Below, piece by piece: positions 1-64,000 of a DNA stretch of 64,000 bases. Under the pieces are notes generated by a model. That model did not search any database. It had not been told where the DNA came from and saw only the letters and a list, made by a program, of their open reading frames with translations. The DNA comes from Bdellovibrionales bacterium (GTDB taxonomy: Bacteria > Bdellovibrionota > Bdellovibrionia > Bdellovibrionales > UBA1609). Location of the stretch: contig JALZUR010000010.1 in NCBI GenBank assembly GCA_023301025.1, positions 17,791 to 81,790 on the forward strand. Reading direction: 5' to 3'. The position numbers were made by a program, and so were the translations under genes. Within the stretch, counting starts at the first letter, position 1; each line of letters begins with the position of its first letter.

Positions 1-60
1 TTAATTAAACTTATGTCTGTTGTGGCGTTAATCATTGCTCCACTGATTGCACTGATTTAA
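1..60 (+). CDS. 3' end of an upstream gene (hydrophobic C-terminus, partial)
   Basis: Frame 1 reads LIKLMSVVALIIAPLIALI then TAA at 58-60, and a terminator hairpin follows. The fragment is too short to identify. Confidence 0.25.
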   Translation, partial: LIKLMSVVALIIAPLIALI

Positions 61-104
61 TTCATTAATCTGATTAAATAGTACGACTTATTTAATCAAG
101 CTCG

Positions 105-144
105 AAAGCCAAACTTTACTCTAAAGAGTAGTTTGGCTTTTTTA
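105..144 (+). terminator. Rho-independent terminator
   Basis: AAAGCCAAACT (105-115) pairs with AGTTTGGCTTT (130-140), followed by a T-run. Confidence 0.6.
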
Positions 145-242
145 GTTTTAGCTCGCATATTCAATTAGTTTCAAAAATTTTTTTAAATCGAAAGTTTCTT
201 TAAAATCTTAATTTTTAGACTGAGAGTTACTTACTCTTTTAG

Positions 243-335
243 TTAGATGCTAAGTTTTTTAAAACTTTGTTGATTAGATGCCGAGTTTTTCAAAACTCTG
301 CTGGTTAGATGCCGAGTTTTTTCAAAACTCGGTTT
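243..335. repeat. 3 x 31-bp tandem repeat covering the lpxD stop codon
   Basis: Copies are at 243-273, 274-304 and 305-335: TTAGATGC(C/T)(G/A)AGTTTTT(T)(C/A)AAAACT.... Each contains a hairpin-forming palindrome. Confidence 0.8.
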
Positions 336-1369
336 AAATCTTTTCTCATCTTGTAAAGGTTGCCGAAGGTGGCCCTGTTTTTAAGACCTTCTTTTAAAGG
401 TTGTAAGGGAGAGCCATAGTAGCTTCCTGGCTCTTTTATATCACCATTCACTGCAGATAGCCCTGCTAAGTTAACATTGTCACAGATGTTAAGGTGGCCA
501 CTAACACTGGCATTGCCTCCGGTTGTAAAAAAAGCGCCAATTTTTGTGGAACCTGCCACTTTGAAACCTGCAGTGATTATAGAAAATGCACCAATCAAAC
601 AGTTATGCGAAATATGACAAAGGTTATCAATTTTTGTATGCTTACAAATTTTAGTAAATCCAAATGTACCTCGATCAACCTTTGTGCCAGAGCCAATGTG
701 AACGTGATCTTCTAAAACCACATGACCCTGATGGTTAATGGCGTAGTGCTCACCTGTTTCAAAAGAGCTTCCGTAACCAAAACCTTCAACACCGATAGCT
801 GCATGAGGGTGAAGCTCGCATGCTTCTCCAAGTACTGAGCCATGTCCAACATAAACTGACTCATGAATGCGGCAGGCTTTTTTAATTATACTGTTTGATT
901 GAACCACAGAGTTTGCACCAATCACGACATCGTCTTCAACAACAGTATCAGGTCCAATAAAAACATTTGTTCCAATCAAAGCGTGTTTAGAAACTTTTGC
1001 AGTGGGATGTATGAAACTTTTTTTTAAAAGTTCACTCATATCAAGATCTTTAAATTGATTTTTTAATTTGTCTAAGCCAAAGAGTTCTGTAGAGCATAAA
1101 GCCATTAACAATCTTGGATTTTTAGAAGCAATAATATTTAGTTTTAATGACTTTAGTTCTTCTTGAGCATTATCTTTTGGTATAACAACAGCCGAAGCTT
1201 CACTACTTAAAACTTTTTCTAGAGCTTCTTTTTTAGATATAAAAACGATAGAATTAGGCTGAGGGTCATCTTGTGAGCATAGAGCAGTGATATTAAGCTT
1301 TTCATCAAAATTATTGTAGATATTAGCAAGTTCAGAGTATTTTTCTAAAAATTTTGAAATTGTTATCAT
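305..1369 (-). CDS. lpxD: UDP-3-O-acylglucosamine N-acyltransferase
   Basis: Long run of hexapeptide (LbH) repeats with an LpxD-type N-terminal domain. I chose the ATG at 1369 (MITISKF) because AGGAG lies just upstream; the ORF-track start at 1438 has no SD. Confidence 0.9.
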   Translation of the reverse strand: MITISKFLEKYSELANIYNNFDEKLNITALCSQDDPQPNSIVFISKKEALEKVLSSEASAVVIPKDNAQEELKSLKLNIIASKNPRLLMALCSTELFGLDKLKNQFKDLDMSELLKKSFIHPTAKVSKHALIGTNVFIGPDTVVEDDVVIGANSVVQSNSIIKKACRIHESVYVGHGSVLGEACELHPHAAIGVEGFGYGSSFETGEHYAINHQGHVVLEDHVHIGSGTKVDRGTFGFTKICKHTKIDNLCHISHNCLIGAFSIITAGFKVAGSTKIGAFFTTGGNASVSGHLNICDNVNLAGLSAVNGDIKEPGSYYGSPLQPLKEGLKNRATFGNLYKMRKDLNRVLKKLGI

Positions 1370-1497
1370 TTTATGCTCCTCTAATGTTGAAGAAATATTA
1401 CAAAATGCTAAAAAATTAACATAGTTCCCTCTAGCCATCGTTCTAAGAGTGTTGTATCTTTTTGTTAAGTATCAGGTAATAACGCACGAGGTTAAAC

Positions 1498-1839
1498 ATG
1501 TCCGAAGAATTAGAAACCACAGCGGAGACGTCTAAGAAAAAAGCAACTAAAAAAGCTACTGCTGAAGCTGCGCCTAAAGTTAAGAAAAAAAGAATGACGA
1601 AGGCTGAAAGAGAAGCTAATGAAGAAGCTGAAAGACTAAAAGAGAAATGGAATGAGCTTAACGCTTTATCTGAGGGCCAGCCTGCTAAAAAGTACAAGCT
1701 CTCTGAAGAGTTTGAGCCCAACATGGCTATTGATCACCCCAAAATGGGTTGGGGGTATGTCTTAAGCTCTCAAAACAATCGCATTGAAGTGTTGTTTGAA
1801 GAGGGCATTAAAGTGCTAATTTCAAACTATAAAGGTTAA
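1498..1839 (+). CDS. Small lysine-rich protein with a DUF3553/Tudor-like C-terminal domain
   Basis: N-terminus is SKKKATKKATAEAAPKVKKKR. C-terminus HPKMGWGYVLSSQNNRIEVLFEEGIKVLI resembles the H..(W/F)G.G.V...V.F..G.K motif. GAGG SD lies upstream. Confidence 0.6.
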   Translation: MSEELETTAETSKKKATKKATAEAAPKVKKKRMTKAEREANEEAERLKEKWNELNALSEGQPAKKYKLSEEFEPNMAIDHPKMGWGYVLSSQNNRIEVLFEEGIKVLISNYKG

Positions 1840-1846
1840 TTTAATT

Positions 1847-2065
1847 ATGGCAAAAGACGATTTAGCTCAACTTGAAGGTAAAGTAATTGATGCCGGTGCC
1901 GGTGGACTCTACAAAGTTGAGTTAGAAAATGGAGCAGCAATAAAAGCAAAGCTCTGTGGTAAGATGAGAAGATTTAACATCCGTGTTGTTGTTGGGGATA
2001 AAGTATCAGTAGGTGTTTCACCTTATGACCCTACACATGGTCTGATTTTGTATAGACACAAATAA
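1847..2065 (+). CDS. infA: Translation initiation factor IF-1
   Basis: 72-aa S1-like protein with a typical IF-1 sequence (GKMRRFNIRVVVGDKV...SPYD). Confidence 0.95.
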   Translation: MAKDDLAQLEGKVIDAGAGGLYKVELENGAAIKAKLCGKMRRFNIRVVVGDKVSVGVSPYDPTHGLILYRHK

Positions 2066-2100
2066 GTCTCAGGCTACTTAAAATAAAATAATACATTACT

Positions 2101-4545
2101 ATGAAGACAATTGATCACATTAAAAAATCAGGACTTAAGTCAAGTGATGAGAGCTTAAACTTAGTTATAGAGCTCTATGAAAAAGGTTTAAGTCTTGGTG
2201 AAGTTTTTTTTAATTCAAAGATTTGGTCTGATAAAAGTCTCAATCTATGGAATTTAGATAAGTGCTTTTATGACTTAAACTCTCTTTCTAAGTTTAATGA
2301 GCGTAAAATAAAATATGTACAAGATCTTACCAAAAGAGAAGTCGATCAAGCAGTTGTAGACAAGCTCAATGAGACTCAGGACGTAAAGGTTTTAGAACAT
2401 TACTACAGACCTTACAAAAGAAAGAAAAAAACACGTGTTACACTTGCCAGAGAAGCTGGGCTTCAAAAGTTTGCAGAAGAGCTTTTAGAAAATGCAAAAA
2501 AAGGTGAAAACTTTTCTGAAGGCATAGAATCAGCTGCAAAAAAATATATTCAACCAGCTCTTGGATACATTACCTTTGAGCACGTTCTTAAAGGTGCACA
2601 AGACATTATAGTAGATCAGGTTTTAAAAGATCGTTTTGATTTACGCCTTGAGGTTTTTAAAGTTGCCACTAGTGAGGCTAAAATTTCAATTCAAGCAGGT
2701 GAAAAGTTTCAAGAAAACTCTAGGTTTTCATCTTTTGTAAAGTCACCTGCGCATAAAACTGCTTTTTATAAAAATCCTAAAAACTTTGATAAATTTCCGA
2801 TTATTAAAAAAGCTTGGGAAGATGGACATCTAAAAGTAAGTCTTGATTTTGATTTAACATCCTTAAAAGAAAATTTTGAAAAAGCCTTTGCACCTGATGG
2901 ACTACAAGGAGATCTTACATCTTTTTTAAAATCTTGTGCTAAGAAAGCTTTTGAAGTTCATGTTCTGCCTTCAGTTACTACTGAAGTCTTTGATGACTTT
3001 TATGAAACCTCTCGCGCTGTTTATATAGATAAACTTAAAAAAGACTATCTTTCTCTTTTAAATACCCCGGCTTTTGGTGAAAAATCTGTTTTATCGCTTT
3101 ATGAGAAATCTCCACAAGAGGTGTTTTTAGTTCTTGTAAGTCACAAAGGGGATTATGTTTCGTCTACTACAATTGATAGTACTAAAGATGATGTTGTTGA
3201 AAATCTAACAACTGTTTTAGGTGACATTGTAAAAAACATTGATTTAGGTGCTATCGCACTTCCTTTGAGTCTTAACTCCAGACAACTTGAGAAGTTTTTT
3301 AAAAAAGCGCTAGAAAACTTAAAAAAATCAGAGTCAGTGCCTTTAGTTTACGTTTCATCTAGGGGTATTCCACAATTTATTGGAAAACCTGAGGCTAAGT
3401 TTAATCTGCCTTCTGAAAAAGAGAGTGGTAAGATTGATAATTTTATACTTTCTGCATTTAGGCTCGCTAAGCGTCTTCAAGATCCACTTTATGAGTATGC
3501 AGAGCACGAACCTTCTAAGCTTTTAGATGTTCCGTCATTTATTGAATCAGAAGCTTTAGATAAAGAGCTTTTTAAGATACTAAGTTTTGCAGTTTGTCGT
3601 TCTGGTCTAGAGTCTAAAAACGTAAGTCCTGGTTTAATTCAAAATCTTAATTGGTTTAAAGAAGATGCAGGTGAAACTATTGATGAAGTGTTTAAATTCT
3701 CTTCAGATTTTAGATCGACTAATGCCGAAGAGAAAAAAAACCTAGAAAGTTTAATTCCAAAAAGTTTTACAAGATTTTCTAAGTTTTTTAAATTTTCAAA
3801 CGCTTTAAATCTGCTCGATAAATCAAGAATTTCAGTTGATGACTTCTCAAAGATAAAAGATTTTTTCAAAGACAATGAGCTCTCACTACTTAAAGGTCCT
3901 TTGGACACATCTAATGAAAAGTGGACCACGCTTTTTGAAAAAGATTGGGTGAATTATATAAACTCTGAACTTTCTGCTCCCTTTAAAGATCTTAGAAAAG
4001 ACTACAAGGTTTTTAGTTTTTCAAAGTCAGCATTTTCTCTTGAAGACCTAGTTGTAGATAACCTTTATTGGGGTGTTGTTTCTAAGTTTTCTTCTTTTGG
4101 TGCCTTTGTCGATCTCGGTGTCGGAGTAAACGGCCTTGTTCATCTTTCGGAACTTTCAAATGAGTATGTTTCAGATCCAAGAAAAGTTCTAAGACTTGAT
4201 CAGTGGATTTTAATTAAGCTTTTAAAGGTTGATGTAAAATCAAAACAGATCTCACTATCTAAAACAAAAGCCGATCAAAGAAACGATGGAAAAAGAGAAG
4301 GCCGTAGAGACAGTAGCTTTAAGAATTCAAACAAGAGCGGTGATAGAAGTAACAGCTCTTACAAAGGCAGTAAAAGTGGTTATCAAGGCAAAGGCTCTGG
4401 TAAGTCTAAAAGATTTGATAAGTCAGAAGGTTCAAAAAATACTTCTGGTAGAAAGCCTTTTGATAAAAACTCTTCTAGTAAAAAACGTAGCACCAGACCT
4501 TTTAATAACCCCTTTGCTCAAGCCCTTGGTGATCTAAAAGATTAA
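2101..4545 (+). CDS. Tex-like transcription accessory protein (divergent) with C-terminal S1 domain and low-complexity tail
   Basis: Tex-type motif YYRPYKRKKKTRVTLAREAGL. S1 domain is YWGVVSKFSSFGAFVDLGVGVNGLVHLSELS. The last ~100 aa are rich in Ser, Lys and Gly. Confidence 0.7.
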   Translation: MKTIDHIKKSGLKSSDESLNLVIELYEKGLSLGEVFFNSKIWSDKSLNLWNLDKCFYDLNSLSKFNERKIKYVQDLTKREVDQAVVDKLNETQDVKVLEHYYRPYKRKKKTRVTLAREAGLQKFAEELLENAKKGENFSEGIESAAKKYIQPALGYITFEHVLKGAQDIIVDQVLKDRFDLRLEVFKVATSEAKISIQAGEKFQENSRFSSFVKSPAHKTAFYKNPKNFDKFPIIKKAWEDGHLKVSLDFDLTSLKENFEKAFAPDGLQGDLTSFLKSCAKKAFEVHVLPSVTTEVFDDFYETSRAVYIDKLKKDYLSLLNTPAFGEKSVLSLYEKSPQEVFLVLVSHKGDYVSSTTIDSTKDDVVENLTTVLGDIVKNIDLGAIALPLSLNSRQLEKFFKKALENLKKSESVPLVYVSSRGIPQFIGKPEAKFNLPSEKESGKIDNFILSAFRLAKRLQDPLYEYAEHEPSKLLDVPSFIESEALDKELFKILSFAVCRSGLESKNVSPGLIQNLNWFKEDAGETIDEVFKFSSDFRSTNAEEKKNLESLIPKSFTRFSKFFKFSNALNLLDKSRISVDDFSKIKDFFKDNELSLLKGPLDTSNEKWTTLFEKDWVNYINSELSAPFKDLRKDYKVFSFSKSAFSLEDLVVDNLYWGVVSKFSSFGAFVDLGVGVNGLVHLSELSNEYVSDPRKVLRLDQWILIKLLKVDVKSKQISLSKTKADQRNDGKREGRRDSSFKNSNKSGDRSNSSYKGSKSGYQGKGSGKSKRFDKSEGSKNTSGRKPFDKNSSSKKRSTRPFNNPFAQALGDLKD

Positions 4546-4596
4546 TAGGCCTGTAATTTTTAATTAAATCCTGAGAAACTCTAGCTTCGTTAGAGT

Positions 4597-5436
4597 TTAT
4601 TCTAAGAGATGATTTACTGTCTCAACAAAACCTTTACCGCCCTCTGAAGGGGTAATAAACTTTGGTTTGTCTGTCATATTTTTTAGAAAAACATCGATAT
4701 TTTTCACAGCAACTGAGTTTTTAAACATACTAAAGTTTTCTTCATCGTTTGGACTATCACCGATAAAAACGGATTTTTCGTTAATATCTGAAAAGTCTTT
4801 TTTTAGATGTATTTTACAAAACTTTTTAATCATTTTTGATTTATTATAATCACCAAACCAACCGTTTACATGAATAGAGCTTATCTTTGCTTGTGCACCG
4901 TGATTTTTAAAAACCTCAACAATTTTATCAATCTCTGACTTTGAAAGTTCTAAAACATCTTCTTTAAAATCAATAGCCAAATCCATGAGCCTGCAGAATT
5001 GATCGGAAGCAAGACCTGCACCTTTAATAGTTTTAAAAATCTCATCTTGTATTTTATTTAGCTTTAAACGATTTTCTTTTTGCTCATCTTCTGTCATCCA
5101 AAACTCTCTGTGAACTTTTTGCGGTTCTCTTTTTGTTTCAGAAATGTGATCAGTTTGAGTCTCTGAATTTGCATTAGAAAAGCTAAAGTAAAAACCTCCA
5201 TTTTCACCAATTACGGCTTCTACGGGCCATGTTCTTAAAATCATTTCACACCATCCAGCGGGCCTTCCTGTAACTGGTATAACTTTTATGCCAGAATGAT
5301 AAAGCCTCCAAAGAGCTGAGTAGGCATCATCACGAAGCTTTCCTTCTTCTGTTAAAGTGTCGTCGATATCTGTGAAAAAATACTTAAGGGTATCAACTTT
5401 AAGATCTGTCAGCTTATTTGTGTTATTATTAGGCAT
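4597..5436 (-). CDS. HAD-IIB family hydrolase (sugar-phosphate phosphatase-like)
   Basis: HAD motif I FTDIDDTLT, motif II VTGR, motif IV GDSPNDEENF. Confidence 0.75.
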   Translation of the reverse strand: MPNNNTNKLTDLKVDTLKYFFTDIDDTLTEEGKLRDDAYSALWRLYHSGIKVIPVTGRPAGWCEMILRTWPVEAVIGENGGFYFSFSNANSETQTDHISETKREPQKVHREFWMTEDEQKENRLKLNKIQDEIFKTIKGAGLASDQFCRLMDLAIDFKEDVLELSKSEIDKIVEVFKNHGAQAKISSIHVNGWFGDYNKSKMIKKFCKIHLKKDFSDINEKSVFIGDSPNDEENFSMFKNSVAVKNIDVFLKNMTDKPKFITPSEGGKGFVETVNHLLE

Positions 5437-5521
5437 TGATGCTCCGTGGCTTTTCTGAATTGTTTATTCGTTTTTAACACAAGCAGCGTAAGATACGGAT
5501 ATTAATTATAAATGAGGGTGC

Positions 5522-8233
5522 ATGGCAGCAAAAAAACTAGTAATTGTAGAGTCCCCAACAAAAGCGAGAACTATTAAAAAGTTTTTATCTAAAGACTATA
5601 TTGTAGAATCTTGTATGGGTCATATCAGAGACCTTCCTAAATCGGCAAAAGAGATTCCTGAAAAGTACAAAAAAGAAAAATGGGCACGCATTGGTGTAAA
5701 TGTAGAAAAAAATTTTGAACCTATTTATCTCGTTCCAAAAACCAAAACAAAAGTGGTTACACAACTTAAAAAACTTTTAAAAGAAGCAGACGAGCTCTAT
5801 CTCGCAACGGACGAAGACAGAGAAGGAGAGAGCATCAGTTGGCATCTATTAGAGGTGCTAAAGCCAAAGGTTCCTGTTAAACGAATGGTCTTTCATGAGA
5901 TCACAAAAACTGCCATCTTAAATGCTTTAGATGACTGTCGAGAGATTAACTTTGACATGGTCAGAGCCCAAGAGGCCAGGCGTATATTAGATAGATTAGT
6001 TGGGTTTACTATCTCGCCACTTTTGTGGAAGAAAGTTGCCTATGGTTTATCAGCCGGAAGAGTTCAATCTGTTGCAGTAAAGCTTATCTCAGAAAAAGAA
6101 CAAGAGCGTGTGTCTTTTGTTAAATCATTTTATTCATCTATTTCGGGAACAGCTGAAAAAGATGGAAAAGCTTTTGAAACTAGGCTGACTGAGTGGAAAG
6201 GAAAACGCTTAGCGACAGGAAAAGATTTTGATGAAAAAAATGGGGAGCTTAAACCTGATAAAAAAGATCTTGTTCATTTAAATGAGCAAACATCTTTAGA
6301 TGTTTTAAAAGAATTAGAAAACAAGGTTTTAGATGTTTTATCAGTTGATGAACGCCCTGTATCTAGAAAACCAGCAGCCCCTTTTATAACTTCGACATTG
6401 CAACAAGAGGCCAACAGGAAACTTGGTTTAAGTTCTAGAGAGGCCATGCAAGTGGCGCAAAAGTTATACGAGCAAGGTCACATTACTTATATGAGAACAG
6501 ACTCTACCTTTTTATCAGGGCAGGCTATAAACGCTGCAAGGGACTGTATAAAAGATCTCTATGGTAAAGAGTACTTACCTAAAGACCCTCGTGATTATTC
6601 TAAGAAAAAATCAAAAGGCGCACAAGAGGCCCATGAAGCTATTCGCCCAGCTGGTTCTGAATTTATTAAACCCGAAGATACCAATTTAAAAGGTCCGCAG
6701 TTTGAGCTTTACGATCTAATTTGGAAGAGAACGGTTGCATCTCAAATGGTCAATGCTGAGCAAAAACAAATGTCTGTGAAGATCAAAGCTGGAGAAGGGC
6801 TTTTTACATCAAACGGGTTATCTTTAGTTTTTCCTGGATTTTTTAAAGCGTATGTCGAAGGTTTCGATGATCCTGAAAAAGCTTTGAACAACAAAGAAGT
6901 CCATCTTCCGCAACTGAGTGTGGGGGATAAGGCCAAATTAAAAGAGCTTAGAAATAACCAACATGAAACAAAAGCTCCTGCTAGATACACAGAAGCTAGC
7001 CTGGTTCAAAAACTAGAAAAAGAAGGGGTAGGTAGACCTTCAACTTACGCTTCAATCATTGGAACCGTTCAAGATCGTGGTTATGTTAATAAAGTTGGTA
7101 ACTCTCTACAGCCAACCTTTACAGCCTTGATTGTTACAAAGCTTTTAGAAAAACATTTATCTAATTATGTTGATTTAAACTTTACATCTGAGATGGAAAA
7201 CTCTTTAGATCTTATTGCGGATGGTGAAAAAGAATGGACGCAGTATTTAAAAAGTGTCTACCTCGGTAAAACTGGTCTTCGAGAAGAGGTCGAAAAAAAT
7301 GAAGAAAAAATTAACCCTGAAGAGTCTAGAGCTATCACTTTAAAAAAGCTTGAGGGTTTAACGTTTAAAGTAGGGCGCTACGGTGCTTACGTGTGTAAAG
7401 ACAACAATGGAGAAGAGGTATGCGCCTCTCTTCCTGAAGACAGAGCACCTGCTGATGTTGAAGTCTCTTACGTTGATAAGATTATTGATCAAAAGATAAA
7501 CGGAACTGATGCTTTGGGTAAAGACCCAAAAACGGATATGCCTGTTTATGTTTTAACTGGACGTTACGGACCATACGTACAATTAGGTGAAAGTGACGGC
7601 GGTGAAAAAGAAAAGCCAAAACGCTCATCTATTCCGCCAACTATGGAGCCTGACAATTTAACACTTGATCAAGCACTTTCTTTGTTAGCACTTCCTAAGG
7701 TTTTAGGAGAGCATCCTGATACAAAGGTAGAGATAAAAGCAGGACTCGGAAGATTCGGTCCATTTATTGTTTATGAAAAAGATTTTAGATCTATTCCAAA
7801 AGATATGGATCTTTTTACAATCACTTTAGAACAAGCTTTAGAACTTTTATCTCGTCCAAAAAGAGGTAGAGGTAAGGCTGCTCCTTTGAAAGTTTTAGGA
7901 GAGCATCCAAAGGTAAAAGTAGAAGTTGCTGTTTACAACGGAAAGTATGGTCCTTATATTAAGTGCGATAAAGTGAATGTTTCTGTCCCTGAAGGGCAGA
8001 AACCAGAAGACGTTACTTTGGAACAGGCTGTTGATCTTTTGGCTGATCGCATAGATGAGGTGTCTGCAAAGAAAACTGCTAAAAAAGCCACCAAAAAAAC
8101 TAGCAAAAAGACCAGTAAGAAGACAGCCAAAAAAGCGACAAAGAAAAAAGCCAGTAAAAAGAAAGTGGCTTCTGAAACTGTTGAAAAACCTGAATTTAAG
8201 AAAAAGATAATTACACGAAAAAAAGTCACATAA
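5522..8233 (+). CDS. topA: DNA topoisomerase I
   Basis: Toprim (LVIVESPTKA, DEDREGE), catalytic region YMRTDS, four Cys-less C-terminal repeats (GRYGAYV, GRYGPYV, GRFGPFI, GKYGPYI) and a Lys-rich tail. Confidence 0.95.
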   Translation: MAAKKLVIVESPTKARTIKKFLSKDYIVESCMGHIRDLPKSAKEIPEKYKKEKWARIGVNVEKNFEPIYLVPKTKTKVVTQLKKLLKEADELYLATDEDREGESISWHLLEVLKPKVPVKRMVFHEITKTAILNALDDCREINFDMVRAQEARRILDRLVGFTISPLLWKKVAYGLSAGRVQSVAVKLISEKEQERVSFVKSFYSSISGTAEKDGKAFETRLTEWKGKRLATGKDFDEKNGELKPDKKDLVHLNEQTSLDVLKELENKVLDVLSVDERPVSRKPAAPFITSTLQQEANRKLGLSSREAMQVAQKLYEQGHITYMRTDSTFLSGQAINAARDCIKDLYGKEYLPKDPRDYSKKKSKGAQEAHEAIRPAGSEFIKPEDTNLKGPQFELYDLIWKRTVASQMVNAEQKQMSVKIKAGEGLFTSNGLSLVFPGFFKAYVEGFDDPEKALNNKEVHLPQLSVGDKAKLKELRNNQHETKAPARYTEASLVQKLEKEGVGRPSTYASIIGTVQDRGYVNKVGNSLQPTFTALIVTKLLEKHLSNYVDLNFTSEMENSLDLIADGEKEWTQYLKSVYLGKTGLREEVEKNEEKINPEESRAITLKKLEGLTFKVGRYGAYVCKDNNGEEVCASLPEDRAPADVEVSYVDKIIDQKINGTDALGKDPKTDMPVYVLTGRYGPYVQLGESDGGEKEKPKRSSIPPTMEPDNLTLDQALSLLALPKVLGEHPDTKVEIKAGLGRFGPFIVYEKDFRSIPKDMDLFTITLEQALELLSRPKRGRGKAAPLKVLGEHPKVKVEVAVYNGKYGPYIKCDKVNVSVPEGQKPEDVTLEQAVDLLADRIDEVSAKKTAKKATKKTSKKTSKKTAKKATKKKASKKKVASETVEKPEFKKKIITRKKVT

Positions 8234-8521
8234 ATATTTTAGTTTTTTTGACCTAATTTTTTAAAATTAGGTCAAAGATCTAGTTGTGTCTTTAATTTAT
8301 TTGCAGAGCTTTGAATGGCCCATCTATTGAAAGCTTCATATAAAATTTAAATAAATATTTTGTTCAAACGCTCTCTTCTATACGTATTTTACATATGATA
8401 ATTTTAATCCAAATATAAGACGGGTTTTTTTTTAGACTCAATCTACCGATATAAATGTGTTATATTAAAACAGGTTAGCTCATTTTTTTGCGTTATAGCC
8501 TGAAGAAAGGAAAATCGCCTA

Positions 8522-10639
8522 ATGTTTTTAAAAAAGATGTTTTCAAAAGTTTGTTTGTTAAGTGCAGTCTCTTTATATGCTGCAAGCTCTTTTGCCCAAC
8601 TAGCGGGCTCTAGTGCAGAGAAGGCTCTAAGCTGTAAGTATGTGCCTGTTATTTTAGAAGGTTATCTAAATCAGCATGTGAGTTATAAAAAAACCGACAA
8701 AGCTTTAGAAAAAAGAGTAATCGATCAAATGCTAAAACGTCTTGATCCTTTAAAGATCTATTTTTTAAGCTCTGATGAGAAACGAGTTAGAAAGATGCTT
8801 TCTAAGCTTTTATCTAAGACTCAAAAAGGCAACTGTTCACAAATTTTTGATGTAAATGCTTATTTAACTAAAAAAGTTCAAGAACGCGTAACTTTTGTTA
8901 AAACTGTTCTTACTAAAGACTTTAAATTTGATAAGAATACTAAACTAATTTTAGATTCAGATGAGCGTAAAAGATTTTCATCTTCCAAAGATCTTAATAA
9001 TTTTCACAGAAAGTATATAAACTTTCAGATTTCAAACTACCTTTTAACTGATGTAAGTTTAGATGAGTCAAAAACAAATGTTTTAAAAAACTATGAAAGA
9101 CTTCTGCAAAGGCTTAAAAAAGAAGATCAGGAAGATCACTTAGCTGATTTTATTGATACATATGCACACTCACTTGATCCACATTCAAGCTTCTTTTCTG
9201 CTGATGAGCTAGAGACCTTTCGCATCCAAATGAGACTTTCATTAGAGGGTATTGGTGCGACTCTTTCATGGAAGGATGGTTTTACAGTAGTTGAAAGCCT
9301 TGTTCCTGGTGGAGCAGCTGATAAGTCTGGTAAAGTTGAGCCAAAAGATAAGATTGTTGCTGTTAGACAGGCAGGATCTAAAAAAGTTGAAAATGTAATT
9401 GAGCAAGAGCTTAGTGAAGTAGTTAAAAAGATTCGTGGTAAAAAAGGCACAAAGGTTTTTTTAACAATCTTAAGAAAAGTTGATGGTGAAACCAAAAGAT
9501 TAGAGATTCAGCTTACAAGAGAGAAGATAAACCTTGAAGATGAAGCTGCAAAAATCACTTATCATACTAAAGTTGTAGATGGTCAAAAAAAGCTTATAGG
9601 ACTTATTAATCTTCCAAGTTTTTATTCTGATGGCAGACGTAACGGCAGAAGTGCTGCAAAAGATGTTGCAAAACTTTTAAAAGAAGCAAAGAAGAAAAAG
9701 ATTGATGGCTTAGTACTTGATCTGTCACACAATGGTGGTGGTAGTTTAGATGATGCTGTTAAAATTTCTGGTTTGTTTTTTAAAACAGGTAACGTTGTTA
9801 AGCAGTCTTTTCCTGAAATGGCTAGGCCAGCGCTTGCTTTAGCTGATACAGATTCTACTGTAAACTACTCAGGACCATTGGTTATACTAACAAGCAGAGC
9901 TTCAGCTAGTGCTTCTGAAATTGTATCAGGAGCTTTAAAAGACTATGGAAGAGCTTTAATTGTTGGAGCAGACCATACGTTTGGTAAGGGTACGATTCAA
10001 ACTGTAAGAGATCTTCCTAAAGGTTTAGGCGCTTTAAAAATAACAGTAGGTATGTTTTTTACGGCCGGTGGTTACTCTACTCAGCATCGTGGTGTTGAGT
10101 CTGATATTGTTTTTCCAAGTATGCTTTCACAAGAAGACATCGGAGAAAAAAGTTATGACTACTCTTTAGAGCCTAATAAGCTTCCATCTTTTTTATCATC
10201 AGACGCTTTTGTTCATAAAGGAACTGGCATGTGGAAGATCTTAGATAAAAAGAATATGAAATCATTGATTAAAAGATCAAATAAAAGAATCGCTTCTAGT
10301 AAAGATTTTGATGAGATTAAAGAAGACATTAAAAAGACTAAAGAACGTGGAAAAGTTGTTAATCTTGCAGAAATCATGAAAGAAAATGAAGATAAGAAAG
10401 CTAAAGACAAAAAAGAGGATAAGAAAAAAGATCACTCTACTTTGACTAAAAAAGAAAAGGCTGAAAAGTATTTAAAGAGAGCTGATGTCAGTGAGGCGCT
10501 TAATATTGCTGCAGATTTAGTAGCTCTTGATGAAGGTAAAGCCTTAATATTAAGTTCTAATGAGTCTAAAAGAAAAGCAAGCTCTGTGGGAGAGCTTTCT
10601 AAAGATCCTAATAACAAATCGGCTAAAAAGAAAAATTAA
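8522..10639 (+). CDS. prc: Tail-specific (C-terminal processing) protease, S41 family
   Basis: Signal peptide, PDZ region (GIGATL...VVESLVPGGAADKSG), S41 core (LDLSHNGGGSL, TSRASASASEIVSGAL) and a Prc-like length of 705 aa. Confidence 0.9.
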   Translation: MFLKKMFSKVCLLSAVSLYAASSFAQLAGSSAEKALSCKYVPVILEGYLNQHVSYKKTDKALEKRVIDQMLKRLDPLKIYFLSSDEKRVRKMLSKLLSKTQKGNCSQIFDVNAYLTKKVQERVTFVKTVLTKDFKFDKNTKLILDSDERKRFSSSKDLNNFHRKYINFQISNYLLTDVSLDESKTNVLKNYERLLQRLKKEDQEDHLADFIDTYAHSLDPHSSFFSADELETFRIQMRLSLEGIGATLSWKDGFTVVESLVPGGAADKSGKVEPKDKIVAVRQAGSKKVENVIEQELSEVVKKIRGKKGTKVFLTILRKVDGETKRLEIQLTREKINLEDEAAKITYHTKVVDGQKKLIGLINLPSFYSDGRRNGRSAAKDVAKLLKEAKKKKIDGLVLDLSHNGGGSLDDAVKISGLFFKTGNVVKQSFPEMARPALALADTDSTVNYSGPLVILTSRASASASEIVSGALKDYGRALIVGADHTFGKGTIQTVRDLPKGLGALKITVGMFFTAGGYSTQHRGVESDIVFPSMLSQEDIGEKSYDYSLEPNKLPSFLSSDAFVHKGTGMWKILDKKNMKSLIKRSNKRIASSKDFDEIKEDIKKTKERGKVVNLAEIMKENEDKKAKDKKEDKKKDHSTLTKKEKAEKYLKRADVSEALNIAADLVALDEGKALILSSNESKRKASSVGELSKDPNNKSAKKKN

Positions 10640-10673
10640 GCTGTAATTCCGCATAAAATGACTTTAAATTCAG

Positions 10674-10693
10674 CCCTTAAATAACCTTAAGGG
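10674..10693 (+). terminator. Possible terminator hairpin after prc
   Basis: CCCTTAA / TTAAGGG 7-bp stem, but only a weak T-tract follows. Confidence 0.35.
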
Positions 10694-10769
10694 TCTTTAA
10701 GAAGATCTAAGCTTTTCAGCAATTCAATACTTTGATATAAAATCTCCAGGTAAAACAAGGGGGTTTTTT

Positions 10770-11894
10770 ATGTCCAGACTGTCTTCTAACACTTCGAAAA
10801 AACCTGCGTTCAGCGCATCAGGTGCATCAAGCAAAGTAAAAGATAAAAAGCATGATCCAGAAGATTTTCAGGGTTTAGACAAAACTCTACTTTTAAAAAT
10901 GTTTAACATTATGATTCAATCAAGAGCTTTAGAAGAGCGTTTGATTAAAATCTATAAAACAGGAGAAGCCTTTTTTTGGATCGGTGGGCCAGGTGAAGAG
11001 GCTTTTGGGGTACCGCTTGGGCTACTTTCAAAAATTGGGCAAGGACCTGAATTTGATTACTTTCATTTGCACTACAGAGCAACTCCTACAGTTTTAGCTT
11101 TAGGTGTTGATCCCATTCATGCCATTAGACTCATTATGAATAAAAAAGCTGATGTGTGTACGGGAGGTAGAAATTTTTCTAACCACTACTGTTTTCCCGA
11201 AAAAAACATAACACCTATATCAAGTCCCATTGAGATCCAATACGGTTTGTCTTTAGGCACAGCAAGAGCACAGAAAAGAGCTAACACAAAAGCTTCAGGT
11301 AAAAATAAAAATTCAAAATATCAAAACTCAATATCAATAGTCACCGGTGGAGACGCTGGTACTGCCGAAGGGGATTTTGCATCTTGTTTAGTTTGGGCCA
11401 CACGCCCAGGTGATGAGCTTCCAATCTTAATAACTGTTCAAAATAACACTTGGGGTATATCTACATCTTACTCTGAGCAACATGGAGAGGATAAGATATC
11501 TGATAGGGGGCTAGCTTTTAAAATGAAGTGTTTAAATATAAATGGCAATGATCCCGTTGAAAGTTACGTAAAACTTAAAGAGTCTATGGATTATATTAGA
11601 AAAGAGCAAAAGCCTGTTTTACTTGAAGCTTCTGTGTCTCGGCTCTATGGTCACTCTTCAGCATCAGGTGCTAATCAGCAAGAGGGGCTTGCTTGTCCGA
11701 TAAAAGATTTTAAAGCAAGACTTATAAAGGCAGGTCTTATAACAGAATCAGAATCTGTAGAGATTAAAAAATCCTATGAAGATGAGTTTTATAAAATGTT
11801 TAAACAGGTTCAGAAAGAAGAGGGCCCGAGTGCTGACAGCATTTGGGAGAACACTTTTGTAAACAGTGAAAATGCTGATTGGAGGTCTTTCTAA
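10770..11894 (+). CDS. TPP-dependent 2-oxoacid dehydrogenase E1 component, alpha subunit
   Basis: TPP motif GGDAGTAEGDF...VQNNTWGIS with overall E1-alpha architecture. GGGGG SD lies upstream. Confidence 0.85.
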   Translation: MSRLSSNTSKKPAFSASGASSKVKDKKHDPEDFQGLDKTLLLKMFNIMIQSRALEERLIKIYKTGEAFFWIGGPGEEAFGVPLGLLSKIGQGPEFDYFHLHYRATPTVLALGVDPIHAIRLIMNKKADVCTGGRNFSNHYCFPEKNITPISSPIEIQYGLSLGTARAQKRANTKASGKNKNSKYQNSISIVTGGDAGTAEGDFASCLVWATRPGDELPILITVQNNTWGISTSYSEQHGEDKISDRGLAFKMKCLNINGNDPVESYVKLKESMDYIRKEQKPVLLEASVSRLYGHSSASGANQQEGLACPIKDFKARLIKAGLITESESVEIKKSYEDEFYKMFKQVQKEEGPSADSIWENTFVNSENADWRSF

Positions 11895-12943
11895 TGGCTA
11901 ATATGGCTCAAGCAATTCGAATGGCTCTTCATTTTGGTGAAGAAAATTTAGATGTAACAGATATTTTTGGGCAAGATGTTGGAGCGCCACTTGGAGGCGT
12001 TTTTACTGCTACCCAAGGACTTAAGAACACTTGGAACACTCCACTTGATGAAAGAGGCATTGTTTCAACCGCTATAGGTCTTGGCCTAGCAGGAGAGCGT
12101 TGTGTGGCGGAAATTCAGTTTTGTGATTACATTTTTAATACAATTGATCTTTTAAAGTACGCGGGAAACTTAAATTGGTCATGTAATGGTAATTACAATC
12201 TTCCGATAACTTTAATGACTCCTGTGGGTGCGGGAATTAGAGGGTCTGTGTATCATAGTCATAGCTTTGATGCTTGGGCTACAAAAATCCCAGGATGGAA
12301 GATCGTGATGCCTTCAACTCCACTCGACGCTTACGGTTTAATGCTTTCGGCTATTGAAGATCCTAATCCTGTGATGTTTTTAAAGCCTAAGGCTTTACTA
12401 AGAGTAAAAGGTGAAGAGCTAATCCCCGGAGAGCCTGATACGGAAAAAGCATTAAAGGCAGCAATTGATGCTCCACTTGGAGATAGAAGTAAGTGGTCAC
12501 CAAATTGGCCTAAGGTAAAAGATTTTAGAATTGAAATTGGAAAAGCAAAAATTTTAGAAGAGGGAGATGATCTTACTATTGTGTCTTATGGTAGGCCTTT
12601 ACCACTTTGTCAAAAGATCGCAAAAGAGCATGAGGCCTCGATTGAAGTTATTGATTTAAGATCACTCTATCCTTACGACTGGAACACCTTGTATAAATCT
12701 ATATACAAAACCAAAAGAGTTCTTTTTGTGAATGAAGAGACTGAGGTGACAAACTTTGCTGAGCATTTGAGTTATAGAGTTGTAAATTCAGATTTATTTT
12801 ACAGAATAGACTCGCCACCGCGGGTTTTGGCTGGTAAAAATGTTCCAGGAATTGGTCTTCATCCTAACTTAGAAGAAGCATCTGTTCCTTATGAAAATGA
12901 AATACTAAAAGAAGTTAACGATGTTTTACAGGTGGTTCCTTGA
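11894..12943 (+). CDS. 2-oxoacid dehydrogenase E1 component, beta subunit
   Basis: Transketolase-like Pyr and C-terminal domains (FGQDVG..GGVF, IQFCDYI, VIDLRSLYPYD). The ATG overlaps the alpha stop as TAATG, with GGAGG upstream. Confidence 0.9.
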   Translation: MANMAQAIRMALHFGEENLDVTDIFGQDVGAPLGGVFTATQGLKNTWNTPLDERGIVSTAIGLGLAGERCVAEIQFCDYIFNTIDLLKYAGNLNWSCNGNYNLPITLMTPVGAGIRGSVYHSHSFDAWATKIPGWKIVMPSTPLDAYGLMLSAIEDPNPVMFLKPKALLRVKGEELIPGEPDTEKALKAAIDAPLGDRSKWSPNWPKVKDFRIEIGKAKILEEGDDLTIVSYGRPLPLCQKIAKEHEASIEVIDLRSLYPYDWNTLYKSIYKTKRVLFVNEETEVTNFAEHLSYRVVNSDLFYRIDSPPRVLAGKNVPGIGLHPNLEEASVPYENEILKEVNDVLQVVP

Positions 12944-13728
12944 TGAAAGAATTTGATAAATACTATTACTATCACAAATCCGTACAGTCTCCAGATGCAG
13001 ATGTAGAGTTTTTTGATAAAACATTTAGAGAGCTTAGAGGAAGAGAAGCAGTAACTTTAAAAGAAGACTTTTGTGGTACTTTTTCTATTTCATGTGAGTG
13101 GAGCAAGCTTAATGAAAACAAGCAAGCCTGTGGGGTAGATTTAGATTTAGAGCCTATTGAGTATGGAAAAGAAAAATATTTAAGTCAGTTAAACGATAAT
13201 CAAAAATCTAGAGTTAGAGTGATTCATGGAAATGTAATGTCTCCTGAAAATCCAAGTGCTGACATTGTTAGTGCTTCAAATTTTTCTTATTTTATTTTTA
13301 AAACTAGAGCTGAGTTAAAAGACTACTTTGCTAAGGCGTATAACTCAGTCAATAGTGATGGGATGTTTATCGTTGATTGCTTTGGTGGAACAGACACAAC
13401 AAACCCTGTTGAAGAAGAAACAGAACATGAAGAAGGTTTTTCTTATTTTTGGGATCAAGACAGTTTTGATCCAGTTTCTAATTTTGCTCAGTTTTATATT
13501 CACTTTCAAAGAGAGGGTGAAGCCAAAAGAGAAAAGGTGTTTTCCTATGACTGGCGCATGTGGAGCATTCCAGAGATCAAAGACCTTATGCTTGAAGTGG
13601 GCTTTAAAGATGTATCAATCTATTGGGAAGGCACTGATGAAGATGGTGAAGGCGATGGTGTGTTTAGAGCTGTTAAAGAGGGAGAAGACTGTGAGTCTTG
13701 GATCTCTTACATCGTAGGTCTTAAGTAG
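12943..13728 (+). CDS. Class I SAM-dependent methyltransferase (putative)
   Basis: EDFCGT motif-I-like segment and an overall Rossmann-type pattern. The ATG overlaps the E1-beta stop as TGATG. Confidence 0.6.
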   Translation: MKEFDKYYYYHKSVQSPDADVEFFDKTFRELRGREAVTLKEDFCGTFSISCEWSKLNENKQACGVDLDLEPIEYGKEKYLSQLNDNQKSRVRVIHGNVMSPENPSADIVSASNFSYFIFKTRAELKDYFAKAYNSVNSDGMFIVDCFGGTDTTNPVEEETEHEEGFSYFWDQDSFDPVSNFAQFYIHFQREGEAKREKVFSYDWRMWSIPEIKDLMLEVGFKDVSIYWEGTDEDGEGDGVFRAVKEGEDCESWISYIVGLK

Positions 13729-13741
13729 CACTAGTTTAATA

Positions 13742-14269
13742 ATGAACATACAGAGCTTGCAAAAATGGGTCCCAACAGTTTTATTTTTAGCTGTTTGGTT
13801 TGCTGTGGTGTTTTTGCTGTGTAAGGGCTTTTCTAAATTTGTTTATATACCCTTATCACTGGGTCTATTGTATCAGGCTAAACTTTGGTCCTATAAAAAA
13901 GAAGCCTTTTGTTTTTTTGTCACCGTGGGCTTTATGGCTTGGGGTTTAGAGTCTGTAGAGAGTTACTTTGGATATTTAAGAATTATGAACTCTCACCCCC
14001 AGCCTATATGGGTTGCTTTCTTGTGGGCTTATTTTTCTGCATTTACATTTACAAGTTTTAATTTTTTTGTAGATAGGTATATAAAGGCTTTTTTATATGG
14101 AGCCTACTCATTACCCGGTTCCTACTATTTGGTCTCTAGGCTTGGTCTGGCGGAAATTTCTGATTCTTTGATTCTTTTTTTTATTACTAATGGAACTGTA
14201 GGCGGGCTTGTTTTGATGTTTGCGCACTTTTTATACTATACTTTAAAATTGAACACTTTCTCAAAGTGA
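13742..14269 (+). CDS. Integral membrane protein, unknown function
   Basis: About five hydrophobic helices. It sits 13 nt after the methyltransferase gene. Confidence 0.5.
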   Translation: MNIQSLQKWVPTVLFLAVWFAVVFLLCKGFSKFVYIPLSLGLLYQAKLWSYKKEAFCFFVTVGFMAWGLESVESYFGYLRIMNSHPQPIWVAFLWAYFSAFTFTSFNFFVDRYIKAFLYGAYSLPGSYYLVSRLGLAEISDSLILFFITNGTVGGLVLMFAHFLYYTLKLNTFSK

Positions 14270-14299
14270 TTGATTAGCTCTAAAGACCAAGGACTTAGT

Positions 14300-15088
14300 A
14301 TGGATACAAAAAACAAAACAACACTTATCACTGGAGGCTTGGGCGGAATAGGTTATGCTTTAGCTAAAGAGGCCTCAAGAGATAATAACACAGTTGTGTT
14401 AGTGCAAAGGTCAAAAAGTGAAGAGGCTGAAAAAGAACTTTTAAGTTTAGGCGCTAAAGAAGTCTTTCAGATCCAAAAAGATTTAAGTCAAAAAGACGCA
14501 GTTCCTACATTAGTTTCAGAGCTTAATAAAAAATCAATCGATGTAGATATTTTGATTAACAATGCAGGTCTACTTACAGGTGGACTTATTGAAGATCAAA
14601 AAGATGAAGATATAAGCCAGATGCTTGATGTTAATCTAAAAGCCTTAATTCTTTTAACAAAAGCTCTTATTCCTAAAATGATCAAAAAAAAGAGCGGAAA
14701 GATTGTAAACAACTCGAGTGTTTCTGGAATTATGTGTATTCCTTGTGCTAGCACCTATGCAGCCTCAAAAGCTGGGGTTGTGTCGTTTACAAAATGTATT
14801 AAACAGGAGCTAAAACCTGCGGGAGTTAGTACTCTTATAATGCTCACCCCGGGCATTAAAACAAAGATGTATGACGATATTAAAAATCTGTATTCTGGGC
14901 ATTTGAAGTTAGACTTTTTGTCAGCTATGAGTCCCGAAGAGTGGGCTGGTAAAGTTTGGACCGCTATTAAAAATGATGATGATGAGATCACACCGACAGG
15001 CTCTAATAAAATAGGTCTTTTGGCTGCTAAATATGCCCCTTCAGTTTTTGAAAAACAGATCTCTAGGTACTTTTCACGCTCAAAATAA
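14300..15088 (+). CDS. Short-chain dehydrogenase/reductase (SDR)
   Basis: TGGLGGIG cofactor motif, NNAG, catalytic S...YAASK. I chose the ATG at 14300 because AAGGA lies upstream. Confidence 0.85.
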   Translation: MDTKNKTTLITGGLGGIGYALAKEASRDNNTVVLVQRSKSEEAEKELLSLGAKEVFQIQKDLSQKDAVPTLVSELNKKSIDVDILINNAGLLTGGLIEDQKDEDISQMLDVNLKALILLTKALIPKMIKKKSGKIVNNSSVSGIMCIPCASTYAASKAGVVSFTKCIKQELKPAGVSTLIMLTPGIKTKMYDDIKNLYSGHLKLDFLSAMSPEEWAGKVWTAIKNDDDEITPTGSNKIGLLAAKYAPSVFEKQISRYFSRSK

Positions 15089-15215
15089 AGAGGATTTATA
15101 GTCCTCTACTTATAGGTTTTTGTTTTTAGTTTTTTATGAGTGGCAAAATTGAGTTTATTGGTAGACAATTATTTAAGAGACAATTGTTAACATCCCTAAT
15201 CGGAGAGAGTGTGCT

Positions 15216-18200
15216 TTGAAAAGTCTGACCCGTTTTTTATTAAAGAATAATCTTTTTGTACATTATTTAAGTTTGATTTTAGTCCTTCTAGGTGTGTTTT
15301 CTTTATTTAAAATAAGACGTGAGGCAAGACCCAATGTTGATTTTGATCGTATAGCCGTATCTGTTTATTACAACGGTGCTGCTGCAGGAGATGTTGAAGA
15401 GCTTGTTTTAAAACCTATAGAAGACGAAATAGATGGTATAGATGGTATAAAAGAGTATAGATCTACGGCTTTTGAAGGTGTTGGTTCTATGAGCATCTCG
15501 ATTGATCCGGACTATGCTGAAAAAAGACAGGTCATTGATGAAGTTCAAAGAGCGATAAATAAAGTAAATCTGCCAACAGATGTAGAAGATCCTGTTATTA
15601 CAGAAATAAAAGCTAGTAAAATAAATGTTTATACTTTTAGTTTGATGAGTGAGGGTTTAACAACTCTAGAACTTAGAGAGCATGCCAAAAACATTATGGA
15701 TGAGATCAAACTAAAAGTCCTAGGGGTTTCAACTGTTGAAGCTAGCGGTTTAAAAGACCTAGAATACAGAATATCCATTAAGCCTGAGATTTTAAAAAAG
15801 AATATGATCACGCTTAGTGAAATCATGAATTCTCTTTCAAACTGGAACAGAGTTTCTCCTGCTGGTGAAATTGATCAAGATAAAAAAACTTACTCCATTC
15901 GTGTAGATGAACAGATGAAAACTGTAGAAGATATAAAAAATCATACGGTTAAATCTGTAGATGGAAGCTATGTTCTTAAGATTAAAGATCTAGGTGATGT
16001 TAAACTTCAAAATAAAGAAGTTAAACAAGAGTATTTAGTAAATGGTAAAACAGGGGTTTCTATTTCTGTTTACAAACAGATTTCGGCCGACATCATTGAT
16101 GTAGCTACTGGTGTTGATAGCTTTTTAAAAAATTATCAGTTTAAAGAAGGGTTAACTTATTTTACAACTTGGGATGATTCAAAAAATATTCGGAATAAAT
16201 TAAAGACAATTGTTTTAAATGCATGCTTTGGTTTGTTTTTAGTTTTGATTTCTTTAACACTCTTTGTAAGCACAAGACTTGCTTTTATAACAGCCTTTGG
16301 AATTCCAATTGCGTTTTTAAGTGGTATGGCGAGTTTATACTTTTTGGGAATGACTTTAAACAGTCTTGTCGTCTTAGGTATGGTGGTTGTTTTAGGTATG
16401 TTGATAGATGACGCAATTGTTGTGGCAGAAAATATCTATGCTCATGTTGAAGAGGGGATGGCCCCTCATGAAGCAGCTATAAAAGGGGTCTCAGAGGTCG
16501 CCTCTCCTGTTATTGCTACAGTCTTAACAACTGTATTTGCCTTTTTGCCGATTGTTTTTATGGACGGGGTTATGGGGCAGTTTTTACGGGTTATTCCCAT
16601 AGCTGTGATCGTAATTTTAAGTTTTTCACTTTTTGAAGCTTTATTTATACTACCTACTCATTGCGCAGATTTTTTAAAAAAAATTGATCAAAATAAAGTT
16701 GATAAGCTTGATGTTATGGGTGGACTAAAAAAAATATATCTGAACTATGTAAACTGGGCTACCTCTTCAAAAAAGAGCATAGGAAGTGTGTTACTGGTTT
16801 TTATTATCTTTATTGCCTCTACTGTGTTTGTAGTTAAAAAGATTAAGTTTGAGCTTTTCCCTAGAACAGGCATAAGCTCTTTGTCGGTCACAAGCTCTTT
16901 TCCTTTAAACACCCAAATTGATAAATCTTTGGCCTTTGCAAAAGAGCTTAATTTAGCTTTAAGTGAAAGTGATGTAGCTGATGATATTTTTAGTTTCTCA
17001 ACTACTGTTGGGTCAGCTACTATTGGTGGAATGTCGGGAGTAAGAGAACAGGGAAGCCACCTTTCTTCTTCTACCATAAGATTTGTAGATGATACGGATT
17101 TTGTTTACAGAGAAAAAGAGGTTTTGAAAAAAGTTAAAGAAATTATTAAGTCAGTTGATGACAAATATAATAATGAAACTTTAGTAAGTGTTCCTCGTCC
17201 GGGGCCTCCAACTGACAGTGACATACAGCTTATTCTGTATTCTAGAAACTTTGAGACAAGTGTTAAAGCAAGTGATAAAGTTATGGAGTTCTTAGATAAA
17301 AGCGAAGCTATATCAAATCTAAAATCTGATTTAAGTGAAAAAGTTGATTACTACAGAATAAAAATTAACAAAAAAAATGCCATTGAAAATGGACTTTCTT
17401 TTGATAGTATTTCGAGGGCTGTGTTTTCTGGACTTTACGGGGTAGCTGCTACACAAACTAGAGTGGCTGATGATGAAGTAGATATTGTTGTATCTTTAGA
17501 TAAAAGTGAAAATCTTAACATTGCAGATGTAAATGATCTGTTATTTTTAAATAAATTTGACTCATTAGTTTCTTTAAAATCTTTTGCTGAAGTGAATTTA
17601 GAGAAAGCAACACCAACCATACAAAGAATGGATGGGAAAAGATCTATTTCTATTTTTGCTGATGTATTGACTGAAAAAAGTACACCTGCTGTAGAAAATA
17701 ATAAGTTAAAAGAGCAGTTAAAAATTTTAAGAGAAGAGTTTCCTACGGTTAATTTCGATGTTACTGGAGCAGATCTTCAAAGAATTGAAATTTTAAGAGA
17801 AACGGGTCTTTTTTATACCTTCTCTATTTTCGCTATTTTTATTGTAATCAGTTTAAGTTTTACGTCTTTGTTTTTTCCACTGTTAGTGCTTTTTGCAGTA
17901 CCTTTTGGTTTGATGGGTGTTGTTTGGGCTCTTTATTTAAACAATATGCCACTTTCAGTCATGGGACTTATTGGAACAGTTGGGCTTTCGGGGGTTGTTG
18001 TTAATAGCTCCATTATTCTTATTCAATTTTTCTTAGAGGAGATCAGGCGAGGTGTAGGGTTAAAAAACGCTTTACTTTCTGCTTGCTCAAGACGTTTTAG
18101 GCCTATCGTGATCACAAGTATAACAACGTTATTAGGTCTTGCTCCGACGATCTATTCTGTCGCTGGAAAAGACCCTTTTATTCAACCTTTAGTGATGTCT

Positions 18201-18302
18201 TTAGGTTGGGGTCTACTTGTTTCAACTATTTTAACACTTTTTGTTTTGCCAACTTTAATCTATATTATTCTTTGTAAGCTTCCTTCTTTTCGAGAAGATT
18301 AA
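15216..18302 (+). CDS. RND family efflux transporter permease (AcrB/HAE-type)
   Basis: 1028 aa with 12-TM RND topology and two large periplasmic loops. Conserved LGMLIDDAIVV motif. TTG start preceded by GGAGAG. Confidence 0.9.
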   Translation: MKSLTRFLLKNNLFVHYLSLILVLLGVFSLFKIRREARPNVDFDRIAVSVYYNGAAAGDVEELVLKPIEDEIDGIDGIKEYRSTAFEGVGSMSISIDPDYAEKRQVIDEVQRAINKVNLPTDVEDPVITEIKASKINVYTFSLMSEGLTTLELREHAKNIMDEIKLKVLGVSTVEASGLKDLEYRISIKPEILKKNMITLSEIMNSLSNWNRVSPAGEIDQDKKTYSIRVDEQMKTVEDIKNHTVKSVDGSYVLKIKDLGDVKLQNKEVKQEYLVNGKTGVSISVYKQISADIIDVATGVDSFLKNYQFKEGLTYFTTWDDSKNIRNKLKTIVLNACFGLFLVLISLTLFVSTRLAFITAFGIPIAFLSGMASLYFLGMTLNSLVVLGMVVVLGMLIDDAIVVAENIYAHVEEGMAPHEAAIKGVSEVASPVIATVLTTVFAFLPIVFMDGVMGQFLRVIPIAVIVILSFSLFEALFILPTHCADFLKKIDQNKVDKLDVMGGLKKIYLNYVNWATSSKKSIGSVLLVFIIFIASTVFVVKKIKFELFPRTGISSLSVTSSFPLNTQIDKSLAFAKELNLALSESDVADDIFSFSTTVGSATIGGMSGVREQGSHLSSSTIRFVDDTDFVYREKEVLKKVKEIIKSVDDKYNNETLVSVPRPGPPTDSDIQLILYSRNFETSVKASDKVMEFLDKSEAISNLKSDLSEKVDYYRIKINKKNAIENGLSFDSISRAVFSGLYGVAATQTRVADDEVDIVVSLDKSENLNIADVNDLLFLNKFDSLVSLKSFAEVNLEKATPTIQRMDGKRSISIFADVLTEKSTPAVENNKLKEQLKILREEFPTVNFDVTGADLQRIEILRETGLFYTFSIFAIFIVISLSFTSLFFPLLVLFAVPFGLMGVVWALYLNNMPLSVMGLIGTVGLSGVVVNSSIILIQFFLEEIRRGVGLKNALLSACSRRFRPIVITSITTLLGLAPTIYSVAGKDPFIQPLVMSLGWGLLVSTILTLFVLPTLIYIILCKLPSFRED

Positions 18303-18373
18303 GTTTTTTAGGTAAGTGATGAAAGTTTTGAATAACCGATCATAGTTTTAAATGACTAATAAAAAGATAGATT

Positions 18374-19297
18374 ATGAAACAAACACAAATAAAGAGTAGT
18401 TTAGCATTACAACCATCTTTTAAGTTAAAGGCTCTTAGTTTTCTATTCTACATTTGGCCAAGACCTTTTAAAAAAATCTTTGCCTATCTTTGGACTTGCC
18501 TTTGGTACTTTGTAGTTAGGTTTAGAGTTTCAGAGACTAAAAAAAGAGTGAGTGAGGTTTTTCCACATGCCACTAAACGTGATGTGAATAAAATTGTTTT
18601 TAAATCTATTTACAACCTCATGCTTAGTTTTTTTGAACTCTCATACAGAGTCTTTAATCCAAAAAGACTCTACAAATATGCCGAAATAAAAAACATGAGC
18701 TATATAAAAGAAGCTTTGAAATCTAATAGACCTGTTTTTATACTTGGTGGGCATTTAGCAAATTGTGAAAATGGTCTTTTTCTTTTTGGTCTAGAAGGTA
18801 TAAAGCCGCATTTGATTGCAAAACGAATGAGAAACCCTGTTGTTGATGCCTTGGTTTTTGAAGCAAGAGAGCTTTCAGGTTTGGTACACATACCACCTAA
18901 CAGCGCCTTGGATAAGATACTAGAGTGTATTGAGAATAACGGCTCTTTAGTTTTTCCTCACGATCAGTATATAAAACCTCCAAGAGGTGTGAAGACAAAG
19001 TTTTTAGGGTTAACGGCTTACACAAATTCAGGTCTTGCTAAGTTTGCCATAAAAAACAATGCGATGGTGATTCCTGTTAACTTTTATAGAGATTATAAAG
19101 CAGACAAAGTTGTCATTGATGTAGAAAAAGAAATACCTCTAGATTTACCCCATGCAAATGAGGTTGAAAACATTATTCATATGACACAACTTTATAACGA
19201 TTGGCTTTCAAAAAAAATAATGGAGCACCCAGGAGATTGGATGTGGGTTCATAGAAGGTTTAAAACACCAAGGCCTTCTGAACTTATAGATATTTAA
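18374..19297 (+). CDS. Lipid A biosynthesis (Kdo)2-lipid IVA acyltransferase family protein (LpxL/HtrB-like)
   Basis: N-terminal TM anchor, HLANCE (HX4D/E) acyltransferase motif and a family-typical length. Confidence 0.8.
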   Translation: MKQTQIKSSLALQPSFKLKALSFLFYIWPRPFKKIFAYLWTCLWYFVVRFRVSETKKRVSEVFPHATKRDVNKIVFKSIYNLMLSFFELSYRVFNPKRLYKYAEIKNMSYIKEALKSNRPVFILGGHLANCENGLFLFGLEGIKPHLIAKRMRNPVVDALVFEARELSGLVHIPPNSALDKILECIENNGSLVFPHDQYIKPPRGVKTKFLGLTAYTNSGLAKFAIKNNAMVIPVNFYRDYKADKVVIDVEKEIPLDLPHANEVENIIHMTQLYNDWLSKKIMEHPGDWMWVHRRFKTPRPSELIDI

Positions 19298-19353
19298 GTC
19301 TTTTATACTTTAAAACTTCTAAGTCTTTAAAATTGTGAAAATATCTAAAATCC

Positions 19354-20022
19354 TCAAACTTTTACAAATGATGAGAGCTCATCAAGAACATAGGGTGGTA
19401 TTTCATGTCCGCCTCTAAACCACACAGTCTTTTTATCAAAACCTAAAATACTTTCATCAAGATCTGTTGCACACCTAAAAGGAAGTACGGTGTCTTCTTT
19501 TCCATGAGATAAAAATACTTTTTGTTTTGTTTCCAAATCAGCAGTGTTACTCGTGTTTATGTTCCATTTTTTTCTATGTAGAGCTGCACCAGAAAGTGAG
19601 ATTAAACCTTTAAAGCCTTTTAGATCATCAAAGAATACTTTTGAAGCCATTGCAGCGCCTTGGCTAAAACCACCTATATATGTGTTTTTTAAGTCAATAT
19701 TTAAGTCCCATAGGCATTCTTTTATTTGAGAAAAAGAACTGTCTATCTCCTTGTGTTCTTGATCATAAAACTCACTAAGATCGGCATTAGGGCCAAGGGA
19801 TGAAAAAGTAATACTAAACCATGCACGTCCACCAAACATTGCAAGTTCCGGTGGGCTTAAAGGTGCTTCTAAAAAATACCAATTTGCTTCTAAATTTTTA
19901 AGAACAGGGTGCTGACTAAGACCTACTAAATCTCTGCCATTTGCACCGTAGCCGTGTAAGAAAACAAAATTAATTTTTGCATCTTTTGTTGTTTCAACTT
20001 TGTAGTGTTTAAGAGGGCTCAT
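19354..20022 (-). CDS. Phospholipase/carboxylesterase family alpha/beta hydrolase
   Basis: FLHGYGANG, nucleophile elbow GFSQGA, HGKEDTVLP and GGHEI. Confidence 0.8.
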   Translation of the reverse strand: MSPLKHYKVETTKDAKINFVFLHGYGANGRDLVGLSQHPVLKNLEANWYFLEAPLSPPELAMFGGRAWFSITFSSLGPNADLSEFYDQEHKEIDSSFSQIKECLWDLNIDLKNTYIGGFSQGAAMASKVFFDDLKGFKGLISLSGAALHRKKWNINTSNTADLETKQKVFLSHGKEDTVLPFRCATDLDESILGFDKKTVWFRGGHEIPPYVLDELSSFVKV

Positions 20023-20072
20023 GGTGTACTCTTTTGGTTAAATTCTTATTAATTACCAATAACTCAACATGT

Positions 20073-20966
20073 TTAAGAGTGCCAGTGAGTAGAGGCTTTT
20101 TCTAGTCGATTTTTAAAAGCTATCCAAGACTCATCTTTGTGCCACGCTTTATCAAAGATAGTAAAGATTGGTTTGTTTTGAAGATCAAAGTCTCTTAAGT
20201 TTTGATAGAGGTGTTCAGAGGCTTTTTTAGAATCATTAGTTATAGGCATAAGTGAGTGATCTATATGTTGGTGTGAGTTTAGAGTTTTTAAACTTTCAAA
20301 AACCCATAGCTTTTGCTTTGGTTGATAGTGATCTTTTTCTGATCCAGGTGTATTAATGTGTTCGAAGTAGTTTACTTTTTTGTTTAAAATTTTTGATATT
20401 TCAGCTGCTGTGATTGATCCAGGTCTTAGGACAGTTTGATTCTTAACATCATAAATCGTGGATTCGATTCCAAGAGTTGAGGTTTCACCCTTTAACACAA
20501 AAGCCTCAGGTAGTTCATTTAAAACATGCTCAGCTTTTGTTGGGCTTACTTGTTTAAATAAATTAGCACTTGGGGCGGCTAGTGGTCCGACACTCTTTAT
20601 TAAATCTAAAAAGATTTTTGAATTAGGGCATCTTATAGCTACTGTGTTCAAAGAAGATGTAATTAATGAAGACACTTTCTTTGAATCTTTTTTAGCAACT
20701 AGTGTTAAGGGGCCTGGCCAAAAGTGCTCTGCTAAAATCTTAAAATCATCACCTGCATTTAACACTAAGCTTAGTGCCATACTTAAAGAGCTTACGTGTA
20801 CGATCAGCGGGTCTGAAAGTGGTCTTTGTTTTATGCTAAAAATCTTTTTTAGAGCGTCATTATTATTAATGGGTGCAGACAGTCCATAAACTGTTTCTGT
20901 AGGAACAGCTACAGGGGTTCCCTCTAGTAGCTTTTGAATGGCCTCTTTTTTATTAATCAAACCCAT
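20073..20966 (-). CDS. tsaC: L-threonylcarbamoyladenylate synthase (Sua5/YrdC type)
   Basis: YrdC motif PTETVYGL plus a Sua5 C-terminal domain. The start is uncertain: candidates are 20966, 21017 and 21074, and none has a clear SD. Confidence 0.8.
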   Translation of the reverse strand: MGLINKKEAIQKLLEGTPVAVPTETVYGLSAPINNNDALKKIFSIKQRPLSDPLIVHVSSLSMALSLVLNAGDDFKILAEHFWPGPLTLVAKKDSKKVSSLITSSLNTVAIRCPNSKIFLDLIKSVGPLAAPSANLFKQVSPTKAEHVLNELPEAFVLKGETSTLGIESTIYDVKNQTVLRPGSITAAEISKILNKKVNYFEHINTPGSEKDHYQPKQKLWVFESLKTLNSHQHIDHSLMPITNDSKKASEHLYQNLRDFDLQNKPIFTIFDKAWHKDESWIAFKNRLEKASTHWHS

Positions 20967-21027
20967 GATGGGGCAATTAATCAAATATGATTGAGTCGAG
21001 CAAGTAAATTGATCCATCTTGCAGGTT

Positions 21028-21516
21028 ATGAAAATTTTATTCGTCTGTTTAGGTAATATTTGTAGAAGCCCCACTGCTGAAGCCGTTTTTTCAAAAATCG
21101 TTGAAGATAAAAAAGATGCAGAGCATAGCTTTGTTATAGACTCCGCTGGTACTTCAGCTTGGCATGAGGGTGCTGCTCCTGATTCTAGATCTCATATGCA
21201 TGCTCTAAAAAGAGGTTACAATGTGAAAGGCACATCAAGACAGGTTAAAGACACTGACTATCATAATTTTGACTTTATTTTTGCTATGGATAAAAAAAAT
21301 GAGTTTGACCTTAAAAAAGAGGCACCTGTTGGAACTGAGCATAAGGTTAAGCTCATCACCAAATACTGTAAAGTTCATAAGCCTGAAGTTTATGAGTTAG
21401 GTGTTCCGGATCCCTATACCAAAGGGGAAGAAGGCTTTGAATTAGTTCTAGATCTGTTAGAAGATTCATGTACTGAGATTTATAATAAAATAATCTTAAA
21501 AGAGGAGAAAATATAA
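21028..21516 (+). CDS. Low-molecular-weight protein-tyrosine phosphatase
   Basis: P-loop VCLGNICRSP and a downstream DPY motif. Confidence 0.9.
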   Translation: MKILFVCLGNICRSPTAEAVFSKIVEDKKDAEHSFVIDSAGTSAWHEGAAPDSRSHMHALKRGYNVKGTSRQVKDTDYHNFDFIFAMDKKNEFDLKKEAPVGTEHKVKLITKYCKVHKPEVYELGVPDPYTKGEEGFELVLDLLEDSCTEIYNKIILKEEKI

Positions 21517-22046
21517 TGTTTAAAGCAATACTTGTGTGTCTTGTATTCGTAATGGCAGCTTCTAACTCATATGCCAAAACTTATGGTGAAGACTTTATGA
21601 TGCCACGAGGTGGAGAGTACTCTTTGACAAGAGTTTTTGATGAGATGAAGAATAAGAAAAAACTAAAAGAAATAGTGGTTGCAGGTGAGCTGTCTTCTGT
21701 TTGTCAGATGAAGGGCTGTTGGGTGAGTTTAAAAACACCAGCCTCTAAAGTATTGACTAATACGTGTGATGAGGCAGGTCTTTCAGCTGAATCTCAAAAA
21801 GAAATGAGAGTGATGTTTAAAGGTCACAAATTTAATGTTCCTAAAGACTTGAAAGGTGATGTTTTTGTAATGGGCACTGTTAAAAAGAAAAAACTTTCTA
21901 AGTATCAGCTTAAACATCTTTTAAAAGATGGTGGCTGCAGTGAAGAGCAGATCAAGTCTGTTAAAGGGCCGATTTATAAGTATCAGATGGAAGCAACAGG
22001 TTTAAAATCAACAAAAGCCTCTGGTGAAGTCTCTAAAAAGAGTTAG
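21516..22046 (+). CDS. Secreted protein, DUF4920-like
   Basis: Signal peptide, MKGCWVSL motif, and a GAGGAG SD. The ATG overlaps the upstream stop as TAATG. Confidence 0.5.
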   Translation: MFKAILVCLVFVMAASNSYAKTYGEDFMMPRGGEYSLTRVFDEMKNKKKLKEIVVAGELSSVCQMKGCWVSLKTPASKVLTNTCDEAGLSAESQKEMRVMFKGHKFNVPKDLKGDVFVMGTVKKKKLSKYQLKHLLKDGGCSEEQIKSVKGPIYKYQMEATGLKSTKASGEVSKKS

Positions 22047-22068
22047 CTTAGAATTTTAAATATTGAGC

Positions 22069-22107
22069 AAAAAAAAGGCTTCTTTAAGAAAAAAAAGAAG
22101 CCTTTTT
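22069..22107. terminator. Bidirectional rho-independent terminator
   Basis: GGCTTCTTT / AAAGAAGCC 9-bp stem flanked by an A-run and a T-run, lying between convergent genes. Confidence 0.65.
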
Positions 22108-22127
22108 ACATTATGATAAAATCAAAA

Positions 22128-22433
22128 CTAGTCGTTAAAGTCCCAATCAACTCTGCAGCTATAACCAGCATTACAAAATCTAACATCAGAAGTTCTCCAG
22201 CTAGTTTGATAAGCTTCCATATGCTCACCACTCAGTATCATTGTCTTACATACATTTTCATTAGCATAAACAACTAGTGAACCGAAACCAAAAATGTGAA
22301 CAGCGCCTTCATCTTGTACAAGTTGAGTAAGCTCAGCACATGTATAATCTTTAGCTTTAACAGATGTAATATCAGCATAAGATGTTGATGAGAATGCAGC
22401 TACAGCAGTTAGTATCATTAGTATTTTTTTCAT
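22128..22433 (-). CDS. Small secreted Cys-containing protein, unknown function
   Basis: Signal peptide MKKILMILTAVAAFSSTSYA, four Cys in the mature part, GGGGG SD. Confidence 0.55.
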   Translation of the reverse strand: MKKILMILTAVAAFSSTSYADITSVKAKDYTCAELTQLVQDEGAVHIFGFGSLVVYANENVCKTMILSGEHMEAYQTSWRTSDVRFCNAGYSCRVDWDFND

Positions 22434-22818
22434 ATTTCCCCCTAGTGCGCCGTTTATATAAATCCTCTAAGTTGGCGCTAATATGATGACTTAGTGGACA
22501 AAACAATCTTAAGGCTAATCCTATTCTTTATACAAGAATTTAAAAAATATTTTTTTAATGAGCTTTAATCATTAAAATCAGGAGAAGTTTATTGTTTAAT
22601 TTGCACTTATTTAAAACATAATTATAGAAAAATTAAAAAATGTGTTTTTTGCAAGATATCCTTGAAGCCCTTTAACAGTGGGAGTTTTTTATCATTTTTA
22701 AATTTAGAGATTTATCATTCTTAATAATAAATCATTTTTAATGCATTTAGTGAAAAAATGGTACTGTGCGCCTAAAAACCTAATAATGAAAGAGGTTTGA
22801 GACTTAAAAGGGCTTGTA

Positions 22819-24468
22819 TCAGCCTAAGTTAATAATATTTTCACACATCTCGATTGTGGATTTTTTATGGGCAACTATAATAACAGTTTTATTTTTAAAA
22901 AGCAGTTCAGCTTTTTTTTGAATCTCTTGTTCTGTTTTTTCATCAATAAATGAAGTGGCCTCATCAAACACCAGAATTTTAGGAGAGTGGTAAAAAACTC
23001 TAGCAAAGCTTAAGAGTTGTCGCTCACCTGGGCTTAAGTTTTCTCCTGATGTAGTGACATCAAAAGTAAGAGGTTTTGATATTCCAGAAAATTCAAGTGC
23101 TTGTTGTGCCTTTATTAGATTTTGTTTTTTCGAAAACTCAAGAGTTATATTTTCAAGTATACTTCCTTGAAAAACAAAGTCTTCTTGTCTGACAACACAA
23201 CAGCTTTCTCTAAGAGACGACATAGGTATAGAGTTTATATCATGTCCATCAATTAAAATTGCACCTGTTTGTGCAGTGTAGAGCCTTTGCAAGAGCGAAA
23301 TTAAGGTTGTTTTTCCACAGCCTGTTCTGCCTACTAATGCTGTTGTTTCATTAGCTTTGAATATCAAATTTAAATCGTTAAATATAGGATCACTATTATT
23401 TAAGTCATAGGAAAAGCTTAAGTTTTTAATTGAAACTTCTGGGTGAAAATCTTTTGGAAGTGGTGTTTTATCTAAGTCAACGTGTGGTTGGGTCTCTTCT
23501 TTCTCATCTACTACATCAATAATTCGTTTGGCACTTGTTATTCCATTTTGAATCTGATTTAGGCGTTCTAGAATAAACCTTAATGGATGAAACACACTTT
23601 GGACAAGAAGAGTGTATGCCACAAGAGTTCCGGGCTCAATAAGACCTTTAGGGATGGCGTAGGCGCCTATTAAAAAGCTTAAGAATATAATCAGTAGCTG
23701 AACAAACTCAATTTGAGGCCACAGATAGGCAAAAAATTTAGAAATTTCTAGCTGCTGTGATAAATATTTGGTGTTGTCCTTTTTAAATTCTTTTTGCTTT
23801 TGTTTAAAAAGCTTATGCCCTCTGATAACTGAGAAACCATTTAAAGAATCTGCTAAAGTAGAGTTGATATCTGACATTTGGCTTTTTAAATTGAAATATG
23901 ACGTTTCTAGTTTTTTAGTTATAGATCTAGAAATAAAATAAACGACAGGCAAAATTAAAAGAACGACTGAAGATAAAAGGTAAGACTCATAAACTAAGGC
24001 TACAAAGATTGAAGCCAGTTCAAAAAAGTTTATAAAAATACCAATAAAACCTTCACCTAAAAAAGATTTAAAGCTGTTCGTGTCGTTTGTAACTCTAGTT
24101 AAAATCTTTCCAGAAGAATTTTTATCAAAGTACTCTGTAGGTAAGCGTAAGACTTTTTTGTAAATGAGCTCTCTAACGTTATAGGCAATTTTATTGCTCT
24201 CAACACCTATAAGGTAGTAAAGCAAAAATCCAAAAACTGAACGAAGTAGACTAAAAACAAGAAAATATAGTGCAAGCTTTAAAAATATAACTTTATTTTG
24301 TGATAAGATACCTTGATCAACAGACTTACCAAAAACAATAGGTAGTGCACGACCAGCGAATACATAGGCACTCAAGACTAAAAAGATATAAAGCCAAACA
24401 ACTTTAGAACTTATATGTTTAAAGGTAAATTTTAGAGTATTTAAAAGGTTTGAGTTTTTAGGCTTCAT
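22819..24468 (-). CDS. ABC exporter, fused permease/ATPase subunit (degenerate signature motif)
   Basis: Six-TM domain, Walker A GRTGCGKTT, signature LSPGERQ, Walker B ILVFDEATS, H-loop VAHK. Confidence 0.9.
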   Translation of the reverse strand: MKPKNSNLLNTLKFTFKHISSKVVWLYIFLVLSAYVFAGRALPIVFGKSVDQGILSQNKVIFLKLALYFLVFSLLRSVFGFLLYYLIGVESNKIAYNVRELIYKKVLRLPTEYFDKNSSGKILTRVTNDTNSFKSFLGEGFIGIFINFFELASIFVALVYESYLLSSVVLLILPVVYFISRSITKKLETSYFNLKSQMSDINSTLADSLNGFSVIRGHKLFKQKQKEFKKDNTKYLSQQLEISKFFAYLWPQIEFVQLLIIFLSFLIGAYAIPKGLIEPGTLVAYTLLVQSVFHPLRFILERLNQIQNGITSAKRIIDVVDEKEETQPHVDLDKTPLPKDFHPEVSIKNLSFSYDLNNSDPIFNDLNLIFKANETTALVGRTGCGKTTLISLLQRLYTAQTGAILIDGHDINSIPMSSLRESCCVVRQEDFVFQGSILENITLEFSKKQNLIKAQQALEFSGISKPLTFDVTTSGENLSPGERQLLSFARVFYHSPKILVFDEATSFIDEKTEQEIQKKAELLFKNKTVIIVAHKKSTIEMCENIINLG

Positions 24469-26173
24469 TTTTGGAACCTTTAAGATTTTTTTTATAAAGT
24501 AGGTTTGTAAAGTCTAAGTCATTTTGAGCATCATCAATATCTAAGACCTTAATAGATCTTGATTCTTTATGATCTTTTATAAGAATAACTTTATCGACCC
24601 ATCCAAAGTGTTCTGGGCTTGAAGTGGAGATTATAAGAGTTTTATTTTTGCTTGTTTGTTTTAATGTGTTTATGATTTGTATCTTTGTAGATTCATCTAC
24701 TGCACTAATAGGCTCATCTAAAATAAGAATATCTTTGTCAGACTTTAAAGCTCTTAGTAAAGAGAGTCTTTGTTTTTGGCCGCCAGAAAGATTAGCGCCT
24801 TTTTCACCAATTTTTGTATCTTCTTTATCTTCAAGCTTTAAAAGCTCTTCATAAAAAGACACAAGCTTGAAGTCTTCCTTGTTAAGTACAGGATCTATTT
24901 TGTCTTCAGTAGGTGGTAGTATGTTCTTTTTTAAAGAGCTCATAAATAAAAAAGGGTCTTGAGAATTGTAAGTAGAGCTTTTTTCATCAAGAGCTAAAAT
25001 GCCATCACTTGGGCGAAGAAGACCTGCTAAAATTTTAATTAGACTCGACTTTCCAGATTTGGTGGCTCCGGTAACTAAATAAGTTTGATTTTCTTTGATA
25101 TTAAAATTTAGGTCTTTAAATGAAAGAGTTTCATCAGGATAACTAAAGTTTAAAGATTTAACCTCTATGACATTCTCTTTGTTTTGAACAGGTGTCGTGT
25201 TTATATCTTTATAATTGAGGGCTTTTGTAATGCGTTTAAATGCAGACTTTCCTTCGGTTATCATCATAAAACTAAAGCCTATGGCCGCCAAAGGCCACGT
25301 CATCCTCCTTAAGTACTGATAAAAGGTAAAAATAGAGCCTGCTTGTATGGTTGATAAATTGTCGTTGTAGGCAATAAAAAGTAGAAGACTTGCACAGCTA
25401 ACAGAAGTGCAAAAGTCAAAAAGAGGAGAAAAAGAGGAATGCACAATCTCTAGTTTTTTGGAGTTGTTATAAAGCTTTAAATTTTCTTTATTGTAAACAT
25501 GCTCTCTTAAGCGCTCCATTCTAAAAGATTTGATAACTTTTATGCCTTCAATGCTCTCTTGTGCAATAGATGAAATCTTACTTAAGTACTTTTGCTGCCT
25601 GTCAAAAAGCTTATTTAAGTACTTTTCCATAATGGCCATAATCAAAGGCACTGTTGGGATTAAAAAAAATATAATTTTTGCCCACTCAGAATTTATATTC
25701 CACATGGCTATTGGAATAAGTGTTAGGTAAAATATCCCATCAAACAGAATCAGTACGCCAGGTCCAATGCCCATTCTAAAGTATTCAACATCTTTATTGA
25801 AGGTGGACATTTTATCCCCTGTAGATTGTTTGTTAAATTCTACTAAGTCTTTTTTAAAGTAGGACTTAAAAAGTTTAAGCTTTAGATCAAGTGCTGTTCT
25901 GTGGTGAAAATTTGCAAAGAGTATTCGCCACGCATACCTTGCCGTAGCATTTGTAATGCTAGCTGCTGCAAAAATAATAAATAAAGGAACAAGTTCATGA
26001 AAGCTTTTAAAAACTACGAATTTATCTAAAAGTTTTCCAAGAATTAAGGGGGTTAGCACATCACTTATATCTGTGATGATAAGAGCTAAAACACCAAGAC
26101 TAAAAAAGACTTTAAACTTTTTTATATAATAAATAAAAGGAGAGTTGATATTCTTATTTAAGTCTGTATTCAT
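24458..26173 (-). CDS. ABC exporter, fused permease/ATPase subunit (canonical signature, degenerate H-loop)
   Basis: Walker A GATKSGKSS, signature LSGGQKQR, Walker B ILILDEP. The H-loop position reads IISTSS, with no His. Confidence 0.9.
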   Translation of the reverse strand: MNTDLNKNINSPFIYYIKKFKVFFSLGVLALIITDISDVLTPLILGKLLDKFVVFKSFHELVPLFIIFAAASITNATARYAWRILFANFHHRTALDLKLKLFKSYFKKDLVEFNKQSTGDKMSTFNKDVEYFRMGIGPGVLILFDGIFYLTLIPIAMWNINSEWAKIIFFLIPTVPLIMAIMEKYLNKLFDRQQKYLSKISSIAQESIEGIKVIKSFRMERLREHVYNKENLKLYNNSKKLEIVHSSFSPLFDFCTSVSCASLLLFIAYNDNLSTIQAGSIFTFYQYLRRMTWPLAAIGFSFMMITEGKSAFKRITKALNYKDINTTPVQNKENVIEVKSLNFSYPDETLSFKDLNFNIKENQTYLVTGATKSGKSSLIKILAGLLRPSDGILALDEKSSTYNSQDPFLFMSSLKKNILPPTEDKIDPVLNKEDFKLVSFYEELLKLEDKEDTKIGEKGANLSGGQKQRLSLLRALKSDKDILILDEPISAVDESTKIQIINTLKQTSKNKTLIISTSSPEHFGWVDKVILIKDHKESRSIKVLDIDDAQNDLDFTNLLYKKNLKGSKNEA

Positions 26174-26278
26174 GTTTGCGCTTGTATCTATAGTTTATGT
26201 TCATGTTTTTTTAAGCTATTAAATCGCACTTTTTTAATGCGTATTGTTTTATATCATCTTTATGTTAGAAAAGTATAA

Positions 26279-26887
26279 ATGTTTTTAAAGTGTAAGGCCT
26301 TTGTATTAAGATCTACTGCCTATTCGGAATCAGATTTAATCGTGACGTTTCTAACGCCCGAAAATGGCTGCATCCAATCTTTTGTTCGAGGGGCTAAAAA
26401 AAGTAAAAAAAGGTTTGGTGGTGGAGTTTTGCAAGCTCCTCATCTCGTGCAGTTAGAGGCTCAGTATCCTAAAAATTCACAGAATACAGAGTTTTTTAGT
26501 ATAAAAGAAGCAAAGCTTTTAAATGACTTTTCAGATATCAAGACAACATACAGCGCACTTACTTTACTTGCCACACTTATTAAGCTGCTTTTAAAAAGTG
26601 AGTTTGTTCAAAAAGAGCATTACAATCTGTTTGGCTTCTCTTTAATAGAGCTAGCACTTAGCCCTAACTTAAGACGATTTTTTACTCACTTTGTGGTAAG
26701 GTATTTGAGCATTGAAGGGGTGCTTCCTGATGATCCAGCTTTGTTTGAACTCAGTCAGATCTCTATAAATAAACACCGAGATCTTTTACAAGTTTCAACA
26801 GAGCAGATAAACAAAGAAGTTGCAGTTGCTTCTCATTTTTTACAAAATTATACTGGAAGAAAAGGAGAGTTTAAGTGGCCCAAATAA
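26279..26887 (+). CDS. recO: DNA repair protein RecO
   Basis: N-terminal OB-fold pattern (KAFVLRSTAYSESDLIVTFLT...FVRGAKKSKKRFGG). Confidence 0.75.
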   Translation: MFLKCKAFVLRSTAYSESDLIVTFLTPENGCIQSFVRGAKKSKKRFGGGVLQAPHLVQLEAQYPKNSQNTEFFSIKEAKLLNDFSDIKTTYSALTLLATLIKLLLKSEFVQKEHYNLFGFSLIELALSPNLRRFFTHFVVRYLSIEGVLPDDPALFELSQISINKHRDLLQVSTEQINKEVAVASHFLQNYTGRKGEFKWPK

Positions 26888-27372
26888 AAGCTCTTTTCTT
26901 AGATAGAGATGATACAATTATTAAAAATATACCATACATGAATAGAGTTGAAGACATTGAGTACTTGCCAGGGGCATTAGATGCAATAAAAAGCATTCAA
27001 GATTTAGGATTTAAGCTTTTTATTGTTACAAACCAATCGGGTCTTTCAAGGGGCTTGATAACATATTCAGAACTTGAAGAGATTCACATAAAGATGACTC
27101 AAGATTTTATGAAAAGAGGCATACGTCCTTTTAAATTTTATATAAGTCCTTATAAGCACAAACACCCAAGACGAAAACCAGGATGCGAACTTTTATATGA
27201 AGCTAAAAGAGATTTTGATGTTGATTTAGAGAAATCAATTATGATTGGGGATGGTAAAAGAGACGTTGATGCGGGACGTGCCGCAGGACTAACTCATGTT
27301 TTTCAGGTTTTAGATATCAATAGCTTTTGGCCTGAAAACACACCTTTAATTTTAAAGTCCGTGGTTCAATAA
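26875..27372 (+). CDS. gmhB: HAD-IIIA phosphatase, D,D-heptose 1,7-bisphosphate phosphatase-like
   Basis: LDRDDTII, VTNQSGLSRG, RRKPG and GDGKRDVDAGRAAG. GTG start preceded by GGAGAG. Confidence 0.7.
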   Translation: MAQIKALFLDRDDTIIKNIPYMNRVEDIEYLPGALDAIKSIQDLGFKLFIVTNQSGLSRGLITYSELEEIHIKMTQDFMKRGIRPFKFYISPYKHKHPRRKPGCELLYEAKRDFDVDLEKSIMIGDGKRDVDAGRAAGLTHVFQVLDINSFWPENTPLILKSVVQ

Positions 27373-27414
27373 CTTTTTTATTGTATTAGCTAAAGACTAA
27401 TGGAAATTTAACCC

Positions 27415-28347
27415 TTATTTTTTATTGTATAAGGGGTGATGGATGTTTAAAGACTGACTCACGTCACTTATATCAAGGTGTGTGTATTTTTCTGTTGTAG
27501 ATATGTTTTTATGTCCCAAAAGTTCTTGAATTGAGCGAAGATTTACTCCTGATCTTAAGAGGTGAGTGGCAAAACTATGTCTTAAACTGTGAGGCCCGAT
27601 TTTTTTTTGTAAATGAAGCAAGCCTCTTTTGGAAACCCAACCATAAACCGTTCGAGTGTTAAGTGGTTTTTCTTGTTTTAAGTATATATCGCTCTTTGAT
27701 TTAGATATAAAGTAGATCAGTTCAAATATCTTGGTTGGTAGAACAATCCATTCTATTTTACCACCTTTTCGTTCAACAAGCAGAGATCTTTTAGCCTTAT
27801 CCAAATCCTTATACTTAGCTTTTGAGGCTTCTGAGACACGTAAGCCTCCGCCATATAAGAGTAAATTAACTAAAAGTTCATTAGAAAATCTTGTAGAACT
27901 GTCTTTATTTGAACTGTGATAGTCAGAAAGTAGGGATTCAAAGTAAAGTTCAACCTCTTCAAAGCTTAAGTAGGTAGGTATTTTTTGAACTTTTTTAACA
28001 GAATTTGGGAGTCTTAAGGCGTAGTTTTTAGGTGTAAATTCTTGTTCAAAAAGCCAGTTTAAAAAAACTCTTAAGGTTGTTATTCGTCTTTCTTTTGTGG
28101 CAGGGGAGAGCTTTGAAATTTTTTTTGGAAGCTCTTTTAAAAGCTCATCAATAGAGACCTTGGTGCCATTTTTTGGCATGTAGACAAGCTTTGTCTCTTT
28201 GAGTTTAATTGTAGTAAATTCATATGGCTTAAGTATTTGATTGAGATCACAAGCCATAGAACGCAGGCTGTTAGGGCGGTAGAAGAGAGAATTCCCTTTT
28301 AATTCTATAAACTTAAGTATGTGTATGCTTTTTACAAAAAATGTCAC
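27415..28347 (-). CDS. Tyrosine recombinase, XerC/XerD family
   Basis: Catalytic signature GGLRVSEA (R), HSLRHSFATHLL (H-x-x-R) and LGHKNISTTEKYTH (H, Y). Confidence 0.85.
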   Translation of the reverse strand: MTFFVKSIHILKFIELKGNSLFYRPNSLRSMACDLNQILKPYEFTTIKLKETKLVYMPKNGTKVSIDELLKELPKKISKLSPATKERRITTLRVFLNWLFEQEFTPKNYALRLPNSVKKVQKIPTYLSFEEVELYFESLLSDYHSSNKDSSTRFSNELLVNLLLYGGGLRVSEASKAKYKDLDKAKRSLLVERKGGKIEWIVLPTKIFELIYFISKSKSDIYLKQEKPLNTRTVYGWVSKRGLLHLQKKIGPHSLRHSFATHLLRSGVNLRSIQELLGHKNISTTEKYTHLDISDVSQSLNIHHPLYNKK

Positions 28348-28455
28348 TCTAGTAGATATTGTAAACTTTTTTAAGAAATTAGAAAAATTACTTGCTTATT
28401 TTATTTGCATGCAGTACCTTTAGTCCAGTGCTGCAGAGATGTGGTCTCAGATTAA

Positions 28456-28495
28456 GGGGGATAAAAAGCTTAGGCTTTTATCCCCCTTTTTTTTT
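28456..28495 (+). terminator. Strong intrinsic terminator with no upstream + strand CDS
   Basis: GGGGGATAAAAAGC / GCTTTTATCCCCC stem with one bulged A, followed by nine T. Confidence 0.7.
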
Positions 28496-28541
28496 GGTCT
28501 GAGATTTGCAATGTTTGTAGATATAAAAGGAGATTTTAAAT

Positions 28542-29606
28542 ATGACTTCAACCAAGTTTCCATTAGGTGGCCCAAGTAAGGTAATCAACACATCTGGAAA
28601 AAGTTTGCCAAGAATACCTTTGGGTCAATCACAGCAGGTTTTTTCAAATAAAGAGATCGTCTACGAGTCTGAAATAATGAATAAACTCATGGCCATGGTA
28701 GATCGTGTGTCTCCATCAAACGCTACAGTTTTAGTTTTAGGTGAGAGTGGTACAGGAAAAGAACTTGTCGCTCAGGCTATACATGAAAAATCTAAAAGAT
28801 CTCATAAGCCCTTTGTTGCAATTAACTGTGGTGCTCTAAGAGAAACTCTTTTAGAGAGTGAACTTTTTGGTCATGAAAAAGGTGCTTTTACTGGTGCTTA
28901 TGCTCAAAAGATTGGTTTAGCTGAAGCTGCTAATGGTGGAACTCTATTTTTAGATGAAATAGGGGAACTTACTCCAGGTATTCAAGCTAAAATCCTTAGA
29001 TTCTTACAAGAAGGTGAGATCTATAGAGTGGGTGGAAAAGAGCCAATCAAAGTTGATGTAAGACTTATCAGTGCTACAAACAGAGATTTGGAAAAAGAAG
29101 TTTTAGATGGAACTTTTAGAGAAGATCTTTATTACAGAATAAACACAATAGTCGTTAGCACTCCTCCTTTAAGAAAAAGAAAAGAAGATATTCCAGCTTT
29201 GATTGATTATTTTTTAACTACTGGAGCTCATAGATATTTAAACAGAGGTTTAAAAGTTTCTCCTGAGGCGCTACAAGTTTTAGTTAACTACGACTGGCCA
29301 GGTAACATTAGAGAGCTTCAAAACGTTTGTGAACGTTTACAGATTTTATCAGAAGGTGAAACTGTTCAGATCACAGATCTTCCTGAGTTTGTAAAAACTC
29401 CTGAAGAAAAGCTTTTTATTGATGACTATGATCCATCAATCACTCTTCATGAGTTAGAAAGAAAGTATATCTTAAAAGCTTTAAGTCATTTTGAAGGTAA
29501 CAAAACTCAAGCGGCTCAAGCTTTAGGTGTAACTATAAAAACACTTTATAATAAGCTCCATCAGTACGGTGAGTTTGATAAATTCGCTATTCATTCTAAA
29601 ACGTAA
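28542..29606 (+). CDS. Sigma-54-dependent transcriptional activator (bEBP) lacking a sensory domain
   Basis: Walker A GESGTGKE, GAFTGA loop, Walker B LFLDEIGEL, C-terminal Fis-type HTH. Only ~45 aa precede the AAA+ core. Confidence 0.9.
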   Translation: MTSTKFPLGGPSKVINTSGKSLPRIPLGQSQQVFSNKEIVYESEIMNKLMAMVDRVSPSNATVLVLGESGTGKELVAQAIHEKSKRSHKPFVAINCGALRETLLESELFGHEKGAFTGAYAQKIGLAEAANGGTLFLDEIGELTPGIQAKILRFLQEGEIYRVGGKEPIKVDVRLISATNRDLEKEVLDGTFREDLYYRINTIVVSTPPLRKRKEDIPALIDYFLTTGAHRYLNRGLKVSPEALQVLVNYDWPGNIRELQNVCERLQILSEGETVQITDLPEFVKTPEEKLFIDDYDPSITLHELERKYILKALSHFEGNKTQAAQALGVTIKTLYNKLHQYGEFDKFAIHSKT

Positions 29607-29617
29607 GTGCTTTGACC

Positions 29618-29637
29618 CCAAGGTTTAGACACCTTGG
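29618..29637 (+). terminator. Possible terminator hairpin after the bEBP gene
   Basis: CCAAGGT / ACCTTGG 7-bp stem with a weak T-rich tail. Confidence 0.4.
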
Positions 29638-29956
29638 TTACGTAATTTTCTACACTCAATAATGCTTTACATGCTGAGGCCTGAGTTTGATGCAATATTG
29701 TTTTAATTTTTTTCAATCTCCTGCCTTATAGTATTTCAAAAACTGTATCAGCATTAAAAAAATCATTCGTGTAGACGTAGTCTTTTTCTAAGGTGGTCAC
29801 AAAAATTTTCTACATTCCGTTTGATTGAGAGCTGCTGAGTCTTTTAAGTTCTTTAAAATTGTATTGTGAAATGTAAACTTATTATACAAAATTAAAATTT
29901 TTTCAAAAAGTCTAAGATAACAAACAGTCCTTTTAATTACATGATAAAAATTAAAG

Positions 29957-31252
29957 ATGTTTTTATGTAGATTAGGGTTAATATTTTTTTTGTTTTTTTC
30001 GTTTTCTAGTGGTTTTGCTTCCACGTGTTCAGAAGTGCTTAATACTAAACCGTTATTTTCATTAACTTTATTAGAATCTTTAAAAACACTGAACATCAAT
30101 CATCTTATTACAAAAGTAGTTCTAAACTCATTTGAAAATATTAGAGAGCTTAGCCCTAATGCCACTCTTAAAGCATACACGATTTTAGATAGAGAATATC
30201 TTTTATCAAAGGGCTTTGTGATTGAAGAATTTAATGAAAATCAGATTGTAGTAGAAACAGATTTTGGTTTTTCTGTTTTAAATGAGGAAGAATTTAAAGC
30301 TTGGGTTGAGCTAGAAGAAATTATAGATGACGATTCAAAAGCACAGTTTTTTGTTGAAGAAGCAGCTTTTACAGAGATGGTTTATCCAGGAATAACAAAC
30401 CAAGCTTCTGATTGGTTGAAGTTTTCGGCTTATACTCATTTTCACGCGCAAGAATTAGCGGAAAATTTTTTTAAAAAAAGAAGAGTCTCACAGGATGTAA
30501 TTTTAGCTCGAAGAAAAAAAGAGTATTCAAAACTCAGTAACAAAACAGATCAGTATATGTTTCCCTTTGACTACGGCTTGGATATTGGGGAAGTCTCAAT
30601 TTCAAAGGTAAATGCACAGATTGTTTTAAAAACTCTTTCAAGACATTTTATGCTCTACAATTTATATGTTAAAAAGACTAATGAAGAAGGTGAGTTTTAT
30701 TATCAAAAACTTAGAGAAGTTGTTGATCAAGACAGCTTAATTCTATTTAGTCGTTTTCCTGAACTTTTAAGAATCTTCCCTTTATTTGAAGGTGGGCATT
30801 TCTCTATCAATAGGCGAACTGAATATATTGGGAGTGAAGATCAGTATATACTCTCGGATGTTAAATTGAGAGCAATACAAATTAAGCAATTCAAAATGCT
30901 CAAAAATTTTGTTATTTATGCTTTTGATGACGAAGATCAAGAGGGTTCAGGTGTAGAGTTAAAAGCTGTTTTGAATATGACTTTTGAAAATCCTACAGAG
31001 GCTTTAGATAGATTAGGAGCAGCTAGTGTTGAATCCTCTTTTTTAAATGAGATGTTAAGCTATGATCATGTTTTGAAGCGTTATATCAAAGAGTTTAACG
31101 AAATTACGGGATATAATTTGCAAATTGGTGTTTTTGTTTTGGGCGATCAAGTTGATTTTATGACAAGAGAGTATAAATTTAAGTTTGTTGGTGTTGAAAT
31201 TGAACCTTATGTCCAAGCTGCTTTTTATTTATTCATAGCCTTTAAAATTTAG
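29957..31252 (+). CDS. Secreted protein, uncharacterised paralog family (member 1)
   Basis: Signal peptide. Shares ordered blocks with 42435-43826 and 43829-45217: VETDFGF, DWL(K/R), F(M/I)FPF, SRFPEL, GHF, TGY.L, AFY.F. Confidence 0.7.
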   Translation: MFLCRLGLIFFLFFSFSSGFASTCSEVLNTKPLFSLTLLESLKTLNINHLITKVVLNSFENIRELSPNATLKAYTILDREYLLSKGFVIEEFNENQIVVETDFGFSVLNEEEFKAWVELEEIIDDDSKAQFFVEEAAFTEMVYPGITNQASDWLKFSAYTHFHAQELAENFFKKRRVSQDVILARRKKEYSKLSNKTDQYMFPFDYGLDIGEVSISKVNAQIVLKTLSRHFMLYNLYVKKTNEEGEFYYQKLREVVDQDSLILFSRFPELLRIFPLFEGGHFSINRRTEYIGSEDQYILSDVKLRAIQIKQFKMLKNFVIYAFDDEDQEGSGVELKAVLNMTFENPTEALDRLGAASVESSFLNEMLSYDHVLKRYIKEFNEITGYNLQIGVFVLGDQVDFMTREYKFKFVGVEIEPYVQAAFYLFIAFKI

Positions 31253-31432
31253 AGTCTTATGTTTTTAGGAGAAATTCTTGGAAGCACTAGCTTTTATTTT
31301 ACGTAAATTTTCCATTTTTTTGGCCTTGGTGAAAGATCTTCTTCTTCGTTTGAAGGAGCCTGATCTAAATGAAGGCCATGAACATAAGTAAAAATTTGTA
31401 GTTAAATTACATTTAGTTATAAAACTTAAAAG

Positions 31433-31456
31433 CTCAGCACTATGCTGGTTTTTTTT
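31433..31456 (+). terminator. Rho-independent terminator
   Basis: CAGCA-CTA-TGCTG hairpin followed by G and eight T. Confidence 0.5.
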
Positions 31457-31588
31457 CGCATAAATTAAATTAAATTAAAATTTGTTTAATTTATAATCTA
31501 AATATCATGGACTTAGCTTAATTATTAGTTAGATAATAAACTTATTATAAAAATAGTTTTGTAATGAAAACCTAGGAGGGGGGATCCT

Positions 31589-33169
31589 ATGTTTAAAATA
31601 CAGGTCTTAATGTTTGTTTTACTAGCATCTGCAGTGTCTCACGCAGATCAAGAGCGTTTCTGGACAAGTGACTCAGAGAAACTACAAAAAATTAAAGAAA
31701 ATTCAATTTCAAAAGAAATATGCAATGAAGTTGAGTTTAAAGAGCTTACAGAAAATTATGTATTTTCTTACAATGATGAGGGTGAGGTTTGCAGCGTATA
31801 CGATCTTAGTTTTTCTAACTTAAGATCGCTCTTAAAAACAAAAGCGGTAACAGAGCTAAGAGTGACTAGCCCAAAGCTTAGTGATTATAAGATATTCTTA
31901 GATGGTGAGGCTAATGAAGACATAGCAAGAGAGTTTGTTAAAGGTAAAACTCTTTCTTTAGATAAATCTTGGTATTCTAACCTCAGCTTTAAAAATAAGA
32001 ATGTATTAGAAAAAAATAAAGAGGGCTTAGTTAAAGAGTTTAGTTTTTCTGATATTGAAATTTTTAAAGAAGATATTGAATTTAGTGCCAAAGACAAAGA
32101 ACTGCTCAGCACACTTTTAGACTCATCAAAACGGAGTAGAGCATTTATAGACAATCCAAAGTCTATTTTAGGAGGCATTCAGTTTAAATATGACTCTTTA
32201 AAAAAGTCTTATAAGGTGTTTTTTGATTTAGACTTTTTACCTTTAAATGGACCTGTAAAACTTGTTGATCATGAAATTCAGTACAGGGTTTGGATGACTG
32301 CTAAGATTAGAGGTATTGTTAGATTTACTTTGAACACAGTTTTAGGAACAGTGTCGACCTCTCAAACAGGACGAATCGCAAGCTATGTTGTTAATGAAGC
32401 TTTTGATGCAATTGAAATGACTTATGCGTATCAATCTACAAAGTTTGAAAAAGCACTTCATATGGCTCTCAACGGAGATCTTAAAACAAATATTTCAAGA
32501 GAAGACTTACAAAATTCATTATATCTTCTTTATATAAAAGATAATGGAACTTTTATTAATATTATTTCATCAGGGGTGCAGAACCAAGTTATAAACATTG
32601 ATAATTTATACACCTTTGGAAAAAGTTCAGCTTTAAATGCTTATGCCTTAAGACAAAATATAAGTGATACAAATTACTCAAGAATGTACTACAAAGAGAA
32701 GTGTGATTTAGAAACCTATGCGTATTATTTTGCGAAGTGTGAGAATCAAGGTGCACTTTACTCTTTGATTTCTAACAAGCAGGTTTTCTTATGGTCTTTT
32801 GGAAACCCTAAAATTTATAATTTCGATAGGCCTTGGGAAGTCTTTTTAATGAGGTCTGCGACATATCTATTAGCAGGAGCTGTTGAAGTAAACTTCTTGA
32901 GTTTTCCAAACTGGATTTCTAATCAAGTCTCGCAAGCTTTAAAAAGTTACTCTCAATCTGGTTTATTGGATGAAGCCTACTTAGTATCTGAACTTCAAGC
33001 AAATGAGAGTTTAGATTCAATGCAAAAATTAATCTTAGATGAAATTATGAGTAAAAGTGCACTTTCTTTTATACCAAGAAGTGTCCAGTCTCTTAACAAA
33101 TTACGAGATGTAAATAAAGTTCTTTTGAATAAAAAGTTTGAAAATCAAAAAGTATCAGGGGTGGAATAA
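31589..33169 (+). CDS. Secreted protein, unknown function (526 aa)
   Basis: Signal peptide MFKIQVLMFVLLASAVSHA, very strong SD (AGGAGGGGGG), four Cys. Confidence 0.65.
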   Translation: MFKIQVLMFVLLASAVSHADQERFWTSDSEKLQKIKENSISKEICNEVEFKELTENYVFSYNDEGEVCSVYDLSFSNLRSLLKTKAVTELRVTSPKLSDYKIFLDGEANEDIAREFVKGKTLSLDKSWYSNLSFKNKNVLEKNKEGLVKEFSFSDIEIFKEDIEFSAKDKELLSTLLDSSKRSRAFIDNPKSILGGIQFKYDSLKKSYKVFFDLDFLPLNGPVKLVDHEIQYRVWMTAKIRGIVRFTLNTVLGTVSTSQTGRIASYVVNEAFDAIEMTYAYQSTKFEKALHMALNGDLKTNISREDLQNSLYLLYIKDNGTFINIISSGVQNQVINIDNLYTFGKSSALNAYALRQNISDTNYSRMYYKEKCDLETYAYYFAKCENQGALYSLISNKQVFLWSFGNPKIYNFDRPWEVFLMRSATYLLAGAVEVNFLSFPNWISNQVSQALKSYSQSGLLDEAYLVSELQANESLDSMQKLILDEIMSKSALSFIPRSVQSLNKLRDVNKVLLNKKFENQKVSGVE

Positions 33170-34596
33170 TGAAATCTTTTAAAGCTTTAGCAATTTTATT
33201 ATTTTCTATCCACTCATATGCTCAAGGTGATACTTCAGTCAAAGTTGGAGTTGTAGACTCTGGCTTTTACATGAAGCACACACTTTTAAAAGATCAACTT
33301 TGGACAAATATAGAAGAGTTAGACAACCGTTTAGATGATGATGGTAATGGCTATGTTGATGACTTTCACGGATGGAACTTTGCTGAAAATTCAAAATTTT
33401 TATTTGATATTGAAGAGGTTCAAGGGATTCAACCAATCACCTTTAAACTTATGTCTATTGCTTCAAAAATGTCAGCTGGTATTGAAACAGAAGATGAAAA
33501 AAAGTTTATAGAAGAAAACCTTATTAATCTTCCTATTCCAGAGCGAAACAAAAGAATTGCTGAACTTAATTTTTATGGACAGTATGCTCATGGTACTCAT
33601 GTAGCAGGCCTTATTGCTAAAAATGATCCAACAGCAAAACTTGTAAACCTTAAGTTTTTTCCAGCATCGTATTCGCCTGTAAGGTCATCTCTTAAAAACT
33701 TTACTAAGGGATTAGTCTCGACTATAGAAAATTTTATATTCGAAACTGTTGCAAAGGTTACTAACCAGAGCTTTCAGCTTGCAGGAGATTATATCAGTGA
33801 TAAGAAAGTTGACGTGGTTAACATGAGTTTAGGTATACCCATGGATAGGCTTGCCTCATTTGCTTTGATTGCTAAAGGCAATTTAAAACCAACTGATGAA
33901 GAGCTCTCAATTGAGAGTCAAAAAATATACAAGAAGTTTGAAGAACAAGCTCTAGTTTGGATTTCAAAAGCAGAAGATACTTTGTTTATTGCAGCCTCTG
34001 GAAATTCAGGACTTAATAATGATGTAATCCCAGCATTTCCTGCAAACGTTGATCATCCCAACATGATTTCAGTAGGAGCCTCAGTGGGGTATGACTTTAT
34101 GCCAGAGTTTTCAAATTACGGAATGAGTGTAGATCTCGTAGCTCCTGGAACAGCTGCACTAAGTTCCGCCCCTGGACCAACTGATGATTTTGAAATTGAA
34201 ATGACAGGAACCTCAATGGCAGCCCCCTATGTTGCAGGAGTGGCATCTGGTATTTTAACTAGAAACCCAAGGCTAACACCTGTTGAGGTTAAGAAAATTC
34301 TTTTAGAAACTGTTGATGTCAAAGAGTGGCTTAAGGAAAAAGTACTGACTTCAGGAATTGTTAATAAAGACAGAGCATTTCTTGCAGCAGAGCTTTCAGT
34401 TGATGGTGACCTTGATCAGGTTATTTTATTTTCAAAAACAAAGATTTTGGATGTAGAGCCTTCAGGGTTACAAACCGTTACTGATAGTCTTTTTAGCCCT
34501 TTAAGAGCTCGTTTTTCTAGCAAAGAAGATCGTAATGCACAAAGTATAATAAGTAGAGCCTTAGGTTTAAGCTTTTCAAAAGATATTGAAGAGTAG
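33169..34596 (+). CDS. Subtilisin-like serine protease (S8 family)
   Basis: Signal peptide. Catalytic D30 (VGVVDSG), H141 (HGTHVAG), N (ASGNSG) and S349 (GTSMAAPYVAG). The ATG overlaps the upstream stop as TAATG. Confidence 0.9.
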   Translation: MKSFKALAILLFSIHSYAQGDTSVKVGVVDSGFYMKHTLLKDQLWTNIEELDNRLDDDGNGYVDDFHGWNFAENSKFLFDIEEVQGIQPITFKLMSIASKMSAGIETEDEKKFIEENLINLPIPERNKRIAELNFYGQYAHGTHVAGLIAKNDPTAKLVNLKFFPASYSPVRSSLKNFTKGLVSTIENFIFETVAKVTNQSFQLAGDYISDKKVDVVNMSLGIPMDRLASFALIAKGNLKPTDEELSIESQKIYKKFEEQALVWISKAEDTLFIAASGNSGLNNDVIPAFPANVDHPNMISVGASVGYDFMPEFSNYGMSVDLVAPGTAALSSAPGPTDDFEIEMTGTSMAAPYVAGVASGILTRNPRLTPVEVKKILLETVDVKEWLKEKVLTSGIVNKDRAFLAAELSVDGDLDQVILFSKTKILDVEPSGLQTVTDSLFSPLRARFSSKEDRNAQSIISRALGLSFSKDIEE

Positions 34597-34701
34597 CTAA
34601 GGTTTACTAAACGTTATATTTTTTAGAAGTTAGTCTCACTTTGACTGGCTTTTTGCCATAAGTTTGAGGATTGTTAACTTATACTGCAAGTTTAAGTTAA
34701 T

Positions 34702-35226
34702 ATGAACGAAGCACAGATTTCAAAGTTTTTAGAAGCTATTATATCTTCACATGATTTAAAGATTAAAGAGTACTTAGAAGACTCAAATTGCCTTATGGTT
34801 ATATTCTTAAGGCATTTTGGTTGTACCTACTGCAGAAAAACGCTTGCCTCTTACAAAACCTTTGCTGAAAGCCAAAAACATAGAAACTTCTCACCTCTTT
34901 TCATCCATATGTCTTCGACCAGAGATGGGACTGATATGCTTCAAACCTACGGTCTTGGTGGGGTGGCCCATATTTCTGATCCGCAGCAAGAGCTTTATCG
35001 CCTTTTCTCACTTGATAGAGGGGGCTTGCTTCAGCATTTTGGACCAAAAGTTTTAGCTAAGAGCTTTAAAGATTTGTTTAAATACGGAGTAGGTGGTCTG
35101 ATGGGTGATGGTTTTCAAATGCCGGGTGTTTTTGTAGTTAATAAAGCCGGTGTTGTCTCCTCATTTATAAACGAGACTGTTGCTGATGATGTAAATTTTG
35201 AACAGTTGCTTGAAAGGGTTTCTTGA
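34702..35226 (+). CDS. Thioredoxin-fold, peroxiredoxin-like redox protein
   Basis: FLRHFGCTYC CxxC-type motif in an AhpC/TSA-like context. Confidence 0.6.
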   Translation: MNEAQISKFLEAIISSHDLKIKEYLEDSNCLMVIFLRHFGCTYCRKTLASYKTFAESQKHRNFSPLFIHMSSTRDGTDMLQTYGLGGVAHISDPQQELYRLFSLDRGGLLQHFGPKVLAKSFKDLFKYGVGGLMGDGFQMPGVFVVNKAGVVSSFINETVADDVNFEQLLERVS

Positions 35227-36587
35227 TGAAAGTTTTACTCACTGGTGCTACAGGTTATGTTGGACAATTTGTAGGTAGAGATCTTGTAAAAAAAGGCCAC
35301 TCAGTTGTTGCCCTTAGCAGAAAGCCAAAAACTGCAAAATTATCCTACCCTGCCGAAAAAATAAATCTAGAAGAGCTTAAAACTTTAGAAGGTGTTGAAG
35401 CCGTGGTTCATCTAGCTGGGGCCTCTATAGCTGAAAAACGATGGAGCTCTAGTTATAAAAAAGTTCTTTACTCTTCCAGGGTTGATTTTACAAAAAAGAT
35501 TATCAAAAACTTAGACCAAAAGAGCTTAAAAACATGGGTGCAGATGTCAGCTACTGGTTTTTATAAGCCGATCAATATTGAGTCTTCCAGAAAAGATCCC
35601 AAAATCACTGAAGACAATGGTGTAAAGGCTGATAGTTTTTTAGGTGAACTTGTAGAAGATTGGGAAGCCAGCATCGATGAATTACAGGTTCGCAAAACTG
35701 TGCTTCGTATGGGTATGGTTGTTGGTAAGGGCTCTCAAGGCCTAGATAAAATGGCTCCACTTTTTAGATCAGGTTTAGGTGCAGTATTAGGATCAGGTAA
35801 GCAATACATGCCTTGGGTTCATGTTTTAGATGCTGTTTCTGTAATTGATAAAGCTCTTAACGATGAGTCTTTTAATGGTATTTATAACTTAACATCTCCT
35901 GAACGTGTTCAAAATAAAAGTTTCACAAACAGTATAGTTGAAATCTTAGATGCTCCACACATTCTACCGCCAGCTCCAACGTTTTCATTAAAGTTATTGT
36001 ACGGAGAGATGTCACAAATTCTTTTAAGCTCTTTGCCTGTTTACCCAAAGCGACTTGTAGATGCGGGTTTTTCTTTTGAGTTTTCCAATCTAAAGGAGGC
36101 GCTAAAAGAAGCACTCCCAAAGCTTGAAACTGGTGAGAGCTCTCTAGTTAGAAAACAGTGGATTCCAAAGTCCGTAGATGAGACATTTGAGTTTTTTCAA
36201 AACGAAAAAAACCTAGAAGAGATCACACCACCTTCACTTAATTTTAAAGTCTTAAAAAAATCCACTGATGTTCTGGAAAAAGGAACACTGATTGATTATA
36301 AACTTAAGATCAATGCTGTTCCAGTAAGGTGGAGAACATTGATTAAAACTTGGTCGCCTCCGCACAGTTTTTCAGACTTTCAGATCAAAGGGCCTTACAC
36401 TAAGTGGTTTCACACTCATACCTTTGAAATTTTAGGTGAAGGCACGTTGATGGAAGATGTTGTGATTTACAAGCTTCCTTTTGGCTTTTTAGGCCGGTTA
36501 ACTGCTTTGTGGTACGTTAAAAAAGATGTGAACAAAATCTTTAACTATCGTTTTGATAAGGTAGAAGAGATTTTCAAAGATCTTTAA
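35226..36587 (+). CDS. TIGR01777-type NAD-binding epimerase-like protein fused to a C-terminal SRPBCC (cyclase/START-like) domain
   Basis: GATGYVGQ Rossmann motif and a YfcH-like body of ~300 aa, then a ~150-aa SRPBCC-like segment. The ATG overlaps the upstream stop as TGATG. Confidence 0.7.
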   Translation: MKVLLTGATGYVGQFVGRDLVKKGHSVVALSRKPKTAKLSYPAEKINLEELKTLEGVEAVVHLAGASIAEKRWSSSYKKVLYSSRVDFTKKIIKNLDQKSLKTWVQMSATGFYKPINIESSRKDPKITEDNGVKADSFLGELVEDWEASIDELQVRKTVLRMGMVVGKGSQGLDKMAPLFRSGLGAVLGSGKQYMPWVHVLDAVSVIDKALNDESFNGIYNLTSPERVQNKSFTNSIVEILDAPHILPPAPTFSLKLLYGEMSQILLSSLPVYPKRLVDAGFSFEFSNLKEALKEALPKLETGESSLVRKQWIPKSVDETFEFFQNEKNLEEITPPSLNFKVLKKSTDVLEKGTLIDYKLKINAVPVRWRTLIKTWSPPHSFSDFQIKGPYTKWFHTHTFEILGEGTLMEDVVIYKLPFGFLGRLTALWYVKKDVNKIFNYRFDKVEEIFKDL

Positions 36588-37168
36588 TATTTTACAAAAC
36601 AACTTTGTGTGGGGTGATCAAGAAAAATACGGTTTATATAACTGATGCTTTTGCTTTTAGCGCTTCTAGTTTTATTTAAGTAGATCTTAAGTTCTATCCA
36701 TATTTTTCGCTCTAAGCCACCAAAGTCCACTTCGGTTGTTCTTTTAAAAGCTAGATTAACTGAATTCACAGGCATACCAATAGTTTCTGATTCAGTTTTC
36801 ATTTGCAGAGCCATTCTAATATTTTCAGAGTCTATAGACAGACATTCCGCTACAAAAGGCTCGCTTTCTAAAAAGTTGCAGCTGTTAGGGGGCATACTGA
36901 TTAAAATTCTGTAAATATAGCCATTAGAATTAGGGTTTAAATTTTTTGATTCTACATATTGACCAACTCTTTCATTATACTTTGGTTCAGTTCCAATGAA
37001 CTCAATCTCAGTTCGATCGCTTTTAGATCTGATAATATAATCATAGTAAGATGTTTTGCAGTGTAAGGTTTTTTTCGAATGAATGCCGGCTTCATCAGGC
37101 TGATTTGTATTTTGAGCTAAGCCTTTAATTGACAAGATAATTATGATAAAGGAGATAAGTTTTTTCAT
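36584..37168 (-). CDS. Secreted protein, unknown function
   Basis: Signal peptide MKKLISFIIIILSIKGLAQ when started at ATG 37168; four Cys. Confidence 0.55.
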   Translation of the reverse strand: MKKLISFIIIILSIKGLAQNTNQPDEAGIHSKKTLHCKTSYYDYIIRSKSDRTEIEFIGTEPKYNERVGQYVESKNLNPNSNGYIYRILISMPPNSCNFLESEPFVAECLSIDSENIRMALQMKTESETIGMPVNSVNLAFKRTTEVDFGGLERKIWIELKIYLNKTRSAKSKSISYINRIFLDHPTQSCFVKY

Positions 37169-37401
37169 CGGGTAGTCTCTTTTTTTAATTTTTATTACAC
37201 AGATTTTGAAGTTGTTCACATTAATTAAAGTTAAATAAAATTTAGCTTAAAAAGTAAACACTTCAAGAGTGTTGTATTTTATTTTTTTAAAGTTTTTTTT
37301 GTAGCTATATTATAGCTCATAGCATTTTGATAGATTAGTGAGAATGTTATAAGCTTTTGTAAATAAAAATAACAATTATCAACACAAAGGATGGGGCTTT
37401 T

Positions 37402-40062
37402 ATGTCTGAATTTGAAGGTGCAAAAAAAACTTTAGAGTCTAATGGACAAAAATCCACAATTTATGATGTGCATGCAGCATCAAAGTTTGGAAACATCGCC
37501 AAGCTTCCTAAAACACTAAAAGTGCTTTTAGAATCACTGATTAGAAATACCGATCATGAAGCAGTGTCTGATCAAAATATTAAAGATGTTGTAGGTTGGC
37601 TTGATAAAAAATCTTCGGACAAAGAGATTCCTTATTTTCCTTCTCGTGTTTTAATGCAAGACTTTACTGGTGTTCCAGGCATTGTTGATTTAGCGGCCAT
37701 GCGTGATGGGGTTAAAAAACTTGGAGCAAAAGCTTCAGTGATCAATCCACAAATCCCTGTCGACTTAGTTATTGATCACTCAGTTTCAGTAGAGCATTTT
37801 GGATCAGAAGATGCTTTAAGAAAAAATGTTGAAATTGAATTTCAAAGAAACCAAGAGCGCTATGAGTTTTTAAAGTGGGGCCAAGGGGCTTTTAAAAACT
37901 TTCGTGTGGTGCCTCCGGGAACAGGTATTTGTCATCAAGTTAATATTGAATACCTTGCAGACGTTGTTGCGTGTAGAGACTTTAAAGGTGAGCAAACGCT
38001 TTTTCCGGATACACTTGTTGGAACGGACTCGCACACTACAATGGTCAATGGCCTTTCTGTTCTAGGCTGGGGTGTTGGAGGCATTGAAGCCGAATCAGCA
38101 ATGCTTGGACAACCTATCGCTATTATGATTCCAGAAGTTGTTGGGTTTAAACTAACAGGAGAGCTTCCTGCAGGTGCAACAGCCACAGATTTAGTTTTAA
38201 CTGTCACTCAAAGTTTAAGAGCTCACGGAGTTGTTGGAAAGTTTGTAGAGTTTTTTGGAAGTGGTCTAGATCATTTATCTCTTGCTGATAGAGCTACAAT
38301 TTCAAATATGGCACCAGAGTATGGCGCTACTTGTGGCTTTTTTCCTATTGATGAAGAAACACTAAACTACTTGAGACTCACAGCGCGTGATGAAGATCAT
38401 GTGAACAGAGTTGAAGCTTACGCTAAAGACCAGGGCTTTTGGAGAGATGAAGTTGATGCTGAGTACACAGATGTATTAACTCTAGATATGTCTTCAGTTG
38501 TTCCCTCAATTGCAGGCCCTAAAAGACCCCAAGACCGAATTTTATTAAGTGAAGCTAATACAGCTTTTGAAAAAGAACTTAAAGATAATTTTAAATCTGC
38601 AAAAGACCTTTCTGCAAAAGTTGAAGGTGAAGACTATAGTTTAAAAAATGGTGATGTTGTGATTGCAGCCATCACAAGCTGTACAAACACCTCAAACCCT
38701 TATGTTATGGTAGGAGCAGGTCTACTTGCTAAAAAAGCTTTAGAAAAAGGTTTAAAAGTTAAGCCCCATGTAAAAACATCTTTGGCTCCAGGATCTCAGG
38801 TTGTTTCTGAGTACTTAAAAGTTTCAGGTTTGCAAAAAGATTTAGATAAGCTTGGTTTTAATGTTGTGGGCTATGGGTGTACAACATGCATTGGTAACTC
38901 TGGTCCTTTAGAAGAGAAATTTCAAAAAGCAGTTGAGGAAAAAGATTTAGTAGTGACTTCTGTTCTTTCAGGTAACAGAAACTTTGAAGGCCGTATCAGC
39001 CCACATGTAAGGGCCAACTACTTAGCATCCCCTCCACTTGTTGTGGCTTATGCAATTTTAGGTTCAATGCTTGGGGACATCAATTCTGATTCATTAGGAA
39101 AAGATTCAAGTGGTAATGATGTTTACTTAAAAGATATCTGGCCTTCTAAAGAAGAGATCGCAAAAGTTGTTGAATCTGTTATTACTCCAAAAATGTTTAA
39201 AGAAAAGTATGCTGGAGTTTTTAAAGGTGATGAGATCTGGCAAGGGATTGAAACTTCAAAAGGTGAGACCTACACATGGAATAAAGAAAGCACTTATGTT
39301 GCAAACCCTCCGTTTTTTGAGGGCATGTCTATGGATCTTCCTGAGATGACAGACATTAAAGATGCAAATGTTTTAGCTCTTCTTGGTGACAGTGTAACAA
39401 CGGATCATATTTCTCCTGCAGGTTCTATAAAACTAGAAAGTCCGGCCGGTGGGTTTTTAAAAGACCATGGTGTTCAAAGAAGAGATTTTAACTCTTACGG
39501 TTCAAGACGAGGAAATCATGATGTGATGATGAGAGGAACCTTTGCTAACATTAGAATCAAAAATGAAATGGTGCCAGGAGTTGAAGGGGGCTTTACTAAG
39601 TATATTCCAACTGGTGAGACTATGCCTATCTATGATGCTGCAATGAAGTATGTTGATGAGAAAAAAGACTTAGTAGTGGTTGCAGGTAAAGAATATGGAA
39701 CGGGCTCTTCGCGTGATTGGGCTGCCAAAGGTACAGATCTTTTAGGTGTAAAAGCTGTGTTAGTTGAAAGCTTTGAACGTATTCATAGATCAAACCTTGT
39801 CGGTATGGGTGTACTTCCTTTGCAGTTTAAAGATGGTGAAACTAGAAAAACTCTTAATCTTACGGGTGACGAAAAGGTGAGTGTTTCTGGTCTTGACTCT
39901 ATGAAGCCAAGACAAAACGTAAAAGTTAAGATCACGTACAAAGATGGAAGCTGTAAAGAGATCACAACCCAAAGTAGGTTAGACACTCTTGAAGATCTAA
40001 ATAACTTTAAAAATGGTGGAATCTTACAAGCTACAATGAGAAAACTATCCAAAGATGCTTAA
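37402..40062 (+). CDS. acnA: Aconitate hydratase A
   Basis: 886 aa with AcnA/IRP architecture and Fe-S ligand regions (ITSCTNTSNP, GCTTCIGNSG). Confidence 0.95.
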   Translation: MSEFEGAKKTLESNGQKSTIYDVHAASKFGNIAKLPKTLKVLLESLIRNTDHEAVSDQNIKDVVGWLDKKSSDKEIPYFPSRVLMQDFTGVPGIVDLAAMRDGVKKLGAKASVINPQIPVDLVIDHSVSVEHFGSEDALRKNVEIEFQRNQERYEFLKWGQGAFKNFRVVPPGTGICHQVNIEYLADVVACRDFKGEQTLFPDTLVGTDSHTTMVNGLSVLGWGVGGIEAESAMLGQPIAIMIPEVVGFKLTGELPAGATATDLVLTVTQSLRAHGVVGKFVEFFGSGLDHLSLADRATISNMAPEYGATCGFFPIDEETLNYLRLTARDEDHVNRVEAYAKDQGFWRDEVDAEYTDVLTLDMSSVVPSIAGPKRPQDRILLSEANTAFEKELKDNFKSAKDLSAKVEGEDYSLKNGDVVIAAITSCTNTSNPYVMVGAGLLAKKALEKGLKVKPHVKTSLAPGSQVVSEYLKVSGLQKDLDKLGFNVVGYGCTTCIGNSGPLEEKFQKAVEEKDLVVTSVLSGNRNFEGRISPHVRANYLASPPLVVAYAILGSMLGDINSDSLGKDSSGNDVYLKDIWPSKEEIAKVVESVITPKMFKEKYAGVFKGDEIWQGIETSKGETYTWNKESTYVANPPFFEGMSMDLPEMTDIKDANVLALLGDSVTTDHISPAGSIKLESPAGGFLKDHGVQRRDFNSYGSRRGNHDVMMRGTFANIRIKNEMVPGVEGGFTKYIPTGETMPIYDAAMKYVDEKKDLVVVAGKEYGTGSSRDWAAKGTDLLGVKAVLVESFERIHRSNLVGMGVLPLQFKDGETRKTLNLTGDEKVSVSGLDSMKPRQNVKVKITYKDGSCKEITTQSRLDTLEDLNNFKNGGILQATMRKLSKDA

Positions 40063-40086
40063 AAAAGTATTTATAAAAAAAAACGT

Positions 40087-40404
40087 ATGAACCGTGAACA
40101 GAGAATAAAAAGTACCCTTATTGAGGCCTTAGATCCTAAGGCCTTTGAAATAGTTAATGAGAGTCACATGCACTCAGGTCCAAGAACTGAGAGTCATTTT
40201 AAAGTTTTTGCAGTCTCTGACATTTTCAATAGTAAGAGCAAAGTTGAAAGACAGCAGTTTGTGTATGCTCTTTTAAAAGACGAGTTTGATAAAAAAAACA
40301 ATGATCCTCTTCATGCTTTGAGCCTTCGATTAAAAACTCCAGAAGAGGTGGCTAGCAGCTTAAAAGTCTTTGAATCACCAAATTGTAAAACTAAACAAAA
40401 ATAA
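40087..40404 (+). CDS. bolA: BolA family protein
   Basis: SHFKVFAVSDIF...RQQFVYALL...LHALSL pattern. Confidence 0.85.
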   Translation: MNREQRIKSTLIEALDPKAFEIVNESHMHSGPRTESHFKVFAVSDIFNSKSKVERQQFVYALLKDEFDKKNNDPLHALSLRLKTPEEVASSLKVFESPNCKTKQK

Positions 40405-40578
40405 AAAGAGCTGAATTCATTTTAAGTTCTATCTCATAGAGTTCTACTGTTAAAAGTTTCAACAGTGACTGTTGATAAGCTGATCAATTAGAAAAACTAC
40501 TCTTGTAATAATTATTAGTAAGGTGCTTATTTTAGGCTCATTATTGACCCTAAAGGCCCTTTTTTATACAACCAACTT

Positions 40579-41214
40579 ATGAAAAATTCGATTTGGCTAA
40601 AAGCTCTAACCTCTGCTTTAATTTTAAGTTTTTTAGTGTCTTTTGGTCTTTATTACTTTTCTGATCGTTTTTTTCAGGCAAAAAATAAACAAACCATGAT
40701 TAAATCTGCAGAGCTTGGCACAAGTGCTGACAATGCTGATGTTGTGCTGCCAATTGGAAAAAATGTTCCTGACTTTGAGCTTGCCGATGTACTTGCAGAC
40801 GTTGAGATCAATAGAAGACTTTTAGCAGATACAAAAACAGTAAAGATTATAAACTTTTGGGCCAGTTGGTGTGAACCATGTGTAGAGGAGTTTTCTTCTT
40901 TTGCAAGATTAGTAAAAGATTACGAAGGTGAGATTTCTTTTTATGGTGTTGGACAAGATGATTCTAGAGAAGAGTCAAAAACATTTATTAAAGCTTTTAA
41001 TTCTGAATTTAAAGACATAAGTAACATTTACTTTTTATTTGATGTTAACAAAAAAACTGCAAAAACTTACGGAGTTCTTGCTCTTCCTGAGACGTTTATT
41101 ATTGATGCCAACGGAAAGCTTTTAAAAAGAATCACTGGTTTTTTTGATTGGGATCAAGATCAAGTAAGAGTATTTTTTAATAAAATGCTTAGCACCAAAA
41201 GATCAGGTCTTTAA
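40579..41214 (+). CDS. TlpA/ResA-like periplasmic thiol:disulfide oxidoreductase
   Basis: N-terminal TM anchor and FWASWCEPC active site. Confidence 0.85.
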   Translation: MKNSIWLKALTSALILSFLVSFGLYYFSDRFFQAKNKQTMIKSAELGTSADNADVVLPIGKNVPDFELADVLADVEINRRLLADTKTVKIINFWASWCEPCVEEFSSFARLVKDYEGEISFYGVGQDDSREESKTFIKAFNSEFKDISNIYFLFDVNKKTAKTYGVLALPETFIIDANGKLLKRITGFFDWDQDQVRVFFNKMLSTKRSGL

Positions 41215-41215
41215 T

Positions 41216-42142
41216 ATGTTTACTTTATTAAAATTAATTTTAACATCTATAGGCAATTTGAAACTTAAATTAAGTGCTAATTTTAAAAAAACAGTTACTC
41301 ATAGCCTTCTTTACGCCTCTTTTTTTTTAAACATCCCCCTAGATCTAGTACACGATGACTACGATAAAACCAAAAGAGTTGCTCTTCAGCCCACCCCTTA
41401 CGAAATTGGTGCTGATGCCTTTAAGACACCTAAAGATGTTAAAAATTTTTTAAGTGATAACAGAGTAAGTGATGATTTTGTTGTTAGCCATGAGCAGTAC
41501 CTAATCAGTGCCTCACATATTTTTGAAATCCCTTATGCCTTTCAAACATGCCTTATATACAGTGAATCTAAGTTTAAACCTGAGGCTGTAAGCCCTGTGG
41601 GTGCTAGAGGAGTAGCTCAGTTTACAAAAGACACCTATGATTTTATAGATAAGGTGCTACGTGTAGGTTATAAAAATTTAGAAGATCTTTCGGACAATAG
41701 AATTGCTTATGGATTCGAAACCAGACCTAAGAGCAAGTACGTGTTATTCAATAAAATTTTGTTCTCAGAGCTTTATATCAAGTGGCAAGCCTATGTGAGC
41801 AACAACAATATAAAGTCTATTCCTTTTAAGTCTAATAGATTTAAGCGTGTGGTGCATGATCCTAAGTTTGCAATAGGCATGTCTTCTCTTTATCTAAAGT
41901 ATTTAAAAGAACGCCTTAGATACAACCTTAAGAGTCAGTATAACTACTCTGAAGGACCACTCAATCCAAATATCTACTTGAGTTTAGCTGGTGCATACAA
42001 TCAAGGTATTGGCAGAACATGGAAGCTTTCTTCTAGAAATAAAGATGTTGATTTAAAGTACATCATTGATTTTCAATCAAGGGTTAGAGAGACAAAGACC
42101 TATATCAAGTCTATTAATGGCTGCATGTCTTCTTATCAGTAG
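41216..42142 (+). CDS. Lytic transglycosylase (SLT domain)
   Basis: Catalytic region YSESKFKPEAVSPVGARGVAQFT and AYNQG. Confidence 0.8.
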   Translation: MFTLLKLILTSIGNLKLKLSANFKKTVTHSLLYASFFLNIPLDLVHDDYDKTKRVALQPTPYEIGADAFKTPKDVKNFLSDNRVSDDFVVSHEQYLISASHIFEIPYAFQTCLIYSESKFKPEAVSPVGARGVAQFTKDTYDFIDKVLRVGYKNLEDLSDNRIAYGFETRPKSKYVLFNKILFSELYIKWQAYVSNNNIKSIPFKSNRFKRVVHDPKFAIGMSSLYLKYLKERLRYNLKSQYNYSEGPLNPNIYLSLAGAYNQGIGRTWKLSSRNKDVDLKYIIDFQSRVRETKTYIKSINGCMSSYQ

Positions 42143-42235
42143 TTTAAATTCTAATGCTAATAGGTGTTATTTACTCTTATTTTCTATTGCCCCTAGGGCT
42201 AACTTAGTCTATTTTCCTTTCTAACTTAATGTTTT

Positions 42236-42312
<77 letters not shown>

Positions 42313-42434
42313 ATGATTATTTCACTGAATTGAAACAGCCAAATTTAGGTGTTTTAAATCTATACAGTATAAAAATTTTTACACTTTTCACAAAGGTGTT
42401 AGATCAAATTATTTGCGTAAATTAGTATGTTTTA

Positions 42435-43826
42435 ATGTTTAAGACTCTATTCACGGTATTTATATTAGCATTGCCAAATTTGGCAGTGGCAGAGTCTATA
42501 TGCAATCAACTCCTTCAGGCACAAGACACTACGAAAACCTTCAGTTCAAACCTAAAAGACACGCTTATTGAAACACTAAAAGTGGAGAACCTCTTGGATG
42601 AAGTAGATCTGGGATCTTTAGGGGATGTAAGATATCTTAATCCGTCATCATCCTTATCTGTTTACACAGTTTTAGATAAAGATCTGCTTGTTGAAAAAGA
42701 GTTTTATATTGATGAGTTAAATCTTAACCTTAATGGCACTCACCGAATTGTAGAAACAGATTTTGGCTTTGCAGTATTAGACAGTGAAGCTTTAGAGGCT
42801 TGGTCTATGTTGGAGCAAACTTTGTCTGATTCTGTAAAGGCAGGTGAGTTTATAGAATATGTGTCTTTATCGGAATTTATTCACCCAGGTGGAATCACAA
42901 AACGAGCTACTGATTGGTTGAGAAAGTCTAGATATCTTCATTTTAAAGCACAATTTTTGGCTGAGAATTTTTTTAGAGAAAAACTAAATAATAGTGGAGA
43001 ATCCGTTCCTTATCGTAAGATCTTTATAAAACGAAAACTTGAGTATCAAAGGCTTACAAAAAAAGACAATACGTTTATGTTCCCATTTGATTCAGCTTTA
43101 GAAGATGGTGTTGCGAAAATGTCTGATACAGATGCTCAGTCTGTTTTAACTATTCTTGCCAGGCATTTTATCTTATCACATATGTTTGTTAAAAAACGTT
43201 TAGATAACACCTATGTTAGACTTGGTGATATTCTTGATCGTGACAGTCTATTTTTAATCAGTCGTTTTCCTGAGCTTTTTCCTATTTACCCTTTGTTAAA
43301 AAGTGGTCACTTTCATGTTGAGACCTCTACTGAGTTTGTAGGTAGTGAAGATTTATACAGTATAGGTAGCAATGATTTTGAACCTAAAAAAGTTAAACTT
43401 AATTTGATCTCTCAGAAAGGTAGAAAAGGTGTTTCTTCTGCTGTAATGAATGTGAATCTTCTTAAAAAATTTAATATTTTTGTTGAAGGAAGATCTGAGA
43501 CTCAACAGCATAAAGTTAGAATTACTGCGGAATTAACACTTAGTTTTAAAGAAAAAAATAGGCTTTTAAAGAATGTGAATAGACATTCTATTGATGAAGT
43601 TTTTATTGAAGATGTTTTAGGTTTTCATTACTTTTTAAATAGGCAAGTGGAACTTTTTAATTCTAAAACTGGCTATCATTTGCCAGAGGCACAAATACTC
43701 TTAAGTGACGATAGTTATGAAGACAATCAAAGAACTTATACCTTAAGTTTTGGAAATATGTACCTAAAGCCTCATGTTTTATCTGCTTTTTATATCTTTT
43801 TAAATTCTCAAATAAGGTCTGATTGA
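42435..43826 (+). CDS. Secreted protein, uncharacterised paralog family (member 2)
   Basis: Signal peptide and the same conserved blocks as 29957-31252 (VETDFGFAVL, ATDWLRKS, FMFPFD, LISRFPELF, SGHFHV, TGYHLP, SAFYIF). Confidence 0.7.
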   Translation: MFKTLFTVFILALPNLAVAESICNQLLQAQDTTKTFSSNLKDTLIETLKVENLLDEVDLGSLGDVRYLNPSSSLSVYTVLDKDLLVEKEFYIDELNLNLNGTHRIVETDFGFAVLDSEALEAWSMLEQTLSDSVKAGEFIEYVSLSEFIHPGGITKRATDWLRKSRYLHFKAQFLAENFFREKLNNSGESVPYRKIFIKRKLEYQRLTKKDNTFMFPFDSALEDGVAKMSDTDAQSVLTILARHFILSHMFVKKRLDNTYVRLGDILDRDSLFLISRFPELFPIYPLLKSGHFHVETSTEFVGSEDLYSIGSNDFEPKKVKLNLISQKGRKGVSSAVMNVNLLKKFNIFVEGRSETQQHKVRITAELTLSFKEKNRLLKNVNRHSIDEVFIEDVLGFHYFLNRQVELFNSKTGYHLPEAQILLSDDSYEDNQRTYTLSFGNMYLKPHVLSAFYIFLNSQIRSD

Positions 43827-43828
43827 AT

Positions 43829-45217
43829 ATGTTTCAAACCAAAGCATTAGTTTTAGCTTTATCTTTTCTTAGTATTTTTCCAAGCCGTTCTTTTGCCAGT
43901 GATCTATGTCAAAAAATACTGTCTTCAAAAAATAAAACTGACTTTTCAATGATTAATCAAAGCTTATCTCATGCAAAAGTTTTGAGTGACGGTGAAATTG
44001 ACCTTTCAATCTACGATTTTTTATCAATTGGTGTAGATGAGTCTATAAAAAGAGTCTATTTCGGTGATCATCCAGGAATGAAAGGTTTATTACCGGAAAG
44101 TGATTTAAGAGTCTTCTCTGCAATAGATATGGAAGCCTTAGATGGCTTTCCTGTAGATAACTTAAAAGATACTGACTATGTCGTTGAAACAGAGTTTGGT
44201 TATGCTGTAATGAGTGCTGAGAACTTTAGGTATTGGAAAGATTTAGCTAAGATCATTTCAGACCCTAAAAAAGCAAAAGATTATATAGAGACAGCTTCTA
44301 ACACCGAAAATCTTTATTTACCGGGTTTAACTCGTTCTGCTTTTGATTGGTTGAGGTGGTCTGTGAATGCTGAGCTTACTTCATTCAATGAGGCTAAAAA
44401 AGTTTTAGGAGTTAAAGGTAAAAATGGTGCAATTGACAGTTTAGGGGATATGTTCGAATTAAAAGATAAACTGTATGATGAAATGGTTCGGAAAAAAGAA
44501 TTTTTTATTTTTCCGTTTGGTGTTGATAAAAAAGAAAAGTTTAATTTTATCTCTGAAGAGTCCTCAGTGAGAGTGTTGAGCCTTCTTGCTAAGTACTTTG
44601 TTTTGTCAAATCTTTATGTTGAAAGAGATAATGAAGGTGTCGAATACATAAAACTCAGTGAGGTTTTAGATCGTGACAGTTTAATGTTGATGAGTCGTTT
44701 TCCTGAACTATTGCCTGCGGCTTCAGTTTTTGAAAGTGGTCATTTTAAAATTGTTTATGCTAAAACAAAAATCACACATGACGATTCTTACAGACTATCT
44801 AAGGTCAAATTTCCTACTAAAAAATTTAGATATACAGATTTTAAAAGTTCTTTTCGTTCTTATGTCCGCGAAGTTAAGGGTGATGCAAGAGTCAGTGGCT
44901 ATTTGACGATGACTCTTGCTGCGCCGGACATTCCTAGTAGTTTGTTGTCTGTTTCTTTTGTAAAAAAGCTTTATGAGATTGAGTTAAAGGCAATGAATAA
45001 GTGGCTTATAAAAATGCTAATAGCTTTTAATGATAAGACTGGCTATAGTTTGCCCCCAGTTCGGTTTAAGCTTTTACCAAATAATTCTAATACTTTTGAG
45101 AGAAATTATAAAGTTCAGTTTGCTCTTGATATGTTTGGTAATCCTATAAAAACTCCACCTCATGTTTTAACAGCTTTTTATGTTTTTATAGGCATTAAGC
45201 AGGCTCAAGATAGATAG
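43829..45217 (+). CDS. Secreted protein, uncharacterised paralog family (member 3)
   Basis: Signal peptide and the same blocks (VETEFGYAVM, AFDWLRWS, FIFPFG, LMSRFPELL, SGHFKI, TGYSLP, TAFYVF). The ATG lies 3 nt after the member-2 stop. Confidence 0.7.
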   Translation: MFQTKALVLALSFLSIFPSRSFASDLCQKILSSKNKTDFSMINQSLSHAKVLSDGEIDLSIYDFLSIGVDESIKRVYFGDHPGMKGLLPESDLRVFSAIDMEALDGFPVDNLKDTDYVVETEFGYAVMSAENFRYWKDLAKIISDPKKAKDYIETASNTENLYLPGLTRSAFDWLRWSVNAELTSFNEAKKVLGVKGKNGAIDSLGDMFELKDKLYDEMVRKKEFFIFPFGVDKKEKFNFISEESSVRVLSLLAKYFVLSNLYVERDNEGVEYIKLSEVLDRDSLMLMSRFPELLPAASVFESGHFKIVYAKTKITHDDSYRLSKVKFPTKKFRYTDFKSSFRSYVREVKGDARVSGYLTMTLAAPDIPSSLLSVSFVKKLYEIELKAMNKWLIKMLIAFNDKTGYSLPPVRFKLLPNNSNTFERNYKVQFALDMFGNPIKTPPHVLTAFYVFIGIKQAQDR

Positions 45218-45607
45218 CTTTTTAGATACCCTGTATAAAATTACTAAAGTGTATTATCAGTTTACGGTATATTAGATTTTTTATATAGCTTTAATAGTAT
45301 ATTTAGCCTGCCATTTAGACATGATAAATCTAAGTATGTTAAATGTTAGGGCTTTAATATCTGATAGACCGGGTGGAAAATTTAGCCTTCTTAAAATCAT
45401 TCTAGCCCTAAAAGAATAGAAGCTAAAGAGAATACATCTTCAATGATGTGTAATCAGACTTTAAATTTTAATTAATAAAAGTCTATGATTTTTTTTAAGA
45501 ATTAGAATTTATATTGTCTTGCTAAATTTTAACAGTCTAAAAGATTTAGTATAGAGAATTAAATTTTTATATTTTGACTTTATAGATTTAAAATTTTACC
45601 AAAAGCC

Positions 45608-46249
45608 ATGACAGAACTTTATAAAAAATCTGATGAATACATGCAGGTTTTATGCAAAAATAATCCAGATCCTTCGCATGATATTTTACATGTGAGGCGT
45701 GTTGTTAAATTTTCCCAAAAAATTGCTAAAGAAGAAAAGGCAGATTTAGAGGTTGTTACTCTTGCTGCTTATCTTCATGATTGTGAGTACGTTTCAAAAT
45801 CAAGCCCCTTAAGATCCAAAGCTTCAAGTCTTTCAGCTGATAAAGCTGTGACGCTTTTAAAAAACTGGGGCTTAGAAGATGCTACAGTTTTAGAAAAGAT
45901 TCATACAGCTATTAAAGCTCATAGCTACTCGGCCAATATTGAAGCCACATCTCTAGAGGCAAAGATTGTTCAAGATGCGGATAGGTTAGATGCTATCGGG
46001 GCTATAGGAACATGCAGAGCTTTAGTTTTTGGAGGACTTTCTAAAAGACCAATATACAATGAACATGATCCTTTTTGTGAGACGCGCAAGCCAGATGATT
46101 ATAAAAACACGCTAGATCACTTTTATGTAAAGCTCCTAAAACTCTATGATAAACTCAATACTGAGTTTGCAAAATCTGAGGGTCTAAAACGCTTAAGTAC
46201 AATGAAAGTTTTTTTAGGTGAGCTTAAAAGAGAACTTTATGCAGATTAA
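45608..46249 (+). CDS. HD-domain metal-dependent phosphohydrolase
   Basis: H...HD (LHVRRV, YLHD) and DADRLDAIGA motifs. Confidence 0.85.
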   Translation: MTELYKKSDEYMQVLCKNNPDPSHDILHVRRVVKFSQKIAKEEKADLEVVTLAAYLHDCEYVSKSSPLRSKASSLSADKAVTLLKNWGLEDATVLEKIHTAIKAHSYSANIEATSLEAKIVQDADRLDAIGAIGTCRALVFGGLSKRPIYNEHDPFCETRKPDDYKNTLDHFYVKLLKLYDKLNTEFAKSEGLKRLSTMKVFLGELKRELYAD

Positions 46250-46268
46250 GCTAAGTAGTATTCTTAGG

Positions 46269-46853
46269 TTAATTTTTTGTGTTCGAGACTTTAGTTGAAT
46301 TTAGTCCACAAAGTTCACCATAGTTTAGAATAAAATCTTCAAATTTTTTAGAGAAAGTCTCTTTAGATGAAATAAAATGATAATTTTTATGTTTTGACCA
46401 CAGATCTTTTAGGCGACACTCAAGTTCTAAGGCTTGAGTGTGATCTTCTGTGCGACTTTTGTTGTTGCTTTTAGTGTAGCCAAGATATGGAGCTACTTCT
46501 AAGTGAAAAACATGATCATAGTTTTCATGGAGTTTTAAATACTCTTCACAAATTGCGCTTGGATCTTTTACGTAAGCCAAGGCATCTGGTAGACCACGAT
46601 CAAAAAAACACAATGAGTATTTTTTTTCTTTTTCTAAAAGAGTTTCCATTTCAATTTGAGTTTTTAAGATAGCTCTTTGTTGGTAAATGATGTTTTCATC
46701 TAAATTAAACCTTGGGAATCCTTGACCTAAAAGCATAGTTGCAATTTCTGGAGCAAAAAATACACTCTCGTTGTCTAAAAGTTTAACTTTTAATGCTTGA
46801 ATGAATGAGGTTTTACCGGCACTAGGGCCACCTGTGAAAACGAGTTTAGTCAT
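46269..46853 (-). CDS. P-loop NTPase (AAA_28/NadR-like ATPase)
   Basis: Walker A GGPSAGKTS immediately after the ATG at 46853. Choosing that start avoids overlap with the divergent gene. Confidence 0.65.
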   Translation of the reverse strand: MTKLVFTGGPSAGKTSFIQALKVKLLDNESVFFAPEIATMLLGQGFPRFNLDENIIYQQRAILKTQIEMETLLEKEKKYSLCFFDRGLPDALAYVKDPSAICEEYLKLHENYDHVFHLEVAPYLGYTKSNNKSRTEDHTQALELECRLKDLWSKHKNYHFISSKETFSKKFEDFILNYGELCGLNSTKVSNTKN

Positions 46854-46900
46854 AAGTTTTGTTAGCAAATCCAAATAATCTATGCAATTGTAATTAAGTA

Positions 46901-48250
46901 ATGTTTTCACAAATGGTAAGTTTTTTAGTAGATGTAGTTTGGGGGCCTCAGCTTGTTGGGCTTTTGTTTGTTGGTGGGCTCTACTTACTTTTTCAATCTA
47001 GAGCAAAACCTTTTAAAAGGGTGGGGCTTGGGTTTAAAATTGCTTTTGGCTTATCGGACTTTGGAAAGTCCAAAGACAGTCTTGGTCAAATCTCTCAGTT
47101 TCAAGCTTTATCTAATGCTGTTGCTGGTAGCATTGGTTTAGGAAATATTGCAGGTGTCGCCGTTGCTATAACTCAAGGTGGTCCAGGGGCTTTATTCTGG
47201 ATATGGGTTTCAGGTATTGTTGGTATGAATACCAAGTTTTATGAAAGCACGCTTGCTTTAATGTTCAGAGGAAAAGACGCCTTAGGTGAAGTTCAAGGGG
47301 GTCCAATGTACTACATCCCTCAAATCATTAAAGGTAAATGGGGTAGATTTTTAGCTTTATTTTTCGCTGCTTCTGGTTTGATTGGAACTCAAGCTATGTT
47401 TCAGGCCAATCAGCTTGCAAGTTATTTAAAAACAGAGATTAATTTAGCACCCTATATGACAGGCCTCGGTGTTGGCCTTTTTGCAGCTGTTGTTTTGATG
47501 GGGGGCCTAAAAAGAATCTCAAAAGTTACTACAACTTTAGTGCCCTTAATGTGTGTGCTCTATGTTTTTATGAGTGTTGGGGTTATTGCTCTAAATTATT
47601 CTAAAGTGCCTTCCGTTTTTTATCTGATACTCTCTGAAGCTTTTAGCTTGGAGTCTATGGGTGGAGGTTTTTTAGGCTATGCTTTTATTCATGCCTTTAA
47701 AGTGGGTATAAAAAGAGGTGGCTTTTCAAATGAAGCTGGGGTTGGAACATCCCCTATGGCTCATGGTAATGCAAAAACCTCAGAACCTGTTAGTGAAGGG
47801 CTTGTGGCTATGATTGAGCCTTTACTTGATAGTGTCATCGTGTGTAGCATGACAGCCTTAGTTATTCTTTTAACCACAGATGTTAGTCAGTTAGACCCTA
47901 ATACGACTCAAGGTATTCAGCTTACGGCTTCAGCCTTTTCTTCGCAGTTTGGAGCTTTTGGAACCTTTGGTTTAGGTCTGTGTATTTTCTTTTTTAGTAT
48001 GACTACAGTTGTGGGCATGTCTAACTACAACGAGAAGTGTTGGCTTTTTGTTTTTAAAGAGCGATATATTTTTAAAAGACCTGCGTTTATAGTTTTTTTC
48101 AGTTCAGTTTTATTTTTGTCTGCTGTCATTAGCATTGATGATGCGGTTGGTATTTTAGATATTGGTTATGGTTTAATGGTCTATCCCAATATGTTGACCC
48201 TTATTTTAGCCTCATCTCTAGTAACAAAAGAGATGAGAAAAAAGCTTTAA
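46901..48250 (+). CDS. Sodium:alanine (amino acid) symporter, AGCS family
   Basis: GGPGALFWIW motif and ~11 TM helices. Confidence 0.85.
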   Translation: MFSQMVSFLVDVVWGPQLVGLLFVGGLYLLFQSRAKPFKRVGLGFKIAFGLSDFGKSKDSLGQISQFQALSNAVAGSIGLGNIAGVAVAITQGGPGALFWIWVSGIVGMNTKFYESTLALMFRGKDALGEVQGGPMYYIPQIIKGKWGRFLALFFAASGLIGTQAMFQANQLASYLKTEINLAPYMTGLGVGLFAAVVLMGGLKRISKVTTTLVPLMCVLYVFMSVGVIALNYSKVPSVFYLILSEAFSLESMGGGFLGYAFIHAFKVGIKRGGFSNEAGVGTSPMAHGNAKTSEPVSEGLVAMIEPLLDSVIVCSMTALVILLTTDVSQLDPNTTQGIQLTASAFSSQFGAFGTFGLGLCIFFFSMTTVVGMSNYNEKCWLFVFKERYIFKRPAFIVFFSSVLFLSAVISIDDAVGILDIGYGLMVYPNMLTLILASSLVTKEMRKKL

Positions 48251-48255
48251 TATTT

Positions 48256-48918
48256 TTAAGAGGCTGTTCTATTTTCAATAGCCATTTTGAATTCATCTTC
48301 ATTAAAGTTAAAGATAAGATTTCTCAAAGTCTCTTGAAGGTTGTCTTTGTGGCTTTTATTTCCATTAGTAAACTCGACTCCAACATGATCAAAAAAGTTT
48401 CCACAGTCTGAACGCTCTTTTATTGGAATTATACGAATAACAGAACCTTTTAAGTTAAAAGAAGGAAGATTTTTTTTATCATTTTTGTAAATATGAACTT
48501 TAATTGTGCTATCTATAGGAACTTTTCCTCTTGGCACTTTGATCATACAGCCACCAGTGCTTACATCAATACAGTGGGCTTTAAAAAGTTGGTTTCCGTT
48601 TAGAGTTAAAACCGTCTCCATTAAAGGTACGCGCATAGTTTTTCTAAAATGAACGTTTTCCTGATCATCAGGGTTCATTTCATTTTCTTCAAAATGAGCT
48701 TTAACAGCTTTTGGTGTGAAGTAAGAAAACTCTTTTAAAGGTTCCCAACCACCCATGCCTCTGCATGTGATCATATCGCTTTCTTTAATGTCACTGCCAT
48801 TGATCATAAGAAGAATCTCTTCAAACCTGTAGGGTCCGCTTTCGCGCTTATTGATCTTAATGTACCAATGCTTCTCTTCTGCCTCTTCTTTTGTCATAGA
48901 TGTATTAACTTCGCTCAT
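48256..48918 (-). CDS. GYF_2 domain / PilZ domain protein (putative c-di-GMP receptor)
   Basis: GYF-like WYIKINKRESGPYRFEEIL...GGWEPL. PilZ RxxxR (RKTMR) and D.S.GG (DVSTGG). GGAGG SD precedes the ATG at 48918. Confidence 0.75.
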   Translation of the reverse strand: MSEVNTSMTKEEAEEKHWYIKINKRESGPYRFEEILLMINGSDIKESDMITCRGMGGWEPLKEFSYFTPKAVKAHFEENEMNPDDQENVHFRKTMRVPLMETVLTLNGNQLFKAHCIDVSTGGCMIKVPRGKVPIDSTIKVHIYKNDKKNLPSFNLKGSVIRIIPIKERSDCGNFFDHVGVEFTNGNKSHKDNLQETLRNLIFNFNEDEFKMAIENRTAS

Positions 48919-49130
48919 ATGGCCTCCATTAGCTTTATCGTAATAATTTGGGGTAAAGTTGAGCATGAAAAACAAATGTTTCAAGTTGATATAAGAGATT
49001 TAGACTCTCTGTCTAAGTTATTGACGCTAATCAAGAATATACAGATGATAGACTAGTAAGTGTTGCGTCTTTTAAAAGATTTTAACATTTGTATTTAAGT
49101 TGTTTGATTTAGTAAGAAAGGAAATTAAAA

Positions 49131-49877
49131 TTGTCGACCTTGTCCATTATAAATCAAAAAGGTGGGGTAGCTAAAACTACTACTGCTATTAATGTAGCAC
49201 ATGTTTGGGCTAAATTAGGAAAAAGAGTTTTGCTTGTAGATCTTGATCCTCAAGCCTCAGCTACTAAATCTATTTTTGGAGATCAGGAGTTTGAACACAC
49301 TTCTTATGATCTTGTCCTTAATAAAGTGCCTGCTAAAAATGCTATTCAAAAGTCTGAAGATTTTGGTTTTGACGTAGTGCCTGGGGATATACTTCTTAGT
49401 GGGGTAGATATTCAGTTGTCGGCTCAGTTTGGTAGAGAAAAGTTTTTAAAAAAAGCACTTGGTACAGTAAAGTCAAAATATGATGATATTGTTATAGACT
49501 GCTCACCAACTTTGGGTCTACTTACAGTTAATGCTTTAATGGCTTCAAAAGATATTTTAATTCCTATTTGTCCTGAGTACTTTTCTCTAAAAGGAATTGA
49601 ACTTATATTGGGGACTCTTAAAAATATTAAGACTGGCTTAGGTCACACTATTGGGGTTAAGGGCATTGTAATTACGCGCTATAGAAACCGTAAAGTTATA
49701 AAGTCAGTCATTGATGAAGTTGAAGAGCGCTACGGTCTTAAAGTTTTTAAAGATTTTATTCCTGACAACATCGTTGTGGAAGAAGCCCATCACAATCATC
49801 TTCCTGTTTCTAGATATGCTCCTCGTTCAAAAGCCGCAAAGTCTTATGAATCACTCGCTAAGGAGTTAAACACTTAA
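49131..49877 (+). CDS. ParA/MinD-family ATPase (orphan ParA)
   Basis: Deviant Walker A NQKGGVAKTTTA, VLLVDLDPQ, IDCSP. TTG start after AAAGGAAA. Confidence 0.9.
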   Translation: MSTLSIINQKGGVAKTTTAINVAHVWAKLGKRVLLVDLDPQASATKSIFGDQEFEHTSYDLVLNKVPAKNAIQKSEDFGFDVVPGDILLSGVDIQLSAQFGREKFLKKALGTVKSKYDDIVIDCSPTLGLLTVNALMASKDILIPICPEYFSLKGIELILGTLKNIKTGLGHTIGVKGIVITRYRNRKVIKSVIDEVEERYGLKVFKDFIPDNIVVEEAHHNHLPVSRYAPRSKAAKSYESLAKELNT

Positions 49878-50339
49878 ATGAAATCTAATCCACTTTTTCA
49901 TGACTCTTCTGTGTCTCAAGATTCTAATGTTCAAACAAAGTTTGAGCTTATGGGACTTAAGACCTTTAACGGAGACAGGGTTTTTATGCGTTTAAATTTA
50001 AACGATGAAAATACGTTTTATGAAATGAGTTATAACGAAGACAGTGATTTTTATGAAACTTCTGTGTGGTTGAAACACAGAAGAGAGCTAAGTTATAATT
50101 TTTTAGTAAAGCGGGGAGACGATTGGGTGTCAGCTAGTCCTCAAAAAGAGGGACACGCTATGCACTCCATACTTGATCATTGGTTCGCTCTAAGTGATCT
50201 AGAGTTTAAAGAAGAGCTTGGCTTTATAGAAAAAAAAGTTGAATCTTCAAAGACTATTGAACTTGAAGAAACTGAAGCTAAAGGTTCTTCAAATGAAGAA
50301 GAGTTTTTTGATAACCTTATAAAAAAATGGGACCTTTAG
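49878..50339 (+). CDS. Hypothetical protein, possible E-set/CBM48-like beta-sandwich with acidic tail
   Basis: The ATG directly abuts the parA-like stop. FEL..G..VFMRLN...YEM...FYETSVWL...SYNFLV..GDDWV pattern. The C-terminus is acidic. Confidence 0.5.
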   Translation: MKSNPLFHDSSVSQDSNVQTKFELMGLKTFNGDRVFMRLNLNDENTFYEMSYNEDSDFYETSVWLKHRRELSYNFLVKRGDDWVSASPQKEGHAMHSILDHWFALSDLEFKEELGFIEKKVESSKTIELEETEAKGSSNEEEFFDNLIKKWDL

Positions 50340-50354
50340 AAGGTCCATTTTTTT
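50330..50354. terminator. Rho-independent terminator between convergent genes
   Basis: GGACCT-TTAGA-AGGTCC hairpin, then A and seven T. It overlaps the TAG stop. Confidence 0.65.
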
Positions 50355-51597
50355 AGATTAGTTTTATTTATCTGTTTTTAAAATCAAATTTAAAATTTAT
50401 TCTGCCAAACAGCCAATGCGTTTGTCTGAAATTGCAAAGTTGTCAAAAGATGCATAGGTGTCTTTTGTTGGTGCCCAGCTTTGGCTATTCCCGCCATAAA
50501 ATGTACTAAAATACATTGAACCAATTTTTGTATCTCTGTTGTTTACAGTTCTAAATAAGGCATCACTGACATCAACGCTTAAATCTCCATTAAACCATGC
50601 TCTTATTTTTCCGTTTGTTTGACCTATTTGATTAAGTTCAATGTACTGTTCTAAACAGTGCCATTTGTTAACATCAACAAAAGTCTTAACCCCAGGATTT
50701 TCATAAAATACAAAGTCATATCCGTAAGCTTTTTTATGCTTTCCATCTAAATAACCATAAACAACAAGCGAATTGTTAGCTCTCCACATATATCTTGTGC
50801 TCCATCCGTTTGTACCGTTTGCTTGAATTCCTCCAGTAATACTTTGAGCTCCAGCACTTGCTAGACCTGGAAGTTTTCCTCCTAAAACAAACTCCCAACC
50901 AGGATGAAATTTAACGTAGTATCTTAAGTAAAGAGAGTCTCTTAAGCCCACACCAATATCTTCAAGCTCTGTTCTAAACTGAACTCTTGAAGAGCCACTA
51001 AGTGTGTTAGTAAGTGCACCAACTCTTTTTGGGTATTTAACCTTTAAGGCTCTTCCACTAAATGCATCATTAGCATTGGTAGAAAGTTAACTAAAGCCGG
51101 CAGGGAAACTGGACCATTTTAAACCCCAGTAAGATTTAAATGTTTGGCTTCCTGTTACACCTTCAATATTTTCAAAACCTCCGTGAAAGAGAAGATCTGG
51201 GTTGTTTGCGTCACTTGGTTTTGGTGGTGGTGCAATTGTTTTTAAAACTGTTAGCTGAAATGAGCATCTTACGAGTTCATTATTTGAGTTTGGAGTGCCA
51301 TAGGTAAAGTTTGCTACTCCTCCAGCTGTACTCGGTTGGTATATGTATCTGTTAGTAACTCCACCGGAGCTAGCATTACTTGAGTTAAAAACCTCAGAAC
51401 CTAAATCTACATCTAAACGACTTTCAACAGGAACGTTATCTCCTAAGTAGTTTTGTTGTGAGTCGACAAAATCTACATAAATAGAATGTGCACCTTCGTT
51501 GCTATCAATTGTAGTGACTAAGGTTTGGTCTTGTCCGTTACTATTTAGTGTATAGGCTTTAATGTTTTGTAAGTTACAATTTAGAACACGTGTGACA

Positions 51598-51657
51598 GGT
51601 GCAGGTGCAGGTGTAGGTGTAGGTGTAGGTGTAGGTGTAGGTGTAGGTGTAGGTGCC
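51598..51657. repeat. Hexanucleotide tandem repeat encoding the (Thr-Pro)n linker
   Basis: GGTGCA x2, GGTGTA x7 (51610-51651), then GGTGCC. On the minus strand this translates as APTPTPTPTPTPTPTPAPAP. Confidence 0.9.
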
Positions 51658-51809
51658 ACTTCTTCTTGAGTTACAATAGAGGGTAAAGATTCAGACTCTG
51701 CTTCAGAAGTACTATCTTCTATATTTAGCGAATTAAAATTTTTTATAGACTCCACTTGAGTGCACGATAAACTTAGAGATATTAAAAGCCCTAGTATTGC
51801 AATGTTCAA

Positions 51810-51819
51810 TTTTTTTTTT
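51810..51819 (-). repeat. Homopolymeric A10 tract (T10 on + strand) immediately after the start codon
   Basis: Counted directly: T at 51810 plus nine T at 51811-51819. The minus strand reads ATG-A10-TTGAACATT. Confidence 0.9.
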
Positions 51820-51884
51820 CATTTTACCCCTACCTAAAATTGGACTTGCTTCTGATTAGTTTTTTTAGGCTATAAGCCGAACAG

Positions 51885-51909
51885 TAGTTTTCTCACTTTG
51901 AGAAAACTA
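51885..51909. promoter_or_regulatory. Perfect 11-bp inverted repeat (candidate operator) upstream of the lipoprotein gene
   Basis: TAGTTTTCTCA-CTT-TGAGAAAACTA. Confidence 0.4.
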
Positions 51910-52020
51910 AAAGCAATAGCAAACATTTATAGTGCTTATTCGGATCAAATTGACTATTACTAAAAGATTTGAGTGCTTAAAAATAAGAAAGTTAAAGCTA
52001 ATAAGGTTTAAATGACCTAA

Positions 52021-52052
52021 TAAAAAAAGAGCAATACTTTATATTGCTCTCT
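52021..52052 (-). terminator. Rho-independent terminator of the FadL-like gene
   Basis: AGAGCAATA / TATTGCTCT stem, followed by a T-run on the minus strand. Confidence 0.65.
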
Positions 52053-52085
52053 TAAGTTCAAATAATAAATTAAGTTTTTAGCCTA

Positions 52086-53297
52086 TTAAAAAGCGTAGTT
52101 TAATCCCACTCGAACAAGCCCAACAGAGTTGTCATAGCTACCAGCAGGTGTACCTGTTGCTGCATTTCCAACAAGATCAATATCACCTAAATAAAGGATA
52201 TGGTTATAAGCCATATCAAGCTTTAATGAGTTTGAAAGTGTATAGCTAGCACCGGCACCGAGAGCAATTCTATCAGAATCTTGTGTTCTTGGTGTACGAT
52301 CCTCATTTTCAACAGCACTTGTTTCGTAAGACAATCCACCTCTAAAAGTCCAATTTTTATTATGCGTGTGTGTTGCGCCTATTGCTACAAAGAAAGTGTC
52401 TTGCCAGTTCTGTGGAACTGCAGGCAAAGGAAGTGGAGAGTTTTCAATTTGAAACTCATCAAAAAGATTCCATGTGGTGTAGCTAAAACTTAAATGTGAT
52501 GTCCAAAACTCATTGTAAGTGTGAGAGACACCTAAGTTGATAACATCTGGAGTGTAGAGCTCTGCTGTTGCTTCATTTGTAATATTATTTCCAGCAACAG
52601 AAAGATCACCTTCTAATTCATGTTTGATTTGTGAGTTGTAGGTAAGATTAAACACTAGGTGCTCACTTGGCATATAGGTAGCAGCAACCACTGCACCAAC
52701 TCCAACATGATCTCCATCAAGCTCTAAAACTTGTCCAGCAGCAGGTCCAAGTGCAGGGTTTGGTGGTAGACGACTAGATAAAACACCTTGAGCTAACTGA
52801 ATTTGTGGTCCAGCAGAAACAATCCATTTGGTACCAAGTATTTTTGAAAATACTGGTTGAATGTTTATGGTTTGAAGTTCAGTTTTTATGGCAGCAAATT
52901 GTCCTTCCCACGTGTCAGGGTACTCAGTATTTGTGGCCCACGGTGTTGTAACCGCAAGCGTAATTGCAGAGTCATTTCCAAGTCTTATGCCGTAGTACAA
53001 AGCTCCTGTAACAGTTGTGCTTGCAAAATCATCATATGTTGTTCCTGAGGCTTCAGATGTAAACTCTGCTTTAAAAGGTATGATGGGCATAACTTCTAAA
53101 GATAGGGCTTGGTTGCTTGATTGTTTTAAAAAGATCCCTGGGTTGTAGTAAATGTTAGACACCGAGTCTCCAAAGGTTCCTTGAGAAGCAAAAGATGTCC
53201 CCATGGATTCAGCACCCTGATACCTGAGTTGATAACCTGCAGACCACGCCTGCATAGACAAAAACGTTAACGCTAAAAAAACAATACTTAGTTTCAT
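52086..53297 (-). CDS. Outer-membrane transport protein, FadL/OmpP1/TodX family
   Basis: Signal peptide, N-terminal YQLRYQGAESMG hatch-like motif, alternating beta-strand pattern, C-terminal GLNYAF ending in Phe. Confidence 0.8.
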   Translation of the reverse strand: MKLSIVFLALTFLSMQAWSAGYQLRYQGAESMGTSFASQGTFGDSVSNIYYNPGIFLKQSSNQALSLEVMPIIPFKAEFTSEASGTTYDDFASTTVTGALYYGIRLGNDSAITLAVTTPWATNTEYPDTWEGQFAAIKTELQTINIQPVFSKILGTKWIVSAGPQIQLAQGVLSSRLPPNPALGPAAGQVLELDGDHVGVGAVVAATYMPSEHLVFNLTYNSQIKHELEGDLSVAGNNITNEATAELYTPDVINLGVSHTYNEFWTSHLSFSYTTWNLFDEFQIENSPLPLPAVPQNWQDTFFVAIGATHTHNKNWTFRGGLSYETSAVENEDRTPRTQDSDRIALGAGASYTLSNSLKLDMAYNHILYLGDIDLVGNAATGTPAGSYDNSVGLVRVGLNYAF

Positions 53298-53408
53298 AAA
53301 TTCCCCTTATGTTTATGTATGTTATTTTTTCTTAATTACAGAAATCAACATACCATTCATTTATTATGGGTGTTAAGATTCAATTTTAAATTTAAGGTTT
53401 GAGTTAAA

Positions 53409-53891
53409 ATGAAAGTAAATCTGATTATATTTTGTGCAATGTTTGTTTGTCTAGAAGCCTGTAATTCAGGCCTTTTTGGTTGGGGTACTAAAGTTAAAAA
53501 AGGTGAGTTGAGTGTTTCAGAAAATGATCACTCTTTTTCGGTTTCTAAAATTGAGCTTGATCCAAAAGCAAGCTTTTCGTTTAAAGTTTCAAACAATTTA
53601 AAAAAAGAAGCCTTTTCTTTTGTACTCTTAAAGAAGGGGGAAGACCCCATACTTGTTCAGCATTTGGCAATGCAAACAGGTGAGCTTCCTAGCAGTTACT
53701 ATCTATTTAAATCTGACATGATTGAACCAGGGAAGAGTTTAAAAGTTATGTTTGAATCTCCTGAGCTTCCGGGCAAGTACTATTACGTAGCTTTATCAGA
53801 AAGCCCTAAAGACAGTTTGTTTGGTACTTTGATTGTCCGTGAAGAAACAGTTCCAGTTAAAGGAGAGAGTGATGTCATCAACGAAGACTAA
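53409..53891 (+). CDS. Lipoprotein, cupredoxin-like fold without copper ligands (tentative)
   Basis: Lipobox-like LEAC. The C-terminal pattern PGKYYYVALSESPKDSLFGTLIV resembles G.Y.Y.C..H...M.G.l.V, but the Cys, His and Met positions are replaced. Confidence 0.5.
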   Translation: MKVNLIIFCAMFVCLEACNSGLFGWGTKVKKGELSVSENDHSFSVSKIELDPKASFSFKVSNNLKKEAFSFVLLKKGEDPILVQHLAMQTGELPSSYYLFKSDMIEPGKSLKVMFESPELPGKYYYVALSESPKDSLFGTLIVREETVPVKGESDVINED

Positions 53892-55146
53892 TAAGGCTCA
53901 TACAAAGTCAAAAAAGCCTTGGTACAAAGAGCTTCATTGGCAGATTTTTATAGGTCTTGCGTTAGGCTGTTTAGTTGGTGTGTCCATTAGATTCTTCTCT
54001 TTGCCTACAGAGTATTTCACTCCTGTTTTTAGTATGGGTGGCAAAATCTTTTTAAGACTTTTAAAAATGGTGGTACTACCACTAGTTATTGCATCCTTAC
54101 TTTTAGGAGTAATGGGTGTGGGCTCTACAAAAGAACTTTCACGCTTGGGCTCAAGAACAATGCTTTATTATATTGTTACAAGTCTCCTTTCAATAACCAC
54201 GGGACTTATTTTCGTAAATTTAATCTCTCCGGGGACAAGAGTCTCTGTTGATATTGAAGGGATGACTGGAAAAACTTTAGATGCTCCAACTTCATTTTCT
54301 GATATTCTATTACGAATGATTCCTGAAAACCCATTTCATTCAATGGCGGCCGTTCCTTTTGATATGCTAGGTGTTTTATTTTTCATTATCGCCTTGGGTG
54401 TTTTTTCACTGCAAGTTACAAAAGAGCAAAGAAAGCCATTGGCTGATTTTGCAGAGTCTATAAACGCCATAATGTTAAAAATGGTTGAGGGAATTTTAAT
54501 TCTTGCTCCGATAGGTGTGTTTTGTTTGGTGGCTGATATTGTAACAGATGTGGGCATGGGTGTATTCATGTCTCTTGGCTGGTACTTGATCACTGTTATT
54601 TTAGCTTTAGCCTTTCATTTTTTAGTGATTATTCCTTTTATTTATTTTCTTATCAGAAAAGAAAATCCTTATGACTATATGAAGCAAATGTCGCCGGCTT
54701 TACTGACGGCTTTTTCTTCTGCCTCCAGTGCTGCAACACTATCTTTAACGATGGATTGCACTCAAAAAAATAAGAAGGTTTCATCAAAGGTGTCCAGTAT
54801 CGTATTACCTCTAGGTGCCACAGTAAATATGGACGGCACAGCACTTTATGAAGGTGTTGCAGTTTTATTTATTGCACAACTCATGGGTGTAGACTTAGAT
54901 ATGGGACAACAGTTTTTGATTTTACTGACAGCTCTGTTAGCTTCAATTGGAGCTGCAGGAATTCCCCATGCAGGACTTGCCATGATGGTTGTGATTTTAG
55001 AAGTTGTGGGGCTTCCCCTTGAAGCAACAGGCTTGTTGTTGGCTGTGGACAGGATTGTTGATATGGCGCGAACTGCGGTAAATGTTTGGTCTGATAGTGT
55101 CGGAGCTGCTGTTATTGAAAAGGTCATAGAGCCGCAAAAGCAATGA
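53872..55146 (+). CDS. Dicarboxylate/amino acid:cation symporter (DAACS family)
   Basis: SSASSAATL and NMDGTALYE motifs. GGAGAG SD precedes the ATG at 53872. Confidence 0.9.
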   Translation: MSSTKTNKAHTKSKKPWYKELHWQIFIGLALGCLVGVSIRFFSLPTEYFTPVFSMGGKIFLRLLKMVVLPLVIASLLLGVMGVGSTKELSRLGSRTMLYYIVTSLLSITTGLIFVNLISPGTRVSVDIEGMTGKTLDAPTSFSDILLRMIPENPFHSMAAVPFDMLGVLFFIIALGVFSLQVTKEQRKPLADFAESINAIMLKMVEGILILAPIGVFCLVADIVTDVGMGVFMSLGWYLITVILALAFHFLVIIPFIYFLIRKENPYDYMKQMSPALLTAFSSASSAATLSLTMDCTQKNKKVSSKVSSIVLPLGATVNMDGTALYEGVAVLFIAQLMGVDLDMGQQFLILLTALLASIGAAGIPHAGLAMMVVILEVVGLPLEATGLLLAVDRIVDMARTAVNVWSDSVGAAVIEKVIEPQKQ

Positions 55147-55502
55147 CTTCATTTTTAATAATTTTTATTGGTGGCGGATTAGGAGCATGTTTGAGGCATC
55201 TTCTACATGGGGCAACTCTATCGTATGGTTTTTATCCTCACATCTTAACGAACATATTAGGTTGTTTTTTATTAGGTGTTTTGTTTGTTAATTTTGATTT
55301 TTTATCTAAAGATCAGTTTTTATTTTTAACAGTAGGTTTTATTGGAGCTTTTACAACATATTCAGGCTATATCGCAGTTTTATCTGAAAGCTCTCTAGAC
55401 AAAGCTTTGCTCTATTTTTTACTTTCTAATGCACTAGGATTTTTATCTTTTATTGTGGGTCTTGAAGTGTCTAAGTTTGTTTTTGAGGCTTTAAGGTCAT
55501 AA
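55143..55502 (+). CDS. crcB: Fluoride ion channel CrcB/FluC
   Basis: GGGLGACLR and GFIGAFTTYSG motifs, four TM helices. ATGA overlap with the upstream gene. Confidence 0.85.
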   Translation: MTSFLIIFIGGGLGACLRHLLHGATLSYGFYPHILTNILGCFLLGVLFVNFDFLSKDQFLFLTVGFIGAFTTYSGYIAVLSESSLDKALLYFLLSNALGFLSFIVGLEVSKFVFEALRS

Positions 55503-55566
55503 AGTTTTCTTGAATTATCGGTGTTTAAAGTTTTAACACTAGTTCTAATTCATGAAAAAAATTCGC

Positions 55567-55594
55567 AGGCAAGGTGACAAAAATTGCCTTTTTT
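55567..55594 (+). terminator. Possible rho-independent terminator
   Basis: AGGCAA / TTGCCT stem with an 11-nt loop, followed by a T-run. Confidence 0.5.
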
Positions 55595-55639
55595 CAGGTT
55601 ATTTGGTATTAATTGCACATACGAAGGAAACCAACACAT

Positions 55640-56155
55640 ATGACTACTACTGAATCTAATATTGACCCAACAACAACAGCTCCTATAGAGCAGGCGAAAA
55701 CTGCTATAACAGCTGAAAACACAGAAGTAGCAGAGGCCTCGGCTGATGCACCTGAACCTACTACTTCGGCAGTAGTAGAAGAGGCTTCAAGAGAAGTTGA
55801 TCTAAGTCAGGTGGACAATATCTTAGATTTAGAAGAGGTTGAGTACCCTCAGTTTACACTAGCAAAGAACAAAGCACGTTTCTTAAGAATGCTTACTTGG
55901 TACAGAAACACTAGAGAGTGGCTAGATGTTGCACCCTTAAGCCAAGTGACTAAAACATTTAAAAGCCAATCTAAAGAATTAGAGACTATTAGAGCTAATA
56001 AGCTTGATTATGAAATGGAGCTTGAAACAGGCACTCTAACACCAAGTCAAAGATCTTATAAAAAAGATGAGCTTAAGATGTGTAAGGTTCAAGAAAAAAT
56101 GTCTGTCCAGTTGATCACTAAGATGCAGATCAAGATCAAATCAGGTCGTAGATAA
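55640..56155 (+). CDS. Hypothetical protein (acidic Thr/Ala/Glu-rich N-terminus)
   Basis: The ATG at 55640 is preceded by GAAGGAAA, and a terminator follows the gene. I recognised no motifs. Confidence 0.5.
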   Translation: MTTTESNIDPTTTAPIEQAKTAITAENTEVAEASADAPEPTTSAVVEEASREVDLSQVDNILDLEEVEYPQFTLAKNKARFLRMLTWYRNTREWLDVAPLSQVTKTFKSQSKELETIRANKLDYEMELETGTLTPSQRSYKKDELKMCKVQEKMSVQLITKMQIKIKSGRR

Positions 56156-56174
56156 TCAATATAAGTTTTCGATA

Positions 56175-56200
56175 AAAGAGGTTTTTTAAACCTCTTTTTT
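56175..56200 (+). terminator. Rho-independent terminator
   Basis: AAAGAGGTTT-TTT-AAACCTCTTT perfect 10-bp stem followed by a T-run. Confidence 0.7.
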
Positions 56201-56261
56201 ATTGTCTTAGGCACATGATTTTTTGAGCCTGAAAAAGGGGGGAAGAGTTTGGAGGCTCTTC

Positions 56262-56789
56262 ATGTTTATAAGAGTTTTAAGTTTTTCACTACTATTTCTA
56301 ATAGCTTCACCTGCATATTCGCTTACAGGGGCTAATAACACTCTTTTTGAATTCTACCTTACATCTTATATAAATAATGAGCCTTCGAAAAATGAGCTGA
56401 TTCAAGAGATTATGAACAGCAGGGGTATTGAAGAGGTTAACTATAAAATTTCACAGCTCATATACAAAATTTCAGAAAATAGAAGTCTTACAGCTGATCA
56501 AAAAGACTCTTTAATTAACTCTATACTTGGAGCTCTTTATCCAAAAGATCTCGATGCAAAACTTATGAAAAATAAAGCCAACAGAGCTATTATTTTAACA
56601 GTTAATACTCTGCTTAATATTTTTGGTTTTAATTTTGTGACCTATAAACTGTTATATTATCTAGTACGTAAAAACCCTGATTTTGCAGAAATTAAAGTCT
56701 TAATTTTATCTTCGCATATTATAAAAAAAACTTTTATCCCTGCATTTGATAAAAATACAAAAGGTATGGAGCTTAGAATGTTTAAGTGA
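56262..56789 (+). CDS. Hypothetical secreted/membrane protein
   Basis: The ATG at 56262 is preceded by GGAGG. Signal peptide MFIRVLSFSLLFLIASPAYS and one C-terminal hydrophobic segment. Confidence 0.5.
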   Translation: MFIRVLSFSLLFLIASPAYSLTGANNTLFEFYLTSYINNEPSKNELIQEIMNSRGIEEVNYKISQLIYKISENRSLTADQKDSLINSILGALYPKDLDAKLMKNKANRAIILTVNTLLNIFGFNFVTYKLLYYLVRKNPDFAEIKVLILSSHIIKKTFIPAFDKNTKGMELRMFK

Positions 56790-56973
56790 AAAACTTTATT
56801 GTCTAAAGATTTGACAGATCATGGGCCTAGATTGTGTTCTAGAGTGTTGTTTTTGTAAGACTATTATTTAGACTGTCTGAGAATAGAAGCTAAAACAATA
56901 AAAAACTCTTTATTAAATCAGAATACCAACCGATGGGTACTGTGACTAATAATTTTAATATGAGGGTTTTTTA

Positions 56974-57366
56974 ATGTCTAGATCTCAAGTTTTGGTTGTT
57001 TCTGATGACCAAGAAGTAATACAAAAAGCAAGAAATTTTGCTTACAGCATGGGTGTTAACCTTGAAATTTACTCTGTTTTTCAGTGGGAAGAGATGGAAA
57101 GAAAAAAATCTTTCAATTCATTTGCAAATACTGTTGGCGGTAATGATCAAAATGTAATTCCTTTTCCAGGTCAATTGCAAGCGAATGATAATGTTAAAAC
57201 AATCAACGAGCTTGAGTCTATTGCTATTGAAAATGCAATTCATAAATTTAACGGAAACCTTACTGAAGCTGCAAAAGCTTTAGGTATAGGAAGAGCTACT
57301 CTTTACAGAAAAGTAAAGCAGTATAATATAGATCCTTCTATTGCTAGAAAAAATAGAGCAGCCTAA
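56974..57366 (+). CDS. Fis-type HTH DNA-binding protein with truncated receiver-like N-terminus
   Basis: C-terminal HTH is NGNLTEAAKALGIGRATLYRKVKQY. The N-terminal VLVVSDDQEV resembles beta1 of a receiver domain, but the rest of that domain is absent. Confidence 0.7.
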   Translation: MSRSQVLVVSDDQEVIQKARNFAYSMGVNLEIYSVFQWEEMERKKSFNSFANTVGGNDQNVIPFPGQLQANDNVKTINELESIAIENAIHKFNGNLTEAAKALGIGRATLYRKVKQYNIDPSIARKNRAA

Positions 57367-57397
57367 TATTAACTAAACCTATAATTAGAATCTTTTC

Positions 57398-58555
57398 ATG
57401 AAAAAGCTACAGCACTATACTTTATATATGCTCGTAGCTTTTACTGTTTTTATAACAGCCAGATACACGCATCTCTATCAAGGACATAAAGAAATATGCG
57501 AGACTCTTGATTCAAAATTCGTAGAAGTCTTAAGCGTGCAAGATAAAAAAAACTGTTATGATGTTTTTTCTAAATCTTTTACTTTTAAAGGATGGGAAAA
57601 AGACATGAACTCATGGCTTGGCCAATGGGGCTGGTCGCATCTTATGGTCTATGCTCCTTTTAAAACTAATGAGATATGGGAGTCTAAAACTAAAAGCATA
57701 GGTGTAAAATTAAAGATATTAAAAGGCGAGTATGTTGCTGTACGTGTTCATAAAGATTCTTTATTTCAAAGGGGAGATGTTTTTAAAAGTGTAAATGATA
57801 AAACAAACTTAAATACATCTCTAATTTTGTATGAAGGTGGACATTACACGGTAGAACGTTCAAAAAAATTAATTCTCATAAAAGCTAGACCGAAAGACTT
57901 TGTTTGGAATGATGCTGTTGTGATTGAAGGTTCTTATTTTAAGGTTCCTTCATTTAGAGGCGAGTTTTTTTTAGATGAGAATATGAATTCTTTTATTAAA
58001 AAACTTAAAGCTTATAACTCCGATGTTTTGTATCTAGATCTTAGAGGAAACTATGGTGGTAACATTGCTTCAGGACTTCTATTCTTATCTTTCTTTCTTT
58101 GTGATGAACCTGTGGTAGGACAGTTTCATGTGCCTAAAAATAAAGGAAAAGGTAAAGCTTTTTATCCACACACAGTGGATCAGAATACACAAATAAGAGT
58201 AGTAAATAGCAGTGAATTTATTGACTTAAAAGTGCCAAAATCTAAATTTTGTTACAAAAGACCTGTAAAGGTTTTAGTAGATTCAATTACTGCTTCTACG
58301 GCAGAGCTTGTAGCTCTTGCTTTAAGAGAGCAAAAACAAAGCTCTTTAGTTGGTGTGCTAACTTCTGGTCAAATGGTTTTAAGCAGTTGGGAGGCTGTAA
58401 GAAACTTTCCGCAAGGCTTTTCATATTCATTTCCCTACGCAACGTATTTAAGTGCAAAAGGTAAAGAAATTGAAACTTTTGGGGTACTTCCTGATGTTGA
58501 AAAAAACTATGACTTTGAACTTGAACGTAAAGGCTTAGATAGTTTTATCTATTGA
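57398..58555 (+). CDS. S41-family peptidase-like protein
   Basis: N-terminal TM/signal segment, LDLRGNYGGN and DSITASTAELVALAL. These correspond to the S41 GGG and Ser motifs seen in Prc at 8522-10639. Confidence 0.65.
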   Translation: MKKLQHYTLYMLVAFTVFITARYTHLYQGHKEICETLDSKFVEVLSVQDKKNCYDVFSKSFTFKGWEKDMNSWLGQWGWSHLMVYAPFKTNEIWESKTKSIGVKLKILKGEYVAVRVHKDSLFQRGDVFKSVNDKTNLNTSLILYEGGHYTVERSKKLILIKARPKDFVWNDAVVIEGSYFKVPSFRGEFFLDENMNSFIKKLKAYNSDVLYLDLRGNYGGNIASGLLFLSFFLCDEPVVGQFHVPKNKGKGKAFYPHTVDQNTQIRVVNSSEFIDLKVPKSKFCYKRPVKVLVDSITASTAELVALALREQKQSSLVGVLTSGQMVLSSWEAVRNFPQGFSYSFPYATYLSAKGKEIETFGVLPDVEKNYDFELERKGLDSFIY

Positions 58556-58562
58556 TGTGGTT

Positions 58563-59069
58563 CTAAATTTTTTGAGCTAAGACCTTTTTGCTTTGCTTTT
58601 TGCGGTAGTCTTCAAGCTTTTTGAATATATTTTTTTTAGAAGTAGCGATAATTCTTAAGGCAAGAAGAGCTGCATTTGTTGAATTATCGATAGCAACTGT
58701 GGCAACGGGCACACCTTTTGGCATTTGTGAAATAGACAAATAAGAGTCTAAGCCTTTTAGAGAAGTGATATTAATTGGGACACCGACAACAGGAAGGGCT
58801 GTGTATGAAGCCATCATCCCAGGTAAATGAGCAGCTCCACCAGCACCAGCAATCACGACTTTTACTCCCTTTTTCTCAGATGCCTTTACGAAGCGTTTCA
58901 TAAGATCAGGGGTTCTATGAGCAGAAACTACTTTAGACTCATAGGGAACTTTGAATTCGTCTAAAATTTTCATAGCTTTTGTCATAATAGGCAGATCAGA
59001 TGTGCTTCCCATGACAATTGAAACGAGTGGATTAACGGTTTTTTTTGAAGTGTTTTGCTTTGTTTTCAT
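58563..59069 (-). CDS. purE: N5-carboxyaminoimidazole ribonucleotide mutase
   Basis: IVMGSTSDLPIM, VSAHRTP and GAGGAAHLPGM motifs. Confidence 0.95.
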   Translation of the reverse strand: MKTKQNTSKKTVNPLVSIVMGSTSDLPIMTKAMKILDEFKVPYESKVVSAHRTPDLMKRFVKASEKKGVKVVIAGAGGAAHLPGMMASYTALPVVGVPINITSLKGLDSYLSISQMPKGVPVATVAIDNSTNAALLALRIIATSKKNIFKKLEDYRKKQSKKVLAQKI

Positions 59070-59154
59070 AAGTACTCTATTGAGTTTGATGTGTTGTTTT
59101 TATTCTAGTTAGTTTTGGGGTTAAATAAACTTAAAGTTTTAATTTTGTTATTTG

Positions 59155-60237
59155 CTATAGTGTTTGTTTGCCTGCTTCTTTTAAAGCAGTCTTTAAGGCT
59201 AAGTCCGAACTCTTATCAATGCATGTAATGTGCCCCATTTTCCTACCTTTTCTGTTTTCTGTTTTACCATACCAGTGAAGAGAAGCTTTATCTGTAGCAT
59301 TAATCACTGGCTTTTTGGTGTTTGATCCAATCAAATTTACCATAGCAAAACCAAGATTAGAATGAGCTTTTTTAGGAAGTTTTTCTCCCATAACAGCTAA
59401 AAGGTGCAAATCAAATTGAGAAAGATTGAGAGCTTCAATACTGTAGTGACCAGAGTTATGAACCCTCGGGGCGATTTCATTTATAAGAAGGCTTTTGTTT
59501 TTAAGTTCAAAAAGTTCGAAAGTAAGAAGCCCAATGTAATCAAGATCTTTCATCATTTTTTTTGCTTTTTTTAATAGATCTTCAAAGTTTTTGTTTTTCA
59601 CAGGACCTTTAACCCAAAAGCACTTTGAGTCTTTTTGCTTGGTTTCAACTAAAGGTAGAGTGCAAAAACTGTTCTCTTTGCTACGCACCAAAGAAAATGC
59701 AAGCTCTTTTGAAAAATTAATGTGATCTTCAATGATCCAGTCATTATGAATGGGGTTTGTGTTCATAAAGTTTGTAAAAGAGTTTTTGTTTTTTACAATT
59801 TCAGTGCCATAGCCGTCATAACCAAAAAGACGTTTTTTTAAAACACTTGGTTTTTTAAAAGTATTATCAGATGTAAGTAATGAAAAAGGAGAGGTTGAGA
59901 GTTTGTAATTTTCAAGTGTTTGTTTTTGTGTAAGGCGATCTCTAAATAGGTTTATGTTTTTAGGTGAAGGTTGAATTTTTTGACTTTTAACACTTTTTAG
60001 GTCGACAAATTCACTTTCAGTTGTGATCCAATCGCAGGTTTTCAACCAGCTAATAAGTGCCTTTTTGTCTGAGTGAGAGCCTAAAGTAACTTTACCTGCG
60101 AGGCTTGAGGCTGGCTCATCTAAAGAGTGTGTAAAAATATGAGTTTTTAGTCCCCACTTCTGAGCAGATAGAATAAGCATTTTTGCTAGCTGCCCACCAC
60201 CAATGATTCCTAAGGTTTTTTGAAATTTAAAACTCAT
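59155..60237 (-). CDS. purK: N5-carboxyaminoimidazole ribonucleotide synthase
   Basis: IIGGGQLA N-terminus and ATP-grasp body, adjacent to purE. I chose the ATG at 60237. Confidence 0.9.
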   Translation of the reverse strand: MSFKFQKTLGIIGGGQLAKMLILSAQKWGLKTHIFTHSLDEPASSLAGKVTLGSHSDKKALISWLKTCDWITTESEFVDLKSVKSQKIQPSPKNINLFRDRLTQKQTLENYKLSTSPFSLLTSDNTFKKPSVLKKRLFGYDGYGTEIVKNKNSFTNFMNTNPIHNDWIIEDHINFSKELAFSLVRSKENSFCTLPLVETKQKDSKCFWVKGPVKNKNFEDLLKKAKKMMKDLDYIGLLTFELFELKNKSLLINEIAPRVHNSGHYSIEALNLSQFDLHLLAVMGEKLPKKAHSNLGFAMVNLIGSNTKKPVINATDKASLHWYGKTENRKGRKMGHITCIDKSSDLALKTALKEAGKQTL

Positions 60238-60252
60238 AGCTTTTAATAATAC

Positions 60253-61332
60253 ATGTTGAAGTCTTGTCAAACTTCTTCTTTTGCTTCAAAAGAGGCTATG
60301 TTATCTGAACTCTCCAACTTTCCAGTGTGTTTGGCCCCTATGGTGGGTTTATCTCACGTAGCCATGAGAATGGCTCTTCGCCACTATTTGCCAGAAGATG
60401 CAAAAACTATTTGGCCCACAGAGATGCTCTCAAGCTTTAAGCTTCCAAAGCAAAACTTAAAGTCTGTGTCTATGCTTAATAAAGCAGAGAGTGAGGTTGA
60501 TTTAGTTCCACAAATTTTAGGAAATGAAAAAGAACCTATCGAAACCTCAATGGATATGCTCAAAACGTATGGGGCTAAGGGTATTGATATTAATATGGGC
60601 TGCCCGGTTAAAAAGGCCTTAAAATACAATTATGGGGTTTCACTTATGGGTGATCCTGAATATGCAGCTACAGTAGTCTCATACGCTGTAAACAGCCCTT
60701 CAAAACTTCCCGTGTCCGTAAAGTTTAGAGCAGGTTTCCAAAAAGATACGTCAGTACTGTTGGATTTCTCAAAAGGAATTGAGGCTTCAGGGGCATCATG
60801 GGTGACACTACATCCAAGGTTCTCTGATCAAAAAAGAAGAGGTAGGGCTGATTGGAGTCAAATTGCTTTTTTAAAAAGTAAGCTATCAATACCTGTTGTT
60901 GGAAACGGAGATATTGAAACCTTAGATGATCTAATTAATATGAAAGAAGAAACAGGCTGCGATATGGTTATGATTGGACGAGCGCTAACTTTAAGACCTT
61001 GGCTTTTTTGGCAACTGGGGGAGCATCTTTCATTAAAAGATCCGGAGTTTTTTAAAGGCAAAGAGTCTCCTAAAACAAGTTTAGAAGAGGGTGAAGAACT
61101 TGGGCGACATATGCTACGTCTTTTGGATTATCATTATCAATATTTTGATGAAACAGAAGCTTTAAAAAAGTTTTTGTTCTATATCAAAGTCATGCACTCA
61201 TGGCTTATGTTTGGTCATGATCTTTATAGAAGAAGCACTATGTGCAAAGATAAAAAAAATTTAGAGCTTTTAATAAAAGACTTTTTTTCAAGACCTCAAG
61301 CCGTTATGAAAAAGTCTAAAAGTCGATACTGA
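60253..61332 (+). CDS. tRNA-dihydrouridine synthase
   Basis: LAPMVGLSH, IDINMGCP and HPR motifs. An alternative start at 60298 (MLSELS) is possible. Confidence 0.85.
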   Translation: MLKSCQTSSFASKEAMLSELSNFPVCLAPMVGLSHVAMRMALRHYLPEDAKTIWPTEMLSSFKLPKQNLKSVSMLNKAESEVDLVPQILGNEKEPIETSMDMLKTYGAKGIDINMGCPVKKALKYNYGVSLMGDPEYAATVVSYAVNSPSKLPVSVKFRAGFQKDTSVLLDFSKGIEASGASWVTLHPRFSDQKRRGRADWSQIAFLKSKLSIPVVGNGDIETLDDLINMKEETGCDMVMIGRALTLRPWLFWQLGEHLSLKDPEFFKGKESPKTSLEEGEELGRHMLRLLDYHYQYFDETEALKKFLFYIKVMHSWLMFGHDLYRRSTMCKDKKNLELLIKDFFSRPQAVMKKSKSRY

Positions 61333-61366
61333 TACTGTTGTTAAGCACTGGTATTGATCAAAAGCT

Positions 61367-61606
61367 TTAGAGCTTTCCATCAGCATTTAAGGCTGATAGT
61401 TCACTAAAGCCACCAATAAAACTATCATCAATAAAAATCTGCGGAACAGTTCTTTGACCTGTTTTTTCTCTGAGTTTTACAAGTTCATCATCTTTTCCGT
61501 CTAAGTTTATCTCGGTAAATTCTAAGCCTTTTTCAGCAAGTAGATTTTTAGCACGGACGCAAAATGGGCAATAGCCCCAAGTGTATATTTCAATTTTTTT
61601 TGACAT
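61367..61606 (-). CDS. grxC: Glutaredoxin
   Basis: CPFC active site, TVPQIFI and GGFSEL. Confidence 0.9.
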   Translation of the reverse strand: MSKKIEIYTWGYCPFCVRAKNLLAEKGLEFTEINLDGKDDELVKLREKTGQRTVPQIFIDDSFIGGFSELSALNADGKL

Positions 61607-61646
61607 AGTATTTTAAAGCCTTTTACTCTCTTCGAGTGATGTGGGT

Positions 61647-63485
61647 TTAGACGTGATTGATTTTAACTTCAAGTTCATTCTTAAGTATGTTTTCTAATTC
61701 CGACGGTTCAGCACTGGGACTTTTTCTACCACTCCCGATAAAAACCTCTTCAAATTCAATATTCTTCCTTAATGTTTGTAGAGCTTCAACTAATGTTCCC
61801 GGAAAAATCTTTACTCTAATTATCATATCTACATCTTGATTGATAGGGACAATCTGTTGAGATACAACTCTTTGTAAAAGTTCGTAAAAGAAGCCTGATT
61901 GATCATGATTGTCTTCAGCGTGAACAATGACTAGTTCGGTAGGCTCATAGTTTTCATTCTTCTTTATTTTTTTAATAGTGGTGTTTATTAAATGCCTGGC
62001 CCCTGTACCACCTGTGCACAAGATATGTTTTTTAAGATTTTCAGGAAGAGAGGCTAGACCAGAGTATTTGCCCGTCCCAAGTCGTAAATCAGAGCGGTTT
62101 TCTAGGCGATCTTCTAAAACACCCCAGCGGTAAAAAGCCATCACAAGTAAAATCATAGAGATAAGTTGCAAAAGCATAGATCTTTCTTGTCCTGTCGAAT
62201 GCATAAATAAAGTGAGTTGCGCAATAAACAAAAGAACACCAGAAAAAAGAGGAATAACAGGAATGCTAAAGTTTTTAGTTTTTAAAATCCATTGGCTCAA
62301 ATAACCACTCGGACAATTTTTTCTAAGATTTTTATTTCTTTGAAGCACAACACCAATACAAAAGCTCACCATGACACCTAAAAATGAAATTTCGTATACC
62401 TTTGCTAAGATCTTTACTTCTCCAGCAACAAAGGCGCACATCATCAAAGCTATTATCATAAAAGGAAAAGCAATCATCGGGTAACCCTGAATAGAAGGCA
62501 CTTTATGCGCAACACGTTTTAGCATAAACTGTGGAAGGTTTCCCTGCTTAGCCATGGTAGTAGCTAAACCAATAAAGCCAACAAAAGCTGTGTTTGTAGC
62601 TGCAAAAAGAGTTAGGGTTGCGTCAACCACAATAACTGTAAGTAAAAAGCGGCCTCCTAATTTTTGACAAAGTACAGAGAGTAAAGAGTCTAAGTTTCCG
62701 TTCACCTCATCTTGAGTAAGTAGCGCTAAACATAAAAATGAAATGGCTGGTGCAGTAAGAGAAACCAAAATAACAACTGTACGGTATAAAAGTCTTACGG
62801 TTTTTAAAGCTGGCTGTTCAAGTTCTTCAACAATTTGTGCAGCAGATTCAAAACCAGTTATACCTAAAAAGCCAGCTGCAAGTCCGTAAATTAAAAGATT
62901 AAAATTAAGGGGACCATTTGGTGTTCTAAACTCTTTAAAAGACGTAAAATCAAGGTCGGTCCAATTAAGTGCTAAATAGCCAAAACCCCAAAGAGATATC
63001 ACAATTAAGAGTGCAAAGTGAAAGCCCGCAATTAGAGTTACAAGCTTTGCTGGTTCTTTTATACCCTTGGTGTTAAGAAGTGCAAAAAGAACAATTGGGA
63101 TAAAAGCAAGAAGTACAATTGTTGATCCACTAAGACCCTGGGGCCAAAGAGAGGATAGGTAGTAAGCCCCTGATAAAGAGCTTACAGCAGCCGTTGCAAG
63201 ATAGGACACAACGGTAAGAGCTCCTGCAAGAACAGAAGCCTGTCTACCAAGAGTTCTTAGGATCATAGAGTACGCACCCCCGTTATAAGGGGATAGGGCA
63301 AGACCTTCTTCGTAGGTCTTTTTAAAGGCCCACATAAGTAGACATACAGTCATTACGACAAAGGGGGCAAAGTATCCGACTATGGGAAAAAGAATACCTG
63401 TTCCATAAAAAACAGAAGTTCCAATATCAGCACCTACAACACCAGCAGCTATGATCCAATTTAGAGATGTTTTTTGACTGTCCAC
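61647..63485 (-). CDS. APC-superfamily amino acid permease with a cytoplasmic C-terminal domain
   Basis: About 12 TM helices plus a ~150-aa soluble C-terminal alpha/beta-like region. GTG start preceded by GGAGG. Confidence 0.75.
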   Translation of the reverse strand: MDSQKTSLNWIIAAGVVGADIGTSVFYGTGILFPIVGYFAPFVVMTVCLLMWAFKKTYEEGLALSPYNGGAYSMILRTLGRQASVLAGALTVVSYLATAAVSSLSGAYYLSSLWPQGLSGSTIVLLAFIPIVLFALLNTKGIKEPAKLVTLIAGFHFALLIVISLWGFGYLALNWTDLDFTSFKEFRTPNGPLNFNLLIYGLAAGFLGITGFESAAQIVEELEQPALKTVRLLYRTVVILVSLTAPAISFLCLALLTQDEVNGNLDSLLSVLCQKLGGRFLLTVIVVDATLTLFAATNTAFVGFIGLATTMAKQGNLPQFMLKRVAHKVPSIQGYPMIAFPFMIIALMMCAFVAGEVKILAKVYEISFLGVMVSFCIGVVLQRNKNLRKNCPSGYLSQWILKTKNFSIPVIPLFSGVLLFIAQLTLFMHSTGQERSMLLQLISMILLVMAFYRWGVLEDRLENRSDLRLGTGKYSGLASLPENLKKHILCTGGTGARHLINTTIKKIKKNENYEPTELVIVHAEDNHDQSGFFYELLQRVVSQQIVPINQDVDMIIRVKIFPGTLVEALQTLRKNIEFEEVFIGSGRKSPSAEPSELENILKNELEVKINHV

Positions 63486-63526
63486 TTCTTTTGCCTCCAG
63501 ACATTTTATGTAGTCTACTTCAGCTT

Positions 63527-64000
63527 ATGTCTTCTGAAAACATAGAATGCCCCTTATGTTCTAGTCTTGAAACTCTTAATATTAAAATTGCTTATAAATG
63601 CATCTCTTGTGAGTTGATCTTTAAAAAAAAGAGCCATCATTTGAGCCTTGAGCTTGAAAAAAAGAGATATGAAACTCACAATAACTCTGTTGAAGATAAA
63701 AACTATCTTAAGTATCTAAAAAAGCTACTAGACTTAAACCCAGAGCTTAAGAGTCCGGTTCTGGATTACGGTTGTGGTCCAACTCAAGGGCTTAAAGCAT
63801 TACTTAAAATTGAAAAGCCTCTGCTTGAAGTTGTAAGCTATGATCCCATTTTTTTTAATAAAGAGTTAAATAAAAATCACTTTAGAACAATCTATGCATC
63901 AGAATGTGTTGAGCACTTTAACTCTCCAAAAGAGTCTTTAAAAAAGATGATTGATTTAATGTCTAAAGATTCGTGTTTGATGATTCGCACAGAGCTTTAC
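63527..64000 (+). CDS. SAM-dependent methyltransferase (partial, runs off the window)
   Basis: N-terminal CPLC...C..C zinc-ribbon-like motif, then VLDYGCGP motif I. The frame is open to the window end (158 codons). Confidence 0.6.
   Translation, partial: MSSENIECPLCSSLETLNIKIAYKCISCELIFKKKSHHLSLELEKKRYETHNNSVEDKNYLKYLKKLLDLNPELKSPVLDYGCGPTQGLKALLKIEKPLLEVVSYDPIFFNKELNKNHFRTIYASECVEHFNSPKESLKKMIDLMSKDSCLMIRTELY

Follow-up and report, generated by a model that had tools for sequence, protein, structure and literature searches.

What is the role of a solitary cysteine that lies just behind the signal peptide of three related proteins, outside any lipobox, and that has no other cysteine beside it in the mature chain? 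Predatory Bdellovibrionota export many uncharacterised proteins whose holding, sorting and delivery are poorly understood, and orphan families of exported proteins are frequent in predatory bacteria. The three proteins considered here, P1, P2 and P3, are encoded in a 64,000-nucleotide stretch of DNA (hereafter, the window) on a contig from BioSample SAMN23429949, a bull-kelp blade metagenome; this sample is among the seven bull-kelp blade metagenomes that yielded nine Bdellovibrionota MAGs (PMC9238374). Together with the phylum of the one relative located in a species genome, this points consistently to a probable Bdellovibrionota origin of the window. A sequence-only reading of the window had offered three roles for the cysteine, namely, an N-terminal nucleophile exposed by processing, as in Ntn-hydrolases, a covalent attachment site, or a dimerisation disulfide. 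Using homology searches, parity of cysteine counts, structure prediction and comparison of gene neighborhoods, we come to favour the attachment site or the disulfide over the Ntn-hydrolase option.

The three open reading frames are located on the forward strand as that reading had reported (Table 1). All-vs-all BLASTP aligned the three proteins over nearly their full length, with 36% identity between P1 and P2 (E = 2e-88), 32% between P1 and P3 (E = 8e-52) and 27% between P2 and P3 (E = 1e-47), a similarity far beyond chance that identifies them as true paralogs. The shared ordered blocks that had been described previously were all recovered in the three-way alignment (VETDFGF, DWL(K/R), F(M/I)FPF, D(Q/R)DSLxLxSRFPEL, GHF, TGYxL and AFYxF). 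For P3, there are two candidate starts, a TTG at 43823 that would give 464 aa and an ATG at 43829, and the latter is the more plausible because it lies 2 nt past the P2 stop and is preceded, about 12 nt upstream, by AAGG. An HMM of P1-P3 searched against the six-frame ORFs of the window detected no fourth copy, and hmmsearch with the --max option detected no hidden paralogs beyond the called genes, whether in the window or in the loci retrieved. The mature chains of the family are soluble (negative GRAVY), with 8-14% aromatic residues and a mostly acidic pI of 4.3-6.3, P3 being the exception at 8.2.

Table 1. Coordinates of the genes and other features discussed in the text; positions refer to the window unless a locus is named, and the slash marks the predicted cleavage site.
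Feature	Position	Strand	Basis
P1 (= P0002), family member of 431 aa	29957-31252	+	ORF list, BLASTP against P2 and P3
P1 Sec-type signal peptide, residues 1-21 (MFLCRLGLIFFLFFSFSSGFA/ST), with an AxA-like SPase I site	29957-30019	+	read from sequence
P1 Cys24 codon (TGT), opening the C-x-x-[ILF]-[LF] motif (CSEVL)	30026-30028	+	26/26 N-termini
Terminator-like hairpin downstream of P1	31434-31448		terminator scan
Downstream genes of ~530 aa that were compared	window 31589-33169; L004 9416-11011; L008 9340-11007		
tRNA-Arg(tct), directly upstream of P2-P3; a landmark of synteny, with no functional part in the proteins	42236-42312	+	ARAGORN
P2 (= P0001), 463 aa, first gene of the P2-P3 tandem pair	42435-43826	+	
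P2 lone Cys23 codon	42501-42503	+	
P3 (= P0003), 462 aa, second gene of the P2-P3 tandem pair	43829-45217	+	
P3 lone Cys27 codon	43907-43909	+	

The description of these proteins as an uncharacterised family was borne out by every library searched. None of the window proteins had a match above the curated cut-offs in Pfam, NCBIfam, PHROGs or PADLOC; the best scores against curated families (E values of 0.016-0.27) were far below these cut-offs and inconsistent between members. A Pfam scan of all 29 family members likewise produced no consistent match, and the family profile had 0 matches at E <= 10 among the sequences of the PDB. Where the members carry a name in their source databases, it is 'hypothetical protein'.

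The family is also rare. Word-indexed searching recovered nothing but P1-P3 among 5.8 billion clusters and added no more than P0028 overall, so that the family could be found only by an exhaustive HMMER profile search, which, among 1.84 billion representatives at 50% identity, recovered 26 further proteins. The resulting 29 matches, P1-P3 included, comprise 14 strong full-length sequences, 5 distant full-length ones (P0022 and P0026-P0029) and fragments, which corresponds to roughly 29 clusters (50% identity) in a total of some 15 billion proteins. An initial scan of genomes, using patterns drawn from P1-P3 alone, gave no match, and the 29-sequence alignment (A2) was too diverse to supply search patterns; across 185,579 species, represented by one genome each, a single locus was found, in a MAG of an uncultured member of the Pseudobdellovibrionaceae (phylum Bdellovibrionota). 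A pattern scan of JGI metagenome contigs found no family locus, and no relatives were found among the viral contigs of IMG/VR or, with tblastn, among the plasmids of PLSDB. An origin from a phage, a plasmid or a defence system was rejected given the lack of matches in IMG/VR, PHROGs, PLSDB and PADLOC. The family appears to be restricted to Bdellovibrionota-type genomes, which fits the framing of these proteins as belonging to a predator without proving it; a putative prey-directed role is compatible with this taxonomic restriction and with the lineage-specific expansion.

The presence of a Sec-type signal peptide on each protein, proposed earlier, is supported by AxA-like cleavage sites, which read GFA/STC in P1, AVA/ESIC in P2 and SFA/SDLC in P3; the signal peptides were called from sequence, with the (-3,-1) rule applied by eye and by script. 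Throughout the family, the cysteine is found 3-10 residues past an AxA-type site, so that its distance from the cleavage site is variable. P0014 is the one apparent exception, starting with 'MCFGFL' and lacking a signal peptide; its start may have been miscalled, for which the 312-bp gap upstream of the called start leaves room.

Each mature chain contains exactly one cysteine, as had been noted, C24 in P1 (C4, the only other one, is within the signal peptide), C23 in P2 and C27 in P3. Cysteine makes up 0.82% on average of the window ORFs of 200 aa or more, which corresponds to about 3.5 expected cysteines in a chain of the size of P1-P3. The sequence-only reading had staked its case in advance on the conservation of this residue in orthologs, and the cysteine is kept in all 26 relatives with an intact N-terminus (a count that includes the P2 ortholog in locus L013), never giving way to Ser or Ala, even in the most distant members, P0026-P0029, with 17-18% identity. 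In A2, its column contains cysteine in 25/25 residues present, and no column is more conserved, G104 and F380 being its equals. The cysteine opens a C-x-x-[ILF]-[LF] motif, in which the hydrophobic pair at +3 and +4 is conserved, and between this motif and the first core motif (LxPLxIxxLxxxVD) lie 0 to ~40 residues of a linker rich in Ser and Thr; in the compact members P0011, P0013, P0022, P0023, P0026 and P0029, the cysteine motif abuts the first core helix.

The number of cysteines in the mature chain is always odd, one in most members and three in P0022, P0026 and P0029, in each of which a single loop contains an additional C-x8-C pair. The added pair likely forms its own disulfide and, as such, suggests an oxidising compartment; with two of the three cysteines taken up in this way, the N-terminal one would still have no intramolecular partner. 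Exported proteins of disulfide-forming bacteria favour even numbers of cysteines (PMC2823432). The mature chains of the other signal-peptide ORFs of the window contain 0, 0, 2, 4, 4, 4, 4 and 6 cysteines, and because these neighbouring exported proteins match the even-number rule, the invariant odd count of the family is a real anomaly.

No other residue that could serve in an active site is conserved to the same extent. Apart from the cysteine, the columns of A2 that are conserved at 90% or more consist of glycine, aromatic or aliphatic residues, with T101 as the sole polar one. In P0005 and P0015, Gln takes the place of H281, the histidine of the GHF block, which P0022 and P0026-P0029 lack altogether; distant members also lose D259 and R266. 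A papain-like or YkuD-like dyad of the cysteine with the GHF histidine was accordingly rejected, the histidine being non-conserved and an Asp/Asn partner lacking. As far as the alignment tells, no reactive residue other than the cysteine is conserved across the family; that the cysteine outlasts every candidate active-site residue points to a role in biogenesis, anchoring or oligomerisation.

The predicted structure places the cysteine outside the confidently modelled core. Modelling with AlphaFold from a 3-sequence alignment was mediocre (pLDDT 66), and a model of P1 built from a 13-sequence alignment (A3) reached a pLDDT of 82.2 and a pTM of 0.80. In this model, the protein is predicted to consist of two lobes, one (approximately residues 70-290) mostly helical with two beta-hairpins, of which one bears the ETDxG motif, and the other (residues 296-431) of alpha+beta structure, with five long antiparallel strands resting on helices 355-384 and 417-430. 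The only stretch with a pLDDT below 50, residues 11-44, contains the cysteine; low pLDDT does not prove that this stretch is a flexible arm, and taken together with the linker length of 0 to ~40 residues, it indicates that the cysteine acts as part of an arm and not of the core. A Foldseek search with the pLDDT-82 model detected no neighbour at E <= 0.001 in the PDB, where the best TM score was 0.16, or among the predicted viral structures of BFVD, and the search with the earlier 3-sequence model was likewise empty. A weak likeness of the C-terminal lobe to the NTF2, START and Bet v 1-like ligand-binding folds recurred in the Foldseek output, with probabilities of at most 0.35 and TM scores of at most 0.28, and is taken as a lead only. 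The family and its fold match no known kind in the libraries searched (protein families, and the folds of PDB and BFVD), and we make no claim of a new mechanism.

The gene neighbourhoods show how the copies are arranged. P1 is probably monocistronic, given the terminator-like hairpin downstream of the gene, and is preceded by a 350-bp AT-rich region. Control of P1 by the adjacent sigma-54 activator was considered and rejected, there being no TGGCAC-N5-TTGC-like site in 29607-29956; sigma-54-like sites in the entire window are at chance level (26 vs 26.6 expected). A pairing of the family with an unannotated downstream gene of ~530 aa (Table 1) was rejected as well, the compared genes having no mutual similarity (BLASTP E >= 0.58).

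Only 2 nt lie between P2 and P3, which follow a tRNA-Arg(tct) gene. In L013, a locus of a related organism with a GC content of 35.5%, the order tRNA-Arg(tct), P2-like gene, P3-like gene is kept, with 57% identity for the P2-like and 54-60% for the P3-like protein, a 4-bp overlap between the genes, and the lone mature cysteine retained in each; conserved at ~55% identity, the arrangement is old and does not represent a recent island. Closely spaced tandem paralogs were found in four loci, namely, the window, L013, L015 (P0011-P0013, 4-nt gap) and L004 (P0012-P0004, ~90-nt gap), and such spacing is compatible with co-production of the two products as partners. In a neighbour-joining tree, the tandem pairs combine different clades, and the three copies of the window form a clade of their own. 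P2 and P3 differ in charge (pI 6.0 vs 8.2), a complementarity that is mild and not decisive as an argument for their pairing. Six loci (L003, L007, L008, L009, L010 and L011) contain a single family copy within +/-8 kb, which indicates that heterodimerisation is not general. No neighbouring gene is conserved across loci, and no conserved partner gene for the family was found.

On this evidence, our preferred reading, which we hold tentatively and well short of conviction, is that the cysteine is the point of an intermolecular disulfide or of a covalent tether on a flexible arm, rather than a catalytic residue. P1-P3 would be exported (periplasmic or secreted), soluble, acidic, aromatic-rich, two-lobed alpha+beta proteins of unrecognised fold, and Sec export followed by cleavage by signal peptidase I would leave one unpaired cysteine on the flexible N-terminal arm of each. 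In an oxidising periplasm, this cysteine would then join an intermolecular disulfide, the product of which may be a covalent homodimer, a heterodimer of tandem paralogs (P2-P3, for example) or a tether to an envelope protein. The arm would hold the globular domain in pairs or at a site, and reduction could release it. An intermolecular disulfide is the most economical explanation of a reactive cysteine that is present family-wide, unpaired by parity, carried on a variable arm and exported to what is apparently a disulfide-forming compartment. Paralogy, the export signal, invariance and odd parity of the cysteine, the lack of a lipobox and of conserved catalytic partners, and the position outside the confident core are direct observations, whereas the disulfide itself, the identity of any partner and any part in predation are inferred. 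Counting against a disulfide, a single periplasmic cysteine in Escherichia coli is often kept reduced as a functional thiol, by way of DsbG.

An alternative which we regard as unlikely is that the cysteine stays reduced, as a functional thiol on an arm that swings, with its C-x-x-h-L segment docking onto the globular domain. The thiol could then be a nucleophile, a redox or latency switch, a binder of a metal or ligand, or the covalent carrier of a hydrophobic ligand, and single-cysteine periplasmic enzymes are indeed known in the L,D-transpeptidases. The conserved hydrophobic residues at +3 and +4 could dock onto the domain instead of belonging to a disulfide arm; the motif abuts the first core helix in the compact members, and the 13 closer members share a polar cluster in the domain (E100, T101, D102, D259, R266, H281, D295 and Y297). 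The cluster, however, is confined to these members whereas the cysteine is family-wide, AlphaFold leaves the arm undocked, the linker to the core varies in length, and neither Pfam, PDB sequences nor Foldseek revealed a cysteine-hydrolase or other enzyme fold. Distinctly unlikely, in our estimate, is a non-canonical covalent anchor, in which a dedicated enzyme would S-acylate or otherwise lipidate the cysteine, or link it to the envelope through a thioether or thioester, making the N-terminal region a sorting signal independent of Lgt and Lsp. The layout of signal peptide, variable spacer, cysteine and flexible linker resembles a lipoprotein tether, and the cysteine is better conserved than the domain that it would anchor, but no modifying enzyme is conserved next to the genes across the 11 loci, the motif is absent from the other exported proteins of the window (64 kb being a small sample), and we know of no precedent for an anchor of this type. 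The cysteine might also have no special chemistry and serve local structure, through helix capping or N-terminal packing, or the efficiency of export or processing; single conserved cysteines are common among orphan families, yet we consider this quite improbable when the residue is fully invariant at 17-18% identity without Ser or Ala ever taking its place, when all other unpaired cysteines are strictly excluded, and when an unpaired cysteine is a liability in an oxidising periplasm and the other exported proteins of the window are even-numbered.

Two further explanations invoke familiar types of processing. If the proteins were ordinary lipoproteins, Lgt would modify the cysteine with diacylglyceryl and Lsp would cleave the signal peptide so that the cysteine becomes residue +1, and the sequence of signal peptide, invariant cysteine and flexible linker looks the part. 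The PROSITE pattern PS51257 matches 4 of the 26 N-termini and the pattern [LVI][ASTVI][GAS]C matches 1 of 26; against this, the other 22 do not fit PS51257, many members have T, I, L, F or N at position -1 (T, I and L in P1, P2 and P3, respectively, in agreement with the earlier statement that the cysteine lies outside a lipobox), Asp or Glu occurs at -2 to -4 (AESIC, ASDLC, AAETC, ADDLC, AELSC, SDDFC), and good AxA-type SPase I sites are present 3-10 residues upstream of the cysteine. With P1-P3 (FAST/C, AESI/C and ASDL/C) and most of their relatives failing the lipobox test, lipoprotein identity was rejected as very improbable; a control search of the window turned up no convincing canonical lipoprotein and so does not bear on this. 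Hardly any credence can be given to the Ntn-hydrolase logic, by which a propeptide would be removed autocatalytically and the cysteine would become the N-terminal nucleophile. The cysteine is near the predicted mature N-terminus, as this requires, but it opens a low-confidence helix followed by the variable Ser/Thr-rich linker of 0 to ~40 residues, whereas the nucleophile of Ntn-hydrolases stands at the start of a core beta-strand in an alpha-beta-beta-alpha sandwich. The residue that precedes the cysteine is also variable, the spacing of 3-10 residues from the cleavage site does not fix the cysteine at +1, and neither an Ntn fold in Foldseek nor a match to CBAH, Ntn or peptidase families in Pfam was found, so that this part of the sequence-only reading did not hold up.

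A further reading that we think improbable is that signal peptide, spacer, cysteine and C-x-x-h-L together constitute an undescribed, non-lipobox and redox-releasable anchor of Bdellovibrionota, which would hold an effector domain of new fold on the predator until contact with the prey. The effector domain would then possibly bind hydrophobic ligands or act on the prey envelope. Be that as it may, the family provides a clean, testable case. Its reactive, invariant cysteine goes against the even numbers of cysteines to which the neighbouring exported proteins keep. Should the domain turn out to have a new fold and a covalent tether at its N-terminus, the family would add a type of architecture not yet described among exported proteins; otherwise, what is left is a clearly bounded domain of unknown function that merits deposition.

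Compared with known systems, the family resembles in layout the lipoproteins of the Lgt/Lsp/Lnt pathway, which also combine a signal peptide, a nearby invariant cysteine, a flexible and often Ser/Thr-rich tether and a folded domain. Unlike lipoproteins, defined by the lipobox L-[AS]-[GA]-C, 25 of the 26 family N-termini fail the classic pattern, and, as read from the sequences, bulky or charged residues occupy -1 to -4, an SPase I site lies upstream and the cysteine would not be +1. The Cys-Ntn hydrolases, such as choloylglycine hydrolase and penicillin V acylase, share with the family a cysteine near the processed N-terminus, but the family cysteine is not +1, a linker of variable length comes after it, and the fold differs from the alpha-beta-beta-alpha type. 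A parallel in terms of parity is found in the L,D-transpeptidases YbiS, ErfK and YnhG, which are protected by DsbG and have one unpaired, essential cysteine in the oxidising periplasm; the family proteins, too, are exported with exactly one unpaired cysteine, against the even-cysteine rule. The cysteine of these enzymes, however, is part of a YkuD core with a conserved histidine, whereas that of the family is on a low-confidence arm with no partner residue, and no match to YkuD was found in the family by Pfam or fold search. AB-type toxins and SoxY have no sequence or fold relationship to the family, and differ further in the defined partner chains of the toxins and in the C-terminal position of the SoxY cysteine, within a GGCGG motif; the likeness to them is an analogy of mechanism only, in which a single cysteine on a flexible terminal segment forms a reversible covalent link.

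In a relative that shares ~55% amino acid identity and carries locus L013, the orthologs of the P2–P3 paralog pair lie behind the same tRNA gene as in the window, with two additional small ORFs intervening. Because this tRNA-Arg(tct) synteny is conserved, the P2–P3 locus is not a recent island insertion. The P3 ortholog of the relative is split; it may be a pseudogene in that organism, or the break may stem from a frameshift or an error in the assembly. Upstream of the tRNA in the window, the thioredoxin gene is separated by a single nucleotide from the SLT-domain gene that follows it. Genes for SLT-domain proteins, BolA, and sigma-54 activators are also located within a few kb of the family members in the loci L008 and L011, in variable order.

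Features surrounding the paralogs in the window and members of the family in other loci
Feature	Locus	Position	Strand	Context
Tyrosine recombinase (Phage_integrase domain)	window	27415-28347	-	just 5' of P1
Sigma-54 activator, 354 aa, AAA+ domain and HTH	window	28542-29606	+	just 5' of P1
Antisense ORF, 100 aa, rich in lysine and asparagine	window	29797-30099	-	overlaps P1 start and region 5' of P1
Exported protein, 526 aa, 4 mature Cys	window	31589-33169	+	3' of P1
Exported S8 (subtilisin-like) peptidase, no Cys	window	33169-34596	+	
BolA	window	40087-40404		
TlpA/ResA-like thioredoxin, membrane-anchored, WCEPC motif	window	40579-41214	+	just 5' of tRNA and P2–P3
SLT-domain lytic transglycosylase-like protein	window	41216-42142	+	just 5' of tRNA and P2–P3
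tRNA-Arg(tct)	window	42236-42312	+	directly 5' of P2–P3
160-aa ORF, N-terminus MKVNLIIFCAMFVCLEA followed by CNSG	window	53409-53891	+	
232-aa ORF, HELAH (HExxH-like) motif	L003	7129-7827	+	immediately 5' of family member
P0006, low-complexity insertion	L007	8001-9359		family member
P0022	L011	8001-9353		among most divergent members
tRNA-Arg(tct)	L013	74-150		precedes P2–P3 orthologs
P3 ortholog, split into overlapping ORFs of 289 aa and 174 aa	L013	2759-3628 and 3612-4136		

The sigma-54 activator preceding the paralog P1 lacks a receiver or sensor domain, and no sigma-54 promoter consensus was detected in the 350-bp stretch ahead of P1. The antisense ORF at the P1 start is probably a spurious AT-rich ORF. 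On the 3' side, the gene of the 526-aa exported protein, which produced no match in Pfam or NCBIfam, has its stop overlapped by the start of the S8 peptidase gene. Similar-sized orphans located 3' of the family members in L004 and L008 were considered as possible kin of the 526-aa protein and found to be unrelated to it.

Judging by its motif, the HELAH ORF in the Pseudobdellovibrionaceae locus L003 is possibly a small metalloprotease, and no ORF of this type was seen beside other family members. Across the window, the only lipoprotein-like N-terminus observed is that of the 160-aa ORF, which could encode a lipoprotein whose L-E-A-C box is atypical in having Glu at -2.

Among the family members, P0006 has repeats of a (N)EESNQEFNQES unit inserted after the FPF motif and before the next helix, and the loop at this site therefore tolerates large insertions. 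The most divergent members (P0022, P0026, and P0029) carry two further cysteines, spaced as C-x8-C, within the loop ahead of the DWLRW helix (for example, YCPRGLHPRSCEW); this pair, which is missing from the main clade of the family, probably forms an intramolecular disulfide.

Follow-up and report, generated by a model that had tools for sequence, protein, structure and literature searches.

The closest described counterparts of the locus analysed here are surface-protein and lipoprotein genes with a poly(A) run at their 5' ends. In Listeria monocytogenes inlA, a one-base change in the 5' poly(A) run leaves only a very short product from the wrong frame, strains with frameshifted alleles exist alongside strains with in-frame ones, and the measured rate of reversion is about 1000 times that of point mutation; an excess of poly(A)/poly(T) tracts at gene 5' ends is also general among prokaryotes (Orsi, Bowen & Wiedmann 2010, PMC2831843). 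In Mycoplasma hominis, the vaa gene undergoes poly-A phase variation, switching at 10^-3 to 10^-4 with both states observed (Zhang & Wise 1997, as summarised in PMC524362).

Here, we analysed a 64,000-nucleotide stretch of DNA (the window) from a draft genome of a Bdellovibrionales-like bacterium (2.03 Mb, 34.5% GC, 55 contigs, probably a metagenome-assembled genome). Mycoplasmas lack mismatch repair of the MutS/MutL type. In the AT-rich reduced genomes of Blochmannia and Buchnera, poly(A)-tract frameshifts reportedly occur, with possible rescue by transcriptional slippage. The original prediction for the window, made from its sequence, was that an A10 tract near the start of a lipoprotein gene acts as a slipped-strand phase-variation switch. 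Our comparison with orthologs, homologs and further assemblies instead indicates that the locus is probably an accessory PL14 lipoprotein gene, specific to its lineage, that two lesions have recently inactivated in an uncultured Bdellovibrionales-like host.

The start region and its ortholog in a sister species

On the minus strand, the start region reads AGGGG-TAAA-ATG-A10-TTG, with the ATG at 51822-51820, the A10 tract at 51819-51810 and the TTG at 51809-51807. The window letters around the start are ...TAGGTAGGGGTAAA ATG AAAAAAAAAA TTG AAC ATT GCA... and, with longer 5' context, ...TTTTAGGTAGGGGTAAA-ATG-AAAAAAAAAA-TTG-AAC-ATT-GCA.... The features of this region are the following.

51827-51831, minus strand: Shine-Dalgarno (SD)-like AGGGG, beginning at -9 of the ATG and kept in the ortholog L019 as CAGGGGTAAAATG
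51820-51822, minus strand: ancestral ATG start of the PL14 lipoprotein gene; in frame in L019, here no longer in frame with the ORF
51810-51819, minus strand: A10 homopolymer (C10:69600-69609 of the draft genome), 10 nt against 9 in the ortholog (AAA ACA AAA), a +1 frameshift
51733-51822, minus strand: 29-codon out-of-frame ORF from the ATG in the A10 state (MKKKIEHCNTRAFNISKFIVHSSGVYKKF, then stop), from the ORF listing and its translation

The sequence and its frames agree with the first part of the original prediction, in which A10 directly follows an SD-equipped ATG and leaves the long ORF out of frame. The tract, described there as the longest homopolymer in the window, is indeed its sole A/T run of at least 10 nt, and the ATG frame, expected to terminate after about 30 codons, does so after 29, at a stop at 51735-51733. 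In the A10 state, the sole possible start of the long ORF is the TTG at 51809, as had been proposed, and its product lacks the Lys n-region. AGGGG begins at -9 relative to the ATG and at -22 relative to the TTG, so that of the two only the ATG is equipped as a start. The organism makes wide use of such sites: GGAG, GAGG or AGGA begins at -15 to -7 in 491 of 1499 long ORFs, against 83 in the background sample, and the SD position peaks at -11 genome-wide, with -9 still common.

Judging by a search with the neighbouring DAACS transporter protein, the genome belongs with uncultured Bdellovibrionales-like bacteria. The same search retrieved a protein of 96% identity on a JGI metagenome contig of 4.9 kb (L019), where the gene order is as in the window (crcB, DAACS, a cupredoxin-like gene and fadL) and where the first 73 codons of the same PL14 lipoprotein gene lie 3' of fadL. 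The L019 gene starts with GGGGTAAA-ATG-AAA-ACA-AAA-TTA, which is in frame and translated as MKTKLNISILVLLMSLNLSC (with longer 5' context, CAGGGGTAAA-ATG-AAA-ACA-AAA-TTA-AAC-ATC...). Its SD and ATG are identical to those of the window, 9 nt separate the ATG from the Leu codon, and the gene caller chose the same ATG as start. Since the ortholog is in frame, this comparison identifies the ATG at 51822-51820 as the authentic start of the PL14 lipoprotein gene, with an in-frame spacing of 9 nt that A10 exceeds by one base (+1 frameshift). The proposal that nine A would be the in-frame state is thereby upheld.

At the tract, the ortholog carries A4CA4 (AAAACAAAA), which is broken by a C and non-slippery. 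Either A9 or A4CA4 may be the ancestral state. L019 is about 88% identical to the window at the nucleotide level, and the flanking genes show 86-96% protein and 80-89% nucleotide identity with a dS of about 0.6; therefore, L019 represents a sister species. Over the first 70 codons, dN/dS between the two is 0.35, compared with 0.04-0.09 in neighbouring genes, a difference that we regard as uninformative, signal peptides and linkers evolving fast anyway. The L019 ortholog is known for these first 73 codons: a whole-protein search of metagenome contigs returned only a 30% identity match, the C-terminal half, used as a protein query, gave no close ortholog besides the window's own ORF, and an exact-pattern scan of the genome and metagenome contigs with the tract flanks and a variable gap gave no match.

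In the ancestral gene, translation was thus initiated at the SD-equipped ATG, followed by 9 nt and then Leu. In the window lineage, all 9 nt are A and one extra A, presumably added by replication slippage in the homopolymer, results in A10 and the +1 frameshift; the tract was maybe uninterrupted only after a C>A change. Ribosomes starting from the ATG therefore yield a 29-residue out-of-frame peptide.

The reading frame and the stop codon ahead of the lyase domain

From the TTG, the ORF frame extends from 51809 to 50397 (471 codons) and is interrupted by one internal TAA at 51089-51087. The gene and its surroundings are composed as follows.

52053-52025: terminator-like hairpin after fadL
51087-51809, minus strand: N-terminal ORF with a remnant signal peptide, a (Thr-Pro)n linker and an N-terminal module, open for 240 codons and ending at the in-frame TAA
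51598-51657, minus strand: hexanucleotide (CCTACA)7 and related array, encoding the TP/AP linker, with a copy number that varies between assemblies
51087-51089, minus strand: in-frame TAA nonsense codon, aligned with Gln in the two closest homologs
50397-51086, minus strand: PL14 (PF21294) catalytic-domain region, in the same frame as the N-terminal ORF, with its normal stop at 50399-50397
50330-50346, minus strand: terminator-like hairpin and then a T run, after the PL14 gene

The two hairpins flank the gene, which therefore forms its own transcription unit. Within the N-terminal ORF, a lipobox-like LSLSC is found, with the Cys codon at 51764-51762. Lipoprotein precursor features, judged by eye against a PROSITE PS51257-type rule (charged n-region, hydrophobic h-region and lipobox Cys), are present both in the ancestral frame (MKKK-LNIAILGLLISL-SLSC) and in L019 (MKTK-LNISILVLLMSL-NLSC). 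Toward the C-terminus, residues 251-458 match Pfam PF21294 over model positions 5-215 of 215 (131.8 bits with a cut-off of 27, E = 3.8e-38), and all 31 of the family-invariant residues of the PL14 domain are kept in the alignment with the closest homologs. PL14 homologs are secreted or lipoprotein-type. The gene had been described as the precursor of a lipoprotein-type glycan-degrading enzyme, with which the PL14 match and the L019 signal peptide agree, the enzymatic role being predicted from sequence.

The TAA sits 10 codons ahead of the first Pfam-matched residue of this domain. Its column reads Gln in the homologs P0002 (57% identity) and P0003 (51%), the third aligned homolog being 44% identical, and because the two closest homologs agree, a single CAA>TAA change at 51089-51087 is the presumed origin of the stop. 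We also considered an alternative code with TAA as a sense codon and rejected it, as the gene's terminator-proximal stop is also TAA and the coding density under table 11 is normal. Past the TAA, the next possible start (GTG 50951) would lose about 36 domain residues and all export signals. The nonsense codon is thus a second, independent lesion at a position that is Gln in the closest homologs, cutting the frame just before the catalytic domain. With A9 restored, the signal peptide would return, but the TAA would still end the frame at codon 245, ahead of the catalytic domain, and a functional lyase would be expected in no tract state.

Two elements lie in the spacer upstream of the gene, the first of which is a palindrome.

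51885-51909, no strand assigned: inverted repeat whose arms are 11 bp long, some 65-85 nt upstream of the ATG

The arms of this repeat read AGTTTTCTCA-AAG-TGAGAAAACT in the window and AGGTTTCTCA-TTA-TGAGAAACCT in L019, which holds a perfect 10-bp palindrome despite changes on both arms. That the palindrome is kept through these changes suggests a functional operator or RNA hairpin. A block of about 28 nt (ATCCGAATAAGCACTATAAATGTTTG, window positions ~51919-51946) in the fadL-PL14 spacer is nearly invariant between the window and L019. The spacer around it has diverged, the intergenic alignment being 85% identical overall, and the block is probably a promoter or regulator site of the lyase gene.

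The conserved palindrome, together with the retention of all family-invariant residues and the lack of any other visible lesion, points to a recent inactivation. The same observations can be counted against the pseudogene reading, since a pristine catalytic domain behind a conserved palindrome implies either that the gene was functional until very recently or that some expression persists. Such residual expression in the A10 state could proceed from the TTG at 51809, or through transcriptional or ribosomal slippage, and would deliver an N-terminal lipoprotein module of 240-244 aa with a function of its own. RNA polymerase is known to slip, and ribosomes to slide, on runs of at least nine A; all 240 codons of the N-terminal ORF are open; and the 28-nt block is conserved along with the palindrome. 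However, we consider this scenario quite unlikely for the following reasons: (i) the TTG has no SD at a usable distance and its product would have no Lys n-region, while ribosomes loaded at the strong ATG would pass the TTG in another frame; (ii) the N-terminal module has few distant relatives, the best of which (P0177-P0179 and P0185) carry it N-terminally in proteins of 300-400 aa with further domains, and the relatives included no conspicuous family of standalone proteins of about 240 aa; and (iii) the arrangement is derived and not common to L019. The conservation expected of programmed slippage or recoding is likewise missing, as neither the slippery tract nor the out-of-frame layout is shared with the in-frame, non-slippery L019 gene.

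Tract length among assemblies and across the genome

Same-species assemblies were found by exact-protein look-up with FadL and the 184-aa C-terminal ORF. They comprise an ENA metagenome scaffold (L021/L024, 156.8 kb) and contigs from Logan SRR17046542 (L022 and L025) and Logan SRR17046543 (L026), which are probably from one study or habitat and not independent isolates. At the level of consensus sequences, which represent the majority allele only, A10 and thus the +1 frameshift is identical in all three assemblies covering the tract (window, L021 and L022), and the TAA is present in all four that cover it (window, L021/L024, L025 and L026). Both lesion sites are intact in relatives, with the start in frame in L019 and Gln at the TAA position in P0002 and P0003. 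L022 is identical to the window across 1762 nt. L021, compared over 7.2 kb, has one SNP relative to the window and lacks 18 bp of the hexanucleotide array; it is therefore a distinct consensus and not a mere copy.

The (CCTACA)n array has seven units in the window and four in L021, a three-unit deletion, while the Logan contigs of the two runs break inside the array and SRR17046543 shows an A>G at 51614. This length difference is either real in-frame variation or an assembly repeat collapse. The neighbouring microsatellite varies among assemblies and the A10 homopolymer does not. Comparison of tract lengths, which had been suggested as a check on phase variation, accordingly revealed no length polymorphism at the consensus level (A10 in 3/3). 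Two considerations nevertheless count against the pseudogene reading here: consensus assemblies may leave room for a minority A9 or A11 subpopulation, and A10 is intrinsically slip-prone, so that reversion could physically take place in the DNA or in the RNA.

Errors classically occur at homopolymers, and in a 55-contig draft, probably metagenome-assembled, the extra A, the TAA or both might be sequencing or assembly errors, with the gene intact in the organism. This is extremely unlikely, as the window genome, the ENA scaffold and a Logan contig agree on A10, four assemblies agree on the TAA, and a substitution error giving TAA in every assembly is implausible. Furthermore, about 130 other A/T tracts of at least 9 nt lie inside ORFs of at least 90 codons, and all of these ORFs stay open, from which it follows that the homopolymer lengths of the assembly are reliable.

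Across the genome, there are 155 A/T tracts of 9 nt and 15 of at least 10. The latter are under-represented (15 observed, about 38 expected from base composition), and runs of exactly 8 exceed expectation about 3.7-fold and runs of exactly 9 about 2-fold, a run-length spectrum that looks like selection against tracts longer than 9. The length of the A10 tract alone is within chance; its unusual feature is placement, as it is the only one of 171 A/T tracts of at least 9 nt that separates an SD-bearing start codon from its ORF. Scanning the genome for other 5'-proximal A/T tracts of at least 9 nt, also suggested as a check, brought up none that disrupts a start or an ORF. When ORF fusion by a one-base indel was sought at all homopolymers, only ordinary gene junctions at runs of 5-8 nt appeared, and nothing at runs of at least 9. 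A folD-like housekeeping gene has an A10 close to its 5' end (G000:C20:6777-6786) and yet an intact ORF; in this genome, A10 is therefore neither a contingency mark nor a systematic assembly error. The MutS and MutL genes are intact, and the M48 peptidase matches in the genome are open in four of four cases. Pseudogenes appear rare in this organism, given its intact mismatch repair and high coding density.

These results bear most directly on the reading first proposed, a contingency locus in which the A tract switches between A9 (ON) and A10 (OFF) by slipped-strand mispairing, with phase variation of a surface lyase in the population. A 10-nt homopolymer does lie right after a lipoprotein start, A9 would restore the ancestral frame, and of the roughly 130 coding A/T tracts of at least 9 nt, 25 fall within the first 15 codons, which is an enrichment. 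The layout is also that of the 5' poly(A) of Listeria inlA (PMC2831843) and of the poly-A of Mycoplasma hominis vaa (PMC524362). Against this stand the single tract length in three assemblies, even though the adjacent hexanucleotide array varies, the interrupted tract of L019, the fixed TAA, which leaves the ON state without a catalytic domain, the absence from the genome of any other homopolymer-disrupted start, the presence of mismatch repair and the genome-wide scarcity of A/T tracts of at least 10 nt. Among four testable defining features of a contingency locus, we found one, the simple-sequence tract in an ORF, and three were absent. It is therefore unlikely that the locus is such a switch, and the slipped-strand mechanism of the original prediction was not sustained. 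That prediction had itself described a fixed A10 combined with the downstream TAA as plain pseudogene decay, and this is the combination seen in the available assemblies.

A variant of this idea is that the tract is a newborn hypermutable switch, created when a C>A change fused two A4 runs, with minority A9 (plus CAA) cells or rescue by RNA-polymerase slippage. If true, a contingency locus would here be seen at the moment of its birth, and in an uncultured Bdellovibrionales-like bacterium that is free-living or predatory; to our knowledge, no phase variation has been reported from this group. We regard it as very unlikely.

Other simple-sequence runs were observed in the genome. A G10 tract on the coding strand (G000:C5:68888-68897) lies in frame mid-way in an intact 404-aa ORF, which has a lipoprotein-like N-terminus and a C-terminal end that resembles, by eye only, the S74-type intramolecular chaperone domain of tail fibres. 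By a rough estimate, a genome of 34.5% GC should contain only about 0.1 G/C runs of 10, and for this reason the G10 is a better slippage-switch candidate than the A10. At G000:C9:17192-17213, a composite A8-G9-T6 run adjoins a hairpin (GCCGGTCTTACGACACGGC) just upstream of a 254-codon minus-strand open frame.

The PL14 lipoprotein gene is single copy in the genome and was absent from the four other species of the genus in which it was sought. In one of these genomes (G002), the flanking synteny is kept (PilZ, ParA, ParA partner, fadL, cupredoxin-like gene and DAACS), with two small ORFs in the slot. The slot between the ParA-partner gene and fadL is variable in the genus (window 50340-52085, L018 6987-7667): it contains the PL14 gene in the window and in the BBAY81 sister species and two small unrelated ORFs in G002, and in G001 the synteny is broken at this point. 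A search for FadL relatives in the genome contigs found none.

Implications and comparison with known systems

Taken as a pseudogene, the locus has direct consequences for annotation. The called ORFs at 51087-51809 (or from GTG 51755) and 50397-50951 would be the halves of one dead PL14 lipoprotein gene, and neither half should be counted as functional glycan-degrading capacity. More generally, the locus would illustrate, with an ortholog as anchor, the loss of an accessory gene from an AT-rich genome, through a homopolymer in a Lys-rich n-region, a one-base slip and then a nonsense mutation. It also shows how weakly a long A run near the start of a gene argues for a contingency locus when the genome is 65% A+T. 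If read data showed length heterogeneity, this would be a modestly interesting case of phase variation outside host-associated bacteria. On the present comparisons, however, the locus looks like an ordinary pseudogene, a dying gene rather than an on/off switch.

With respect to gene architecture, the C-terminal 230 residues match the PF21294 model of bacterial PL14 lyases end to end. The closest PL14 homologs carry FN3-like or other modules, whereas the window gene carries its N-terminal module and TP linker instead. Unlike its bacterial PL14 lyase homologs, the window gene is disrupted.

With inlA, the window gene shares a poly(A) run within the opening codons of a gene for a surface protein, and the 5' A/T tract excess in its genome is comparable to that reported with inlA (PMC2831843). 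It differs from inlA in that the locus shows one length only, the sister species has no such tract, and reversion would achieve nothing in the presence of a second fixed lesion. The likeness to vaa (PMC524362) consists of a lipoprotein or adhesin gene with a 5' poly-A that is in frame at one length and out of frame with one base more or less. The window locus differs in showing no ON allele, and its genome has MutS and MutL.

A further comparison is with ordinary unitary pseudogenes, in which homopolymer slippage is combined with nonsense mutation; the poly(A)-tract frameshifts reported from Blochmannia and Buchnera belong among them. Here, the likeness comprises an AT-rich small genome, a +1 poly(A) indel, an extra stop and an otherwise intact gene. 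The difference lies in the organism, since the window bacterium is free-living or predatory rather than an obligate endosymbiont, with intact mismatch repair and a high coding density.
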